Shown here in pieces: positions 1 to 64,000 of a stretch of 64,000 nt of DNA. The stretch lies in NCBI GenBank assembly GCA_024679065.1, contig JAGIQG010000040.1, positions 2,480,001-2,544,000 on the forward strand, given 5' to 3'. The position numbers and the translations under genes are program-made. Source of the stretch: Sphyrna mokarran. Lineage: Eukaryota. Under the pieces are notes generated by a model. The model did no database searches. It was not told the DNA's origin and saw only the letters and a list, made by a program, of their open reading frames with translations. The first letter of the stretch is position 1, and each line of letters begins with the position of its first letter.

Positions 1-1729
1 ATCTCCGTCTGAAAGATACACAATGAGCTGGCCTCCACAACCTTCCGCGGCAAAGAGTTCCACAGATTCACCATTCTCTGGCTGAAGGAATTCCTCCTCA
101 TCTCTGTTCTAAAGGATCGTCCCTCTAGCCTGAGATTGTGCCCTCTGGTTCTAGTTTTTCCTACTGGTGGAAGCATTCTCCCCATGTCCACACTGTCTAG
201 CCCTTGCTGTATCCTGTAAGTTCAATAAGATTCTCCCTCATCCTTTGAAATTCTTAACAAGTACAGACCCAGTGTCCTCAACCATTCTTCATACGACAAG
301 CGGTCATTCTTGTGAACCTTCTCTGGACCCTTTCCTAGGCCAGCACATCCTTCCTTAGATACAAGGCCCAAAACTGCTTGTAATACTCCAAATGGGATCT
401 GACAAGGGCCTTTTACAGTCTCAGAAATACATTCCCTGTTCTTGTATTCTAGACTTCTCGACATGAATGCCAACAGTGCATTTGACTTCCCTGAAGAATC
501 ATTCCTGCTCTTCCTGATCCGTGGAAAACCATCAACCTTTGAAATCACTTTGTATTGTGACCACTGCCATCACTTGCTTCTGTCCCTCCCCTCCCCAATC
601 TGACTATTGCGAGGTGATGAATTTGGAAGGTCTACTGCAGAAGGAAAGTATACAATAAATGGTAGAGCCCTTAAAAATATTAGCATACTGAGGGATGCAC
701 ATCCACAGTTTCCTGAAGGTGGCAACTCAGGTGGATGAGGTGGTCAAAAAGGCATATGGCCTTCATCGGTTGGAGCGTTGAGTATATCAATCGGAAAATC
801 GTGTTGCAGCTGTGTAATATTTTAGTTAGGTCTCATTTGGAGTATTGTGTACAATTCTGGTTGCCACACTACCAAAAGGATGTTGATGCATTGGAAAGCA
901 GATTTACCAGAATATTTCCTGGGTTAGAGGATATGGACAACGAGGAAAGGTTGAACAAAAAAGGATTTTTTTTTATTCGAGCATCAGAGGATGAGGGTAG
1001 ACCCTGATAGACATTTACGTGATTATGACAGATTACTCGAGGGCATAGATTGAAAGTGAGTGGGGGAAAATTTAAAAGAGATATAAGAGGCAAGTTTTTC
1101 AGAAGGTGGTGAATGGGACATGCTGATGGGGGATGGAGGAGCAGATTTTGTAGCAAAGTTCAAGACATTCATTTACAACACAACCAGTTTTCAATATTTT
1201 CCTGAAAACTTTCAAATAATCATCCACTGGTCCTACAAAATTCTGAGGAATACAATCCTTGTTCATATTATTTCACCACCTTACGATCTAACCCTTGCTA
1301 TCCTGGTGTCATTCTGGTAAATCTGCACTGCACACAAAACAGTGCTACATAAGAGGACCTCAGTCCATTTGGATAGACATTTTTCAGTTACAATTGCCAT
1401 CACATTATGAATACTTTGTTCATGTTCTTTGTACTTTGTTCAACTCCTGAAGAAGTTTAGACTTGTGTCTTTGGTAGTTTGAGAGAAATATTTTTGAGGA
1501 ATAATTTTCAATATTGAAGTCAGAAATGAAGGGCGCATTGATGGAGATAAAATTGTAATCTTTGTGAAGGATTGTTACAAATCACAATGTTATTATCACA
1601 GGTATTTGAGCTCAATATTTTAGTTAAAGAGTTTCTTTTAGAGTCATAGTTTTAGAGTCATGGAGCTTTGACCCACCTATTTTGCATGAGCCATCAATTA
1701 TCATCCAATCTTCCAGCACTTATCCCCTA

Positions 1730-2247
1730 GCCTTGAATTCTGGTCACCTCACTACAGGAAGGATGTGAAGCTACTGAGAGGGTGCAGAGGAGATTTACAA
1801 GGGTTGCCTGGATTGGGAGGCATACCTTAGGAAGATAGGTTGAGGGAGCCAGGTCTCTTCTCCCTGGAGAGACGAAGGTTGAGAGACGACCTGATAGAGG
1901 TTTATAAAATGTTGAGAGAGGTGTAGATAGGGTGGATTCTGGGAGGCTATTTCCCGGGGCTGAAATGGTCGCTACGAGAGGACACAGGTTTAAAGTGCTG
2001 GGGAGCAAGTACAGAGGAGATGTCAGGGGTAAGTTTTTCACTCAGGGTGATGAGTGAGTGGAATCGGCTGCCATCGGTGGTGGTAGAGGCCAACTCACTG
2101 GGGTCTTTTAAAGGACTTCTGGACGAGTATATGGCATTTAATGGGATTGGGGGTTATAGATAGTTCTATGGCCTAGTAGATATGGGTATGATCAGCGCAA
2201 CTTGTGGGCTGAAGGGCCTGTTTGTGCTGTAGTGTTCTATGTTCTAT
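1730..2247 (+). mobile_element. CR1 LINE 3' fragment
   Basis: FWSPHYRKDV..RVQRRFT homology; gttctat tail. Confidence 0.85.
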
Positions 2248-2764
2248 GAATGTTATGGTGTTTCAAGTGCTCAACTTCATGCTGCCATACACAAGGGGAA
2301 TGTTTTCTCTAAGCTCTCTCTGGAAAATTTCATTGAAAGTTGTTTTAGATTAATGTGCTAGATCACCATTCCATTTAGACTAAGTGCCAAATAAAATCAA
2401 GAGCACAGTGCAGATGCTTCAGTATAAACACTAATGTTACAGTAGAAATATGTTAATGCTCTCAATTATTTACCCCAATGTCATGTTCTCTCCATGTTTG
2501 CATGAGTTCCTTCCCACTATCCAAAGATGTGCAGTTTAGATTGATTGGCCGTGTTAAATTGACCCTAGTGTCAGGAGATTAACAGGGGAATATGTGGGGT
2601 TACGAGAATAAGGCCTAATTGGGATTGTGGTCAGTGCAGACTTGATGGGCACGATGGCCTCTTTTGCACTGTGGGGATTCTATGAAATAAACTAGCATTC
2701 AGTAAAGTGAAGATTGGACTTGATCCCGCAAATGTGCAATGCTGAATATCTCATCAAGGCAGAA

Positions 2765-3480
2765 TTACAAAATACTACAGTGCAGAAGAGGCCCTTCAGC
2801 CCATCAAGTTTACAATGACGCATGAAATACTCTGACCTGCCCAACTAATCCCACTTGCCAGCACTTGGCCAATAGCCTTAAATGTTGCAGCGTACAAGTT
2901 CTCATCCAGGTACTTAAGTGATGTGAGTCATCCTGCCTCCAGACCATCACCATCTCTGAGTAAAAACATTTTTCCTCACATCCTCCCTATATCTCCTACC
3001 CCTCACTTTTAACTTCAGTCCCCTCTTAATTGACACTTCAAATAAGCAGAACAGCTGCAAATTATTCATCTCATACTCTTGAACAGCTGCCAATTTTTAA
3101 ACTCAATACCCCGGCCAATGAAGACAAGTTTGCCGAATGCCTTCTTGATTACCTTCTCCATCTGCATTGCCACTTTCAGTGACCTGAGTACCTGTACACC
3201 CAGATCCCTTTGCCTATCAATACTTTTAAGCATTCTGACGTTTAGTGTATATTTCCTAATTGTATTAGACCTTCCAAAATGCATTGCCTCACATTTGTGC
3301 AGATTAACCTGCCATTTCTCCACCCAAGTCTCCAAGTGATGCTGTAGCCTCTGATGCTCCTCATTGCTATCCGGAAACCCACAAATCTTTGTGTTGTCCG
3401 CAAACTTACTAACCAAACCAGCTATATTTTCCTCCAAATCATTTGTATATATTACAGACAGCAAAAGGACTTAGCACTGA
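2765..3480 (-). mobile_element. CR1 LINE RT fragment
   Basis: SKFADNTKI..KCEAMHFG..RDLGV. Confidence 0.85.
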
Positions 3481-4136
3481 TTTGTAAAGCTTTAGAGAGG
3501 TGATCGGGTTAATAACTGAGGCTTAGAAGGGAAGTAGCCTCTTGGTGCCTCAGTCACCCGCTCTTCCTGAACAGGGGGTCAGTTTCTATCAGGTTCACAC
3601 AATAGCTGCTCAGATTATCTTTACTGAAAAAATCCAATGATCCTGTGGAGACAAAAAAAGTCTCAGATCAAACTGAAGACTGAATCCTGGAAATTCCAGC
3701 AGGTGGTGACTGTGCATCAACCCAATTATTGAAAACATGGATTCAAATGAAGAAATTGAAATTTAAAGTAGCAACCTTTCATGGTCCAGATGGAAACAAC
3801 CGGACAATAAGTTTAACCCTGGAATCAACTTTTACTCCGGGAGAGAAATAAATGTTTTAACTGATTAAGCGGCCTTCATAGATTCGGGAGATCAGAAAGA
3901 ATTATATAAATGAGGAAAGTTGATTTCCAGTTTGCCACTGTTGTGCTGTTTGAAATATTATTTACACAGAGGTCAGGGGGCATTGTGGATCTCTGCCAGA
4001 AAGAGTTGTCACACTGACCCTCATAGTGGAGTGAAGAGATTTGCGAGTCCCTGGTATTTTCTGTACATTATGATCTATAGTAACAAGAAGAGGGACTAAT
4101 CCCCCGTTCTTTACCCCTCTCTTTTCCCCCCGTCTG

Positions 4137-4366
4137 TCTCACACGCAGAGACACACAGCAGATACACACATACACACACATATACACAGAGACACACAGC
4201 AGACATGTACATACACATGCTCACATACACACAGAATCGCACACACTCCCAAACACACACACATACACACACACACACACACAGACACACATACACAGAG
4301 ACATGCAACAGACATGTACATACACATACTCACATACACACAGAATCGCACACACTCCCAAACACA

Positions 4367-4405
<39 letters not shown>

Positions 4406-4467
4406 AGAGACACACAACAGACATGTACATACACATACTCACATGCACACAGAATCGTACTCGCTCC

Positions 4468-4503
<36 letters not shown>

Positions 4504-4604
4504 GAAACAGAGAAACTCACACGCATACAGATACGAAGACACAACAAGCATACATACTCTCTATCTCTCTCTCACTCAGACACACACACACACACACACA
4601 CACA
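4137..4604. repeat. CA-rich compound microsatellite with three ~120-bp higher-order units
   Basis: Recurring agacatgtacatacacat..cagaatcg..tcccaaa(ca)n. Confidence 0.9.
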
Positions 4605-5376
4605 TTCCCTCTCTGCTTTTTCTGGTCAACGCTATTAATTTGAAACATTGGGTGAATATTTTCTTTGGATCGAACTGTGATATAGGACCATTAATATTAT
4701 GGTTTTTACAGTTCATTCTCTTCGTTTCCATAACTTAGAAACATAGAAACCAGAATCAAGAGTAGGCCATTCAGCCCTTTGACTCTGCTCCGTCATTCAT
4801 TCTGATCAGCAAATTCAATATCCTGGATCACTTTCCCCAATATCCTTAAACCTTTCAGCCCCAAGAAATACATCTGATCTCTTCTTGAAATCAGGCAACA
4901 TTATAGAAACCAGAAATGTACCTGGAGGTGCATGTCCGAGATGTACCATTATTCACAGTGAAATGTCACATTACAAAATTAAATTCTGTTAATTTCACAT
5001 GTCAAAGTGGTGAACTGTGGTTTTTTTTTGCAGGTTTGGTCAAACATAAGGTCTTGCAGAGCCATCTAGCGGAATATTCTCAGTAAACACATTTATTCTC
5101 GAATATTCTATCATGAAGGAAGCAGTGACAATCTACGAAATTGTAGACCGCTGAGCCTGACATTAGTGGCGGGGAAGGACAAACCAAAGTAGAACGTACA
5201 GGCTAAATGGTAGAACTCTGAAGAGTGCAGTTGAACAAGCGGATCTGGGAATACAGATACAAAATTCCCTACAAAACACAGGTGGATAGGGTCTTAAAGA
5301 GTGCTTTTGGTACATTGCCCTTCATAAATCAGAGTATCGAGTACAAAAATTGGAGTGTTATGGTAAGATTACATAA

Positions 5377-6572
5377 TGTAAAGATGCCGGCGTTGGATTG
5401 GAGTGGTAAGAACTCAGTAAGAATTTAGCAACACCAATTATTAATCCAACCGATTTATTTGATAGTAAAAAAGCGAGCTTTCAACACTCTTGTGTCTTCC
5501 TCAGGCAAGTGCAGTGTTCTGGTCTGCAATAGCACACATCAGCACAGACAGTCAGAGATTGCTGATTAGAATGCGAATCCTTACATCTAACCTGCTATTG
5601 AAGTGTTAAAGTGGCTAACAATGTGTGTGAAGGGGATCCTGAGCATTGTTAGAGAGTTGTGTATTTTCTCCAGACAGCACAGTAAGTGAGGTTTTTTGCT
5701 AACCCAGGCAAGTGACGGGGGTTACAGATAGTGTGTCATGAAGCCAAGATCCCTGTTAAGACCGTCCTCATGTGTGCGGAGCTTGGCTATCAGTCTCTGT
5801 TCAGCGACTCTGCGCTGTCGTGTATCACGAAAGCCCCCTTGAAGAACATTTACCCGCAGGTCGGAGGCCGAATGCCCATGACTGCTGAAGTGTTCGCCCA
5901 CAGGAAGGGAACTGTTTTGCCTGGTGATTGTTGAGCGATGCTCATTCATCCGCTGTCGTAGTGTCTGCATGGTCTCCCCAATGTACCATGCTTCGGGACA
6001 TCCTTTCTTGCAACGTATTAGGTAGACAACGTTGGCCGAGTTGCAAGAGTATGTACCGTGTACCTGGTGAATGGTATCCTCACGTTTGATGATGTCGTCC
6101 ATGTCTATGATCTGGCATGTCTTGCAGAGGTTGCTGTGGCAGGGTTGTGTAGTATTGTGGTCACTGCGACAGCGCAGAGTCGCTGAACAGAGACTGATAG
6201 CCAAGCTCCGCACACATGAGGACGGTCTTAACAGGGATCTTGGCTTCATGACACACTATCTGTAACCCCGTAACTTGCCTGGGTTAGCAAAAAACCTCAC
6301 TTACTGTGCTGTCTGGAGAAAATACACAATTCTCTAACAATGCTCAGGATCCCCTTCACACACATTGTTAGCCACTTTAACACTTGAATAGCAGGTTAGA
6401 TGTAAGGATTCGCATTCTAATCAGCAATCTCTGACTGTCTGTGCTGATGTGTGCTATTGCAGACCAGAACACTGCACTTGTCTGATGAAGACACGGGAGT
6501 GTTGAAAGCTCGCTTTTTTACTATCAAATAAATCGGTTGGATTAATAATTGGTGTTGCTAAATTCTTACTGA
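5377..6572 (-). mobile_element. Penelope-like retroelement fragment (GIY-YIG end) with ~400-bp inverted pLTR arms, inserted in a CR1
   Basis: SCNSANVVYLIRCKKGCPEAWYIGET..RQRMNEH. Arms at ~5414-5820 and ~6167-6572; TSD agattacataa. Confidence 0.9.
6476..6515 (+). ncRNA. Minimal hammerhead ribozyme motif in Penelope pLTR
   Basis: CTGATGA-aGACAC-ggga-GTGTT-GAAA-GCTC; mirror copy on the minus strand at ~5472-5510. Confidence 0.7.
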
Positions 6573-8271
6573 AGATTACATAAGGCATTGGTGAGGCCGA
6601 ATTTAGAGTATTGTGTACAGTTTTGGTCACCTAGATACAGGAAGGATATAAATAAGGTTGAAAGAGTGTAGAGAAGGTTCACAAGGATGTTGCCGGGACT
6701 TGAGAAGCTGAGTTACAGAGAGAAATTGGGTAGGTTAGGACTTTATTCCCTGGAGCATAGAAGAATGAGGGGAGATTGGACAGAGATGTTTAAGATTTTG
6801 ATGGGTATCGATAGAGTGAATGCAAGCAGGCTTTTTCCACTGAGGCTAGGGGAGAAAAAAAACTCAGAGGGCATGGGTTTAGGGTGAAAGGAGAGAAGTT
6901 TAAAGGGAATAATGTGGGGGGCTTCTTTATGGTGGGAGTGTGGAATGAGCTGCCGGATAAAGTGATAAATGCTTTGAACATTTAAGAAAAACTCGCACAG
7001 GTTCATGGATGAGAGGGTGTGGAGGGATATGGTTCAAGTGTAGGTCAGTGAGACTAGGCAAAAAATGGTTCGGCGCAGACAAGAAGAGCCTGTTTCTGAG
7101 CTGTAATTTTCTGTGGTCCTATTTTCTATCTGTATTGCCCCCAATTATCTGCATCTGTTCCCCTCACTCTTTCTTCACCGTCTCTTCATCTAATTCCATT
7201 CCAACCTCCGTCTCTCTCTTTCTTCTCCCCGTTTGTCCCACTATTTATCTCCCGCTTTCTCTCTCATGTCACTTTCCTCTTGTCCATCACTCCGAATTTC
7301 CAATCTGTCTCTCCCTATCTACGTCCACCACGGTCTCTGACTTTGATTCACTCCCTCTCTTTCTAACCGTTTATTTTCATTTCTTACGTCATACAACGTG
7401 TGTGTGTGTTACAAGTCAGGCTACATGAGAAAGTGAGAAAGAAAATGTGATAATGTATCTCAGTCAGACACCAGCAGCGCCTGTTGTGGGGCCTCACACA
7501 CTTACCCTTTGACCCGCCTGCCCTGATCTCTGCTAATGGAATGTTTGCTATTGCCACTTCCCGGTTGCCAGCAGTTAGGTCAGCAGTGCTGTAGGTGGGG
7601 GTGTGAATTTGCTGTGGCAGAGGAGTTGATGGTTTGCAGCTACGGATAGGTTAGGTGCATTGACCCGTAGGGGGATTGTGGCGACTAGCGGAATTTCACA
7701 GTAACTTCATTGCTATGTTAATGTAAGCCTTACTTCTGATTAATAGATAGACTTCAGGCTTTAAAATGGAATAGACATGTGGGATTATCTCTTGCTATGA
7801 TATCTCAGTATTTCCTCCCAAGTAAAAATCCATTTGCTCCCTAATCGCAATGAACAATCTATTATTGTCTGTAAAATGGTGCTCATGACAGCTGTGATGG
7901 GTCAAATACATTTGACTGTCCTACAATTTTCAACATAGAACGTAGAACATTACAGCACAGAACAGACCCTTCGGCCCTCGATGTTGCGCCGGCCAATTGA
8001 GAAAAAGCAATGACCCTCTAATCTAAACCACTCCCTTTTCATCCATAAACCTAGCCACAGACCTCTTAAACGCCCCCAAACTTGGCGCATCTACAACTGC
8101 TGCAGGCAAGGCATTCCATACCCTTACCACCCTCTGGGTAAAGAACCTACCTCTGACATCCGTCCTATAACTACCACCCCTTAATTTAAAGCTATAACAT
8201 GGTTTGAATCTGAATTCTAAACTGCCGCTGTTTGATCTTTCACCATTGAAACCTCATTTTTTTCCGATTTT

Positions 8272-8355
8272 AGTCATGGAGATTCTGCCAGCAGCTGACG
8301 TTCTCAGGAGTTAAGACAGAAGGCAGTGACTTTACAATGCATCTAGAACACTATC
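8272..8355 (+). pseudogene. Truncated TCR V pseudogene (FR1 only), family C
   Basis: Frameshifted SHGDSA/QLTFSGVKTEG/VTLQCI*; homologous to 12698 and 26504. Confidence 0.6.
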
Positions 8356-8805
8356 ATTGCTCACGGCAGCCCTGCTCATTGCTTTTGTTCGCTGCTCTCC
8401 TTTTGACCCATCTTTTTTTGCCTTGTGTGTTTGAGAGATACTACTAAGCAGGAGGGAGGTTATTGTTCAGTGACTGTCGCATTTCCACTCAATCTGGGTT
8501 CTATCGCACAGTGGTATCCCCGCTCTCTATGTTTTCAACAGCCAATTCGCCCCAATTTTTCCACAACGGAAAATGCCAATACAATTCGGTCCTTTCTCCC
8601 TTTGCTTTGTTGGCACTCGTATGATTATCGACTCCAATTGCTGTCCGAATTTTTGTTTGCACCAATGCGGCGGTAAAAATGCTGGATATCTCTTAGCTGT
8701 AGTTTATTCACACCAAATCCCTTCTCGGGATTGATCTAGGAATTGGAAATTGGAACACTCCACCCGAGAGATATTGACCTTTGTGAGACTGTTCTAAGAA
8801 TGAGC

Positions 8806-9172
8806 CGCCGAGCAGAGACTGATAGCCAAGTTCCGCACACACGAGGACGGTCTTAACAGGGATCTTGGCTTCATGTCACACTATCTGTAACCCCCACGAC
8901 TTGCCTGGGTTAGCAAAAAAACCTCACTTACTGTGCTGTCTGGAGACAATACACATCTCTCTAACCTGTGCTCAGTGCTCCTTCCACTCACATTGTTAGC
9001 CACTTTAAGACGTGAATAGCAGGTTTGGTGTAAAGGTTCGCTTTCTAATCAGTAATCTGTAAACTGTCTGTGCTGATATGTGTGCTTTTGGAGACAAGAA
9101 CATCTCATTCACCTGACGAAGGCCATAGAGCTGAAAGCTTACGAGTTTACTATCAAATAAATTGGTTGAATT
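8806..9172 (+). mobile_element. Penelope 3' end/pLTR with hammerhead motif (~9107-9145)
   Basis: AEQRLIAKFRTHEDGLNRD end, then CTGACGA-AGGC..GCT-GAAAGCTT. Confidence 0.8.
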
Positions 9173-9175
9173 TAA

Positions 9176-9950
9176 TATAGAATATAGAACACTACAGCAC
9201 AAACAGACCCTTCGGCCCACGAGTTGCGCCGATCACATCTACACCTACCAATCCACAGACCTATCTATAACCCCCTATCCCATTAGTTCCCATATACTCA
9301 TCCAGAAGTCTTTTAAAAGACCCCAGCGAGTTCACCTCTACCACCTCCGACGGCAGCCGATTCCATTTACTCACCACCCTCTGAGTGAAAAACTTACCCC
9401 TAACATCCCTCTGTATTTGCTTCCCTGCACCTTAAATCTGTGTCCTCTCATAGTGACCATTTCAGCCCGGGGAAATAGCCTCTGAGAATCCACTCTATCT
9501 ATTCCTCTCAACATTTTATAAACCTCTATCAGGTCGCGCTCTCCACTACGTCTCTCCAGTGAGAAGAGTCCCAGCTCCCTCAACCTATCTTCATAAGGCC
9601 TGCCTCCCAATCCAGGCAGCATCCTTGTAAATCTCCTCTGCACTCTCGCAATAGCCTCTACATCCTTCCTATAGTGAGGCGACCAGAACTGCGCACAATA
9701 CTCCAAGTGGGGTCTGACAAGAGTCTTATAGAGCTGCATCATTACCTCCCGACTCATAAACTCAATTCCTTGATTAATGAAGGCCAGTACACCGTACGCC
9801 TTCATGACCACTTCCTCCACCTGCGAGGCCGATTTAAGAGTCCTATGAACCCGGACCTCAAGATCCTTTTGCTCTTCAACACAGCTAAGACTCCTACCCT
9901 TGATATTGTACTCCTTCATCCCATTATTCCTGCCAAAATGGACCACTACA
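9176..9950 (-). mobile_element. CR1 LINE 3' fragment
   Basis: ORF 9371-9946, LVRPHLEYCAQFWSPHY. Confidence 0.9.
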
Positions 9951-10669
9951 CATTTATCCTAGTGTTGTCAGACTTCTTACAAAGAATGAAAGACAAGGAC
10001 AAAGAATAAACACTGCGAATTATTGAATATAACTCCTACATGCTAGCAGCGCTGGTATGAAACATGGTAGTTTTGCTTCTTGCTGATGATACATCTTCCA
10101 ATTCACATGCTGAAAAGAAAACGGTGCCCACAGATCACAGGAAGAGCACATACTGAATGAACACATCGAATTTTCGCATAATTAGAGACAGAACCATCCA
10201 ATCAAAACCTCTGTGACGTGGGTTAGCTGCTTCTGAATTGGTTAACAATGAACTTGCGTCACCTGCGATGCAAGATTGTAGATTCTCCACTCACTTCACT
10301 GGCAGCTCACACCAGAATGTTAGTTGTATAAGATCCAGTGGGTTCTTCTCCCTAGGAGGGGAGATGAAGTATACAGAATCCTTCTGGGTTAGTGTCTCTG
10401 AAAATGGGCTTTTCTGGCCCAAGGTGCTTGAATCAAGCAAAATCATTTCCAACCGAATGTCATGTTTCACTGTACCTCACTGAGTGAACACACATTCGGC
10501 ACAGCCTGAATAATCCTTTCATTTTACGAGGACGAGATCCGCACTCCAGGACGTCAACCATTCAGGACAATCTGAGAAACCTCTCCCTCAGAGAATGGAG
10601 CAATAGCCCTTATTTGAGTCGCAGGATTTGGGGGAGATGTGCAGAGACTGTCTGATCGGAAGGTGCAGT

Positions 10670-10708
10670 AGATATTGTATTGGGGAGCTCACTCTTTGTC
10701 TCACAGTG
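10670..10708 (-). other. 23-RSS of V1
   Basis: CACTGTG + 23-nt spacer + ACAATATCT. Confidence 0.88.
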
Positions 10709-10993
10709 CCTCACTGACTCCACAGTAATACTCTCCAGCGTCTGACATTGCCGTGTTGTTGATGCCAAGGATGTTATAACTTCTTGTTGGGTCAATAAAG
10801 AGCGTGAACCGCCCCTCTGTGATGTTGCCGCTAATAGTTGATAGGATGAATTTCGGATCTCGATTCCTTAGTTGGCTATACCAATGGACACGGTCGGTGC
10901 CGCTGGTACTTGCATTGCACCGGATTGCAATCGATTGTCCCTCTTGTGCATGTATCAGCTGTGGTTGTTGGATCACTGCCTCTCCGCCCATAA
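10709..10993 (-). CDS. TCR alpha/delta-type V exon, family A copy 1 (V1)
   Basis: Acceptor ttttctcag, then VMGGEAVIQQPQLIHAQEGQSIAIRCNAS..VHWYSQ..DAGEYYCGVSE. Conserved Cys/Trp/YYC, open frame, followed by a 23-RSS. Confidence 0.93.
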
Positions 10994-11036
10994 CTGAGAA
11001 AAGAAAGAACAAAAAAATGAGAAACAGAAAACAAAA

Positions 11037-11673
11037 TAGAACATAGAACATAGAACAATACAGCACAAACAGGCCCTTCGGCCCACAAGTTGCGCCGATC
11101 ACATCTATCAATCCACAGACCTATCTATAACCCCCTATCCTATTCTTTTCCATATACTCATCCAGAAGTCTCTTAAAAAACCCCAGTGAGTTTGCCTCAA
11201 CAACCTCCGACGGCAGTCAGTTCCATTCACTCACCACCCTCTGAGTGAAAAACCTACCTCTGACATCTCCTTTGTATTTGCTTCCCTGCACCTTAAATCT
11301 GTGTCCTCTTGTATTGACCATTTCAGCTCGGGGAAATAGTCTCTGAGAGTCCACCCTATCTATTCCTCTCAACATTTTATAAACCTCTATCAGGTCGCCT
11401 CTCAACCTACATCTCTCCAGTGAGAAGAGTCCCAGCTCCCTCAACCTATCTTCATAAGACCTGCCTCCCAATCCAGGCAGCATCCTTGTAAATCTCCTCT
11501 GAACCCTGTCAATAGCCTCTACATCCTTCCTATAATGAGGCGACCAGAACTGCGCACAGTACTCCAACTGGGGTCTGACAAGAGTCTTATAGAGCTGCAT
11601 CATTACCTCCTGACTCCTAAACTCTATTCCTCGATTAATGAAGGCCAGTACACCGTACGCCTTCTTGACCACC
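11037..11673 (-). mobile_element. CR1 LINE 3' fragment inside the V1 leader intron
   Basis: ORF 11217-11672; absent from the paralogous introns. Confidence 0.9.
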
Positions 11674-11699
11674 TACAATTGCCTTCTCAAAATACTCAC

Positions 11700-11736
11700 C
11701 TAAAATCAATAAATTGGAAGTTATTATTTCATTCAT
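11700..11736 (-). CDS. Leader exon of V1 (MNEIITSNLLIL-)
   Basis: 37-nt phase-1 exon ending in G|gtgagt. Homologous to the leaders of V3 and V4. Its intron is enlarged by a CR1 insertion. Confidence 0.88.
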
Positions 11737-12294
11737 TGCGTCTTCCTGTTTATTGCGTTTAGTGGATCAGAAATATTGCAGGAAAATTGATTCCCTTTGG
11801 GATGAAGCTGGTGTGCAATTGATATTTTCCTCTGCCTGCTATGAAAGTACATTTCTCTCTTGTATGCAAGGAGCGTCAAGAGAGCATTGAAATGCCGAGG
11901 TTCTAAGCTGACTGACATGCCCTCTGGTGTTCACATTTATTATCTGATGAATCAAAAACATGTTTGATTTCTGAGAACTGGCAGAAAATAAGGACGTTGG
12001 AGTCAGACTTTTGACCTTTCAGAATCTTAGAGCTGGACTGAAACCCAACCCTGGTGGTCAGTGTGTGATTGAATAGACTGGGCCTATACTCATTGGAGTT
12101 TAGAAGGCTGAGGTGGGGGGATCTTATAGAGACATATAAGATAATGAAGGGGCTCGGATAGGGTAGAGGTAGAGAGGTTCTTCCCGCTTAGAAAGGATAG
12201 CAAAAGTAGAGGGCACAGCCTCAAAATAAGGGGGTGGGGGGCGGGGAGAGGGACAGGTTAGATCGGAGTTGAGGAGAAACTTCTTGGACATCCC

Positions 12295-12500
12295 TCATAT
12301 ATCTCCCAGAAGGGAAGAAGCTGCTCTTGAATGAGTTGCTGTCTGACCTCAGACTTTTATACCTTTCTCTGGATGGAACAAGGTGGAAGAGAGAATGCCC
12401 GGAGCAAGTGAGGTCCTTAATTATGCTGGCTGCTTTTCCGAGGCAGCGAGAAGTGTAGACAGAGTCAATGGATGGGAGGCTGGTTTGCGAGATGGATTCA
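12295..12500 (-). mobile_element. Rex1/Babar-type LINE 3' fragment
   Basis: KAASIIKD..GHSLFHLVPS..FKSSFFP; a similar fragment lies at ~28090-28500. Confidence 0.6.
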
Positions 12501-12697
12501 GTACCCTTTGTAGATAGGGTACTGTTGGAAACAAAAATATGAAACAAAAAATTCGTTGTGGTTTGCAAAATGGTGGTAAGGGTATTAGCGGAATAAAAAT
12601 ATTTTATCTTTCCTTTTACTTCCAATATGCTTTGAATCTAAATTTTAAACTTCCACCTGTTGGATCTTTCAACTTTAGATCATCTTACACAGATCTG

Positions 12698-13163
12698 AGT
12701 CATGAAGGTTCTGTCGCTGGCTGCTATTCTCAGGAGTTAAGACAGATAGAGAAGCGTTGGCTTTAAACTATATCTATGCCACTGCACCTATCGACAGCTA
12801 TAATTTACGCTGCTACTGGCAACATCCTGAAACAGAGCCACTGTTTATTCTGACAAAAAGATGAATGATTCAGTGATGAAACAGGTTCAGCCAAAGACTT
12901 TTTTTTAAAAAGACAACTCAACAGTTTGACAGGAAAAAAAGAATCTTTACCGATCTCTGGGCTGTAATTGAGACACAGTAAGAAGTCTGACAACATCAGA
13001 TTAGAGTCCAGCCAGTTTATTTGATAGGTGATTTGACTATCAAATAAACTGGTTGGACTCTAACCTAGTGTTGTGAGACTTTTTACTGTGTTTACCCCAG
13101 TCTAACGCAGGCATCTCTCCATCTGTAATTAAGAGACATGTGGTTTATTGCTACTGCCTGAGA
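12698..13163 (+). pseudogene. TCR V pseudogene, family C, interrupted by a Penelope-derived mini insertion
   Basis: SHEGSV..FSGVKTDREALALNYIY..YNLRCYWQHPETEPLFIL..ISGL*LR; stops and frameshifts; insertion at ~12977-13121. Confidence 0.75.
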
Positions 13164-13494
13164 ACATAGTAGTAGTTGAATCTACCTCTGCCCTCTTTGC
13201 CTGACTGAAGCTTCTCTTGTCAACTGTATTGTAGCAATGATCAATTGTGAAGAATAAAGATAATTAATTATTCACACAATGTCATTTCTTTGCGTTAATT
13301 TACTATTTCAGCTTTTCCAAATGATGACCAAATGGTTGTATTGCTAAGCTATTATCTCAGAAACTCGGCTAATGATGGTGGAATTGGAATTCAATAAAGG
13401 AGATCTGGAATTAAGAATCTACTGATGACAACGAAACTGTTGCCAATCATTGGAAAACTCCATCTGGTTCACGGTGGCACAGTGGTAAACACTG

Positions 13495-13948
13495 CTGCCA
13501 GGATGTTGCCTGGTATGGAGGGCAGGTCTTATGAGGAGAGGCTGAGGGATTTGAGGTTGTTTTCGTTAGAAAGGAGGAGGCTAAGAGGGGACCTGATCGA
13601 AACATATAAGATGATTAGAGGTTTAGATAGGGTGGACAGTGATAGCCTTTTTCCTAGGATGGAAAAAGCTAGCACGAGGGGACACAGCTTTAAATTAAAG
13701 GGTGATAGTTATAGGACGGATATCAGAGGCAGGTTCTTTACCCAAAGGGTGGTTCGGGAGTGGAATGCCCTGCCTGCAGCGGTTGTAGATGCGCCAAGTT
13801 TGGTGGCGTTTAAGAGGTTAGTTGATAAGTATATGGAAGAGAAGGGAATGGTTTAGTTTTGGAGGGGCATTGCTTTTTATATTGGTCGGCGCAACATCGA
13901 AGGCCGAAGGGCCTGTTCTGTGCTGTAATGTTCTATGTTCTATGTTCA
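13495..13948 (+). mobile_element. CR1 3' fragment inserted into a SINE
   Basis: RMLPGMEGRSYEERL; SINE head at ~13472 and SINE body resuming at ~13949. Confidence 0.85.
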
Positions 13949-15119
13949 TAGCACCAGGATCTGGTTCAATTCCCAGCTTGAGTCCTGGAAAGATCTATGT
14001 AGGGTTTGCATGCTCTCCCAGTTTCCTCTCCCAGACTGAAATACGTGCTAATTAGGTACAATGGATATGCTAACTTCTCCCCCAATTTCCCAAACAGGCC
14101 CCAATCTGAGGGGAATTTCACAGTAACTTAATTGCAGTGTTGACGTAAGCCTTTCTTGTGACTAATAATTAAATTTGATTCCATTTATTATTGTCACATG
14201 TATTAGTATAGAGTGAAGAGTGTTGTTTCTTGCATGTTGGAGAGACGAAGAATACAGTTCATAGAGAAGGAAAGAACAGAGTTTAGAATGTAGTATTATA
14301 GTCATAGCCAGTTGGGTGGTTTCGCCATGCCAAGTTGCCCCTTAGTGTCAGGGGAAATATTCTAGGGTAAATGCTGTGGGGTTAGGACCTGGGGATTGTG
14401 GTCAGTGCAGATTCGATGCACCATATAACCTCCTTCTGCACTGTAGATTCTATGATTCTATGAAATTTCTTGAAGGGGTACAGAGAGAAGTGATGATCCC
14501 AGGCCTCTCTGGTGGAAGAGATTGCAGGTTTGGGAGGTGCAATCAAAGGTGCGCGGACCTGCTTATTTATTCACTTAATTTTACATACAGAAACTGGTTT
14601 CAAATAGATGTCTATGGTTAGGATGGTTACGCAATAAATGACCGGGAACAAAGTTACTTTTAATGTAAGTTCGCTGTGAAACTTTCTGGTGAGCAACCAA
14701 TCGAAGATCACTGCGTTGTCTGCTCACTCCCATTCTATTCATATCCATTAAACAATCGCCCCTTTCCCGCCCCACCATCCCCTCTACTATATAATTTGTT
14801 AAAAATATTTTGCTCTTCTGTTTTAATTAATTTTGTATTGAATTCTCTCAGGAAGCAGCGGCCACCTGTACTGGCTGCGGGATGTAACATGGAAACATAG
14901 GAATTAGAAGCAGGAATAGGCCCTTTGAACTGCTCCGCCATTTATATTGATCGTGGCTGATCAGGAAATTCACTATCCTGATCTCCCTTTCTCCTAAATC
15001 CCTCCATCCCTTTCACCCCATATCTAATTTCTTCTTGAAATCAGACAACATTTTGGCATCAACTACTTTCTGTGGTAGCGAATTCCGCACATTCATCACC
15101 CGCTGGATGAAGGAATTCT

Positions 15120-16370
15120 CATAGAACATAGAACATAGAACATTACAGGCCCTCGATGTTGCGCCGACCAATTAAGAAAAAGCAACGACCCTCTAACCTA
15201 AACCATTCCCTTTTCATCCATAAACCTATCCACTGACCACTTAAACGCCCCCAAACGTGGTGCATCTACAAGCAGGCAGGGCATTCCATACCCTTACCAC
15301 CCTCTGGGTAAAGAACCTCCCTCTGACATCCGTCCTATAACTACCACCCGTTAATTTAAAGTTATGTCCCCTCGTGCTAGCTTTCTCCATCCTAGGAAAA
15401 AGGCTATCACTGTCCACCCTAGCTAAACCTCTGATCACCTTGTATGTTTCAATAAGGTCTCCTCTTAGCCGCCTTCTTTCTAATGAAAACAACCTCAAAT
15501 CCCTCAGCCTCTCCTCATAAGACCTGCCCTTCATACCAGGCAACGTCCTGGTAAACCTCCTCTGCACCCTCTCCAATGTCTCCACATCTTTCTTATAATG
15601 TGGCGACAGTTCTAAAAGTTTTAATCCTGACCCTCAAACTATGACCCTTAGTTCTCGACTATCCTACCACTGGGAAAATCTATCTCAAATCTACCCTGTC
15701 TAACCATGTTAGAATTTCATTGGGTTCTATGAGATCACCTTTGACTCTTCTAAACTTCAGTGTATATAATCCTAAATCGACTTAATCTTTCCTCATATGA
15801 CAGAACTTCCCCAGGAGTCAATCTGGTAAACCTTCGCTGCACCCCCTCTATAAGCAAGGGCATCCCCGCTCAGGTAAGGATGCTAAAACTGCACACAGTA
15901 GTATAGGCGTGGTCTCACCAATGCCCTGTACAATTGCAGCAAAATGTCCCTGTGCCAACACTCAAATCCTCTCGCTATGAAGGCCAACATACCATTTGCC
16001 TTCTATATGACTTCTGTATCTGCATGCTTCCTGTCGGCAAATGATGCACGAGGACTCCAAGGTCTCATTGGGTCTCCCCCAATTTACACCCATTCGAGTA
16101 ATACTTCTATTATTGGTACCAAAGTGGATAATCTCACATTTGTCCACGTTACACTGCATCTATCCATCCAGACGCCCACACACTCAGCTTGTCCAAATCA
16201 CGCTGAAGCATCCCTGCATCCTCCTCACAGCTCACCCTCCCACCCACCTTTCTACCATCTGCAAATTTGGAGATAATACATTCAATTTTTTCTTCAAAAT
16301 CATTAATCACTAAACTCGAACATCTGAGGTCCTAATATAGATCTCTGCGGAATCCCACTAGTCGCTAACT
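15120..16370 (-). mobile_element. Young CR1 (15120-15608) adjoining an older CR1
   Basis: ORFs 15241-15585 and 15962-16159. Confidence 0.8.
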
Positions 16371-16766
16371 ACCAATCAGAGAAGAACTCCTTCATTTGGG
16401 GGCTCTGCCTTTCCTACCGGTGCAACATTCACTGTTTTGCTTCTCTGTCTCCGTCTTACAGATGGAGCCTGTCAAAGGACTAATTTTGTGTCTATTTCTC
16501 AGAAAATACGCAGCTTAAATGAACAGAATCTCATTGTTTCTTTCATCCGGCGCTGAGGGTAGGAATTGAAGAGCCAAGAAGTTTGATATCATTGGTTGAA
16601 TGGGCAACAAAGAAGCTTTGAGATGATTGAATGTCAACTGATGATGCTGTCGGCAATGAACCAATCAGCAGAGTGCTAGGTGTCACTCCCCGCTTCTCAA
16701 CTCTTGAGTGAAATGATTTGAGCTTCAGCCCATTGCTGTTAACTGTGCCAGGAGCTCTCTGCAAAC

Positions 16767-16818
16767 ATGTCTCCTATTATCTTGTGTTCATTCCTCACTG
16801 CAACTGCTCTGTTAACCG
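16767..16818 (+). CDS. Leader exon of V2 (MSPIILCSFLTATALLT-)
   Basis: 52-nt phase-1 hydrophobic exon ending in G|gtaagt; splices in frame to 17536. Confidence 0.88.
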
Positions 16819-17039
16819 GTAAGTTCACAAGTTTTACAAACCTGCAGACACTAACACATGGGTAACAATGGATTCATCGAAGATTAGTAAATTAACCCTT
16901 TGCAATTTGCGACCACACGCCCTGTGGCGAACACTGGGGTTCAAAATCCAGTTTTCAGTTTGCCCTTCAAATCGCAGGAAACACAGGATGGGAACTGATC
17001 TCGATAGACACCAAATGTGCTTTCAAATGTACTTGAAAT

Positions 17040-17368
17040 GCGGCACCGTGGCACAGTGGCGAGGCACTGCTGCCCCCCACCTCCAGGGACCTGGGTTCGA
17101 TTTCTGGCTTCGGTCAATATCTGTCTGGAGTTTGTACGTTCTCCTCATGTCTGTGTGGGTTTTGTATAGGTGCTCCAGTTTCCTCCCGTAGTCCAAAAAT
17201 GTGCAGGTTAGGTGCTAAATTACCCTTAGTGTCTCGGGATGCAAATGTTAGAGGGATTAGTGGGCTAAATAGGTGGGATTACGGCGCTGGGGCATGGGTG
17301 GGATTGCTTTCTGGTCCAAATCGGATGGGCCGAATGACCTCCTCCTGCACTGGAGGGATTCAATGATT
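17040..17368 (+). mobile_element. tRNA-derived SINE in the V2 intron
   Basis: Head ggcacagtgg..gggttcgatt (A/B boxes); CR1-like tail. Confidence 0.75.
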
Positions 17369-17535
17369 CGATCCAAACACCTTCACGTTACAATCCCTGA
17401 CCGAAGGAAATATATTTCATTTCAATGTCGCCGATCTATATATTGGGATGTTACTCAGGGCAAAAAGCTGATGCCGAGAGAAAGATTTAGTTGATTTGTC
17501 ACCCTTTGAATTGATGTTGTTCTGGACTCTTACAG

Positions 17536-17842
17536 GACATTGTAGAGGAGACCGCGTTACACAGACACCGTCTGCAGTCACAGTGAGCGAAGGAGATGAT
17601 GTTCAGTTGCTCTGCAACTTTACAGCTACAGCCAGCGACGACCCCAACATGTTCTGGTACCGTCAGCACCCCAGCGGGTCCATGGAGCTCATACTGCAGA
17701 GAAATAGGTACAGCAGGGACACGGAGAGATCCCCAGGGGTCCGTTTCTCTGCCGAGTTTGATTTCGCGAACAGCACCGTCCCGCTGAAAGTGTCTGAAAC
17801 AGAGCTGAGAGACTCCGGGGCGTATTACTGCGCACTGAGACC
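17536..17842 (+). CDS. TCR alpha/delta-type V exon (V2)
   Basis: ttacag acceptor, then GHCRGDRVTQTPSAVTVSEGDDVQLLCNF..WYRQ..DSGAYYCALR; open frame. Confidence 0.93.
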
Positions 17843-17881
17843 CACAGAGACAGGCAACTGGCCTGAAGCTGTACAAAAACT
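17843..17881 (+). other. 23-RSS of V2
   Basis: CACAGAG + 23 nt + ACAAAAACT. Confidence 0.9.
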
Positions 17882-18065
17882 GTCAGGACCTCACTCAATG
17901 AGTGAATGAGAATGGAGTATTTTTATGGCGCTATTCTTGGTGTGCCACAATATATTCCCAGTCACTGTTATAATGAATGGAGAAGGCACAGCAGCCAATT
18001 TAGCCCCCCGCATGATCCTCCAAATAATATTTTAATGGATAACCATTATCCATTTAATGAATAAC

Positions 18066-18875
18066 CCGCAGAGCTGGGCCGAGAGGTGGCAAATGGAGTT
18101 TAATGCGGAAAAGTGTGAGGTAATTCACTTTGGCAGGAATAACAAATGTGTAGAGTATAGGGCTAATGGTAGGACTCTTAGTAGTGTTGATGAACAGAGG
18201 GATCTTGGTGTATATGTGCATAGATCCCTGAAAGTTGGCAATCAAGTCGATAAGGTTGTTAAGAAGGCATACGGAGTCTTAGCTTTTATTGTAGGGGGAT
18301 TGAATTTCGGAGCCGCAACGTCATGTTGCAACTGTACAAAACTCTAGTACGGCCGCACTTGGAGTATTGTGTACAGTCCTGGTCCCCACATTATAAGAAA
18401 GATGTGGAGGCATTGGAGAGGGTACAGAGGAGGTTTACCAGGATGTTGCCTGTATGGAGGGCAGGTCTTATGAAGAGAGGCTGAGGGATTTGAGGTTGTT
18501 TTCGTTAGAAAGAAGGCGGCTAAGAGGAGACCTTATTGAAACATATAAGTTTATTAGAGGTTCAGGTAGGGTGGACAGTGATAGCCTTTTTCCGAGGATG
18601 GAGAAAGCTAGCACGAGGGGACATAGCTTTAAATTAAGGGGTGGTAGTTATAGGACGGATGTCAGAGGTAGGTTCTTTATCCAGAGGGTGGTAAGGGCAT
18701 GGAATGCCCTGCCTGCTGCAGTTGTAGATGCGCCAAGTTTGGGGGCGTTTAAGAGGTCAGTGGATAGGTTTATGGATGAAAATGGAATGGTTTAGGTTAG
18801 AGGGTCATTGCTTTTTCTTAATTGGTTGGCGCAACATCGAGGGCCGAAGGGCCTGTACTGCGTTCTATGTTCTAT
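18066..18875 (+). mobile_element. CR1 LINE 3' fragment
   Basis: ORFs 18057-18347 and 18454-18795. Confidence 0.9.
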
Positions 18876-19187
18876 AACCTAATTCAGGATGTTTATTGTT
18901 GGGTAGTTATGGACGAGAGCAACTGCACAGCTCTTTCTCAATATAGGGTCCTTACAATACATAACTCCTTTCCAAGGAGTTTTTGGAACTCCTTTCCAAG
19001 GAGCTGGCGCCCCGATTTAGCATTTCATCCGAATCCCCTGACAATTCACCATTCCCTGAGAACTGAATTGCGCCATCTGAATGGATTCTGGGAAAGGAGT
19101 CTCTGGAGAGAGGCTTGAGTTTTGAAAACTTCTGTGTGTCAGAGGCAACACAGCGAACGCCTGAACCTCGCCTGGGAACCAGCATTT

Positions 19188-19750
19188 GGCGCAATGGCAC
19201 AATGGTCAGCGCTGACTGCCTCGCAACCCCAGGACCCAGGTTCAATTCCAGCCTTGGTCACTGCCAGTGTGGAATTCCCAAATTCTTCCTCCGAGCTCCC
19301 TGGTTTTCTTCCACAGCCCAAAGGTGTGCGGCACGGTAGCACTGCTGCTTCACAGCTTCATGGTCTTGGGTTCGATTCCCGGCTCGGGTCACTGTCTGTG
19401 TGGAGTTTGCACATTCTCCTCGTGTCCACGTGGGTTTTCTCGGGGTGCTCCGGTTTCCTCCCAAAGGTGTGCGGGTTAGGTTGATTGGCCGTACTAAGAA
19501 ATTGCCCCTTAGTGTCCAGAAATGCGTATGTTAGACGGATTAGTGAGTAGAATATATGGGGGTAGGACCTGGGTGGGATTGTGTTCAGTGCAGACTCTAT
19601 AGGCCTCTTTCTGCACTGTAGCGTTTCTATGTGCGGGCTAGGTTAATTGGTCTGATTAAATTGACCCTTCGCCTCAGGTTGACCAGTAGGGAATACAGCC
19701 TGGGTGATATGGGCCAAATGACGTCCTTCTATGCTGTAGGGATTCTCTGA
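19188..19750 (+). mobile_element. Nested tRNA-derived SINEs
   Basis: Two A/B-box heads (~19190 and ~19330) and two tails. Confidence 0.7.
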
Positions 19751-20300
19751 TTAACACTTGTACTGTTAATTCTGAGATATTTGCACCATTTTGACAATAA
19801 ATTTTGACAATAAATGTATAATTTATATTTACAAGTGCAGGTAGATTAGTATAAATCTTTATAGAGACGATCAGGTTAATAACAGTCTTAGATAGCAAGA
19901 AGCCTTTTGAGCAGGAGACCATTGGAGTCACACCACAGCTACTTAGATTGTTTTCCCTGAAGTAATCCGAGGTTCCTATGGAGAAGAAAGAAAAAATCTC
20001 ACAATAGACTAGAGACTGGAAATCCCGGGATTTCGTGAACCCAATCATTGAAAACAGGGTTCCAAATGAGGGAACTGAAATTTAAAACCAGCAACCTTAA
20101 CAGATCCAATGGAAACGGCCAGAAAATAAGTTTAACTCTTGAATCAATTATTACTCCGCGAGGTAAATAAAGGTTTTAACTTATTTAACGCCATTTATGG
20201 ATTCTGGAGGTCTGCAAGTATTTTACGACGTTCATTCCCAGTGTAGCTGTGGTTGTGCTGTTTGAAATATTATTTACTCAGAGGACACGGGGCGTTGTAG

Positions 20301-20397
20301 ATCTCTGCCAGAAAGAGTTGACCCTCATAGTGGAGTGACCCTCATAGTGGAGTTGACCCTCACTCCACTATGAGGGTCAACTCTTTCTGGCAGAGAT
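20301..20397. repeat. Perfect 38-bp inverted repeat with a 21-bp loop
   Basis: atctctgccagaaagagttgaccctcatagtggagtga and its reverse complement. Confidence 0.92.
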
Positions 20398-20642
20398 TCA
20401 CAACGAGTCCTGCTATTTTCTGGATAACTTGATTTATTGTCACTAAAACCTTTCGTCACAAGAGGAGCGACGAATCCCTCTCCCACACTCCTCGCTCTCT
20501 CGCTCACTCTCTCTTTTTCTCTCTCTGGCTTCCAACCCCTACACACACACACATGTACACTCTTTTCTGATCAACGCCATTACTTAGAAACATTGGGCGA
20601 GTATTTTCTTCAGACTAGCCTGTGATACTGGATCATGAAATA

Positions 20643-21085
20643 CAAGAGAGTGCAGAGGAGATTTACAAGGATGCTGTCTGGATTGGGAGGCAGGCCTTAT
20701 GAAGATAGGTCGAGGGAGCTGGGACTCTTCTCACTGGAGAGACGTAGGTTGAGAGGCGACCTGATAGAGGTTTATAAAACGTTGAGAGGAATAGATAGAG
20801 TGGACTTTCAGAGACTATTTCCCCGAGCTGATTTAAGGTGCAGGGAAGCAAATACAGAGGGGATGTTAGGGGTAAGTTTTTCACTCAGAGGGTGGTGAGT
20901 GAATGGAATCGGCTGCTGTCGGAGGTTGTTGAGGCGAACTCGCTGGGGTCTTTTAAAAGGCTTCTGGATGAGTGTATGGAAACGAATAGAATAGGGGGTT
21001 ATAGATAGGTCTGTGGATTGGTAGACGTGATCGGCACAACTCGTGGGCCGAAGGGCCTGTTCATGCTGTATTGTTCTATGTTCTA
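20643..21085 (+). mobile_element. CR1 3' fragment
   Basis: RVQRRFTRML; gttctat tail. Confidence 0.85.
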
Positions 21086-22240
21086 ATGGTTGATACAGTG
21101 CGTTCTCCAAGCCTCCTATGCCGTAACATTGGCAATTTAGATACACAGGAACCAGAGGCAGGAGTAGGCCATTCGAACCTGCTCCGTCATTGATTCTGAT
21201 TATGGGCTGATCAACAAATTTAATATCCTGAACATCCTCTCCCCAATTTCCTTGCTCCCTTTAACCCCAAGAGATATAAATAATTTCTTCTTGAAATCAG
21301 GCAACGTTACAGAAACATCGAAAACAGAAGTTTATCGGCAGGTGCTTGTTATATACCATTGTTCACAGTGAAATGTCACATTGCAAAATTAAATCCTGTA
21401 ATTTACAACTGCCATCTGTCACCGCGGTGAACTGGGTTTTTTTTTGCAGGTTTGGTCAAACACAAGGTCTTACAGAGCCACCTAGTGGAATATTCTCCGT
21501 AAACACGTTTATTCTTGGATATTGCGTTATGAAGGGAACAGGGATAATCTAGGGAATTATAGGTCGGTGAGCCCGACACCAGTGCTGGGAAACATTTGGG
21601 AAAGTTACAGAGATGTATGAACATCTTGAGAAAAATGGACTAGTTAGTGACAGGCAGCATGGTTTTATATAGGGAAGGTCATGTCTTAGCAATTCGATGA
21701 GTTTTTTTTTGCAGAGGTGATAAAGAAATTGATGATAGAAGTGCTCTGGATATAATTTACATCGACTTTAGCAAGGCGTTTGACAAAATCCCTCATGGCA
21801 GATTGGTAGAAACATTGAAATTACGTGGGATTCGGGATGGGCTTGCTGGATGGATACAGAACTGGCTTGAATTGGTTGTACAAGGCAGAGAGTAGCGGTC
21901 GAAGTGTCTCTTTCAGAATGAAATCTGGAGCTAGTGGTGTTCCACAGGTATCGGTGATGGGACTTCTGTTATTTGCAGTGTATATAAATGATCAGGAGGA
22001 AAGTTTGGGTGATCTGTGATAATATTTTCATGCTTATTTGAAGATGGATGTGCATGTGAGCTGCGGAATAACGTTCCATATTTTGCAGCTGAGAAGGGGA
22101 AAGAGTCTGTAGACAGAAGCGAATTTCCAATCTTGAATTAATTTAATAATTGTTTCTTTCCTGATGCTGGAGACATTGCCGGAGATTATCCGATATTCTG
22201 TTTTTTTTGCTTGCATTGAACTGAAATGTTCTGATGAAAT

Positions 22241-22254
22241 CCACCAGAGGGCGC
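22241..22254 (+). promoter_or_regulatory. Putative CTCF site
   Basis: CCACCAGAGGGCGC, matching the CTCF consensus. Confidence 0.65.
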
Positions 22255-23649
22255 ACATGTCACATGAACCCCTGCTTCCTCAAGACTCATTCTGGTTTTT
22301 TTCTGATCTGTGGAAAACTTTTGAAGTCGTTTTGTATTTGTAGTTGTGATAATTAACCAAATGCTTCCACTGCCGCCACTTTCTTGTTTCCTAACCTCTC
22401 CCCACATGCCGCCACCCTCTCTCCCCCCCCCCACATACACATACACACACACATTCTCTATTGTGAGGTGGTGCTAATTGGGGAGTCACTGCGGGAGGAA
22501 AATATACAGTAAATGTTAGAGCCCTTCGAAATATTAGCATGCAGGGTGAAGTAGGTTTGCAGATCTGCAGTTCCTTGAAAGTGGCAACTCAAGTGGACAA
22601 GGTGATCAGGAAGGCGTACGGCATGCTAGCCTATGTGAGTTGGGGCACGAATATAAGAATTGGAAAATCATGTTGCAGTCGTATAAGATATTGGTTAGGC
22701 CGCATTGGGAATATTGTTTTCAATTTTGATCGCCACACTGCTGGAAGGATGTTGATGCATTGGAAAAGGTGCAGAAGAGATTTACCAGAACGTTTCCTGG
22801 TTTGAAAGATATGAGCAAAGGTTGAACAAACTTGGATTGTTTTCATTGCTTGCATTGGAAGAAGTGTGTGCGTTTGGGGAAGAGGGGGGGTGGTAGTGGA
22901 CTGTCTTTTTGGAGACTGGAACCCCAGAGAGACATTGATCTGTAAGACTGCTTCAAAGAATGTAACACAAGAACAAAAATACACACTGCCAGTTATTGGA
23001 TACGACTCCTGTGCCTACATGTTAGCAGGATAGATGACGAATGATATATTCATTCCTGGCGGATAAAACATCTTCCAATTCGTCTGTCAAAAGAAAACGG
23101 TGCACACAGATCACAGGAAGAGCACACACTGAGTGAACGCACTGAATTTTCGCACAATTAGCGACAGAACCATCCAATCAAAGTCTCTGTCGCGTGGGTT
23201 TGCTGCGTTTGGATTGGTTGGAAACGCGCATTCGTCACCTGCGACGTAAGTTTGTTGATTCTCTGCTCTCTTCACGCGCAGTTCGCACCAGAACGTTAGT
23301 TTGTGTAGAAGGCAGTAGGTTCTTCTCCCTATGAGGGGAACAGAATCTCTTTGTGTTAGTGCCTCTCAAAATGCACTTTCCTGGCCCTTTGCCAGTAAAA
23401 CCATTTCCTACCCAACGAGTGGAAGATGGTTCGCCGTACCTCACGAAATAATACAACGCTTTCCACACATCCTGAAAATCCCTTTCCTTCCAGAACGATA
23501 TGGTCTGCATTCCATCAACTGAAGAAGCCAACACATTCAGGGCGGTCTTTGGTTTGAAGAATGGGCCACGGCTGTGGATGGATATTTGAGTCAGAAAATT
23601 TGGGAGAGAGAAGTACATATGTAGGGATTGTCAAATCGGAAGCTGCAGT

Positions 23650-23688
23650 AGATATTGTATTGGGGCGCTCAGTCTTTGTCTCACTGTG
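23650..23688 (-). other. 23-RSS of V3
   Basis: CACAGTG + 23 nt + ACAATATCT. Confidence 0.92.
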
Positions 23689-23969
23689 CCTCGTTGCACA
23701 GTGATACACTCCAGCGTCTGACATTGCCGTGCTGTCGATGCCGAGAATGTTATAACTTCTTGTTGGATCAATAAAGAGAGTGATTCGCCCCTCTGTGATG
23801 TTGCCGCTGTAAGCCGATAGGATGAATTTCGGACCTTGATTCCTTCGATGTCTGTACCAATGGATGCTGTCGGTGCTGCTGGTACTTGCATTGCACCGGA
23901 TTGCAATCGATTGTCCCTCTTGAGCATGTATCAGCTGCGGTTGGTGGATTGCTGCCTCTCCTCCGATAA
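23689..23969 (-). CDS. TCR V exon, family A copy 2 (V3); not captured whole by the ORF track
   Basis: Manual translation after the caacag acceptor: VIGGEAAIHQPQLIHAQEGQSIAIRCNASTSSTDSIHWYRHRRNQGPKFILSAYSGNITEGRITLFIDPTRSYNILGIDSTAMSDAGVYHCATR, no stops. Confidence 0.93.
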
Positions 23970-24045
23970 CTGTTGAGAAAAGCGGGGGAACAAAAAATTA
24001 GAAACACAAAACAAAAAGATGCAAATGCCTGCACAAAACACTCAC

Positions 24046-24082
24046 CTAAAATCAATAAATTGAGAGTTATTATTTCATTCAT
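24046..24082 (-). CDS. Leader exon of V3 (MNEIITLNLLIL-)
   Basis: 37-nt phase-1 exon, G|gtgagt donor, 76-bp intron. Confidence 0.9.
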
Positions 24083-24205
24083 GGCGTTTTCCTCTTTATT
24101 GCGCTCAGTGGGTCAAAAGCATTGCAGGAAAATTGATTCCGTTTGGGATGATTCTAATGTGCAGTTGGCGATGTTACCCTCTGCCTTGCTCTGAAGGCAG
24201 GTTTC

Positions 24206-24216
24206 TCTTATATATA
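24206..24216 (-). promoter_or_regulatory. TATA-like box of V3 (homologue at ~34617-34625 for V4)
   Basis: TATATATAAGA ~125 bp upstream of the ATG, conserved in the paralogue. Confidence 0.5.
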
Positions 24217-24270
24217 CACAGAGGGTCCGGGAGCATTACAACGCTGAGGCTCACTGCACGCCCTCTGGTG

Positions 24271-24526
24271 TAGAGATTCCAGCGTTGGACTGGGGTGAAC
24301 TCAGTAAGAGGTCTGGCAACACCAATTTTAAATCCAGCCGATTTATTTGAATTCTAATTCTAATCAGCATTCTAATCAGCAATCTGTAAACTGTCTCCGT
24401 GCTGATATGTGTGCTTTTGGAGACCAGAACGCCTTATTCGCCTGACGAAGGCACAAACGCCGAAAGCTAGCAGATTTACTATCGGTTGGATTTAAAATTG
24501 GTGTTGCCAGACCTCTTACTGAGTTT
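24271..24526. mobile_element. Penelope-derived inverted-end mini insertion with hammerhead motif
   Basis: Inverted pLTR ends; CTGACGA-AGGC-acaaac-GCC-GAAA-GCTAGC at ~24442; TSD gccctctggtg. Confidence 0.82.
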
Positions 24527-24689
24527 GCCCTCTGGTGGTCATATTTGTCATCTCTTGACTCGAAACCGTTATGATCTCTGAGATTGAGCAGAAGATAAAC
24601 CTCAGCACTCTCCCCGAATGGAGAACTGCGACATCTTCTGCAGAGCCTTTAGCGTGTTATGGATAAAGACAGGTATCTTACCAAGGCCA

Positions 24690-25460
24690 TCCTCACAGCC
24701 TCACTTCTTGCCTTCAAACAACCTCAAACAGACCATTGTACTGCAGCAAACTACCCAGCATTCAGAAGAGCAGTGACCACGGCATCACACAACTCTGCCA
24801 CAACAAGCTCTGCAAGACATGCCGGATCATCGAAACAATGCCATCATCTCACGTGAGAAAACAATCCACCAGGTACATGTTACAGGCTCTTGCAATTCGG
24901 CCAATGTTGTCTACCTGATACGCTACTGAAAAGAATGTCCTGAGGCATGGTACATTGCGGAGACCATGCAGACGCTACGACAATGGGTGGATGGGTACTG
25001 CTCGACAATCACCAGATAGGAGTGATATCTTATTGTTGGAGGACCTTCAGCAGTCAAGGCCTCTGATCTTCGGGTAAGCGTTCTCCAAGGCGACCTTCAA
25101 AACACATCAATATGCAGAATCGCCGAGCACAAACTGAGAGTTAAAGTTCGCACACACGAGGACGGCCTCATCTTGGGTTCATGGCACACTATCTGTAACC
25201 TCCGAGACTTCCCTGCGCTTGCAAAAGCTCACTAACTATCCTGGCTTGAGGCTATTCACACCTTAACCCTCTCCATTTGCATTCTCTATACATGCTAAGA
25301 CTCACAGTCCAACCATTACTTTGGAATTGACTTTATGTCAATATATCCCTGTTTTTGAACCCAACTCCCACTCACCTGAAGAAGGAGCAGCGATCCAAAA
25401 GCTTGTGCTGCCAAATAAACCTGCTGGACTTTCACCTAGTGTTGTGAGACTTCTTACTTT
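24690..25460 (+). mobile_element. Older Penelope GIY-YIG remnant with decayed hammerhead (~25372-25406)
   Basis: Frameshifted homology to the 5722-6160 element; pLTR tail gttgtgagacttcttac. Confidence 0.78.
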
Positions 25461-26503
25461 GTAGATAGGGTACTGAGTGAAACAAAAACACATCCTTCTG
25501 CAGCGGATCACTGCAGCTGGAATCTGTCTCCTTGGGCCTATTTGTTGCACAGAAATAAGGAATTGATCACTGGGATAGGAATTGAGAAAAGTTTGACAAT
25601 TTATCGCAGAGAGATAGCACATTGAACAACAGCGCCAGCTGTAGGATCCGCATGCTATCATATCTACTCATGGAGATTTTGGTGCCCCTTTTTGCCTACT
25701 ACGGATAAGGAACTGTGTTTGATGTGACAGACGAATTCCTGTTTTGCAGTTATAGACATTCTGAACAATTTCTCACTCTTCTCGTGGACCATGACTTTTT
25801 TCCTCCAGAGTTAAAAAGAACCATTCGCTTTTAGTTATAGAATCGTAGACGTTTGCAGCATGGAAACTGGGCCTCCAGCCCAACTTGTCCATGCCACCCT
25901 TTTTTAAACCACCAACGTAGTCCCAATTTCCCACACTTGGCCCATATCACTCTATAAACATCCTACACACGAAACTGTCTAAATTCTTTTTAAAAGATAA
26001 AATTATACCCGCATCCACGATTGCCTCTGGCAGCTCGTTCGCGACACTCAGTATTCTCAGTGTGAAAAAAGTGCCCCCTGGACTATTTTGTATCTCTCCA
26101 ACCTCATCTAAAACCTGGGCCCTCTTGCTTTAGACTCCCCTACCTTTGGAAAAAGATGTTGATTATCTAGCTGATCTATACCTCTCTTTGTTTTATAGAC
26201 TTCTAGAAGATAATCCCTAAGTCTCCTATGCTCCATGGAAAATAGCTCCCAGTCTATCCAGCCTCTCATAACTCAAACCATGAAATCCCGGTAGCATCCT
26301 AGTAAATCTTTTCCGCGTTCTTTTCTAGTTTAATAATATCCTTTCTATAATTTCATCTCAACAATCCATTGCTCTTTGCAAATTGGTGGTGGTGACGATC
26401 TTAGCAGAGTAAAAGACATTTTATTTTTCCTCTTACTTTCAACATGTTTTGAATGGCATTGTTAACCTCCCACCTGTTGGGTCTTTTAATGTTCGAACAA
26501 ATG

Positions 26504-26799
26504 ACTCATGAGGATTCTGACATCAGCCACTGTTCTCAGGATTAAGACAGAAGGAGAAAGGTTGTCTTTAACCTATGTCTGTACTACTGCAACTAATGAC
26601 AACCATAATTTATACTGCTACCGGTAACAACCAGAAACACAGTCAGAGTTTACTCTAATAAAACAAAATGAACGGTTCAATGAGAAAAAAGATTTTGCCG
26701 AATCCTTTTTTTTAAATGACAACTCAAAAGCTTGACCAGAAAATAGAAGTGTCTGGGCTGTAACTAAGAGACACTGCAGTTACTTACTGCTTCCTGAGA
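26504..26799 (+). pseudogene. TCR V pseudogene, family C
   Basis: THEDSD..IKTEGERLSLTYV..NLYCYR*QPETQSEF..DFAE..VSGL*LRDTAVTYCFLR; no intact RSS. Confidence 0.8.
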
Positions 26800-27587
26800 C
26801 TTTACACTGATAACCACAGTTCAATCCACGGAAAGGAATTCTCTCCTCTTTACTAAATAGGATTGGGAGGCTTTTGCCAACGTCTGTTGTGAAACCGATC
26901 AATTGTGAAGAAAAGAGTAACTAATTATTCATACAATTTGTTACTTGTGTGTGTTACTTCATAATTTCAGCTTTTGTTAGGCGATGCCCTAGTGGCGTTA
27001 TTGCTAGACTATTAATCCAGAAACTCTGCTAACGTTCTGGGGTCCTGGGTTTGGAACTCGCCACAGAGGTTGTGGAAATTGAATTCGATAAAAGAAACCT
27101 GGAATTAAAAGTCTACTGATGATCATGACTTATTGCTAATGGTTGGAAATCTTCATCTGGTTCATGGTGGCACAATGGTTAGCACAGCGCCAGGGACCAG
27201 GGCTCGATTTCTGGTCCGGGTTACTGTTTGTGCAAAATCTGCAAGTTCTTCTCCTGAGTCTGCATAGGTTTCCTCCAGAATTTCCTGTTTCCTCCCACAG
27301 TTTGAAAGATGCGCTGGTTAGGTGCATTGGCCATGCTAAATTCTCACTCATTTAACCCGAACAGGCGCTGTTGTGTGGCAACGTGGAGAATTTCACAGTA
27401 ACTTCATTGCAGTGTTAATGTAAGCCTTTCTAGTGACTAATAAATAAACTTTATTTGACTTGATTTCATTTATTGTTGTCACATGCATTAATATAGTGTG
27501 AAAATTATTGTTTCTTGCATGCTGCACAAACAAAGCATAAGGTTCATCGAGATGCAAAGGAGAGGGTGTCGAATGTGGTGTTACAGT

Positions 27588-28053
27588 CATAGCAGGGATG
27601 CAGGCAAAGGTTAACTTAATATAAGGCAGGCCCGTTGACAAATCTGATGGCAAGAAGTCTCACAACACCAGGTTAAAGTCCAACCAGTTTATTTGATAGT
27701 AACCCCACAAGCTTTCGGAAACGCTGTTCCTTCGTCAAGTGTGTGGAAGGTAGAACCTTCTTGTGGGTTTACTATCAAATAAACTGGGTGGACTTTAATC
27801 TAGTGTTGTGAGACTTCTTACATAGCAGGGATGCAGGCAAAGGTTAACTTAATATAAGGCAGGCCCGTTGACAAATCTGATGGCAAGAAGTCTCACAACA
27901 CCAGGTTAAAGTCCAACCAGTTTATTTGATAGTAACCCCACAAGCTTTCAGAAACGCTGTTCCTTTGTCAAGTGTGTGGAAGGTAGAACCTTCTTGTGGG
28001 TTTACTATCAAATAAACTGGGTGGACTTTAATCTAGTGTTGTGAGACTTCTTA
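27588..28053. repeat. 233-bp tandem duplication, each unit containing an inverted Penelope pLTR pair
   Basis: Units 27588-27820 and 27821-28053 are nearly identical; ~60-bp inverted arms in each. Confidence 0.88.
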
Positions 28054-28727
28054 CTGTGTTTACCCCAGTCCGACGCCATCTCTGCATCAAGTCTGATGGC
28101 AGCAGGGAAGAAGCCATTCTTGAATCTGTTGGTATGTGACTTCAGACAATTAAACTTTCTTCCCGATGGTAGAAGGTAGAAGACAGTATGTCTGGGGTGC
28201 ATGGGGGGTCCTTAATTATACTGGTTGCTTTTCCAAGGCAGTGGACAGTGTACACAGAGTCAATGGATTGGGAGGCTGGTTTGCATGGTGGACTCGGCTT
28301 CATTCTCGAATCTTTGCAGTTTCTTACAGTCTTGGGCAGAGCAGGAGCCAAATCAAGCTGTGATACAGGCGTTTACTCTGATAAAAAGTGTTTCCCCTGA
28401 TGCATCTGTAAAAGCTGATGGAAGTCATAGATAACATTCCAAATTTCCTAGTCCCCTGAGAAAATCGCGGCATTGATTTTCTTAGCTATAGTGTCAGCAT
28501 GCCATTTAGGGAAGGAAATTTGCTGTCTTTACCTACTTTGGCTTAATGTGACTCCAGAGTCACCGCAATGTGGTTGACCCTCAACGGCTCTCGGGCACTT
28601 AGGGATGGGCAATACATGCTGGCCAACCAGAGACGCACAAATGAATAATAAAAAAAACAGTGCAAATTATTCTTAGTTTGGTTTATAAAGTTTAGAAGCA
28701 CTCGTCAGTAGGTGGATGAAGGAGGTC

Positions 28728-30068
28728 AAGGTATTGGAGAGAATTATTAGGGATAGGATTTATAGTTATTTAGAGAGAAATGAATTGATTGGGGATAGTC
28801 AGCATGGTTTCGTGAAGGGTAGGTCATGCCTTACTAACCTCATTGATTTTTTTGAGAAAGTGACCAGAGAGGTGGATGGGGGTAAGGCGGTTGATGTAGT
28901 ATATATGGACTTTAGTAAGGCTTTTGATAAGGTGGCCCATGGAAGACTTCTACAGAAAATGCAGATGTGTGGAATAGAGGGTGATTTAGCTAATTGTATT
29001 AGAAATTGGCTGGCAGATAGAAGACAGAGGGTGGTGGTTGATGGGAGATATTCATCGTGGAGTTCGGTGACGAGTGGTGTGCCTCAGGGGTCTGTTTTGG
29101 GGCCCCTGCTGTTTGTAATTTTTAGAAATGATCTGGATGAGGGTATTGAAGGATGGATTAGTAAATTTGCAGATGACACTAAAGTCGGTGGAGTGGTAGA
29201 TAGTGAAGAGGGGTGTTATAGTTTGCAGAGGGACTTGGACAAGTTGCAGAGCGGGGCCGAGAGGTGGCAAATGGAGTTTAATGTGGAAAAGTGTGAGGTA
29301 TGCACTTTGGCAGGAACAATAAATGTGTAGAGTATAAGGCCAATGGTAGGGCTCTTAATAGTGTTGAGGAACAGAAGGATCTTGGTGTATGTGTCAATAG
29401 ATCCCTGAAAGTAGGCAGTCAAGTGGATAAAGTTGTTAAGAAGGCATATGGAGTCTTAGCTTTTATTGGTAGGGGGATTGAATTTAGGAGCCGCAGCATC
29501 ATGTTGCAGCTGTACAAAACTCTAGTGCGGCCGCACTTGGAGTATTGTGTGCAGTTCTGGTCGCCACATTATAATAAAGATGTGGAGGCATTGGAGAGGG
29601 TACAGAGGAGGTTTACCAGGATGTTGCCTGGTATGGAGGGCAGGTCCTATGAAGAGAGGTTGAAGGATTTTAGGTTGTTTTCGTTAGAAAGGAGGCGGCT
29701 AAGAGGGGATCTTATTGAAGCATATAAGATGATTAGAGGTTTAGATAGGGTGGACAGTGATAGCCTTTTTCCTAGGATGGAGAATGCTAGCACGAGGGGA
29801 CACAGCTTTAAATTAAGGGGTATGAGTTATAGGACGGATATCAGAGGTAGGTTCTTTACTCAAAGAGTGATTAGGGAGTGGAATGCCCTGCCTGCAGCTG
29901 TTGTAGATGCGCCAAGTTTGGTGGCGTTTAAGAGGTTAGTTGATAAGTATATGGATGAGAAGGGAATGGTTTAGTTAGGAGGGGCATTGCTTTTTATTTT
30001 GGTCGGCACAACATCGAAGGCCGAAGGGCCTGTTCTGTGCTGTATTGTTCTATGTTCTATGTTCTATG
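28728..30068 (+). mobile_element. CR1 LINE, 1.3-kb RT/3' end, young
   Basis: [37 protein letters not shown]; one frameshift. Confidence 0.95.
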
Positions 30069-32283
30069 TCGGTTCCATTGTTGGTTTGATTGTCGGAGTT
30101 GTTACTATTTGTTTCCTTTAATCTTTGATAAAACGTGAACGTTATTGTTAAGGTCAGCATTTATTGCGCATTGTTAATTATCCTTGAGAAGGTGGTGGCC
30201 AGCTGCCTTCTTGAGCCACAGTAAGAGGTCTGGCAAACACCAACAGAGTTTACCCCAGTTGGACTGAGTTTACCCCAGTCCAACGCCGGCATCTCTACAT
30301 CATTCTTGAGCCACAGCAGTTAGGTCGTGTATGTTCACCCACAGCGCTGTTAGAGAGTAAATCCCACGATTTTGAGCTCAAAACAATGAAAGGAATGCCA
30401 TATATTCTAAATCAAGATGTGTTTCTTGAAGAGGAGCATGCATGTTGCCTGGCCTAGATGGTATTAGCTATGAAGGGAGTTTGATAAACTCGACTTGTTC
30501 TCACTGGAGCGACGAAGGTTGAGGGGCTGCTGGTTGATGTTTACAAGATTATGAGGCGCATGGGCAGAATGGATAATCAGATAAATAAGCCTTTGTACAG
30601 TGAAGGAATTAAGCGTTATGGTGAGCAGGCGGGTAAGTAGGGCTGAGTCCATGAAAAGATCAACCATTGACCTTACTGAATGGCGCAACAAGCTCGAGGG
30701 GCCAAATGGCCTACTTTTGCTCCTAGTTCTTATGTTCTGGTGCACTCTCTTAGGGTCGACAAGTCAAGTACCAGGGGACATAGGTTTAAGGCGCATAGGG
30801 AAAAGTTGAGAGGAGACGTGCGAGGCAAGTTTTTTACACAGAGTTTGGTACGCACTGCCCAGGGAGGTGGTGGGAGCAGGTACGATAGTGTTATTTAAGG
30901 GGCAACTAGGCAAGTACCTGAGGTGGATGGAAATGGAAGGGTAGGGACTCCATGAGTGCAGGCGGTTTTAGTTTAGGCAGGCATCATGATGGGCGTAGGC
31001 TGGGAGGGCCGAAGGCCTGTTCCTGTGCCGTACTTTTCTTTGTTCATTGTATACAGGCGCTGATGCTCCTAAGCATCAGCTGTGGAAAAGATTGCGGGTT
31101 TGGAAGGTACCGTCAAAAGATGCACGACCTGCTATTTAGTCACTTAATTTTATATTCGGAAACCGATCTCAAATGGACATCTCTCATTAGCATGGTTAAG
31201 CAATAGATGACCATAGTAAGTTATTTGTATTGTAAATGAGCTGTGAAAATTTCCAATGATCAACCAATCGAAGGCCGCTGGGTCAATGCATTATCCCATT
31301 CTATTCGTATCCAACAAATAGTCACTCCCACAGTTGCCCCGTTCCGGCCCCACACCCCATCTCCGCCATCCCCCCACTATATAATTCATTCAATCACTTC
31401 GCGTTTCTATTTAATTAATTTTGTATTGAGTTCTCTCAGGGCGCAGTGGCCCTCTCTATTGGCTGTTATTCCAAATATTAACCATATGCCTATCCACTGA
31501 CCATCTGAACGCCCTTAAAGTTGGCGAGTCCACAACTGCTGCAGGCAGGGCATTCCACGCCCTTACTACCCTCTGAGTAAAGAACCTACCTCTGACATCC
31601 GTCCTCTAATCACGACCCCTCAATTTAAAGCTATGTCCCCTCGTGTTAGCCATCACCATCCGAGGAAAAAGGCTCTCACTGTCCACCCTATCTAACCCTC
31701 TGATCATCTTGTACGCCTCAATTAGGTCATCTCTTAACCTTCTCCTCTCTAACGAAAATAACCTCAAGTTCATGTGATCACTGGGAAGGAGGGGGGTCAT
31801 GTGGCCAAATTTGTATCAATGATGTTAATCTCAATGTTCTTCTACACACCTACTTTAACTATCAAAATGTCTAGTCGTCTTCCATTTCAGCCGGAAACTA
31901 TTTCACGCATCTAGCACTTTCCTGGAATAAGATGGATTTCTCGATATTGTCTGATAATTATTTTTCAGACTTTAAACCCGTGTGCCGGTGTAAATCTTAC
32001 CAACTCAATTAGCAGAACATGCTGTCAATGCACGATGCGTCTGTAGGTGGCGCTCAAGGAACTGGATGGGATTCTGCTTGAAAGAAATAGATCACAACAA
32101 CAAGAATCTTGAATGTTTTATTTCACAGAAATAGGGAATGATCAGTAGGACAGAAAGTGAGGAAAGGGTAATATTTTATTGCAGTCAGACACCACAGAGG
32201 ATAACAGGGCCAATTATAGGACCTCATACATTTTCCCTTTGACTTGGCTGCCCTGATCTCTCCGAGTGGGGAGTTTGTCATCC

Positions 32284-32451
32284 TTATCCTCTGACTACCA
32301 TCTCCGCTCGGGACTGTTCCAGAAGCTGGAGACCGGAACACTCTACCAGAGAGACAGCGACCTCGTTCAAACAATGAAACACTGCGAGTTGTTGACTACA
32401 ACTCCTGTACCTACGTGCTAGCAGCGCCAGAATGACGAATGAGATTTTCAT
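32284..32451 (-). pseudogene. Truncated V pseudogene: leader + 72-bp intron + start of FR1
   Basis: MKISFVILALLA C|gtaggt...ctggtag|AG CSGLQLLEQSRAEMVVRG*. Decayed homologues of the leader at ~10035-10090 and ~23005-23060. Confidence 0.6.
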
Positions 32452-33044
32452 TTCTTGCTGATGATACGTCTTCCAATTCATGTATCAAAAGGAAAACGGT
32501 GCACACAGACCACAGGGAGAGCACATACCGAGTGAAAGCACCGAATCTTCACATAATTAGAGACAGAACCAGGCAATCAAAGTCTCTGCCACGTGATATG
32601 CTGCTTTTGCAAATCCGTTTGTAAAAACGGATTTGCTCTACTCTCTACTATCCCTCTACTCTACCCTCTACTCTCTTCACGGGCAGTTCACAGCAGGATG
32701 TTTGTTGTATGAAAGCCAGTGGATTCTCCTTCTCCCCGTAAGTGGAAGTGAGGAAAATAGAATCTCTTTGCATTAGTGCTTCTCAAAATGGGCTTTCCTG
32801 GCCCTGGGTGTTGGAGTCCAGCAAAGTAATTTCCTCCGAACGGGCGGGAGTGGGGAGGGGGCGCGGACATGTATCACTGGACCTGGCTGAGTGAACAAAC
32901 TGAATAATCCTTTCGTTCTAGAAGGACAAGATCTGCACTCTTACCCTTTCAAGAAGTCAACGCATTCAGGACAATCTGAGAAACGCCTCCCTTAGGGAAT
33001 GGACAAGGCTTCTTTTATGAGTCGCGGCATTTGGAGAGAGAAGT

Positions 33045-33333
33045 ACATAGAACATAGAACATTACAGCGCAGAACAGGCCCTTCGGCCCTCGATGTTGCG
33101 CCGACCAATTAGGAAAAAGCAATGACCCTCTAACCTAAACCATTCCCTTTTCAACCGTAAACTTATCTATTGACTTCTTAAACGCCCCCAAACTTGGCGC
33201 ATCTACAACTGCAGCAGGCAGGGCATTCCATACCCTTACCACCCTCTGGGTAAAGAACCTACCTCTGACATCCGTCCTATAACTACCACTCCTTAATTTA
33301 AAGCTATGTCCCCTCGTGCTAGCTTTCTCCATC
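33045..33333 (-). mobile_element. CR1 3' fragment just downstream of the V4 RSS
   Basis: RMEKASTRGHSFKL; tail repeats. Confidence 0.85.
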
Positions 33334-33371
33334 CGAGCATGTGTAGAGATTGTCAAATCGGAAACTGCAGT

Positions 33372-33410
33372 AGATATTGTACTGGGGCGCTCAGTCCTTG
33401 TCTCACTGTG
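33372..33410 (-). other. 23-RSS of V4
   Basis: CACAGTG + 23 nt + ACAATATCT. Confidence 0.92.
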
Positions 33411-33691
33411 CCTCATTGCACAGTGATACACTCCAGCATCTGACGTTGCCGTGCTGTCGATTCCGAGAATGTTATAACTTCTTGTTGGGTCAATGAAGAG
33501 CGTGAACCGCCCGTCAGTGGCGTTGCCACTAATAGCCGACAGGATGAATGTCGGACCACCATTCCTTAGTTGTCTATACCAATGGATACTGTCGGTACCA
33601 CTGGTACTTGCATTGCACCGGATTTCAATCGATTGTCCCTCTTGTGCATTTACCAGCTGCGGCTGTTGAATCGCAGTCTCTCCGCCCATAA
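33411..33691 (-). CDS. TCR V exon, family A copy 3 (V4)
   Basis: VMGGETAIQQPQLVNAQEGQSIEIRCNAS..IHWYRQ..DAGVYHCAMR; open frame. Confidence 0.93.
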
Positions 33692-33772
33692 CTGTTGAGA
33701 AAAGGGGGAACAAAAAATTAGAAACGCAAAAGAAAAAGATGGAACTACGATTGCTTGCACAAAACATCTCAC

Positions 33773-33809
33773 CTAAAAGCAATAAGTTGAGAGCAATTAT
33801 TTCATTCAT
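33773..33809 (-). CDS. Leader exon of V4 (MNEIIALNLLLL-)
   Basis: 37-nt phase-1 exon, G|gtgaga donor, 81-bp intron. Confidence 0.88.
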
Positions 33810-33860
33810 TGCGTTTTCCCGTTTATTGCTCTCAGCGGATGAGAAATATTGCAGAGAATT

Positions 33861-34542
33861 AGAACATAGAACATAGAACAATACAGCACAGAACAGGCCC
33901 TTCGGCCTTCGATGTTGTGCCGACCAAAATAAAAAGCAATGCCCCTCCTAACTAAACCATTCCCTTCTCATCCATATACTTATCAACTAACCTCTTAAAC
34001 GCCACCAAACTTGGCGCATCTACAACAGCTGCAGGCAGGCCATTCCACTCCCTAATCACTCTTTGAGTAAAGAACCTACCTCTGATATCCGTCCTATAAC
34101 TATCACCCCTTAATTTAAAGCTGTGTCCCCTCGTGCTAGCTTTCTCCATCCTAGGAAAAAGGCTATCACTGTCCACCCTATCTAAACCTCTAATCATTTT
34201 ATATGCTTCAATAAGATCCCCTCTTAGCCGCCTCCTTTCTAACGAAAACAACCTCAAATCCCTCAGCCTCTCTTCATAAGACCTGCCCTCCATACCAGCA
34301 ACATCCTGGTAAACCTCCTCTGTACCCTCTCCAATGCCTCCACATCTTTCTTATAATTTGGCGACCAGAACTGCACACAATACTCCAAGTGCGGCCGCAC
34401 TAGAGTTTTGTACAGCTGCAACATGATGCTGCGGCTCCTAAATTCAATCCCCCTACCAATAAAAGCTAAGACTCCATAAGCCTTCTTAACAACTTTATCC
34501 ACTTGACTGCCTACTTTCAGGGATCTATTGACACATACACCA
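33861..34542 (-). mobile_element. CR1 3' fragment between the V4 TATA box and ATG
   Basis: ORFs 33952-34502; flanks collinear with the V3 promoter. Confidence 0.9.
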
Positions 34543-35049
34543 AATTGATTCCGTTTAGGTTGGTTCTGGTGTGCAATCGATTATGTTTTCCTCTGCCTGC
34601 TATGAAGGCACGTTTTTCTTATATATGCACCGAAGGTCCGGGGAGCATCCAATGCTGAGGCTCTCGGCTTACTGAGACGCCCCCTCGTGGTCATATTTCA
34701 TTATCTACTGACTCAAAACAATTATGGTCCCCGTGAAACTCATGACATTGGAGTCAGGCGTTTGTCCTCTGAGGGTCTTAGACCTGGACTGAAATCTAAT
34801 CCTGGCAGAGTGTGGTCAAGGTGTGAAGATGAGGAACTGAGTAGGGGAATGGAACAGGCATTCGGCCTTCAACCAGCATCTAATCAATTTGTATCTCAGC
34901 ATCAAAAATATTAGTGCGCTTATAATTTGTAAAATAGTCCACGGATTCAAAGCGTTAACATTGTTTCTCTCTCCACAGATGCTCCCAGATCTGCATTTAT
35001 TCGAATATTTGCAGAAGAGAATTTCCGGGATGCGTGGCGGCCCTTCATT

Positions 35050-35532
35050 TTAGAACATAGAACATAGAGCACTACAGCACAAACAGGCCCTTCCGCCCAC
35101 AAGTTGTGCAGGTCATACCTATACCTACCAGATCTGTAACTCCCAATCCCATTAAATCCCATATACTCATCCAGAAGTCTCTTGAAAGACCCCAGCGAGT
35201 TCGCCTCTACCACCACTGGTGGCAGCCAATTCCACTCACCCACCATCCTCTGAGTGTAATATCCCCTGACATCTCCTCTGTACCTACTCCCCAGCACATT
35301 AAACCTGTGTCCTCTCGTAGCAACGATTTCAGTCCTGGGAAAAAGCCTCTGAGAATCCACCCGATCAATACCTCTCAACATCTTAGACATCTCAATCAGG
35401 TTCCCCCTCATCCTTCGTCTCTCTAAGGAGAAAAGACCGAGCTCCCTTAACCTATCCTCATAAGGCATGCCACCCAATCCAGGCAACATCCTTGTAAATC
35501 TCCTCTGCACCCTTTCAATAGCTTCCACATCC
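35050..35532 (-). mobile_element. CR1 3' fragment
   Basis: ORF 34947-35528. Confidence 0.85.
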
Positions 35533-36942
35533 CAAGAAATATTTTAAAACTTCCAAAGCATCCCTATTTGTGTCCTTATGCCCTTGTTAAAATTCAAGGC
35601 CTTCTTGAAGGCTTACAAATAACTGCAATTAGCAATTAGATCAATCTTTAGTCTCTGTGTCCCATTTATCATAGTGGGGGTGCGTAGTGTCTATATGATT
35701 AGAACGTGTTGCTGGATGAGACACGTAGAAAATTAATACGTTTTGCAATGTACCGATTACACTTTTAGTTGCATCAATATTTATTTTCCTTTCAACTGAT
35801 TGTTTTCTGACACAATTGGCAGACCAATATTTTTGGCTTAACATAACCAGGCTTTAACCATAAGACCATATGAAGTAGAATTAGGATAGGGCCTCTCGAG
35901 CCTGCTCCGTCATTTAATGGAATCGTCGCTAATCCAACATTCTCACCCTCACTTTGCTGTCCTTTTCTTGTAACCCTTGGTTCACTTATTGATCAAAAAT
36001 CTATCTATCTCAGTCTTAAATATACACAATGACTCTACCACCACAGATCTCTGTAGCAATGAGTTCAAAAGACTTACAAACCTCAGAAAGAAGAAATTGC
36101 TCCTCATCTTAGTTTTCAATTGGCGTCCCTCTATTCTGAGACTGTGCCCTCTGTTCCTGGGTTCTTCCATTAGGGGGAGCATCCTCTCAGCATTTACCAT
36201 GTTAACCGCTAGGAGTGGGAAGAAAGACACTGAATTAAATTCAATATTGGAGCGAGTGTCGTTGTTGAAGAGAATCTGATTGATGGAACAAATGAGGAAA
36301 CACAAACGTAATTATAACACTGATATCAAACTTGTTATTTCAAAAAATATTCTTATGAGTTTTCAGTGTTGCTATTCCTGTGGTTATGTAACAAATATTC
36401 GATAGAAAGACCAGTTCCCATTACACAAGTTCCCAAATTATCGAACGATATTTTAGGACTAACATCTGGGCCTTCTTGTCACACCGGGATTGGTCACCGT
36501 GTGGAATAAAACTTCAGCAAGAGTGAGGAAGGAAAGTACATTGCAGTCGTTGGATAGCCGAGTAAATGAAAGTTCTCCCGCAATAGAAAGTCTATAACAA
36601 GAAAGAGTAAACAGCTGTTCTCATTTGCAACTGTCTTGCGAATTGCAACTTGTCGATCGTCCAAGTGGGGAATCGCACCTTGCAATTACCAATACGCACC
36701 AGAAGAGAGCAGTATGAGGCATAAGAAGTATTTAAACTGGGCGGGTCAGGTGAGTCCTCAAAGGCTGTGTGAGCTGGTGTCAATGTTGAGCGCTCAGTGT
36801 GGAGGAAGAATGGTGAAAGGAGAACCCGCCTACTGTTGTTAGTTCAACAGAAACACGGCACTAAACTGGACACGAAGAAAGCATTTGGCTCCCGGTTAAC
36901 TTTCATCTTCTGGTTCTAAGCTGATCTCAGTGTCAACCGAGA

Positions 36943-37275
36943 ATGCTCAAGATTTGCGTCGACTTTTTGCTGTTTTTCGCTCTGATCTGTACGGGGGTGA
37001 GCGGAGAAGCTGAGTTGCTGCAGGCCCCTCCACGGATGGTTGTCAGTGAAGCCGGAAATGTGTCCATGAACTGCACCAGCTCCATTACATTTCAGGTCCT
37101 GCATTGGTACAAACAGCTCCCGAAACAGCCACCCCAGCATCTGGTGATGGCCACAAGAGGAACCGATCAACATGGCAGGATAACTGCTTCGATCGATAAA
37201 AGCAACAAACTCAGCGTCCTGACTGTGAGAGACGTACAGGTTTCAGACGCTGCCGCCTATCTTTGCGCCGTGAGG
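36943..37275 (+). CDS. TCR alpha-type V segment with leader and V in one ORF (V5)
   Basis: MLKICVDFLLFFALICTGVSG signal-like peptide is contiguous with EAELLQAPP..MNC..LHWYKQ..DAAAYLCAVR. Confidence 0.88.
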
Positions 37276-37314
37276 CACACTGTTGCAAACACAGGGAGAT
37301 CTCGTACAGAAACC
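37276..37314 (+). other. 23-RSS of V5
   Basis: CACACTG + 23 nt + ACAGAAACC. Confidence 0.85.
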
Positions 37315-37496
37315 TGCACCGTTTCCAAAACTCGCTCCTGAGATATCAGCATTTTAAGAAGGGCGCGGCATTGAATCCCCAGGGTAAGAGAGCAAAACGT
37401 GTCTTGAATCAGAAAATTTTGAAAAGGTTAGAACGAAGAGAGTTGGGACTGCATTTGAAGGAAATGGAAGAGGTTATCTACAAGTCAGAGCGAATG

Positions 37497-37755
37497 GGCG
37501 GCACGGTAGCGCACTGGTTACTACTGCTGCCTCACAACACCAGGGATACGGGTTTGATTCCCATCTTGGGCCACTGAGTTTGCACGTTCTCCCCGTGTCT
37601 GCGCGGGTTTCCTCCGGGTGCTCCGGTTTCCTTCCACTTTCTGGTTAGGTGCATTGACTCCCAGTAGACGCCGTAGACTGTGGCGAGTAGGGGAATTTCA
37701 CAGTAACTTCATTGCACTGTTAACGTAAGCGTTACACGTGGCTAATAAATTAACT
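37497..37755 (+). mobile_element. tRNA-derived SINE
   Basis: gggcggcacggtagc..gggtttgattcc head. Confidence 0.75.
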
Positions 37756-38567
37756 TTAAGAAAGAGGAGTGAGTTAGAACATGTAGAAAACACAGGAAAT
37801 TCAGGAGCAACACAGAAAGAGCCAAAATTCAAAAATAGCGAATGTAATGTAATGTATTTTGGCGGGAAGAAATACTTGTTAACTAAATGGAGAATGACTG
37901 CAGAGGTCTTAGACTCAAGGGAGTCTGTGTGTCTTAGCGTGCGAATCATAAATGCTTGTTGGATATCTGGTTTGTGACATTAAAGTTGGCACATAAGAAA
38001 ATCAGAAATAGGAGCAGGAGTAGGGGGCCGTCAAGCCCTTCGAGCCTGCCCCGCCGCTCAATAAGATCACGGCTGATCTGCAGTGAATCAGTTCCACTTT
38101 CCCGCTTTCTCCCCATCACCCTTAATCCCCTTGTCCGTCAGAAACCTACCTACCCGTCACTTCAATGTATTCAGCGAGGTAGCCTTCGCCGCTTCAATGG
38201 GCAGGGAATTCCAGAGACTCACCCCACTTTGAGTGAAGAATTCAAGAGATTCACCACCCTCCTCAACTCAACTCAGGTTCAATTCATGTACCTGATGAGG
38301 ACATGCATGAAGTCGCCGTCACCTGAACCTTGACCCCTCTCCTGAGGTGCAGTGTGAGCCCCAGGTTAAATCGCACTCATCCTCTGTCGCTGTGATGACT
38401 TTAGCTCTATTCTTTCTGCCTAACGGCCTGAGAGCGCCCTCTGCTGAGCAGCTGCATCTTCGCAAGACACATAAATATACAGTCAGTCATCAGCGTGTTG
38501 CCGATCATTAGCTGGGATGCCTTGGCAATTTGATTTAGTGTACCTGAAAAGCGGTCCTGATGTCGAT

Positions 38568-39630
38568 GTATGTGGAAGCTATTGAAAGAGTGCAGAGGAG
38601 ATTTACGAGGATGCTTTTTTAGCTTTTATTGGCAGGGGGATTGAATTTAGGAGCCGCAGCAGTGCAGGAGTGCAGTTCTGGTCCCCACATTATAAGAAAG
38701 ATGTGGAGGCATTGGAGAGGGTACAGAGGAGGTTTACCAGGATGTTGCCTGGTATGGAGGGCAGGTCCTATGAAGAGAGGTTGAAGGATTTGAGGTTGTT
38801 TTCGTTAGAAAGGAGGCGGCTAAGAGGGGATCTTATTGAAGCATATAAGATGATTAGAGGTTTAGATAGGGTGGACAGTGATAGCCTTTTTCCTAGGATG
38901 GAGAAAGCTAGCACGAGGGGACACAGCTTTAAATTAAGGGGTATGAGTTATAGGACGGATATCAGAGGTAGGTTCTTTACTCAAAGAGTGATTAGGGAGT
39001 GGAATGCCCTGCCTGCAGCTGTTGTAGATGCGCCAAGTTTGGTGGCGTTTAAGAGGTTAGTTGATAAGTATATGGAAGAGAAGGGAATGGTTTAGTTTGG
39101 AGGGGCATTGCTTTTTATATTGGTCGGCGCAACATCGAAGGCCGAAGGGCCTGTTCTGTGCTGTAATGTTCTATGTTCTATGTTCTATGTTCTATGCTGC
39201 CTGGATTGGGAGGCATGCCTTATTGCAGATAGGTTTTGGGAGCTGTGTCTCTTCTCCCTGGAGAGACGTAGGTTGAGAGGCGACCTGATAGAGGTTTATA
39301 AAATGTTGAGAGGAATAGATAGGGTGGACTCTCAGAAGCTATTCCCCCGGGCTGAAACGGTCGCTACGAGAGGACACAGATTTAAGGTGCAGGGAAGCAA
39401 ATACAGAGGGGATGTTAGGGGTAAGTTTTTCACTCAGAGGTGGAGAGTGAATGGAATCGGCTGCCGTCGGTGGTGGTAGAGGAGAACTCGCTGGGGTCTT
39501 TTAAAAGACTTCTGGATGAGTATATGGGAACTAATGGGATAGGGGGTTATAGATAGGTCTGTGGCTTGGTAGATGTGATTGGCGCAACTCGTGGGCCGAA
39601 GGGCCTGTTTGTGCTGTAGTGTTCTATGTA
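38568..39630 (+). mobile_element. Nested CR1 elements (38616-39193 inserted into another subfamily)
   Basis: Host sequence resumes at atgctgcctgg; atgct on both sides. Confidence 0.82.
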
Positions 39631-40202
39631 TCTATATGGCTTCGTCCCCCAGAATACAAAGCATGTAGTGAGGAGGCTGCCCGGGACTCTGAATGTATTA
39701 GCAGACATTAGGATTGGAATCAAGTTGCAGGTTATTGCGAGATTACTTTCCCCCTTCAGCTGCTGTTTCAGCTATCCATTGCACCATTGCATCTTGGTGA
39801 CTTCGTCATGACATAGAATAATGGTAAAAATGAAAACAATAGTATTAGTCCAAAATTTCTCAACAAAATCGCCATTAAAACGATCACTATTATTTGTCAG
39901 CAATAAAATCTGGCTTTACAGGGAGGGAAATACATTAACACATAGAAGTTAGGAGCAGGAGTAGACCCTTACAACTTATCCTGCCGTTCATCATGATCAT
40001 GGCTGGTCAAGCGCATACCCTGATCCCTGTATCTCCCACATCCTCTGAGCCCCTTCGCCTCAAGAGCTACTCACTGAGAAGTGGGATAAAGATGAGGGTC
40101 GGAGTGAGATAATTCGCCACGATCCTCCCCGAGTTTGTAACTCTACAGTAAGAGAATTCCCCTGTCAGAGACAGAAATGCGGTTGCCCGTCCCACTGCAC
40201 TG

Positions 40203-40430
40203 CTGATCCAACCAATGACAGGAATGGAGGGGCAATCTGTCCAACCACGCAATCGCTTCAGAGTGAGAGCAACGAACGGAAGTTGTGGGCAGGAGTACTG
40301 CAGAATCAATATTGAGCGCGGGGTGCGGTGACTCTCAGCTGCACTGGTGGAGCGGAAATAGGTCCAGTTGAATCTATAGAAGTCTCTAAACATCCTGCAC
40401 CTGCCCGCTGTTCAGGTGTCTAACGACAAG
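40203..40430 (+). pseudogene. Possible highly decayed V pseudogene
   Basis: LIQPMTGMEGQSVQPRN and, at roughly V-domain spacing, LNILHLPAVQVSND. No WY, YYC or RSS remains. Confidence 0.35.
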
Positions 40431-40789
40431 CAGACCGGGAAGGACATGAAGCAAAGACAATCATTGGAGCTCTGAGCGCACAACGAGGCCAATCGCCCTT
40501 TCTATGCCTCCTTGGAGTTCACCAATTCATCTCTCAACATTTCATCATTCAGCGTTTTCCACATAGGCGGGATTTTTTTTTTTGCCGAAGACGGACACAA
40601 TTTCCACCTGAATGTTGAACGTCCTGACGTTATTTCAGACAGTTTGTTTGCAGCCTTGAACAAAGTGCGGTATAACAAGTAAATATGATCTCTCCCTGCG
40701 TTTCTTTCTCTTAATCTGGCACACGTGGATCATCGGTGGTGCTGATGCTTGAAATTATTTTGCGTGATCTATTGCACGTTCATGTCGCA

Positions 40790-41105
40790 CTCTATGTAAC
40801 CCCCATGACTTGCCCGGGTTTGCTAAACCTCACTTACTGTCCTGTCTGGAGACAATACACATCTCTTTAACCTGGGCTTAATGCTCCTTCCACTCACATT
40901 GTTAGCCACTTTAAGAGTTGAATAGCAGGTTAGGTGTAAAGATTCACATTCTAATCAGTAATCTCTAAACTGCCTATGCTGTTATATGCTCTGTCTGAGG
41001 CCAGAACCCTCCATTCGCCCGAAGAAAGGGGCAAACCTTGAAAGCTTGCAGGTTACTATCGAATAAATTGGTCGGGCTTAAATCTGGTGTTGTCAGACTT
41101 CTTGC
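40790..41105 (+). mobile_element. Penelope pLTR remnant
   Basis: Homology to 6260-6570; decayed hammerhead CCGAAGA-AAGG..CCTT-GAAAGCTT. Confidence 0.75.
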
Positions 41106-41844
41106 TATGCGGATACATGGACCTGGGTCGGATCTCCGACTTGGATTGGTGTCTGTGGAAGTTTGCACATTCTCCCCGTGCTTGCGTGGGGTTTCCCCGG
41201 GTGCTCCGGTTTCCTTCCACACCCCAAAAAACGTGCTTTTAGGCTCACTGGTGTCAACAAATGGTCCATAAATTAGACCTCCCCGAATCTGGCGTAGAGA
41301 AAAGTGATAGGTAGAAGAAGGTAGATGAGGCATTCACTGAATGTTAGAATGGCGGCGCGGGCTTGTTGGGCCGAAGGGCCTGTTTCCTGTGCTGTGTTGT
41401 TCTTTGTTCTTTTGTCCTTTTTATGGTTTAACAGTAGAGGATTGCTGATATTTTCTTGTACGATACGTTACAGGTTTCCACCAGACTGTCCGTGAGGAAA
41501 AATGGTACTAATCTTGTCTTTCATGGGCGGCAGAGTAAGATATCCAGGCACATACTCTCTAGGAGGGGATGTGCACCTTGTTCCATGAGTTTTAGACAAT
41601 AATTATTCATTCATGCTGATGAGAAACAAGAATATCTGTTTTCGTATTCGGATAATTTTTGTTTTTAAAATTCAATTTTTACACAGTTGTTTGCGGAAAC
41701 AGTGCGAGGGTGTTTCTGGAATGCAATGTTTTCCTTTCGGCGTGTGTTTGAGAGCGTGTGGAGGAGCTCCACACATTGAGGCTATACCTATTATTGACTT
41801 TGCGCAAATTAGAAAAAGTTGCAATTCCGACCTACATCACAAGG

Positions 41845-41883
41845 TGTTTTTGTACGGGTGTGAGAGTGTTCTCCGTCACTGTG
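41845..41883 (-). other. 23-RSS of V6
   Basis: CACAGTG + 23 nt + ACAAAAACA (near consensus). Confidence 0.93.
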
Positions 41884-42193
41884 CGTTCCCGCCCAGTAGC
41901 ACAATAGTACACGGCAGCATCAGTCAGCTGCAGACTCGAGATGTTGAGCTTTGTGTGTTTAGTCGCCGGCTGCACTTCAGCAGAGAAACGTGTTTTAGCA
42001 AAGCCTGCTTTGCTATCATCACCATAAGTATCCGTCCACAGTATAAATTCGCGTTGCACATCTGCGTGTCGCCGGTACCAGCTTAAGGTGCGCACTGTCC
42101 ATGCAGCATTGTAGGTGCAGGTTAGAGTTACAGATTGTCCTTCTGTCCTCACATCAAAGGGCGGTTGAGAAAGAGATGCTCTTCTACCCCTAA
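41884..42193 (-). CDS. TCR V exon, delta-like (V6)
   Basis: VRGRRASLSQPPFDVRTEGQSVTLTCTY..LSWYRR..EFIL..FAKTRFS..LNISSLQLTDAAVYYCATGRE. The long CDR2 region suggests a Vdelta type (inference). Confidence 0.92.
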
Positions 42194-42308
42194 CTAGAAA
42201 AAAAACCACGATCAAATCAGGAAAAATAAAGCTAAATGCGTTTCAATTTTAAACTGAAACCTCATTTGTAATGGAAAGAAGTATAAAATGTGTCCGGTCC
42301 TTTATCAC

Positions 42309-42354
42309 CTGTCAGAAATGATCCCCATACAACCCAGATGCTGAGCAGCTGCAT
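42309..42354 (-). CDS. Leader exon of V6 (MQLLSIWVVWGSFLT-)
   Basis: 46-nt phase-1 exon, G|gtgata donor, 115-bp intron ending ttttctag. Confidence 0.87.
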
Positions 42355-42586
42355 TGTCGCTGTCTGCTCTCTAAAGGGGGACTTCGATGTTTGAAGATAC
42401 CCCATTCTAATCAATAATCTGCCGCATGATGCCCTGAACACACCTCTTTCTGTGCCTCTGGTGAGAAGGCTGAGAGCAAATGGATGGGCGGCAGAAAACC
42501 TCTGTACGGGGGAGGGGCGGTGTTTCCACTGTGACTTATTGTTGTATGGGCATGGACAGACTCAACCTTGGACTGAGCTTTTGATG

Positions 42587-43145
42587 AACATAGAACATAG
42601 AACACTACAGCACAAACAGGCCCTTCGGCCCACGAGTTGCGCCGATCACATCTACCAATCCACAGACCTATCTATAACCCCCTATCCTATTCTTTTCCAT
42701 ATGCTCATCCAGAAGTCTCTTAAAAGACCCCAGTGAGTTCGCCTCAACAACCTCCGATGGCAGCCGATTCCATTCACTCACCACCCTCTGAGTGAAAAAC
42801 TTACCCCCAACATCTCCTCTGTATTTGCTTCCCTGCACCTTAAATCTGTGTCCTCTTGTAGTGACCATTTCAGCTCGGCGAAATAGCCTCTGAGAGTCCA
42901 CCCTATCTATTCCTCTCAACATTTTATAAACCTCTATCAGGTCGCCTCTCAATCTATGTCTCTCCAGGGAGAAGAGTCCCAGCTCTCTCAACCTATCTTC
43001 ATAAGGCCTGCCTCCCAATCCAGGCAGCATCCTTGTAAATCTCCCCTGCACTCTCTCAACAGCCTCTACATCCTTCCTATAATGAGGCGACCAGAACTGC
43101 GCACAATACTCCAACTGGGGTCTGACAAGAATCTTATAGAGCTGA
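42587..43145 (-). mobile_element. CR1 3' fragment upstream of V6
   Basis: ORF 42668-43114. Confidence 0.88.
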
Positions 43146-43964
43146 CTTAATGTTATACAATTCTTTTTAACTTCACCATTAGGAAACTCGGAAAATTTTT
43201 AATTTTATCATTTAACACATTGATCTCTCACAAATAATCTATCAATGAAATTCTAGGTTGTGGGAATTCTTAAAAATTCATGATATTGGTGCAATGATGT
43301 CATTTGTTCTGATCGAAGCGATTAGACAGTTATAAATAATAAACGTTCCTTTTAAATTAAAGACCATTTCATGTTCTTTTGCCTGGACTCTTCACGTTTT
43401 ATGTTAATTCCATGTTTCATTGTGGTTATAATCATTTATCGATCCTTATCGAATCTTCGTACTTTGGATTTGCCTCGACAGACAGAGGGAGGCAAAGAGG
43501 GCGCCAAGTGGATTCACAGCTCCCAGTGGGTGGTATAGTGTGGATTCTCATGCAGAAGGACACAACAGCATCGCAAAATGAAACTCAGTCCACGCAATAG
43601 TCATTGGGATCACCACAGGATATGGATTACATAAAGAAAGCAGCTATAATATGTTTTAGTTCGTCTTTAGTTCTTCGTTGATCTCTCCAATCAATGGTTT
43701 TTACCTGGTTCAGAAGCCAGATTATGTCTTTCATTCACGTTTTTAATATTCCTCTCATCATCGTCTACATGTTACCTCTCCTCTCCTACCTGTTTCTTTG
43801 CAGCTGCAGTAATTCCTTAGAAGCTGCATGCTTTATCCTGATACTTATTGCCCGATGGTAGATGAAGCAGGTATGTTGGTTCTAACATTTAAAATTCTAT
43901 TTGTTCCTAAATTTGCTAGTTTTGTTTTGCCGAGAAAGCAACGAACTCGCTGCCCGAAGACTGA

Positions 43965-44309
43965 TCAGTAAGATCATTAAGTAAGATCATCAGTAAGATC
44001 AGTAAGATAATTGGCAACACCAATTTTAAATCCAACCGATTTATTTGATAGTAAACTTGCTAGCTTTCGGCGTTTGTGCCTTCGTCAGGCGAATGAGGTG
44101 TTCTGGTCTCCAAAAGCACACATATCAGCACAGACAGCACGTATTAGCACAGACGTGTGCTTTTGGAGACCAGAACATCTCATTCGCCCGACGAAGGCAC
44201 AAACGCCGAAAGCTAGCAAGTTTACTATCAAATAAATCGGTTGGATTTAAAATTGGTGTTGCCAGACCCCTTACTGAGCTTACCCCAGACCAACGCCGGC
44301 ATCTCTACA
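43965..44309. mobile_element. Penelope-derived hairpin element with two opposed hammerhead motifs
   Basis: ~110-bp inverted arms (44012-44121 / 44155-44264); tail ccaacgccggcatctctaca. Confidence 0.85.
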
Positions 44310-44341
44310 CTGAGGCTGATCCACAACGTATTCTGTGACTC

Positions 44342-44356
44342 GCCGCCCTCTGGTGG
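44342..44356 (-). promoter_or_regulatory. Putative CTCF site
   Basis: GCCGCCCTCTGGTGG on +. Confidence 0.6.
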
Positions 44357-44694
44357 GCATTCCCAGAAGGTAGAAAATCGATACAGTTGATGTGTTCACA
44401 ATTTTGTCTTTTACAGAGTGAAATATAACATTATAGATGCACTTTAAAGCCATCTCATTCTTCTGTCTGAAATGCGAAGGACGACAGCTCTGTGACGGAA
44501 TTCCCAGCGCACAGATCTGGAAAAGGGTCTTTGTCTGGAGGAGGTGGAGTAAAAAATAAAATTCTCCACCTTAGGTGCAGACTAAATTTGAAAAACAAGT
44601 TATGAGTAAAAACGCAGTCGAATTTATAATTGCAAATTGTTGAAAGCGAACGATTACCCTGCAGAAAGCTGCACGTTGTAGTTCCTCACTGCCA

Positions 44695-44708
44695 CCGCCA
44701 GAGGGCAG
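44695..44708 (+). promoter_or_regulatory. Putative CTCF site
   Basis: CCGCCAGAGGGCAG. Confidence 0.55.
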
Positions 44709-45464
44709 TGAGATACCAGGTTGGATTCAATATCGGGGCGAATTCCAGACTCTCAACTGGGGCCAGTAATAAATTTCGAGAAAATGTACTTAAAACAGCA
44801 AATGTCGAAACAGAAATGTTATTTTAGCATTGATAGTAAACTTGTGTTGTTTAACGGCACACAATATGATGAATTGTCAAAGTTGCTATTACTGTTGCTG
44901 TGGTGCAAATATTCTCGTTCATCCAGCTTGACTTTCGGCATTCTTTGTACAGTGTAGCGTGTACTTTAGATAGAAAAATGTCCAGTCCCAAACAGTCGAG
45001 TCAGCTACATTGGGCGGATATTTTCCTGGAACTTTAAATCCACAAACGCTGATGTGCTGTGTTTTTCAATGATTTACGTTTTCGCCTGAGATGTTTGAGC
45101 TGCTTTGGAGAAAACTGATGAGTTACATTTTTGTTAAGCACGCGTAAAAGTGGGCTTGTTGATTTAAGGGCATGACTCTTACTTAGGGTATTTTAAGCGA
45201 CTAACATGCGAGAGACCGAATTGTTTCCCCTTGCCCATGTAAATTATCGTGATTTGTTTATTGGCAAATTCCCGGGATTAATTTCTGCTGGCCAGCTTTG
45301 AAAAACAGTCAAAGAATTTTACAGCAAGGAAAGAGGCCCTTCAATCCTTCAGCCCACCAGCCCTTCGGCCATCATTCCGCCGACTATCAGCCCTCAGGGC
45401 TCGACAGTTCAACTCTATTTCTCTTTCCACAGGTAATAGTTATATTTCTATTAATATTTTATAT

Positions 45465-45960
45465 TAGAATGTTCACTAGGCTGATACCGGAGATGAGGGT
45501 GTTGGATTATGAATTGAGACTAAATAGGCTAGGTTTGTACTCTTTGGAGTTTAGAAGGTTGAGAGGGGATCTTATAGAGACATATAAGATAATGAAGGGG
45601 ATGGATAGGGGAGAGGTTGAGAGACTCTTCCCGCTGAGCAAAGATAGCAGGACTAGAGGGCACAGCCTCAAGATTTGGGGGGGGGGGGGTCGGTTAGATC
45701 AGAGTTGAGGAGGAATTTCTTCACGCAAAGGGTGGTGAATCTTTGGAATTCTCTGTTGAAGTGATGGAGGCTTCCTCGCTGAATATACTTAAGTCAAGAG
45801 TGGATAAGCTTTTGATTGAGAAGGGAATTAAGGGTGACGGGGAGAAAGCGGGAAAGTGGTACTGAACCACTGCAGATCAGCCATGATCTTATTGAATGGC
45901 GGGGCAGGCTCGAAGGGCTGGATGGCCTACTCCTGCTCCTATTTCTTATGTTCTTATGTA
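45465..45960 (+). mobile_element. CR1 3' fragment
   Basis: RMFTRLIPEM..RRLRGDLIETYKI. Confidence 0.82.
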
Positions 45961-46649
45961 CTGCCAGACTTACTGAAATAATTCAGCAATTTCTGTCTTC
46001 CTATCAGATTTCCAGTATTTTGTTTTATATTCGATCCGATTTGAGTAATGCCAGTTGCTTGGCAGCGAATATTCAAGTACTAGAGTCTTTGTTGTGTTTA
46101 TATTGGAGTAGAAATTAGAACAAAGAACAAAGAACAAAACAGCACGGGAAACAGGCCCTTCGGCTCAACGAGCCCACGCCACCACCCCGATGTTCCCACC
46201 TCTACTCGCGATCCCTGTCCATGTTTATAGATCTATGGATTAAAAACCAAATTTGAGACAATTTAGGGAGAATTTGTTTTGCCAATTAGCCTAAGAGCAC
46301 ATCTTTGGGATGTGGGAGGAAACCGGAGCACCCGGAGAAAACCCACGCAAGCACGGGGAGAATGCGCAAACTCCCACAGACACAGGCCCAAATCCATGTA
46401 TCTGCACAGCACAGCGATAGTCACTGAGCTGTCGTGTTGCCCATCAAATGGTCCAGGTCAAGCGTACACTAACGACGTGAAGCACTAGGATACTCTCGAA
46501 AAAAAATCCAAGAGCAGCCCTCTCACGACCCATCGCGTGTATGCCCCTTGTTAGACAACAAGGTGGACCAAAGCACCTGTAGGATAAAAACAAGTACATC
46601 AATATCATCATCTATTTACACACTTCCCAGGGACTCCCAAGGCTCATGA

Positions 46650-47975
46650 TTCCTATTTTAAATCAGTTTTCTATACCCCTCCATTCCCATTCTGTTCATG
46701 TGCCCATCTAAGTATTTCTTAAATAACTCCAGAGTACCTGCCTCCACCACTTTACTTGGCAGCGCATTCCATACCCTCACCACCCTCTGTGTGAAAAAAC
46801 TCCCTCTAGCATCCAAATTATACCTTACCCCCCTCACCCTAAGCCCGTGACCCCTCGTGCCATTCGAGTCCATCCTAGGAAAAAGCTTAACCCTGTTTAC
46901 TCTATCTATACCCTCATAATCTTGTACACCTCTATAGATCTCCTCTAAGTCTACGCCTTTCTAAGGAAAACATCCAATTTGCCTAACCTCTCCTCGTAAC
47001 TCAGACCTTCCATACCAGGCAGCATCCTGGTAAACCTCCTCTGCACTCTCTCCAGAGTCTCCACGTCCTTCCGGTAGTAAGGCGACCAGAACTGGACGAA
47101 TATTCCAAATGAGGTCTAACCAACGTTTTATACAACTGCAACATTAAAGGCCAGCTCTTGTACTCTATACCCCTTCCTATAAAGGCTAACATACTATATG
47201 CTTTCTTCACAACCTTCTCCACTTGCTCTGCCACCTTCAGAGACTTGTTCACCTGCACCCCCAGGTCCCTCTGCGTTTCTATACTCTTAATAGGTCTACC
47301 CTTTATCATATACCTCCCCCCTACATTCTTTCTCCCGAAATGCATCACCTCACATTTATCAGGATTGAATTCCATCTGCCATCTATCTGCCCAAGCTACC
47401 AGCCTATCTATGTCCTGCTGCATCGCCTGACAATGCTCCTCACTATCCGCAAGTCCAGCCATCTTTGTATCGTCTGCAAACTTGCTGATCACTCCACTTA
47501 CTCCCTCTTCCAAGTCATTTATATATATTACAAATAGAAGAGGTCCCAGTACCGAGCCCTGCGGCACACCACTAGTGACCGACCTCCAGCTAGAAAAACA
47601 CCCTTCCACTATTACTCTCTGTCTCCTATTACCAAGCCAGTTACTTATCCATCTAGCTACCTGTCCTTGTATCCCGTTAGCCTTGACCTTCTCAACTAAC
47701 CTCCCATGAGGGACTTTGCAAACGCCTTACTAAAATCCATATAGACGACATCAACGGGTCGCCCTTCGTCCACCGTTTTCGTTACCTCCTCAAAAAAATC
47801 TACCAGATTTGTAAGGCACGACCTCCCCTTAACAAATCCAGGCTACGTATCCCTAATCAGATCACAACACTCTAAGTGCCTATACATCCTATCTCTAAGG
47901 ATCCCGTCCAACAGCTTCCCTACCACTGACGTCAAACTCACCGGTCTATAATTTCCAGGGTTATCCCTACTACCA
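46650..47975 (-). mobile_element. CR1 LINE RT/3' fragment
   Basis: [18 protein letters not shown]. Confidence 0.9.
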
Positions 47976-48923
47976 TATACTCCATTTTCTCCACAGCCTG
48001 TTCACAGAGGTTGCAACGTAACAGGGGGATATCATTCTTTCATTTTAATAACATCTGTTTAGATGAAATACATAATAATTGTTTATTTGGATTGAGATAA
48101 TTTGTTCTGGACCAGAATCTTACAGAGGATACATTTGTGTCTGGGGAACAGGACGGTGCTGATTGAGCAGAATATTTGGAGGGTGCCTGAATTGGCTCAG
48201 TGTGAGTTTCCTGCAGTGGGCACTTCTGATTGTGTGATTCTGCACCGTTGTGCTGCAGAGTAATGGAAGTCTCCAATCTCTGTGCTACTTTCATGATCTG
48301 TAAATCACGGAGATATTGTCTTGTTTCAATGTTCTAGTGATTTTCCGAATTGGAGACTGTCCTGGGTTCTTACACCTGGCCAGTGCGAAAGAAAGGAGAA
48401 ATGTACGGATGAATGGGGGGAGGGGATGGCGGTGGGGGGGGGGGGGGGGGTTGGGTGGTAGAGGGTAGGAAGTGCAGTTGTTTCTAGGCTGATAATTCCT
48501 AAAACATGCCTGCACTACTGAAAGCCAGTTAGCATCCCTGAAGGACATTTTGGAATCTGGTTAGACTCTGTGCTGAAATGAATGAAGAAAAGAGCCTAAC
48601 CTTGGGGGGAAATGACCAATGATGAAACAGGCAAGTCCTAAGGCATGGTGCTGTGATGTAGGCTATGTCTCTACAATTCTTTTAGTAAGCTGTCTATTTA
48701 AAAAAAGGCAATTTTCTTGAATATTGCCCCTGACACTGATAAAGGGTGCTCAAGTGGTTCTGCTCCTCAGTAAACTGTACACGGGGAAAACAAGAATGTG
48801 GTTCATTCATTATTATACATAAAAGTAAAATTGTTGAAATGTGTTTATTCATGGCTATCAGTCCTCGTCAGTACAATGCAATGGATAGACAATTAAATTT
48901 TTCTCTTGTTAACCTGTGTTTTC

Positions 48924-49023
48924 NNNNNNNNNNNNNNNNNNNNNNNNNNNNNNNNNNNNNNNNNNNNNNNNNNNNNNNNNNNNNNNNNNNNNNNNNNNNN
49001 NNNNNNNNNNNNNNNNNNNNNNN
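48924..49023. other. Assembly gap (100 N)
   Basis: Run of N. Confidence 1.
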
Positions 49024-49804
49024 TACATTTTCTAAGGTGGAGACACAAGGAGAAGACTGAAGCTCTCTTCAATTCGCAGAACCACAGTCAGACAAGATAC
49101 AAGAATTTACAGGGAAAGAAAGACAGTAGAAAAATTGTGCTGAAATCATTGAGAGATCCCTTCAACTGTGACATCTGGTATGAAATTCAATGATATTGAT
49201 GAATACTCGAGTTGTTTCTATTAAAAAGTCCGAAGAAAAATAATTAATTTAATCGTGGCGAGAAATCATGATTATTCCAACATTAAAATATTTTGAAATG
49301 AATATCGTGATTTGATCTTGAAGATTGAGAATGTAACTTCCTTTATTTGAGCAAGAAACTTGCCACAATTATTTGGTATCTCATCCCTTATATTGGTATT
49401 TACAATTTGGGAAAATATTTATATCTATCCACATGTCAAATATTAAATTCTAATCTTTGTTGAAGCAGAAGTATTATTCTACGGTTTATTATTATTATTA
49501 AGTATTATTCTATGTTTTATTCTAAAGATGAATAAAACAGGTAGGAGACAGGGAGAAAGTGAGAATGTGCCATTCATTGATCTGATACCTATAGCAAAAT
49601 CAGTGCTAAAACATCAGTATTGCGCGAATCGGCAGTCGTAAAACAGACGGGAACAATAATAGTGATACTCAATTTCTGGAATTAACAGTTGTATCGATAA
49701 AATCACCAGAAATACGAGTAGCAGTGAGGAGATAGTAAATGACAAGGATATTAATAGTGTTAAAACGTATCTTGTCTAATTAATAACTGGATGCATAGAC
49801 TTAC

Positions 49805-50027
49805 CGGGTACACCAATAGCAGCCAGGGCGGGGTACAACACCTCCTGAACTTCAAGGAGAAAATTTGTTATTTGTCCGTTTATTGAAAGACTCTTTGCCA
49901 TTTTCAGCATCTCTGTGGACCGGCCAATCCCTATTCCTGCCAGGGGTGGACGTGTCACTGACATTGTGGAACGACAAATCGAAAATGTTTCCCTATTAAT
50001 AGAGGAGGAAAACTCCTCTGATGGCAT
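49805..50027 (-). CDS. GPCR copy A, exon 1 (exon 2 presumably in the gap)
   Basis: Near-identical to 58779-59001 with the same donor; its intron runs into the N gap. Confidence 0.75.
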
Positions 50028-50749
50028 CAGAGGAGATCTATGGAGACCGATGTTACTTGCAGTCACTGAACAAACATGTTTTGTTAACCCTTTTGAAATG
50101 AACCATTTTCCTCATGCTCTACTCCAGAGGAAACGGACGTGGATGTGGATGCTGGTGGCTAGGCCAGCATTTAGTGCTCACCAGTATTTGCATTTGAGAA
50201 TGTGGTGTTGAGCTGCCTTCTTGAAGCGTTTAGTTCATGGTGTAGATACACCAACAATGCTGTGAGGGAGTGAATTCCAAGATTTTGCCCCAGTGACAGT
50301 GAAGGAAAGGTGAGGCATTTCCAGGATAGATTCCGATCTGCGGCATGGTGACACACAGCCAGGGACCTGGGTTCGATACCGGCCATGGGAGTTTGCGTGT
50401 CCTTGTCGTGCCTGCTTGGTTTCCTTCAGGTCCTCTGTGTTCCTCCCACAGTCCATCGTTGTGTAGGTCAGGGAGATTGGGTTGGGTCTGATGTTCATTT
50501 AGAGAGTTGGTGCTGAGCCAATTAGCTAAACAACTTTCTTCCACGCTGTAGGGAATGGAAGTAAGTGTGGCGAGTGACTTGTAAGAGAACATTCAGGCGG
50601 TAACAGTCTTGGGTTTGGAAAGTGCTGTTTAAATTACCTTTGGTGAGAACCTGCACACTCCTGACCTGTGGTTGGTGAACAGGTTTTGGGGAGTCAGAAA
50701 GTGGGATTCTCGCTGCAGGATTTCCAGCCGTTCACCTGTTCTTGTGTAC

Positions 50750-51660
50750 CTACTTATCTTTTCCTTAAAAAAATTCAATGAGGGAGCCTCAGCTGCTTCA
50801 CTGGATAGGGAACTCCACAAATTCATAACCCTTTCGATGAAGAAGTTCTAAATCTGCTCCCTCTTATTTTGAAGCTATACCCCCCTAGTTCTAGCTTCAC
50901 GCAGGAGAACAACTTCCTTGCTTCTATCTTTTCTATTCCCTTCACAATCGTATGCGTTTCTATAAGATCTCCCCTCATTCTTCTGATTTCCAATGGGTAT
51001 AGTCCTAGTCTCTTCTCAAAAGCCAACCCTGTCAACTCCGGAATCAACCTAATGAATTTCCTCTGCATCCCCTTCAGCGCCAGTATATCCTCTCTCAATG
51101 AGGAGCCTAAGACTATACACACTATTCCAGATGTGGCCTCACCAGCATCTCATACATAACCTTCCCGATTAAACCCTATCCCTCAAGCAATGAAGGATAA
51201 AATTCCATTTACTTTCATAATTACCTGTTGCACTGCAAATATTTTTTTATGATTAATGCATAAGGGCACCCAGATCTTCTGCAGGACACCAGGCTGCATT
51301 CTTTTTTAAATTTAAATAATGGTCCATTTTGCTGCCATTTTTACGAAGTTAGATAAGCTCACATTTATAAACATTGTACTCCATCTGCTAGACTCTTGCC
51401 CACTCACTTAGAATATATTCATCCCTTTGCATGCTTTCAGTGTTCTCTGCACACTTTGCTCTGCCACTCATCTTAACGTCATCTGCGAATTTTGACGCAC
51501 TACACTTGGCCCCCAACTGAAAATCATCTTCGTAATTTTACCACAATTGCTGTCCCAACACTGATCCCCAAGGCACACCACTAGTCACTGCTCGCCAATC
51601 AGAAAACAAAACATTCATTTCCATTCTTTGCTTTCTGTCAGTGAACCAATCCTCTATCCA
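50750..51660 (-). mobile_element. Old CR1 fragment (duplicate at ~59730-60640)
   Basis: RRMRGDLIETH. Confidence 0.75.
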
Positions 51661-52197
51661 TGCTAACATAGCATCAAAGTGCCAGAATATTTGTTGAGTT
51701 GAAACTTTGATCAGAAATCAAGGAAATGTATCAGAAAAGAGGGGTGCCAGCCGATCCACACCGAGTCTTGACTTCCTCATCTCCCTGAATGTCATTTTCC
51801 TATTTCTCCATTGTGAAGGCAGGTTTTTTGTAGAAGGTTATTCTGCTAAATCTCGTCTTTTCCTCAATTTCCGTTGCATTAACACTTGTGTCTGTCTTTA
51901 TGACTACACAATGCTATTAGACATGTTTCTAGTGGGGATTAACTATGTCATCTGCGTCTGTAAATCCATTATGTTGTGGACTGAAGGTGCTACTAAGATG
52001 TGCACGGTATCAAAACAGGGACATCTTTTTCTTCTCATTGTGTCATGACTATTCAGCACTTCCGATTGTGATGAATGCATTTTGAGGCCTAGGAGAGAGC
52101 AAATAAATACTCCTGGGACATACCAGCTTCAGTCAACGTTAGGCAAAAGGGCTTAAATTTAACATCCGTCTCTCAAGCAGAAAGAGAAAAGTTTGAT

Positions 52198-52258
52198 GCT
52201 TTTGCCTGGAGACTTTTCGCTTGTTAGGTGAACGTGATAACCATTACACGACAGAAGC
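52198..52258 (-). pseudogene. Degenerate tRNA-Val(AAC) pseudogene
   Basis: GCTTCTGTCGTGTAATGGTTATCACGTTCACCTAACAAGCGAAAAGTCTCC resembles vertebrate tRNA-Val; T-arm/B-box missing. Confidence 0.8.
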
Positions 52259-53551
52259 AGCCGATTACAGAGCCCGCCAAGTCAATCTGCCTGCAGTGTT
52301 CAACTCTGCTGTATTACTGCCGGTGCTCATGGTTAGACTGAGAGCCCGTGTCACCCAGTGCAAAAAGGCACTCTTACTTTCAACTCGATGTTTCAGTTCA
52401 TCTTGAATTTGAAATTGGAAGATTTCCTCCAAGAAATGTCTGAGGGAGCAATGATTTATCTTCAATCATTATTGCATCATTCTCGTCCTCCATCGAATAA
52501 TTTCCAACAATCCTAGTCAGTATGTGTTTCATAGAACCATAGAGTCGATACAGTGCAGAAAACGTCATTCGGCCCCAAGAGTCTGCACCGACCCTATGAC
52601 AGCATATCGTAGCCAAGTCCTTTCCCCCACCCTATCCCGGTTATACCACACTTTCCCTATTCCTAATCTATCTCACCTACGGGGCAATTCAGAATGGCCA
52701 ATACACCAAAACTGCATATTTTCATTCAACATTTTATATCAATGCATTTATTTAGTGTATATTAAATTTAATATTATTGGAATGCACAACTTGAAGTGCA
52801 TACATAGAACACAGAACAGTGTAGTACAAACGAGCCCTGCCGTACACAAGTTGCGCCATTCATATCCATGCCTACCAGGCCTATCTATAACTCTCAATCC
52901 CATTAAATCCCATGTACTCATCCAGAAGTCTCTAAAAAGACCCCAATGAGTTCGGCTCCACCACCACCGACTGCAGCCGATTCCATTCACTCACCATCCT
53001 CTGATCCCTGACATCTCCCCACCCCCTGAGTGAAAAACTTACCCTTACTATCTGCCTACCCTTCGAGTGAAAAACGTACCCCTGACAGCTCCAGTTATCC
53101 CTGACTGACCAACAAAAGAAATCGAGATTCTGGGGAATACACATGCTATGATTCTTGTTTGAGATTGACCACAGCCAATTGTTAAACAGAATCCAATATC
53201 TTTGAAGAAAAGAAATTTAAGAATGATCTGTTAATTATACTTGATCCCTCTTTATTCATAGTATGAAAGATTCTGTTGCCCAAATCTCATTCATCTATGG
53301 GAAATCCAGCAGGTCCGCACTGAGTCTCCATTTTCGCATCTGTCTGAATAGTTTTTTGAAAATTTCTCTATTATGAAGAATGGATTTAAAAATGATTCTT
53401 TCAATGTGCCATTTCCTTTCGTTCAGTTACAGTTTCACTTGAGTCTATCTTTATGAGCATACACTACTTTTAGACATGTTTCAGATTAACTGCGTTAGTC
53501 CTGCGCCTATAAAGCCTTTAAATTCTATTGTAGACTGAATGAATTGGTTTA

Positions 53552-54232
53552 GAACATAGAACATAGAACATAGAACAATACAGCACAGAACAGGCCCTTC
53601 GGCCTTCGATGTTGTGCCGACCAAAATAAAAAGCAAATGCCCCTCCTAACTAAACCATTCCCTTCTCATCCATATACTTATCAACTAACCTCTTAAACGC
53701 CACCAAACTTGGCGCATCTACAACAGCTGCAGGCATGGCATTCCACTCCCTAATCACTCTTTGAGTAAAGAACCTACCTCTGATAGCCGTCCTATAACTC
53801 ATACCCCTTAATTTAAAGCTGTGTCCCCTCGTGCTAGCTTTCTCCATCCTAGGAAAAAGGCTATCACTGTCCACCCTATCTAAACCTCTAATCATCGTAT
53901 ATGCTTCAATAAGATCCCCTCTTAGCCGCCTCCTTTCTAACGAAAACAACCTCAAATCCTTCAACCTCTCTTCATATGACCTGCCCTCCATACCAGGCAA
54001 CATCCTGGTAAACCTCCTCTGTACCCTCTCCAATGCCTCCACATCGTTCTTATAATGTGGGGACCAGAACTGCACACAATACTCCAAGTGCGGCCGCACT
54101 AGAGTTTTGTACAGCTGCCACATGATGCTGCGGCTCCTAAATTCAATCCCCCTACCAATAAAAGCTAAGACTCCATAAGCCTTCTTAACAACTTTATCCA
54201 CTTGACTGCCTACTTTCAGGGATAAAATTCAG
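53552..54232 (-). mobile_element. Young CR1 insertion specific to tandem unit 1
   Basis: Empty site at ~62517; ggttta on both sides. Confidence 0.92.
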
Positions 54233-54480
54233 GGTTTATGTGCGCCTTGTCAAATTGTAAACATTTTTTCCTATCATTGCGTCCTAAAACACAGCATTTC
54301 CCATTTTGCTGAAAGCATTTGAGGTCGGGGTCAGAACGAATATAAATAAAATGGCTCTAATATCGAGATTCTGATAATGTTCAGCAATAAACTTAAATCC
54401 TGGAAAAGCCGCTCATCCTTAATGTGAAACTTTTAATAATGCTTCCAATCAGTTTCAAACCAGTGACTTCTGGCGTATAA

Positions 54481-54779
54481 GGTGGCACGGTTTCACAGTG
54501 GTTAGGACTGCTGCCGCACAGCGCCTGGGACGTAGGTTAAATTCCGGCCTCAGGGCACTGGCAGAATTTGCAACTTTTCCCCGTGCCTGCGTGGGTTTTC
54601 TCCGGGTGCTCTGATTTCCCCTTACAGTCCAAAGATGTGCAGGTCCTGTTGTTCAGACATGACAAATTGCCCCTTAATATCAGGGAGATTAACAGCTAAA
54701 TAGAGCATAGGGCCTGGGTAGTGCTGCTATCAGTGCAGGCTCAATGGGCGTCCATTTGCACTGTTGGGATTCTATGATG
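54481..54779 (+). mobile_element. tRNA-derived SINE (duplicate at 62760-63058)
   Basis: ggtggcacgg..cagtggttag head. Confidence 0.72.
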
Positions 54780-55518
54780 ACCACTACACTACAAAAATGA
54801 TTGTCTAGTTTAAACATAAAGGGAACCTCATAAATTGTCACTTGTGTGCCACCGTTCAGTTACACTTTGAGTGTTTGCTTTGAACTAATTCGTCTGCTGT
54901 AATTAGCAATGCGGCAGGCAGACTGATTCAACAAAGGTTGAAAATGACAGGCAGCAATAAGACAGCAATACGAATGAAGAAACGAGTCCAACCTGGAGGT
55001 AACTGATCAATGAGGAAACAAGGCCAATCCTAAGGCATGGTATTGTGACGGAGATTGCTTTTCTACAATTCTTCTAGTAAGCTGTATATGTAGGAAAATG
55101 CTATTTTCTTGAATATTGTTCCTGGCACTGATGAAGGGTTCTGCTCCTCAGTAAATTGAACGTGGGGAAAACGAGATATTTATACGTGGTTCATGTCATT
55201 ATTATATATAAATAAAGAACAAAGAACAACACAGCACGGGAAACAGGCCCTTTGGCCCAACGACTTTGAAAAGTGTTTTACTCATGGCAATTAGTCCTTG
55301 CCATTATAATACAGTAGGTAGACTTTGAAATTTTATCCGAGTTAACATGTATTTTGTGTCACAGTGCACATGGTGCAAAGTTCGGTAGGCATGCTGTACA
55401 GTTCACCACAGGTCTCTATTGAATTAACATTAACCTACATCTCTGACACGTCAGGAGAGAGTGAGTTGGAAATAATAAAATTAAGTTGTGGCACGGCAGA
55501 CACTTAAACATGATATCG

Positions 55519-56420
55519 TCATCGTTTAATGAATTTTGTAAGGACAGTAATAGGATATGTCACCACATATCTGAACTCCTCTCTAAACTTCGCCTGGGTT
55601 ACAGCATAAATACAAGTGTTTGTACAACAACTTATGAGCTGCAGCATGAAGCCCATTTCCAATACAAACTCAGGAAGCAGCACAGATTCATGCCCCAAAA
55701 CCCACATTCGCCACCATACAGAATACACCATAAACATTGTCCAAAACAATATGAAATTTGCTGAGATAACAAATAGCAAAATGATGGATTTCCTTCGGTT
55801 TTCCATCTCTGGGTCACTTGTACGCTCTCCACTGCTGTTACCTCTGAGTCTCTTTCGGGCTCTGCTGGCCACGAATACATTTCTGATGGTTAAATTGTTG
55901 AGCAGCAAAATCAGAACAAATGGGACACATGGAGTAAAGATATTATGAAGGAATTCGATTGTCGCCCAGACCTCAGATTCCATAACACCGCTTCTCACCT
56001 CGCAAAACCAAGGGAAATTTAAAAGCCAATATCTTGGTGATAGCATGTAATACCAGAAAATATTCTTTAAGCCACTCAGCACTGTCACCGTCCCCAAGAC
56101 AACAAGTGTGATTTTCACATTGCAATATTTAACTTTCACCTTCTGCCAGCAAATTGCTACAAATCTATCAAAAGTGAAACTGACAGTGAACCAGACTGAA
56201 CAGTCTGTTACTGCATAAAGCAGGACAGCGTGAGTATTGCACACACGCATATCATACACAAAAGTAAACTGTTTCCAATAAACAATAGGAATGTGTCTCA
56301 ATATCAGGTCAAAGATCACGACCAGTAGATCTGCTGATGCCATGGCCACCAGATAGCACGTGATGCATTTGGAGAGACCACATTTACCCCGGCACAGGAT
56401 TACAATTGTCAGCAAGTTCA
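55519..56420 (-). CDS. GPR139/GPR142-like class A GPCR, copy B, exon 2
   Basis: 300-codon ORF: NLLTIVIL, YLVAMASADLL, FTFDRFVAIC, PFVLILLLN, SCCTNTCIY..KFREEF; acceptor ccgcacag. Confidence 0.92.
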
Positions 56421-57249
56421 CTGTGCGGAAGTGAAAAGAATTATGTATCAGTCATTTTTATTCATTCACTGGACATGACTTAATCAACATTGGTATACAT
56501 TCCTAATTTCCTTGTAAAGATGGCAGTGAGCTACATTCTTGAGCTGCCACATTCGAAGTGGTGTATCTATACCCATAATGCTATTGAATTGCTTCTGTAA
56601 GCATTACTATCAGTTTCACTGAGTAATTACTAAATCTGTAAATTGTGCAATTCTATACATTAATGCATTCAAACGAACATTTCAATGAGAGTATTCTTTC
56701 TGCTGACAATGTGGCACACAATTTGCTTAAACAACTTTAAGACAAGAGTTCATTTTTTGGGTAAAATATTATATGTGGTTCTACATTTGAACAGACATCA
56801 GATAAAGTTTACTGCAGAGCTGAAGATGCCTTTCATTCTCCAGTGCAAAGAATTTTAGTCCTGCAGCGAATACTAAGAAAAACGTAATGACAGCAATTTC
56901 TCATTCTGGGAAGTGGAACTGAGTTTGTGGAGCTTGGGTAGCCTCATAGAGTGAGCTACGTTTGCTGTTGGAGATCGTCTGTTTGGAGAACTACCATCGA
57001 CTCCTCCTCTACGTCGTTGCATATTGAAACTTGTTCTGCAGAAAACATAGGAGGTTGTGCGACGAAGTGGAATGCTTATTAGGGAAAGAATCGAAACTCA
57101 GTCAATTATTGATCTTGCCCCATTCGGTGTGTGATACCGCCACGGAGTAGGCCACTGTTCCTTCTATTCATAAGTGACCTTTTGTTAAGGCTGTGAGAAT
57201 GACAGCCGAAATCATGTTCCTCATTAGTTTCCTATCACTTTTTAAAAGT

Positions 57250-57505
57250 TAATTTATTAGTCACAAGTAAGGCATACATTAACAATGCAAAGAAGGTAGC
57301 ATTAAATTCCTCTAGTCACCACAGTGCGGCTCCTGTTCGAGTAAATGCACCTAACCAGCACGCCCTTCAGAATGTTGGAGAAACCGGAGCATCCGGAAGA
57401 AAGCTATGAACACACAGGGAGAACAGACAGTGACCCAAGCCGGAAATCGAACGCGGGTGCCTGACGGTGTGAGGCAACAGTGCTAACCATTGTGCTACCG
57501 TGCCA
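57250..57505 (-). mobile_element. tRNA-derived SINE in the GPCR intron
   Basis: Reverse-complement A/B-box head at the 57505 end. Confidence 0.7.
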
Positions 57506-58778
57506 CTCATTCTGCAACGGTGTATTGAAAATTATCTGTTTTCTTGTCCTTCTCTCCTGCACTCAAGATGAATTTGTACCTCAGAAACTGGATTCAAGCT
57601 CTTGCAGTGAGTGAGAGGTCAGAGAGCGTGATGGGAACAGGCTCCAGTGCTTCCTCTGATTTGCAGACTGTTGCTATGAAATTGCAGACAATAAGTAAAA
57701 CTATAATCCATGTATGGGGGCAGAAACAATGTAATGGCCAACAGGATTCTACCTAATTACTGGATTTGTCCTTTGTCAGACAGCTTTCAGTTCGATAGCT
57801 TGTTAAAGTAGAACCCAGAAAACAATTATTATTTTGTGACCAAATGTCAGGTATTTACAAATATTTGCCAGAAGTAAGTACTCGCACTATCTGCAGCCGA
57901 TTAAGCTTGCCAATGGCATGGATACCGTTGAATCATAGGAACTATCTCAAAAATAAGAACATTAATACAATTTTGAGAACATTCCGCGACAGAGTCATAC
58001 ATTTTCTAAGGTGGAGACACAAGGAGAAGACTGAAGCTCTCTTCAATTCGCAGAACCACAGTCAGACAAGATACAAGAATTTACAGGGAAAGAAAGACAG
58101 TAGAAAAATTGTGCTGAAATCATTGAGAGATCCCTTCAACTGTGACATCTGGTATGAAATTCAATGATATTGATGAATACTCGAGTTGTTTCTATTAAAA
58201 AGTCCGAAGAAAAATAATTAATTTAATCGTGGCGAGAAATCATGATTATTCCAACATTAAAATATTTTGAAATGAATATCGTGATTTGATCTTGAAGATT
58301 GAGAATGTAACTTCCTTTATTTGAGCAAGAAACTTGCCACAATTATTTGGTATCTCATCCCTTATATTGGTATTTACAATTTGGGAAAATATTTATATCT
58401 ATCCACATGTCAAATATTAAATTCTAATCTTTGTTGAAGCAGAAGTATTATTCTACGGTTTATTATTATTATTAAGTATTATTCTATGTTTTATTCTAAA
58501 GATGAATAAAACAGGTAGGAGACAGGGAGAAAGTGAGAATGTGCCATTCATTGATCTGATACCTATAGCAAAATCAGTGCTAAAACATCAGTATTGCACG
58601 AATCGGCAGTCGTAAAACAGACGGGAACAATAATAGTGATACTCAATTTCTGGAATTAACAGTTGTATCGATAAAATCACCAGAAATACGAGTAGCAGTG
58701 AGGAGATAGTAAATGACAAGGATATTAATAGTGTTAAAACGTATCTTGTCTAATTAATAACTGGATGCATAGACTTAC

Positions 58779-59001
58779 CGGGTACACCAATAGCAGCCAG
58801 GGCGGGGTACAACACCTCCTGAACTTCAAGGAGAAAATTTGTTATTTGTCCACTTATTGAAAGACTCTTTGCCATTTTCAGCATCTCTGTGGACTGTCCA
58901 ATCCCTATTCCTGCCAGGGCTGGTCGTGTCACTGACATTGTGGAATGACAAATCGACAATGTTTCCCTATTAATAGAGGAGGAAAACTCCTCTGATGGCA
59001 T
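58779..59001 (-). CDS. GPCR copy B, exon 1 (N-terminus + start of TM1; start codon uncertain: 59001, 58884 or 58875)
   Basis: ..EVQEVLYPALAAIGVP G|gtaagt, phase 1; joins exon 2 to give GVPVNLLTI; 2358-bp intron. Confidence 0.85.
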
Positions 59002-61160
59002 CAGAGGAGATCTATGGAGACCGATGTTACTTGCAGTCACTGAACAAACATGTTTTGTTAACCCTTTTGAAATGAACCATTTTCCTCATGCTCTAATCCA
59101 GAGGAAACGGACGTGGATGTGGATGCTGGTGGCTAGGCCAGCATTTAATGCTCACCACTATTTGCATTTGAGAATGTGGTGTTGAGCTGCCTTCTTGAAG
59201 CGTTTAGTTCACGGTGTAGATACACCAACAATGCTGTGAGGGAGTGAATTCCAAGATTTTGCCCCAGTGACAGTGAAGGAAAGGTGAGGCATTTCCAGGA
59301 TATATTCCGATCTGCGGCATGGTGACACACAGCCAGGGACCTGGGTTCGATACCGGCCATGGGAGTTTGCGTGTCCTTGTCGTGCCTGCTTGGTTTCCTT
59401 CAGGTCCTCTGTGTTCCTCCCACAGTCCATCGTTGTGCAGGTCAGGGAGATTGGGTTGGGTCTGATGTTCATTTAGAGAGTTGGTGCTGAGCCAATTAGC
59501 TAAACAACTTTCTTCCACGCTGTAGGGAATGGAAGTAAGTGTGGCGAGTGACTTGTAAGAGAACATTCAGGCGGTAACACTCTTGGGTTCGGAAAGTGCT
59601 GTTTAAATTACCTTTGGTGAGAACCTGCACACTCCTGACCTGTGGTTGGTGAACAGGTTTTGGGGAGTCAGAAAGTGGGGTTCTCGTTGCAGGATTTCCA
59701 GCCGTTGACCTGTTCTTGTGTACCTATTTATCTTTTCCTTAAAAAAAATCAATGAGGGAGCCTCAGCTACTTCACTGGATAGGGAACTCCACAAATTCAT
59801 AACCCTTTGGATGAAGATGTTCCCAATCTGCTCCCTCTTATTTTGAAGCTATACCCCCCTAGTTCTAGCTTCACGCAGGGGAACAACTTCCTTGCTTCTA
59901 TCTTTTCTATTCCCTTCACAATCTTATGCGTTTCTATAAGATCTCCCCTCATTCTTCTGATTTCCAATGGGTATAGTCCTAGTCTCTTCTCAAAAGCCAA
60001 CCCTGTCAACTCCGGAATCAACCTAATGAATTTCCTCTGCATCCCCTTCAGCGCCAGTATATCCTCTCTCAATGAGGAGCCTAAGACTATACACACTATT
60101 CCAGATGTGGCCTCACCAGCATCTCATACATAACCTTCCCGATTAAACCCTATCCCTCAAGCAATGAAGGATAAAATTCCATTTACTTTCATAATTACCT
60201 GTTGCACTGCAAATATTTTTTTATGATTAATGCATAAGGGCACCCAGATCTTCTGCAGGACACCAGGCTGCATTCTTTTTTAATTTAAATAATGGTCCAT
60301 TTTGCTGCTATTCTTACGAAGTTAGATAAGCTCACATTTATAAACATTGTACTCCATCTGCTAGACTCTTGCCCACTCACTTAGAATATATTCATCCCTT
60401 TGCATGCTTTCAGTGTTCTCTGCACACTTTGCTCTGCCACTCATCTTAATGTCATCTGCGAATTTTGACGCACTACACTTGGCCCCCAACTGAAAATCAT
60501 CTTCGTAATTTTACGACAATTGCTGTCCCAACACTGAGCCCCGAGGCACACCACTAGTCACTGCTCGCCAATCAGAAAACAAAACATTCATTTCCATTCT
60601 TTGCTTTCTGTCAGTGAACCAATCCTCTATCCATGCTAACATAGCATCAAAGTGCCAGAATATTTGTTGACTTGAAACTTTGATCAGAAGTCAAGGAAGT
60701 GGATCAGAAAAGAGGGGTGCCAGCCGATCCACACCGAGTCTTGACTTCCTCATCTCCCTGAATGTCATTTTCCTATTTCTCCATTATGAGGGCAGGTTTT
60801 TTGTAGAAGGTTATTCTGCTAAATCTCGTCTTTTCCTCAATTTCCGTTGCATTAACACTTGTGTCTGTCTTTATGACTACACAATGCTATTTGACATGTT
60901 TCTAGTGGGGATTAACTATGTCATCTGCGTCTGTAAATCCATTATGTTGTGGACTGAAGGTGCTACTAAGATGTGCACGGTATCAAAACAGGGACATCTT
61001 TTTCTTCTCATTGTGTCATGCACTTCCGATTGTGATGAATGCATTTTGAGGCCTAGGAGAGAGCAAATAAATACTCCTGGGACATACGAGCTTCAGTCAA
61101 CGTTAGGCAAAAGGGCTTAAATTTAACATCCGTCTCTCAAGCAGAAAGAGAAAAGTTTGA

Positions 61161-61222
61161 TGCTTTTGCCTGGAGACTTTTCGCTTGTTAGGTGAACGTG
61201 ATAACCATTACACGACAGAAGC
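61161..61222 (-). pseudogene. Degenerate tRNA-Val(AAC) pseudogene (duplicate)
   Basis: Copy of 52198-52258 in tandem unit 2. Confidence 0.8.
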
Positions 61223-63797
61223 AGCCGATTACAGAGCCCACCAAGTCAATCTGCCTGCAGTGTTCAACTCTGCTGTATTACTGCCGTTGCTCGTGGTTAG
61301 ACTGAGAGCCCGTGTCACCCAGTGCAAAAAGGCACTCTTACTTTCAACTCGATGTTTCAGTTCATCTTGAATTTGAAATTGGAAGATTTCCTCCAACAAA
61401 TGTCTGAGGGAGCAATGATTTATCTTCAATCATTACTGCGTCATTCTCGTCTTCCATCGAATAATTTCCAACAATCCTAGTCAGTATGTGTTTCATAGAA
61501 CCATAGAGTCGATACGGTGCAGAAAACGTCATTCGGCCCAAAGAGTCTGCACCAACCCTATGACAGCATATCGTAGCCAAGCCCTTTCCCCCGCCCTATC
61601 CCAGTTATACCACACTTTCCCTATTCCTAATCTACCTCACCTATGGGACAATTCAGAATGGCCAATACGCCAAAACTGCATATTTTCATTCAACATTTTA
61701 TATCAATGCATTTATTTAGTGTATATTAAATTTAATATTATTGGAATGCACAACTTGAAGTGCATACATAGAATATAGAACACTATAGTACAAACAGGCC
61801 CTGCCATACACAAGTTGCGCCATTCATGTCCATGCCTACCAGGCCTATCTATAACTCTCAATCCCATTAAATCCCATGTACTCATCCAGAAGTCTCTAAA
61901 AAGACCCCAATGAGTTCGGCTCCACCACCACCGACTGCAGCCGATTCCATTCACTCACCATCCTCTGATCCCTGACATCTCCCCACCCCCTGAGTGAAAA
62001 ACTTACCCTTACTATCTGCCTACCCTTCGAGTGAAAAACGTACCCCTGACAGCTCCAGTTATCCCTGACTGACCAACAAAAGAAATCGAGATTCTGGGGA
62101 ATACACATGCTATGATTCTTGTTTGAGATTGACCACAGCCAATTGTTAAACAGAATCCAATATCTTTGAAGAAAAGAAATTTAAGAATGATCTGTTAATT
62201 ATACTTGATCCCTCTTTATTCATAGTATGAAAGATTCTGTTGCCCAAATCTCATTCATCTATGGGAAATCCAGCAGGTCTGCACTGAGTCTCCATTTTCG
62301 CATCTGTCTGAATAGTTTTTTGAAAATTTCTCTATTATGAAGAATGGATTTAAAAATGATTCTTTCAATGTGTGCCATTTCCTTTCGTTCAGTTACAGTT
62401 TCACTTGAGTCTATCTTTATGAGCATACACTACTTTTAGACATGTTTCAGATTAACTGCGTTCGTCCTGTGTCTCTTAAGCCTTTAAATTCTATTGTAGA
62501 CTGAATGAATTGGTTTATGTGCGCCTTGTCAAATTGTAAACATTTTTTCCTATCATTGCGTCCTAAAACACAGCATTTCCCATTTTGCTGAAAGCATTTG
62601 AGGTCGGGGTCAGAACGAATATAAATAAAATGGCTCTAATATCGAGATTCTGATAATGTTCAGCAATAAACTTAAATCCTGGAAAAGCCGCTCATCCTTA
62701 ATGTGAAACTTTTAATAATGCTTCCAATCAGTTTCAAACCAGTGACTTCTGGCGTATAAGGTGGCACGGTTTCACAGTGGTTAGGACTGCTGCCGCACAG
62801 CGCCTGGGACGTAGGTTAAATTCCGGCCTCAGGGCACTGGCAGAATTTGCAACTTTTCCCCGTGCCTGCGTGGGTTTTCTCCGGGTGCTCTGATTTCCCC
62901 TTACAGTCCAAAGATGTGCAGGTCCTGTTGTTCAGACATGACAAATTGCCCCTTAATATCAGGGAGATTAACAGCTAAATAGAGCATAGGGCCTGGGTAG
63001 TGCTGCTATCAGTGCAGGCTCAATGGGCGTCCATTTGCACTGTTGGGATTCTATGATGACCACTACACTACAAAAATGATTGTCTAGTTTAAACATAAAG
63101 GGAACCTCATAAATTGTCACTTGTGTGCCACCGTTCAGTTACACTTTGAGTGTTTGTTTTGAACTAATTCGTCTGCTGTAATTAGCAATGCGGCAGGCAG
63201 ACTGATTCAACAAAGGTTGAAAATGACAGGCAGCAATAAGACAGCAATACGAATGAAGAAACGAGTCCAACCTGGAGGTAACTGATCAATGAGGAAACAA
63301 GGCCAATCCTAAGGCATGGTATTGTGACGGAGATTGCTTTTCTACAATTCTTCTAGTAAGCTGTATATGTAGGAAAATGCTATTTTCTTGAATATTGTTC
63401 CTGGCACTGATGAAGGGTTCTGCTCCTCAGTAAATTGAACGTGGGGAAAACGAGATATTTATACGTGGTTCATGTCATTATTATATATAAATAAAGAACA
63501 AAGAACAACACAGCACGGGAAACAGGCCCTTTGGCCCAACGACTTTGAAAAGTGTTTTACTCATGGCAATTAGTCCTTGCCAGCATAATACAGTAGATAG
63601 ACTTTGAAATTTTATCCTTGTTAACATGTATTTTGTATCACAGTGCACATGGTGCAAAGTTCGGTAGGCATGCTGTACAGTTCACCACAGGTCTCTATTG
63701 AATTAACATTAACCTACATTTCTGGCACGTCAGGAGAGAGTGAGTTGGAAATAATAAAATTAAGTTGTGGCACGGCAGACACTTAAACATGATATCG

Positions 63798-64000
63798 TCA
63801 TCGTTTAATAAATTTTGTAAAGACAGTAATAGGATATGTCACCACATATCTGAACTCCTCTCTAAACTTCGCCTGGGTTACAGCATAAATACAAGTGTTT
63901 GTACAACAACTTATGAGCTGCAGCATGAAGCCCATTTCCAATACAAACTCAGGAAGCAGCACAGATTCATGCCCCAAAACCCACATTCGCCACCATACAG
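63798..64000 (-). CDS. GPCR copy C, 3' end of exon 2 (continues beyond window)
   Basis: Near-identical to 55519-55721. Confidence 0.85.
   Translation of the reverse strand, partial: VWWRMWVLGHESVLLPEFVLEMGFMLQLISCCTNTCIYAVTQAKFREEFRYVVTYPITVFTKFIKR

Follow-up and report, generated by a model that had tools for sequence, protein, structure and literature searches.

The split leader has been called canonical for all antigen-receptor genes in the part of PMC12227049 consulted. A V segment at 36943–37314 (+) of the window analyzed here, a 64,000-nt stretch of the Sphyrna mokarran genome (G000:C994:2480001–2544000; 2.77 Gb searched), raises the question of whether a V gene can function with its leader and V domain in one exon and, if so, how that state arose. 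Its ATG at 36943 opens a 21-residue, signal-peptide-like leader, MLKICVDFLLFFALICTGVSG, which stays in the frame of the V domain up to 37275 with no stop, bearing out the first-pass annotation's observation that a good signal peptide runs straight into the V domain. Fused to the V exon is an L-PART1-equivalent of 17 codons + 1 nt (36943–36994), followed by an L-PART2-equivalent of 11 nt (36995–37005; G-V-S-G) that begins where the acceptor lies in most intron-bearing V genes, usually 77 nt ahead of the first Cys codon; the expected phase-1 acceptor site itself, at 36993–36994, reads GG. The TCR alpha/delta-type V region (37006–37275) contains both Cys, the conserved Trp, and the YxC motif, matches the Pfam V-set domain with an E value of 4.5e-11, and finds its best PDB matches mostly among TCR alpha chains. 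A 23-RSS (37276–37314; heptamer CACACTG, 23-nt spacer, nonamer ACAGAAACC) follows, intact as had been reported, and its heptamer and nonamer variants recur at other V genes in the locus. The leader has the hydropathy, basic n-region, and V-x-G end of a signal peptide, and cleavage is predicted after Gly21 by the -3/-1 rule and position. A processed retrocopy is ruled out by the RSS and by upstream DNA held in common with paralogues. The search for C-alpha (PF09291) was silent everywhere, its own controls included, and V17843, a neighbor in the window, looks by eye like nurse shark aV1.

This segment is one of many. A six-frame search of the genome returned 16 near full-length hits (53 to 100% identity) and two split copies; C994 holds 13 intact copies, 12 of them distinct, together with one frameshifted and two insertion-interrupted copies, and two hits on C742 are duplicates of C994 copies. 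The 12 distinct intact paralogues have 52 to 76% identity to the V at 36943, and in every one the ATG stands 43 codons ahead of the first Cys with A at -3, the leader is 21 residues long, and a 23-RSS follows. An acceptor AG at leader nt 51–52, where a phase-1 intron between L-PART1 and L-PART2 would end, occurs in 0 of the 12; at 36943, an in-frame ATG leader continuous with the V domain is combined with a retained RSS. The fused leader is kept in the frameshifted and interrupted copies too. A germline-joined retro-V of the TRMVj type is ruled out, the RSS being intact in 12/12 members. The first-pass annotation had allowed that the true sequence might read tacag rather than tacgg, which is untenable given the fused state of 12 paralogues and of bamboo-shark orthologues (see below); the agreement of the 12 paralogues excludes a read or assembly error, and a local or recent event does not fit a state common to all of these genes. 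Two family copies (L065 and L076, on C994 near 5.915 and 5.774 Mb) are split after CDR1, seemingly by the same ~0.9-kb insertion. Identical V hits also link C742 with C994:4.91–4.93 Mb and, within C994, 5.2–5.3 Mb with 6.2–6.3 Mb, and these blocks are either recent segmental duplications or assembly duplicates.

Divergence within the family indicates that the leader is maintained as coding sequence. Ungapped identity between the two subfamilies is 0.66 in the L-PART1-equivalent and 0.31 and 0.25 in two 63-nt blocks upstream, compared with a mean of 0.69 for real L-PART1 and a mean of 0.45 (maximum, 0.62) for intron ends at matching V divergence, a reference made up of 33 non-independent pairs of intron-bearing genes. 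The blastn alignment of L004 and L013 begins at the ATG (80%, E 5e-12), and the family-wide conservation of the leader from that point on excludes a recent acceptor mutation; a read error is set aside for the same reason, the leader matching a real leader exon in its conservation from the ATG onward. In neutral simulations on a third-position tree, the ATG, open frame, and hydrophobicity were kept in all 12 members in 46 of 2,000 runs. Leader pN/pS was 0.66 in frame and 0.89 and 0.96 in the shifted frames, values compared without a significance test. The codon-position composition of the fused leader is leader-like, and its first codon positions (0.38 T, 0.04 G) are closer to those of intron ends than to those of leaders. 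A scan for a phase-1 leader exon within 1.4 kb upstream found none in any of the 12 members; in a partly circular control with known leader exons it recovered 53 of 58, and it also left 9 acceptor-bearing V genes without a leader exon. Judged from these sequence comparisons, selection acts on the fused leader in its role as a leader, and its translation in the present form is likely; we consider it highly probable that the single-exon architecture is functional. Under the 12/23 rule, RAG would join such a V to J (or D); the transcript would need J-C splicing only, and the 21-residue leader would target the chain to the endoplasmic reticulum, where the cut after Gly21 would leave an ordinary TCR V domain.

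A different account would have the leader come from an upstream exon, either a mini-exon at 36714–36749 spliced to 36931 or a leader exon as yet unseen, or would make the segment a dead-acceptor pseudogene; we regard this account as quite improbable. The first-pass annotation had proposed the mini-exon with its donor (36714–36755, +), and the signals that it named are real, namely, the donor cag|gtgagt at 36750 and an in-frame AG before 36931. Scored with a matrix built from 45 locus donors, the 36750 site reaches 12.0 (median of real donors, 10.2), a value equaled at only 6 sites in 128 kb, and L002 and L003 keep a donor at the equivalent position (9.7). Use of the mini-exon, which would add a 16-residue extension, fares poorly, however: at -3.3, the 36931 acceptor falls short of every one of 53 real acceptors (minimum, 1.2); none of the three closest paralogues (L002, L004, and L005) has the mini-exon ATG, and two of them, L002 and L005, have an in-frame TGA; 10 of the 12 distinct members have a weak donor or no donor at all; and the stretch is not conserved as coding sequence. 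The constraint on the fused leader and the rearranged family cDNAs of nurse shark (see below) also speak against an upstream exon. A noncoding, 101-nt UTR intron at 36750–36850, ending at a weak acceptor (score 3.1), would drop two upstream ATGs and leave the protein unaltered; the 36750 site is at most a 5′UTR intron donor. The donor overlaps a CAGGTG E-box that is adjoined by GC-rich and TATA-like motifs, the latter (TATTTAAA, 36729–36736, +) present in 4/4 members of the subfamily as a putative promoter element, and our guess is that the region has a promoter role.

Other V genes of the locus follow the usual plan. As annotated previously, a phase-1 intron splits the leader of each of the other five in the window (706, 717, 76, 81, and 115 nt); the introns of 706 and 717 nt (V near 10900, -, and 17600, +) apparently grew by repeat insertion, with splice sites intact. 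A further 80 loci were drawn from the genome hit list by similarity to the query, so the sample is not the whole locus. Among the resulting 86 distinct V cores, 15 belong to the family, 58 have a leader exon and acceptor, 9 have an acceptor only, 2 have acceptors that fail the filter, 1 is without upstream DNA, and 1 (L068) is single exon; the canonical acceptor filter was passed by 67 of the 71 nonfamily cores. The family agrees with intron-bearing V genes in leader length, L-PART2 position, V hallmarks, and 23-RSS and differs from them in the absence of the intron. L068 (101–451, -; G000:C994:3426453–3426803) is a second, single-copy, unrelated single-exon V with a fused 20-residue leader, an intact RSS, a CRE-like motif at -72, and TATA at -60. 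Its leader contains a strong phase-0 acceptor (score 9.6), and it may be either a case of exonization or a user of an unseen upstream exon. One clade of the family and L068 was rejected by the AU test (p=0.031).

In other species, HMMER run against 1.84 billion representatives, together with a profile search, yielded three full-length relatives that carry this leader: two Chiloscyllium punctatum gene models, P0006 and P0160, and a JGI ORF, P0003. Each continues into an RSS-like tail, and because they read through the RSS, each is a germline ORF; their single-exon structure is inferred here from protein records. The comparison with other chondrichthyans that the first-pass annotation had called for thus gave the same fused leader in the two C. 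punctatum protein records. The homologue search with the single sequence at 36943 returned no match, nor did a profile search of longer proteins; a metagenome locus scan with P0003 confirmed 0 of 98 candidates, and an ESM Atlas query with P0006 met generic V-set clusters only. In the portion of supplement 3 of PMC5931798 consulted, a table of nurse-shark TCR-alpha cDNAs, 7 of 19 rows labeled "aV9" match the family by eye through the shared motifs QPPQHLVMA and ERITAS and a short CDR2 region, 1 matches the sister gene L017, and the remaining 11 represent unrelated V types. Because each row starts with the mature V, these rearranged cDNAs document rearrangement and expression, with the leader outside them. 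By eye, the "aV9" label in that table lumps at least four unrelated V types, and the portion of PMC5931798 consulted makes no mention of the exon structure of "aV9" genes. The family motif was found in none of 18 of the 19 supplementary files of Giorgetti 2023.

Single-exon leaders are best documented in birds, and the first-pass annotation had suggested testing for shared ancestry. According to the part of PMC10972964 consulted, 45 of 48 chicken TRAV1 and most TRGV1 genes have single-exon leaders, a feature called unique to chicken V-alpha-1, and that part offers no mechanism for their origin. Like the shark family, chicken TRAV1 and TRGV1 are unrearranged V genes with an RSS and with leader and V in one exon, and chicken TRAV1 is likewise expanded within the TRA/D locus; this likeness of architecture and locus type (PMC10972964, in the same part) would favor a single ancestral origin of the intronless state for the shark family and avian TRAV1, as would the poor resolution of deep nodes in a tree of 94 columns. 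The shark V lineage, in a cartilaginous fish, is nevertheless unrelated. Tests on a 41-row subset (94 columns, LG+G4), which provide moderate evidence, placed the family with P0006, P0160, and P0003 in one clade (support, 100/97), joined by the intron-bearing L017 and Callorhinchus P0073 (97/94). Two bird TRAV1-type domains, P0113 (curlew) and P0127 (song sparrow), grouped apart from the shark clade with a sheep-hybrid V (97/87), and one clade of the family and these domains was rejected (AU p=0.018). The nearest relative of the shark clade in the Sphyrna genome, L017, has the intron, and the QVQQ motif of the avian TRAV1 lineage is absent from the V at 36943. Common inheritance is thus very improbable. 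A quick 98-row tree nests P0006, P0160, and P0003 within the family, and with orthologues nested in this way the fused state is likely older than the split from carpet sharks. We conclude that the single-exon family of the shark TCR alpha/delta locus is real, old, and convergent with that of birds, and that it is likely functional.

How the intron disappeared is a separate matter. Our main reading, to which we assign a probability of roughly 55%, is that the architecture is single exon and that the intron was lost once, precisely, before the split from carpet sharks. The phase-1 intron would have been removed exactly in the germ line, with promoter and RSS left in place, most likely when a spliced, unrearranged V transcript was reverse transcribed and the product recombined with the gene, or else by an end-joining deletion, and tandem duplication would then have spread the intronless copy. 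Both RT-mediated conversion and end-joining take out introns exactly, and reverse transcriptase works in trans. The first-pass annotation's proposal of precise loss through a spliced germline transcript is therefore favored as a route, without the local reverse-transcriptase setting that it invoked: RVT_1 was present in 2 of 14 scanned non-V ORFs, which is uninformative, and nearby RT fragments are irrelevant to the intron state because the event predates the spread of the family. Retroelement fragments lie at 28689–29330 (+), 47001–47726 (-), and 5722–6255 (-), two with RVT_1 and one with GIY-YIG.

Alternatively, the leader may be the pyrimidine-rich 3′ end of the old intron, in which an in-frame ATG arose, acag became acgg, and the old leader exon decayed. 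This corresponds to the earlier suggestion that the pyrimidine tract is a former acceptor, which survives as an old exonization and fails as a recent acceptor change; we hold it to be possible, if on the improbable side. Such a change would be easy, since an in-frame ATG with hydrophobic read-through inside the intron exists in 5 of 60 intron-bearing V genes (L017, L019, L084, and the window V genes near 10900, -, and 33600, -, the sisters L017 and L019 thus among them) and an in-frame stop is absent from 26 of 44 intron ends. The T-rich first codon positions, the strong acceptor (9.6) within the fused leader of L068, and an invariant Thr17 that fits an xCA|G acceptor codon point the same way, although several real L-PART1 exons likewise have Thr as their last residue ahead of the junction. 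Similarity of the fused leader to the leader exon of the sister L017 (p=0.20 for DNA, p=0.46 for protein) or to the sister intron end (p=0.31 and 0.20) is not significant; the latter result counts against exonization, and sequence similarity to the sister does not decide the origin. Precise loss is favored by the leader length of 17 codons + 1 nt, inside the range of real L-PART1 in the locus (11 to 19 codons), and weakly by ETS/CRE-like motifs 215 to 270 nt upstream in the larger subfamily and L017.

A candidate relic of the old leader exon bears on the same choice. In L013 to L016 (4 of 12 members), an 18-codon, mildly hydrophobic ORF ~420 to 350 nt upstream of the ATG runs to a phase-0 donor ~370 nt upstream; its counterpart in L006 to L010 has lost the ATG and contains stops. 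Such a remnant would speak for exonization, but this one is in phase 0, is missing in 8 of 12 members, and is unlike the sister L-PART1 (p>=0.065), and similar features appear in 18 of 90 background tiles at the scan thresholds and 6 of 90 at stricter, post hoc thresholds, 5 true leader exons being included in both counts. The ORF is possibly a relic leader exon and possibly chance.

Comparison with other known systems suggests that the architecture itself is already known, that its shark instance appears to be new, and that the receptor protein is predicted to be ordinary. Opossum TRMVj, described in the consulted parts of PMC2275272 and PMC6170632, also lacks a leader intron, for which retrotransposition or intron deletion was proposed (PMC2275272), but it is germline joined to D and J, whereas the shark family keeps its RSS and must rearrange. 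The parts consulted of PMC5931798, PMC5278385, PMC12698447, and PMC10322711 contain no shark V with a single-exon leader; a wider literature search also gave none, with the main shark TCR locus papers outside its scope and absence from print thus not established. Since the old shark family arose apart from the bird case, V function can do without the leader intron for long periods, and the family, expanded and apparently functional, breaks the split-leader rule in those jawed vertebrates with TCRs that branched off earliest. V-gene finders that demand a splice acceptor would miss or mislabel the whole family, and a newt TCR annotation was run with single-exon search switched off (PMC12698447, in the part consulted). 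More tentatively, and at somewhat less than even odds, the shark locus lost the split leader at least twice (the family and L068) and birds lost it again, with at least one loss through germline reverse transcription of V transcripts or conversion of a polypyrimidine tract into a signal peptide. If that is true, the latent read-through leaders of other V genes in the locus are intermediates. The shark locus is a tractable place to compare intron loss with exonization. Elsewhere in the window, a 310-residue open frame at 55519–56451 (-), whose 5′ end is without an ATG, matches 7tm_1 (rhodopsin-family GPCR) with an E value of 1.6e-17.
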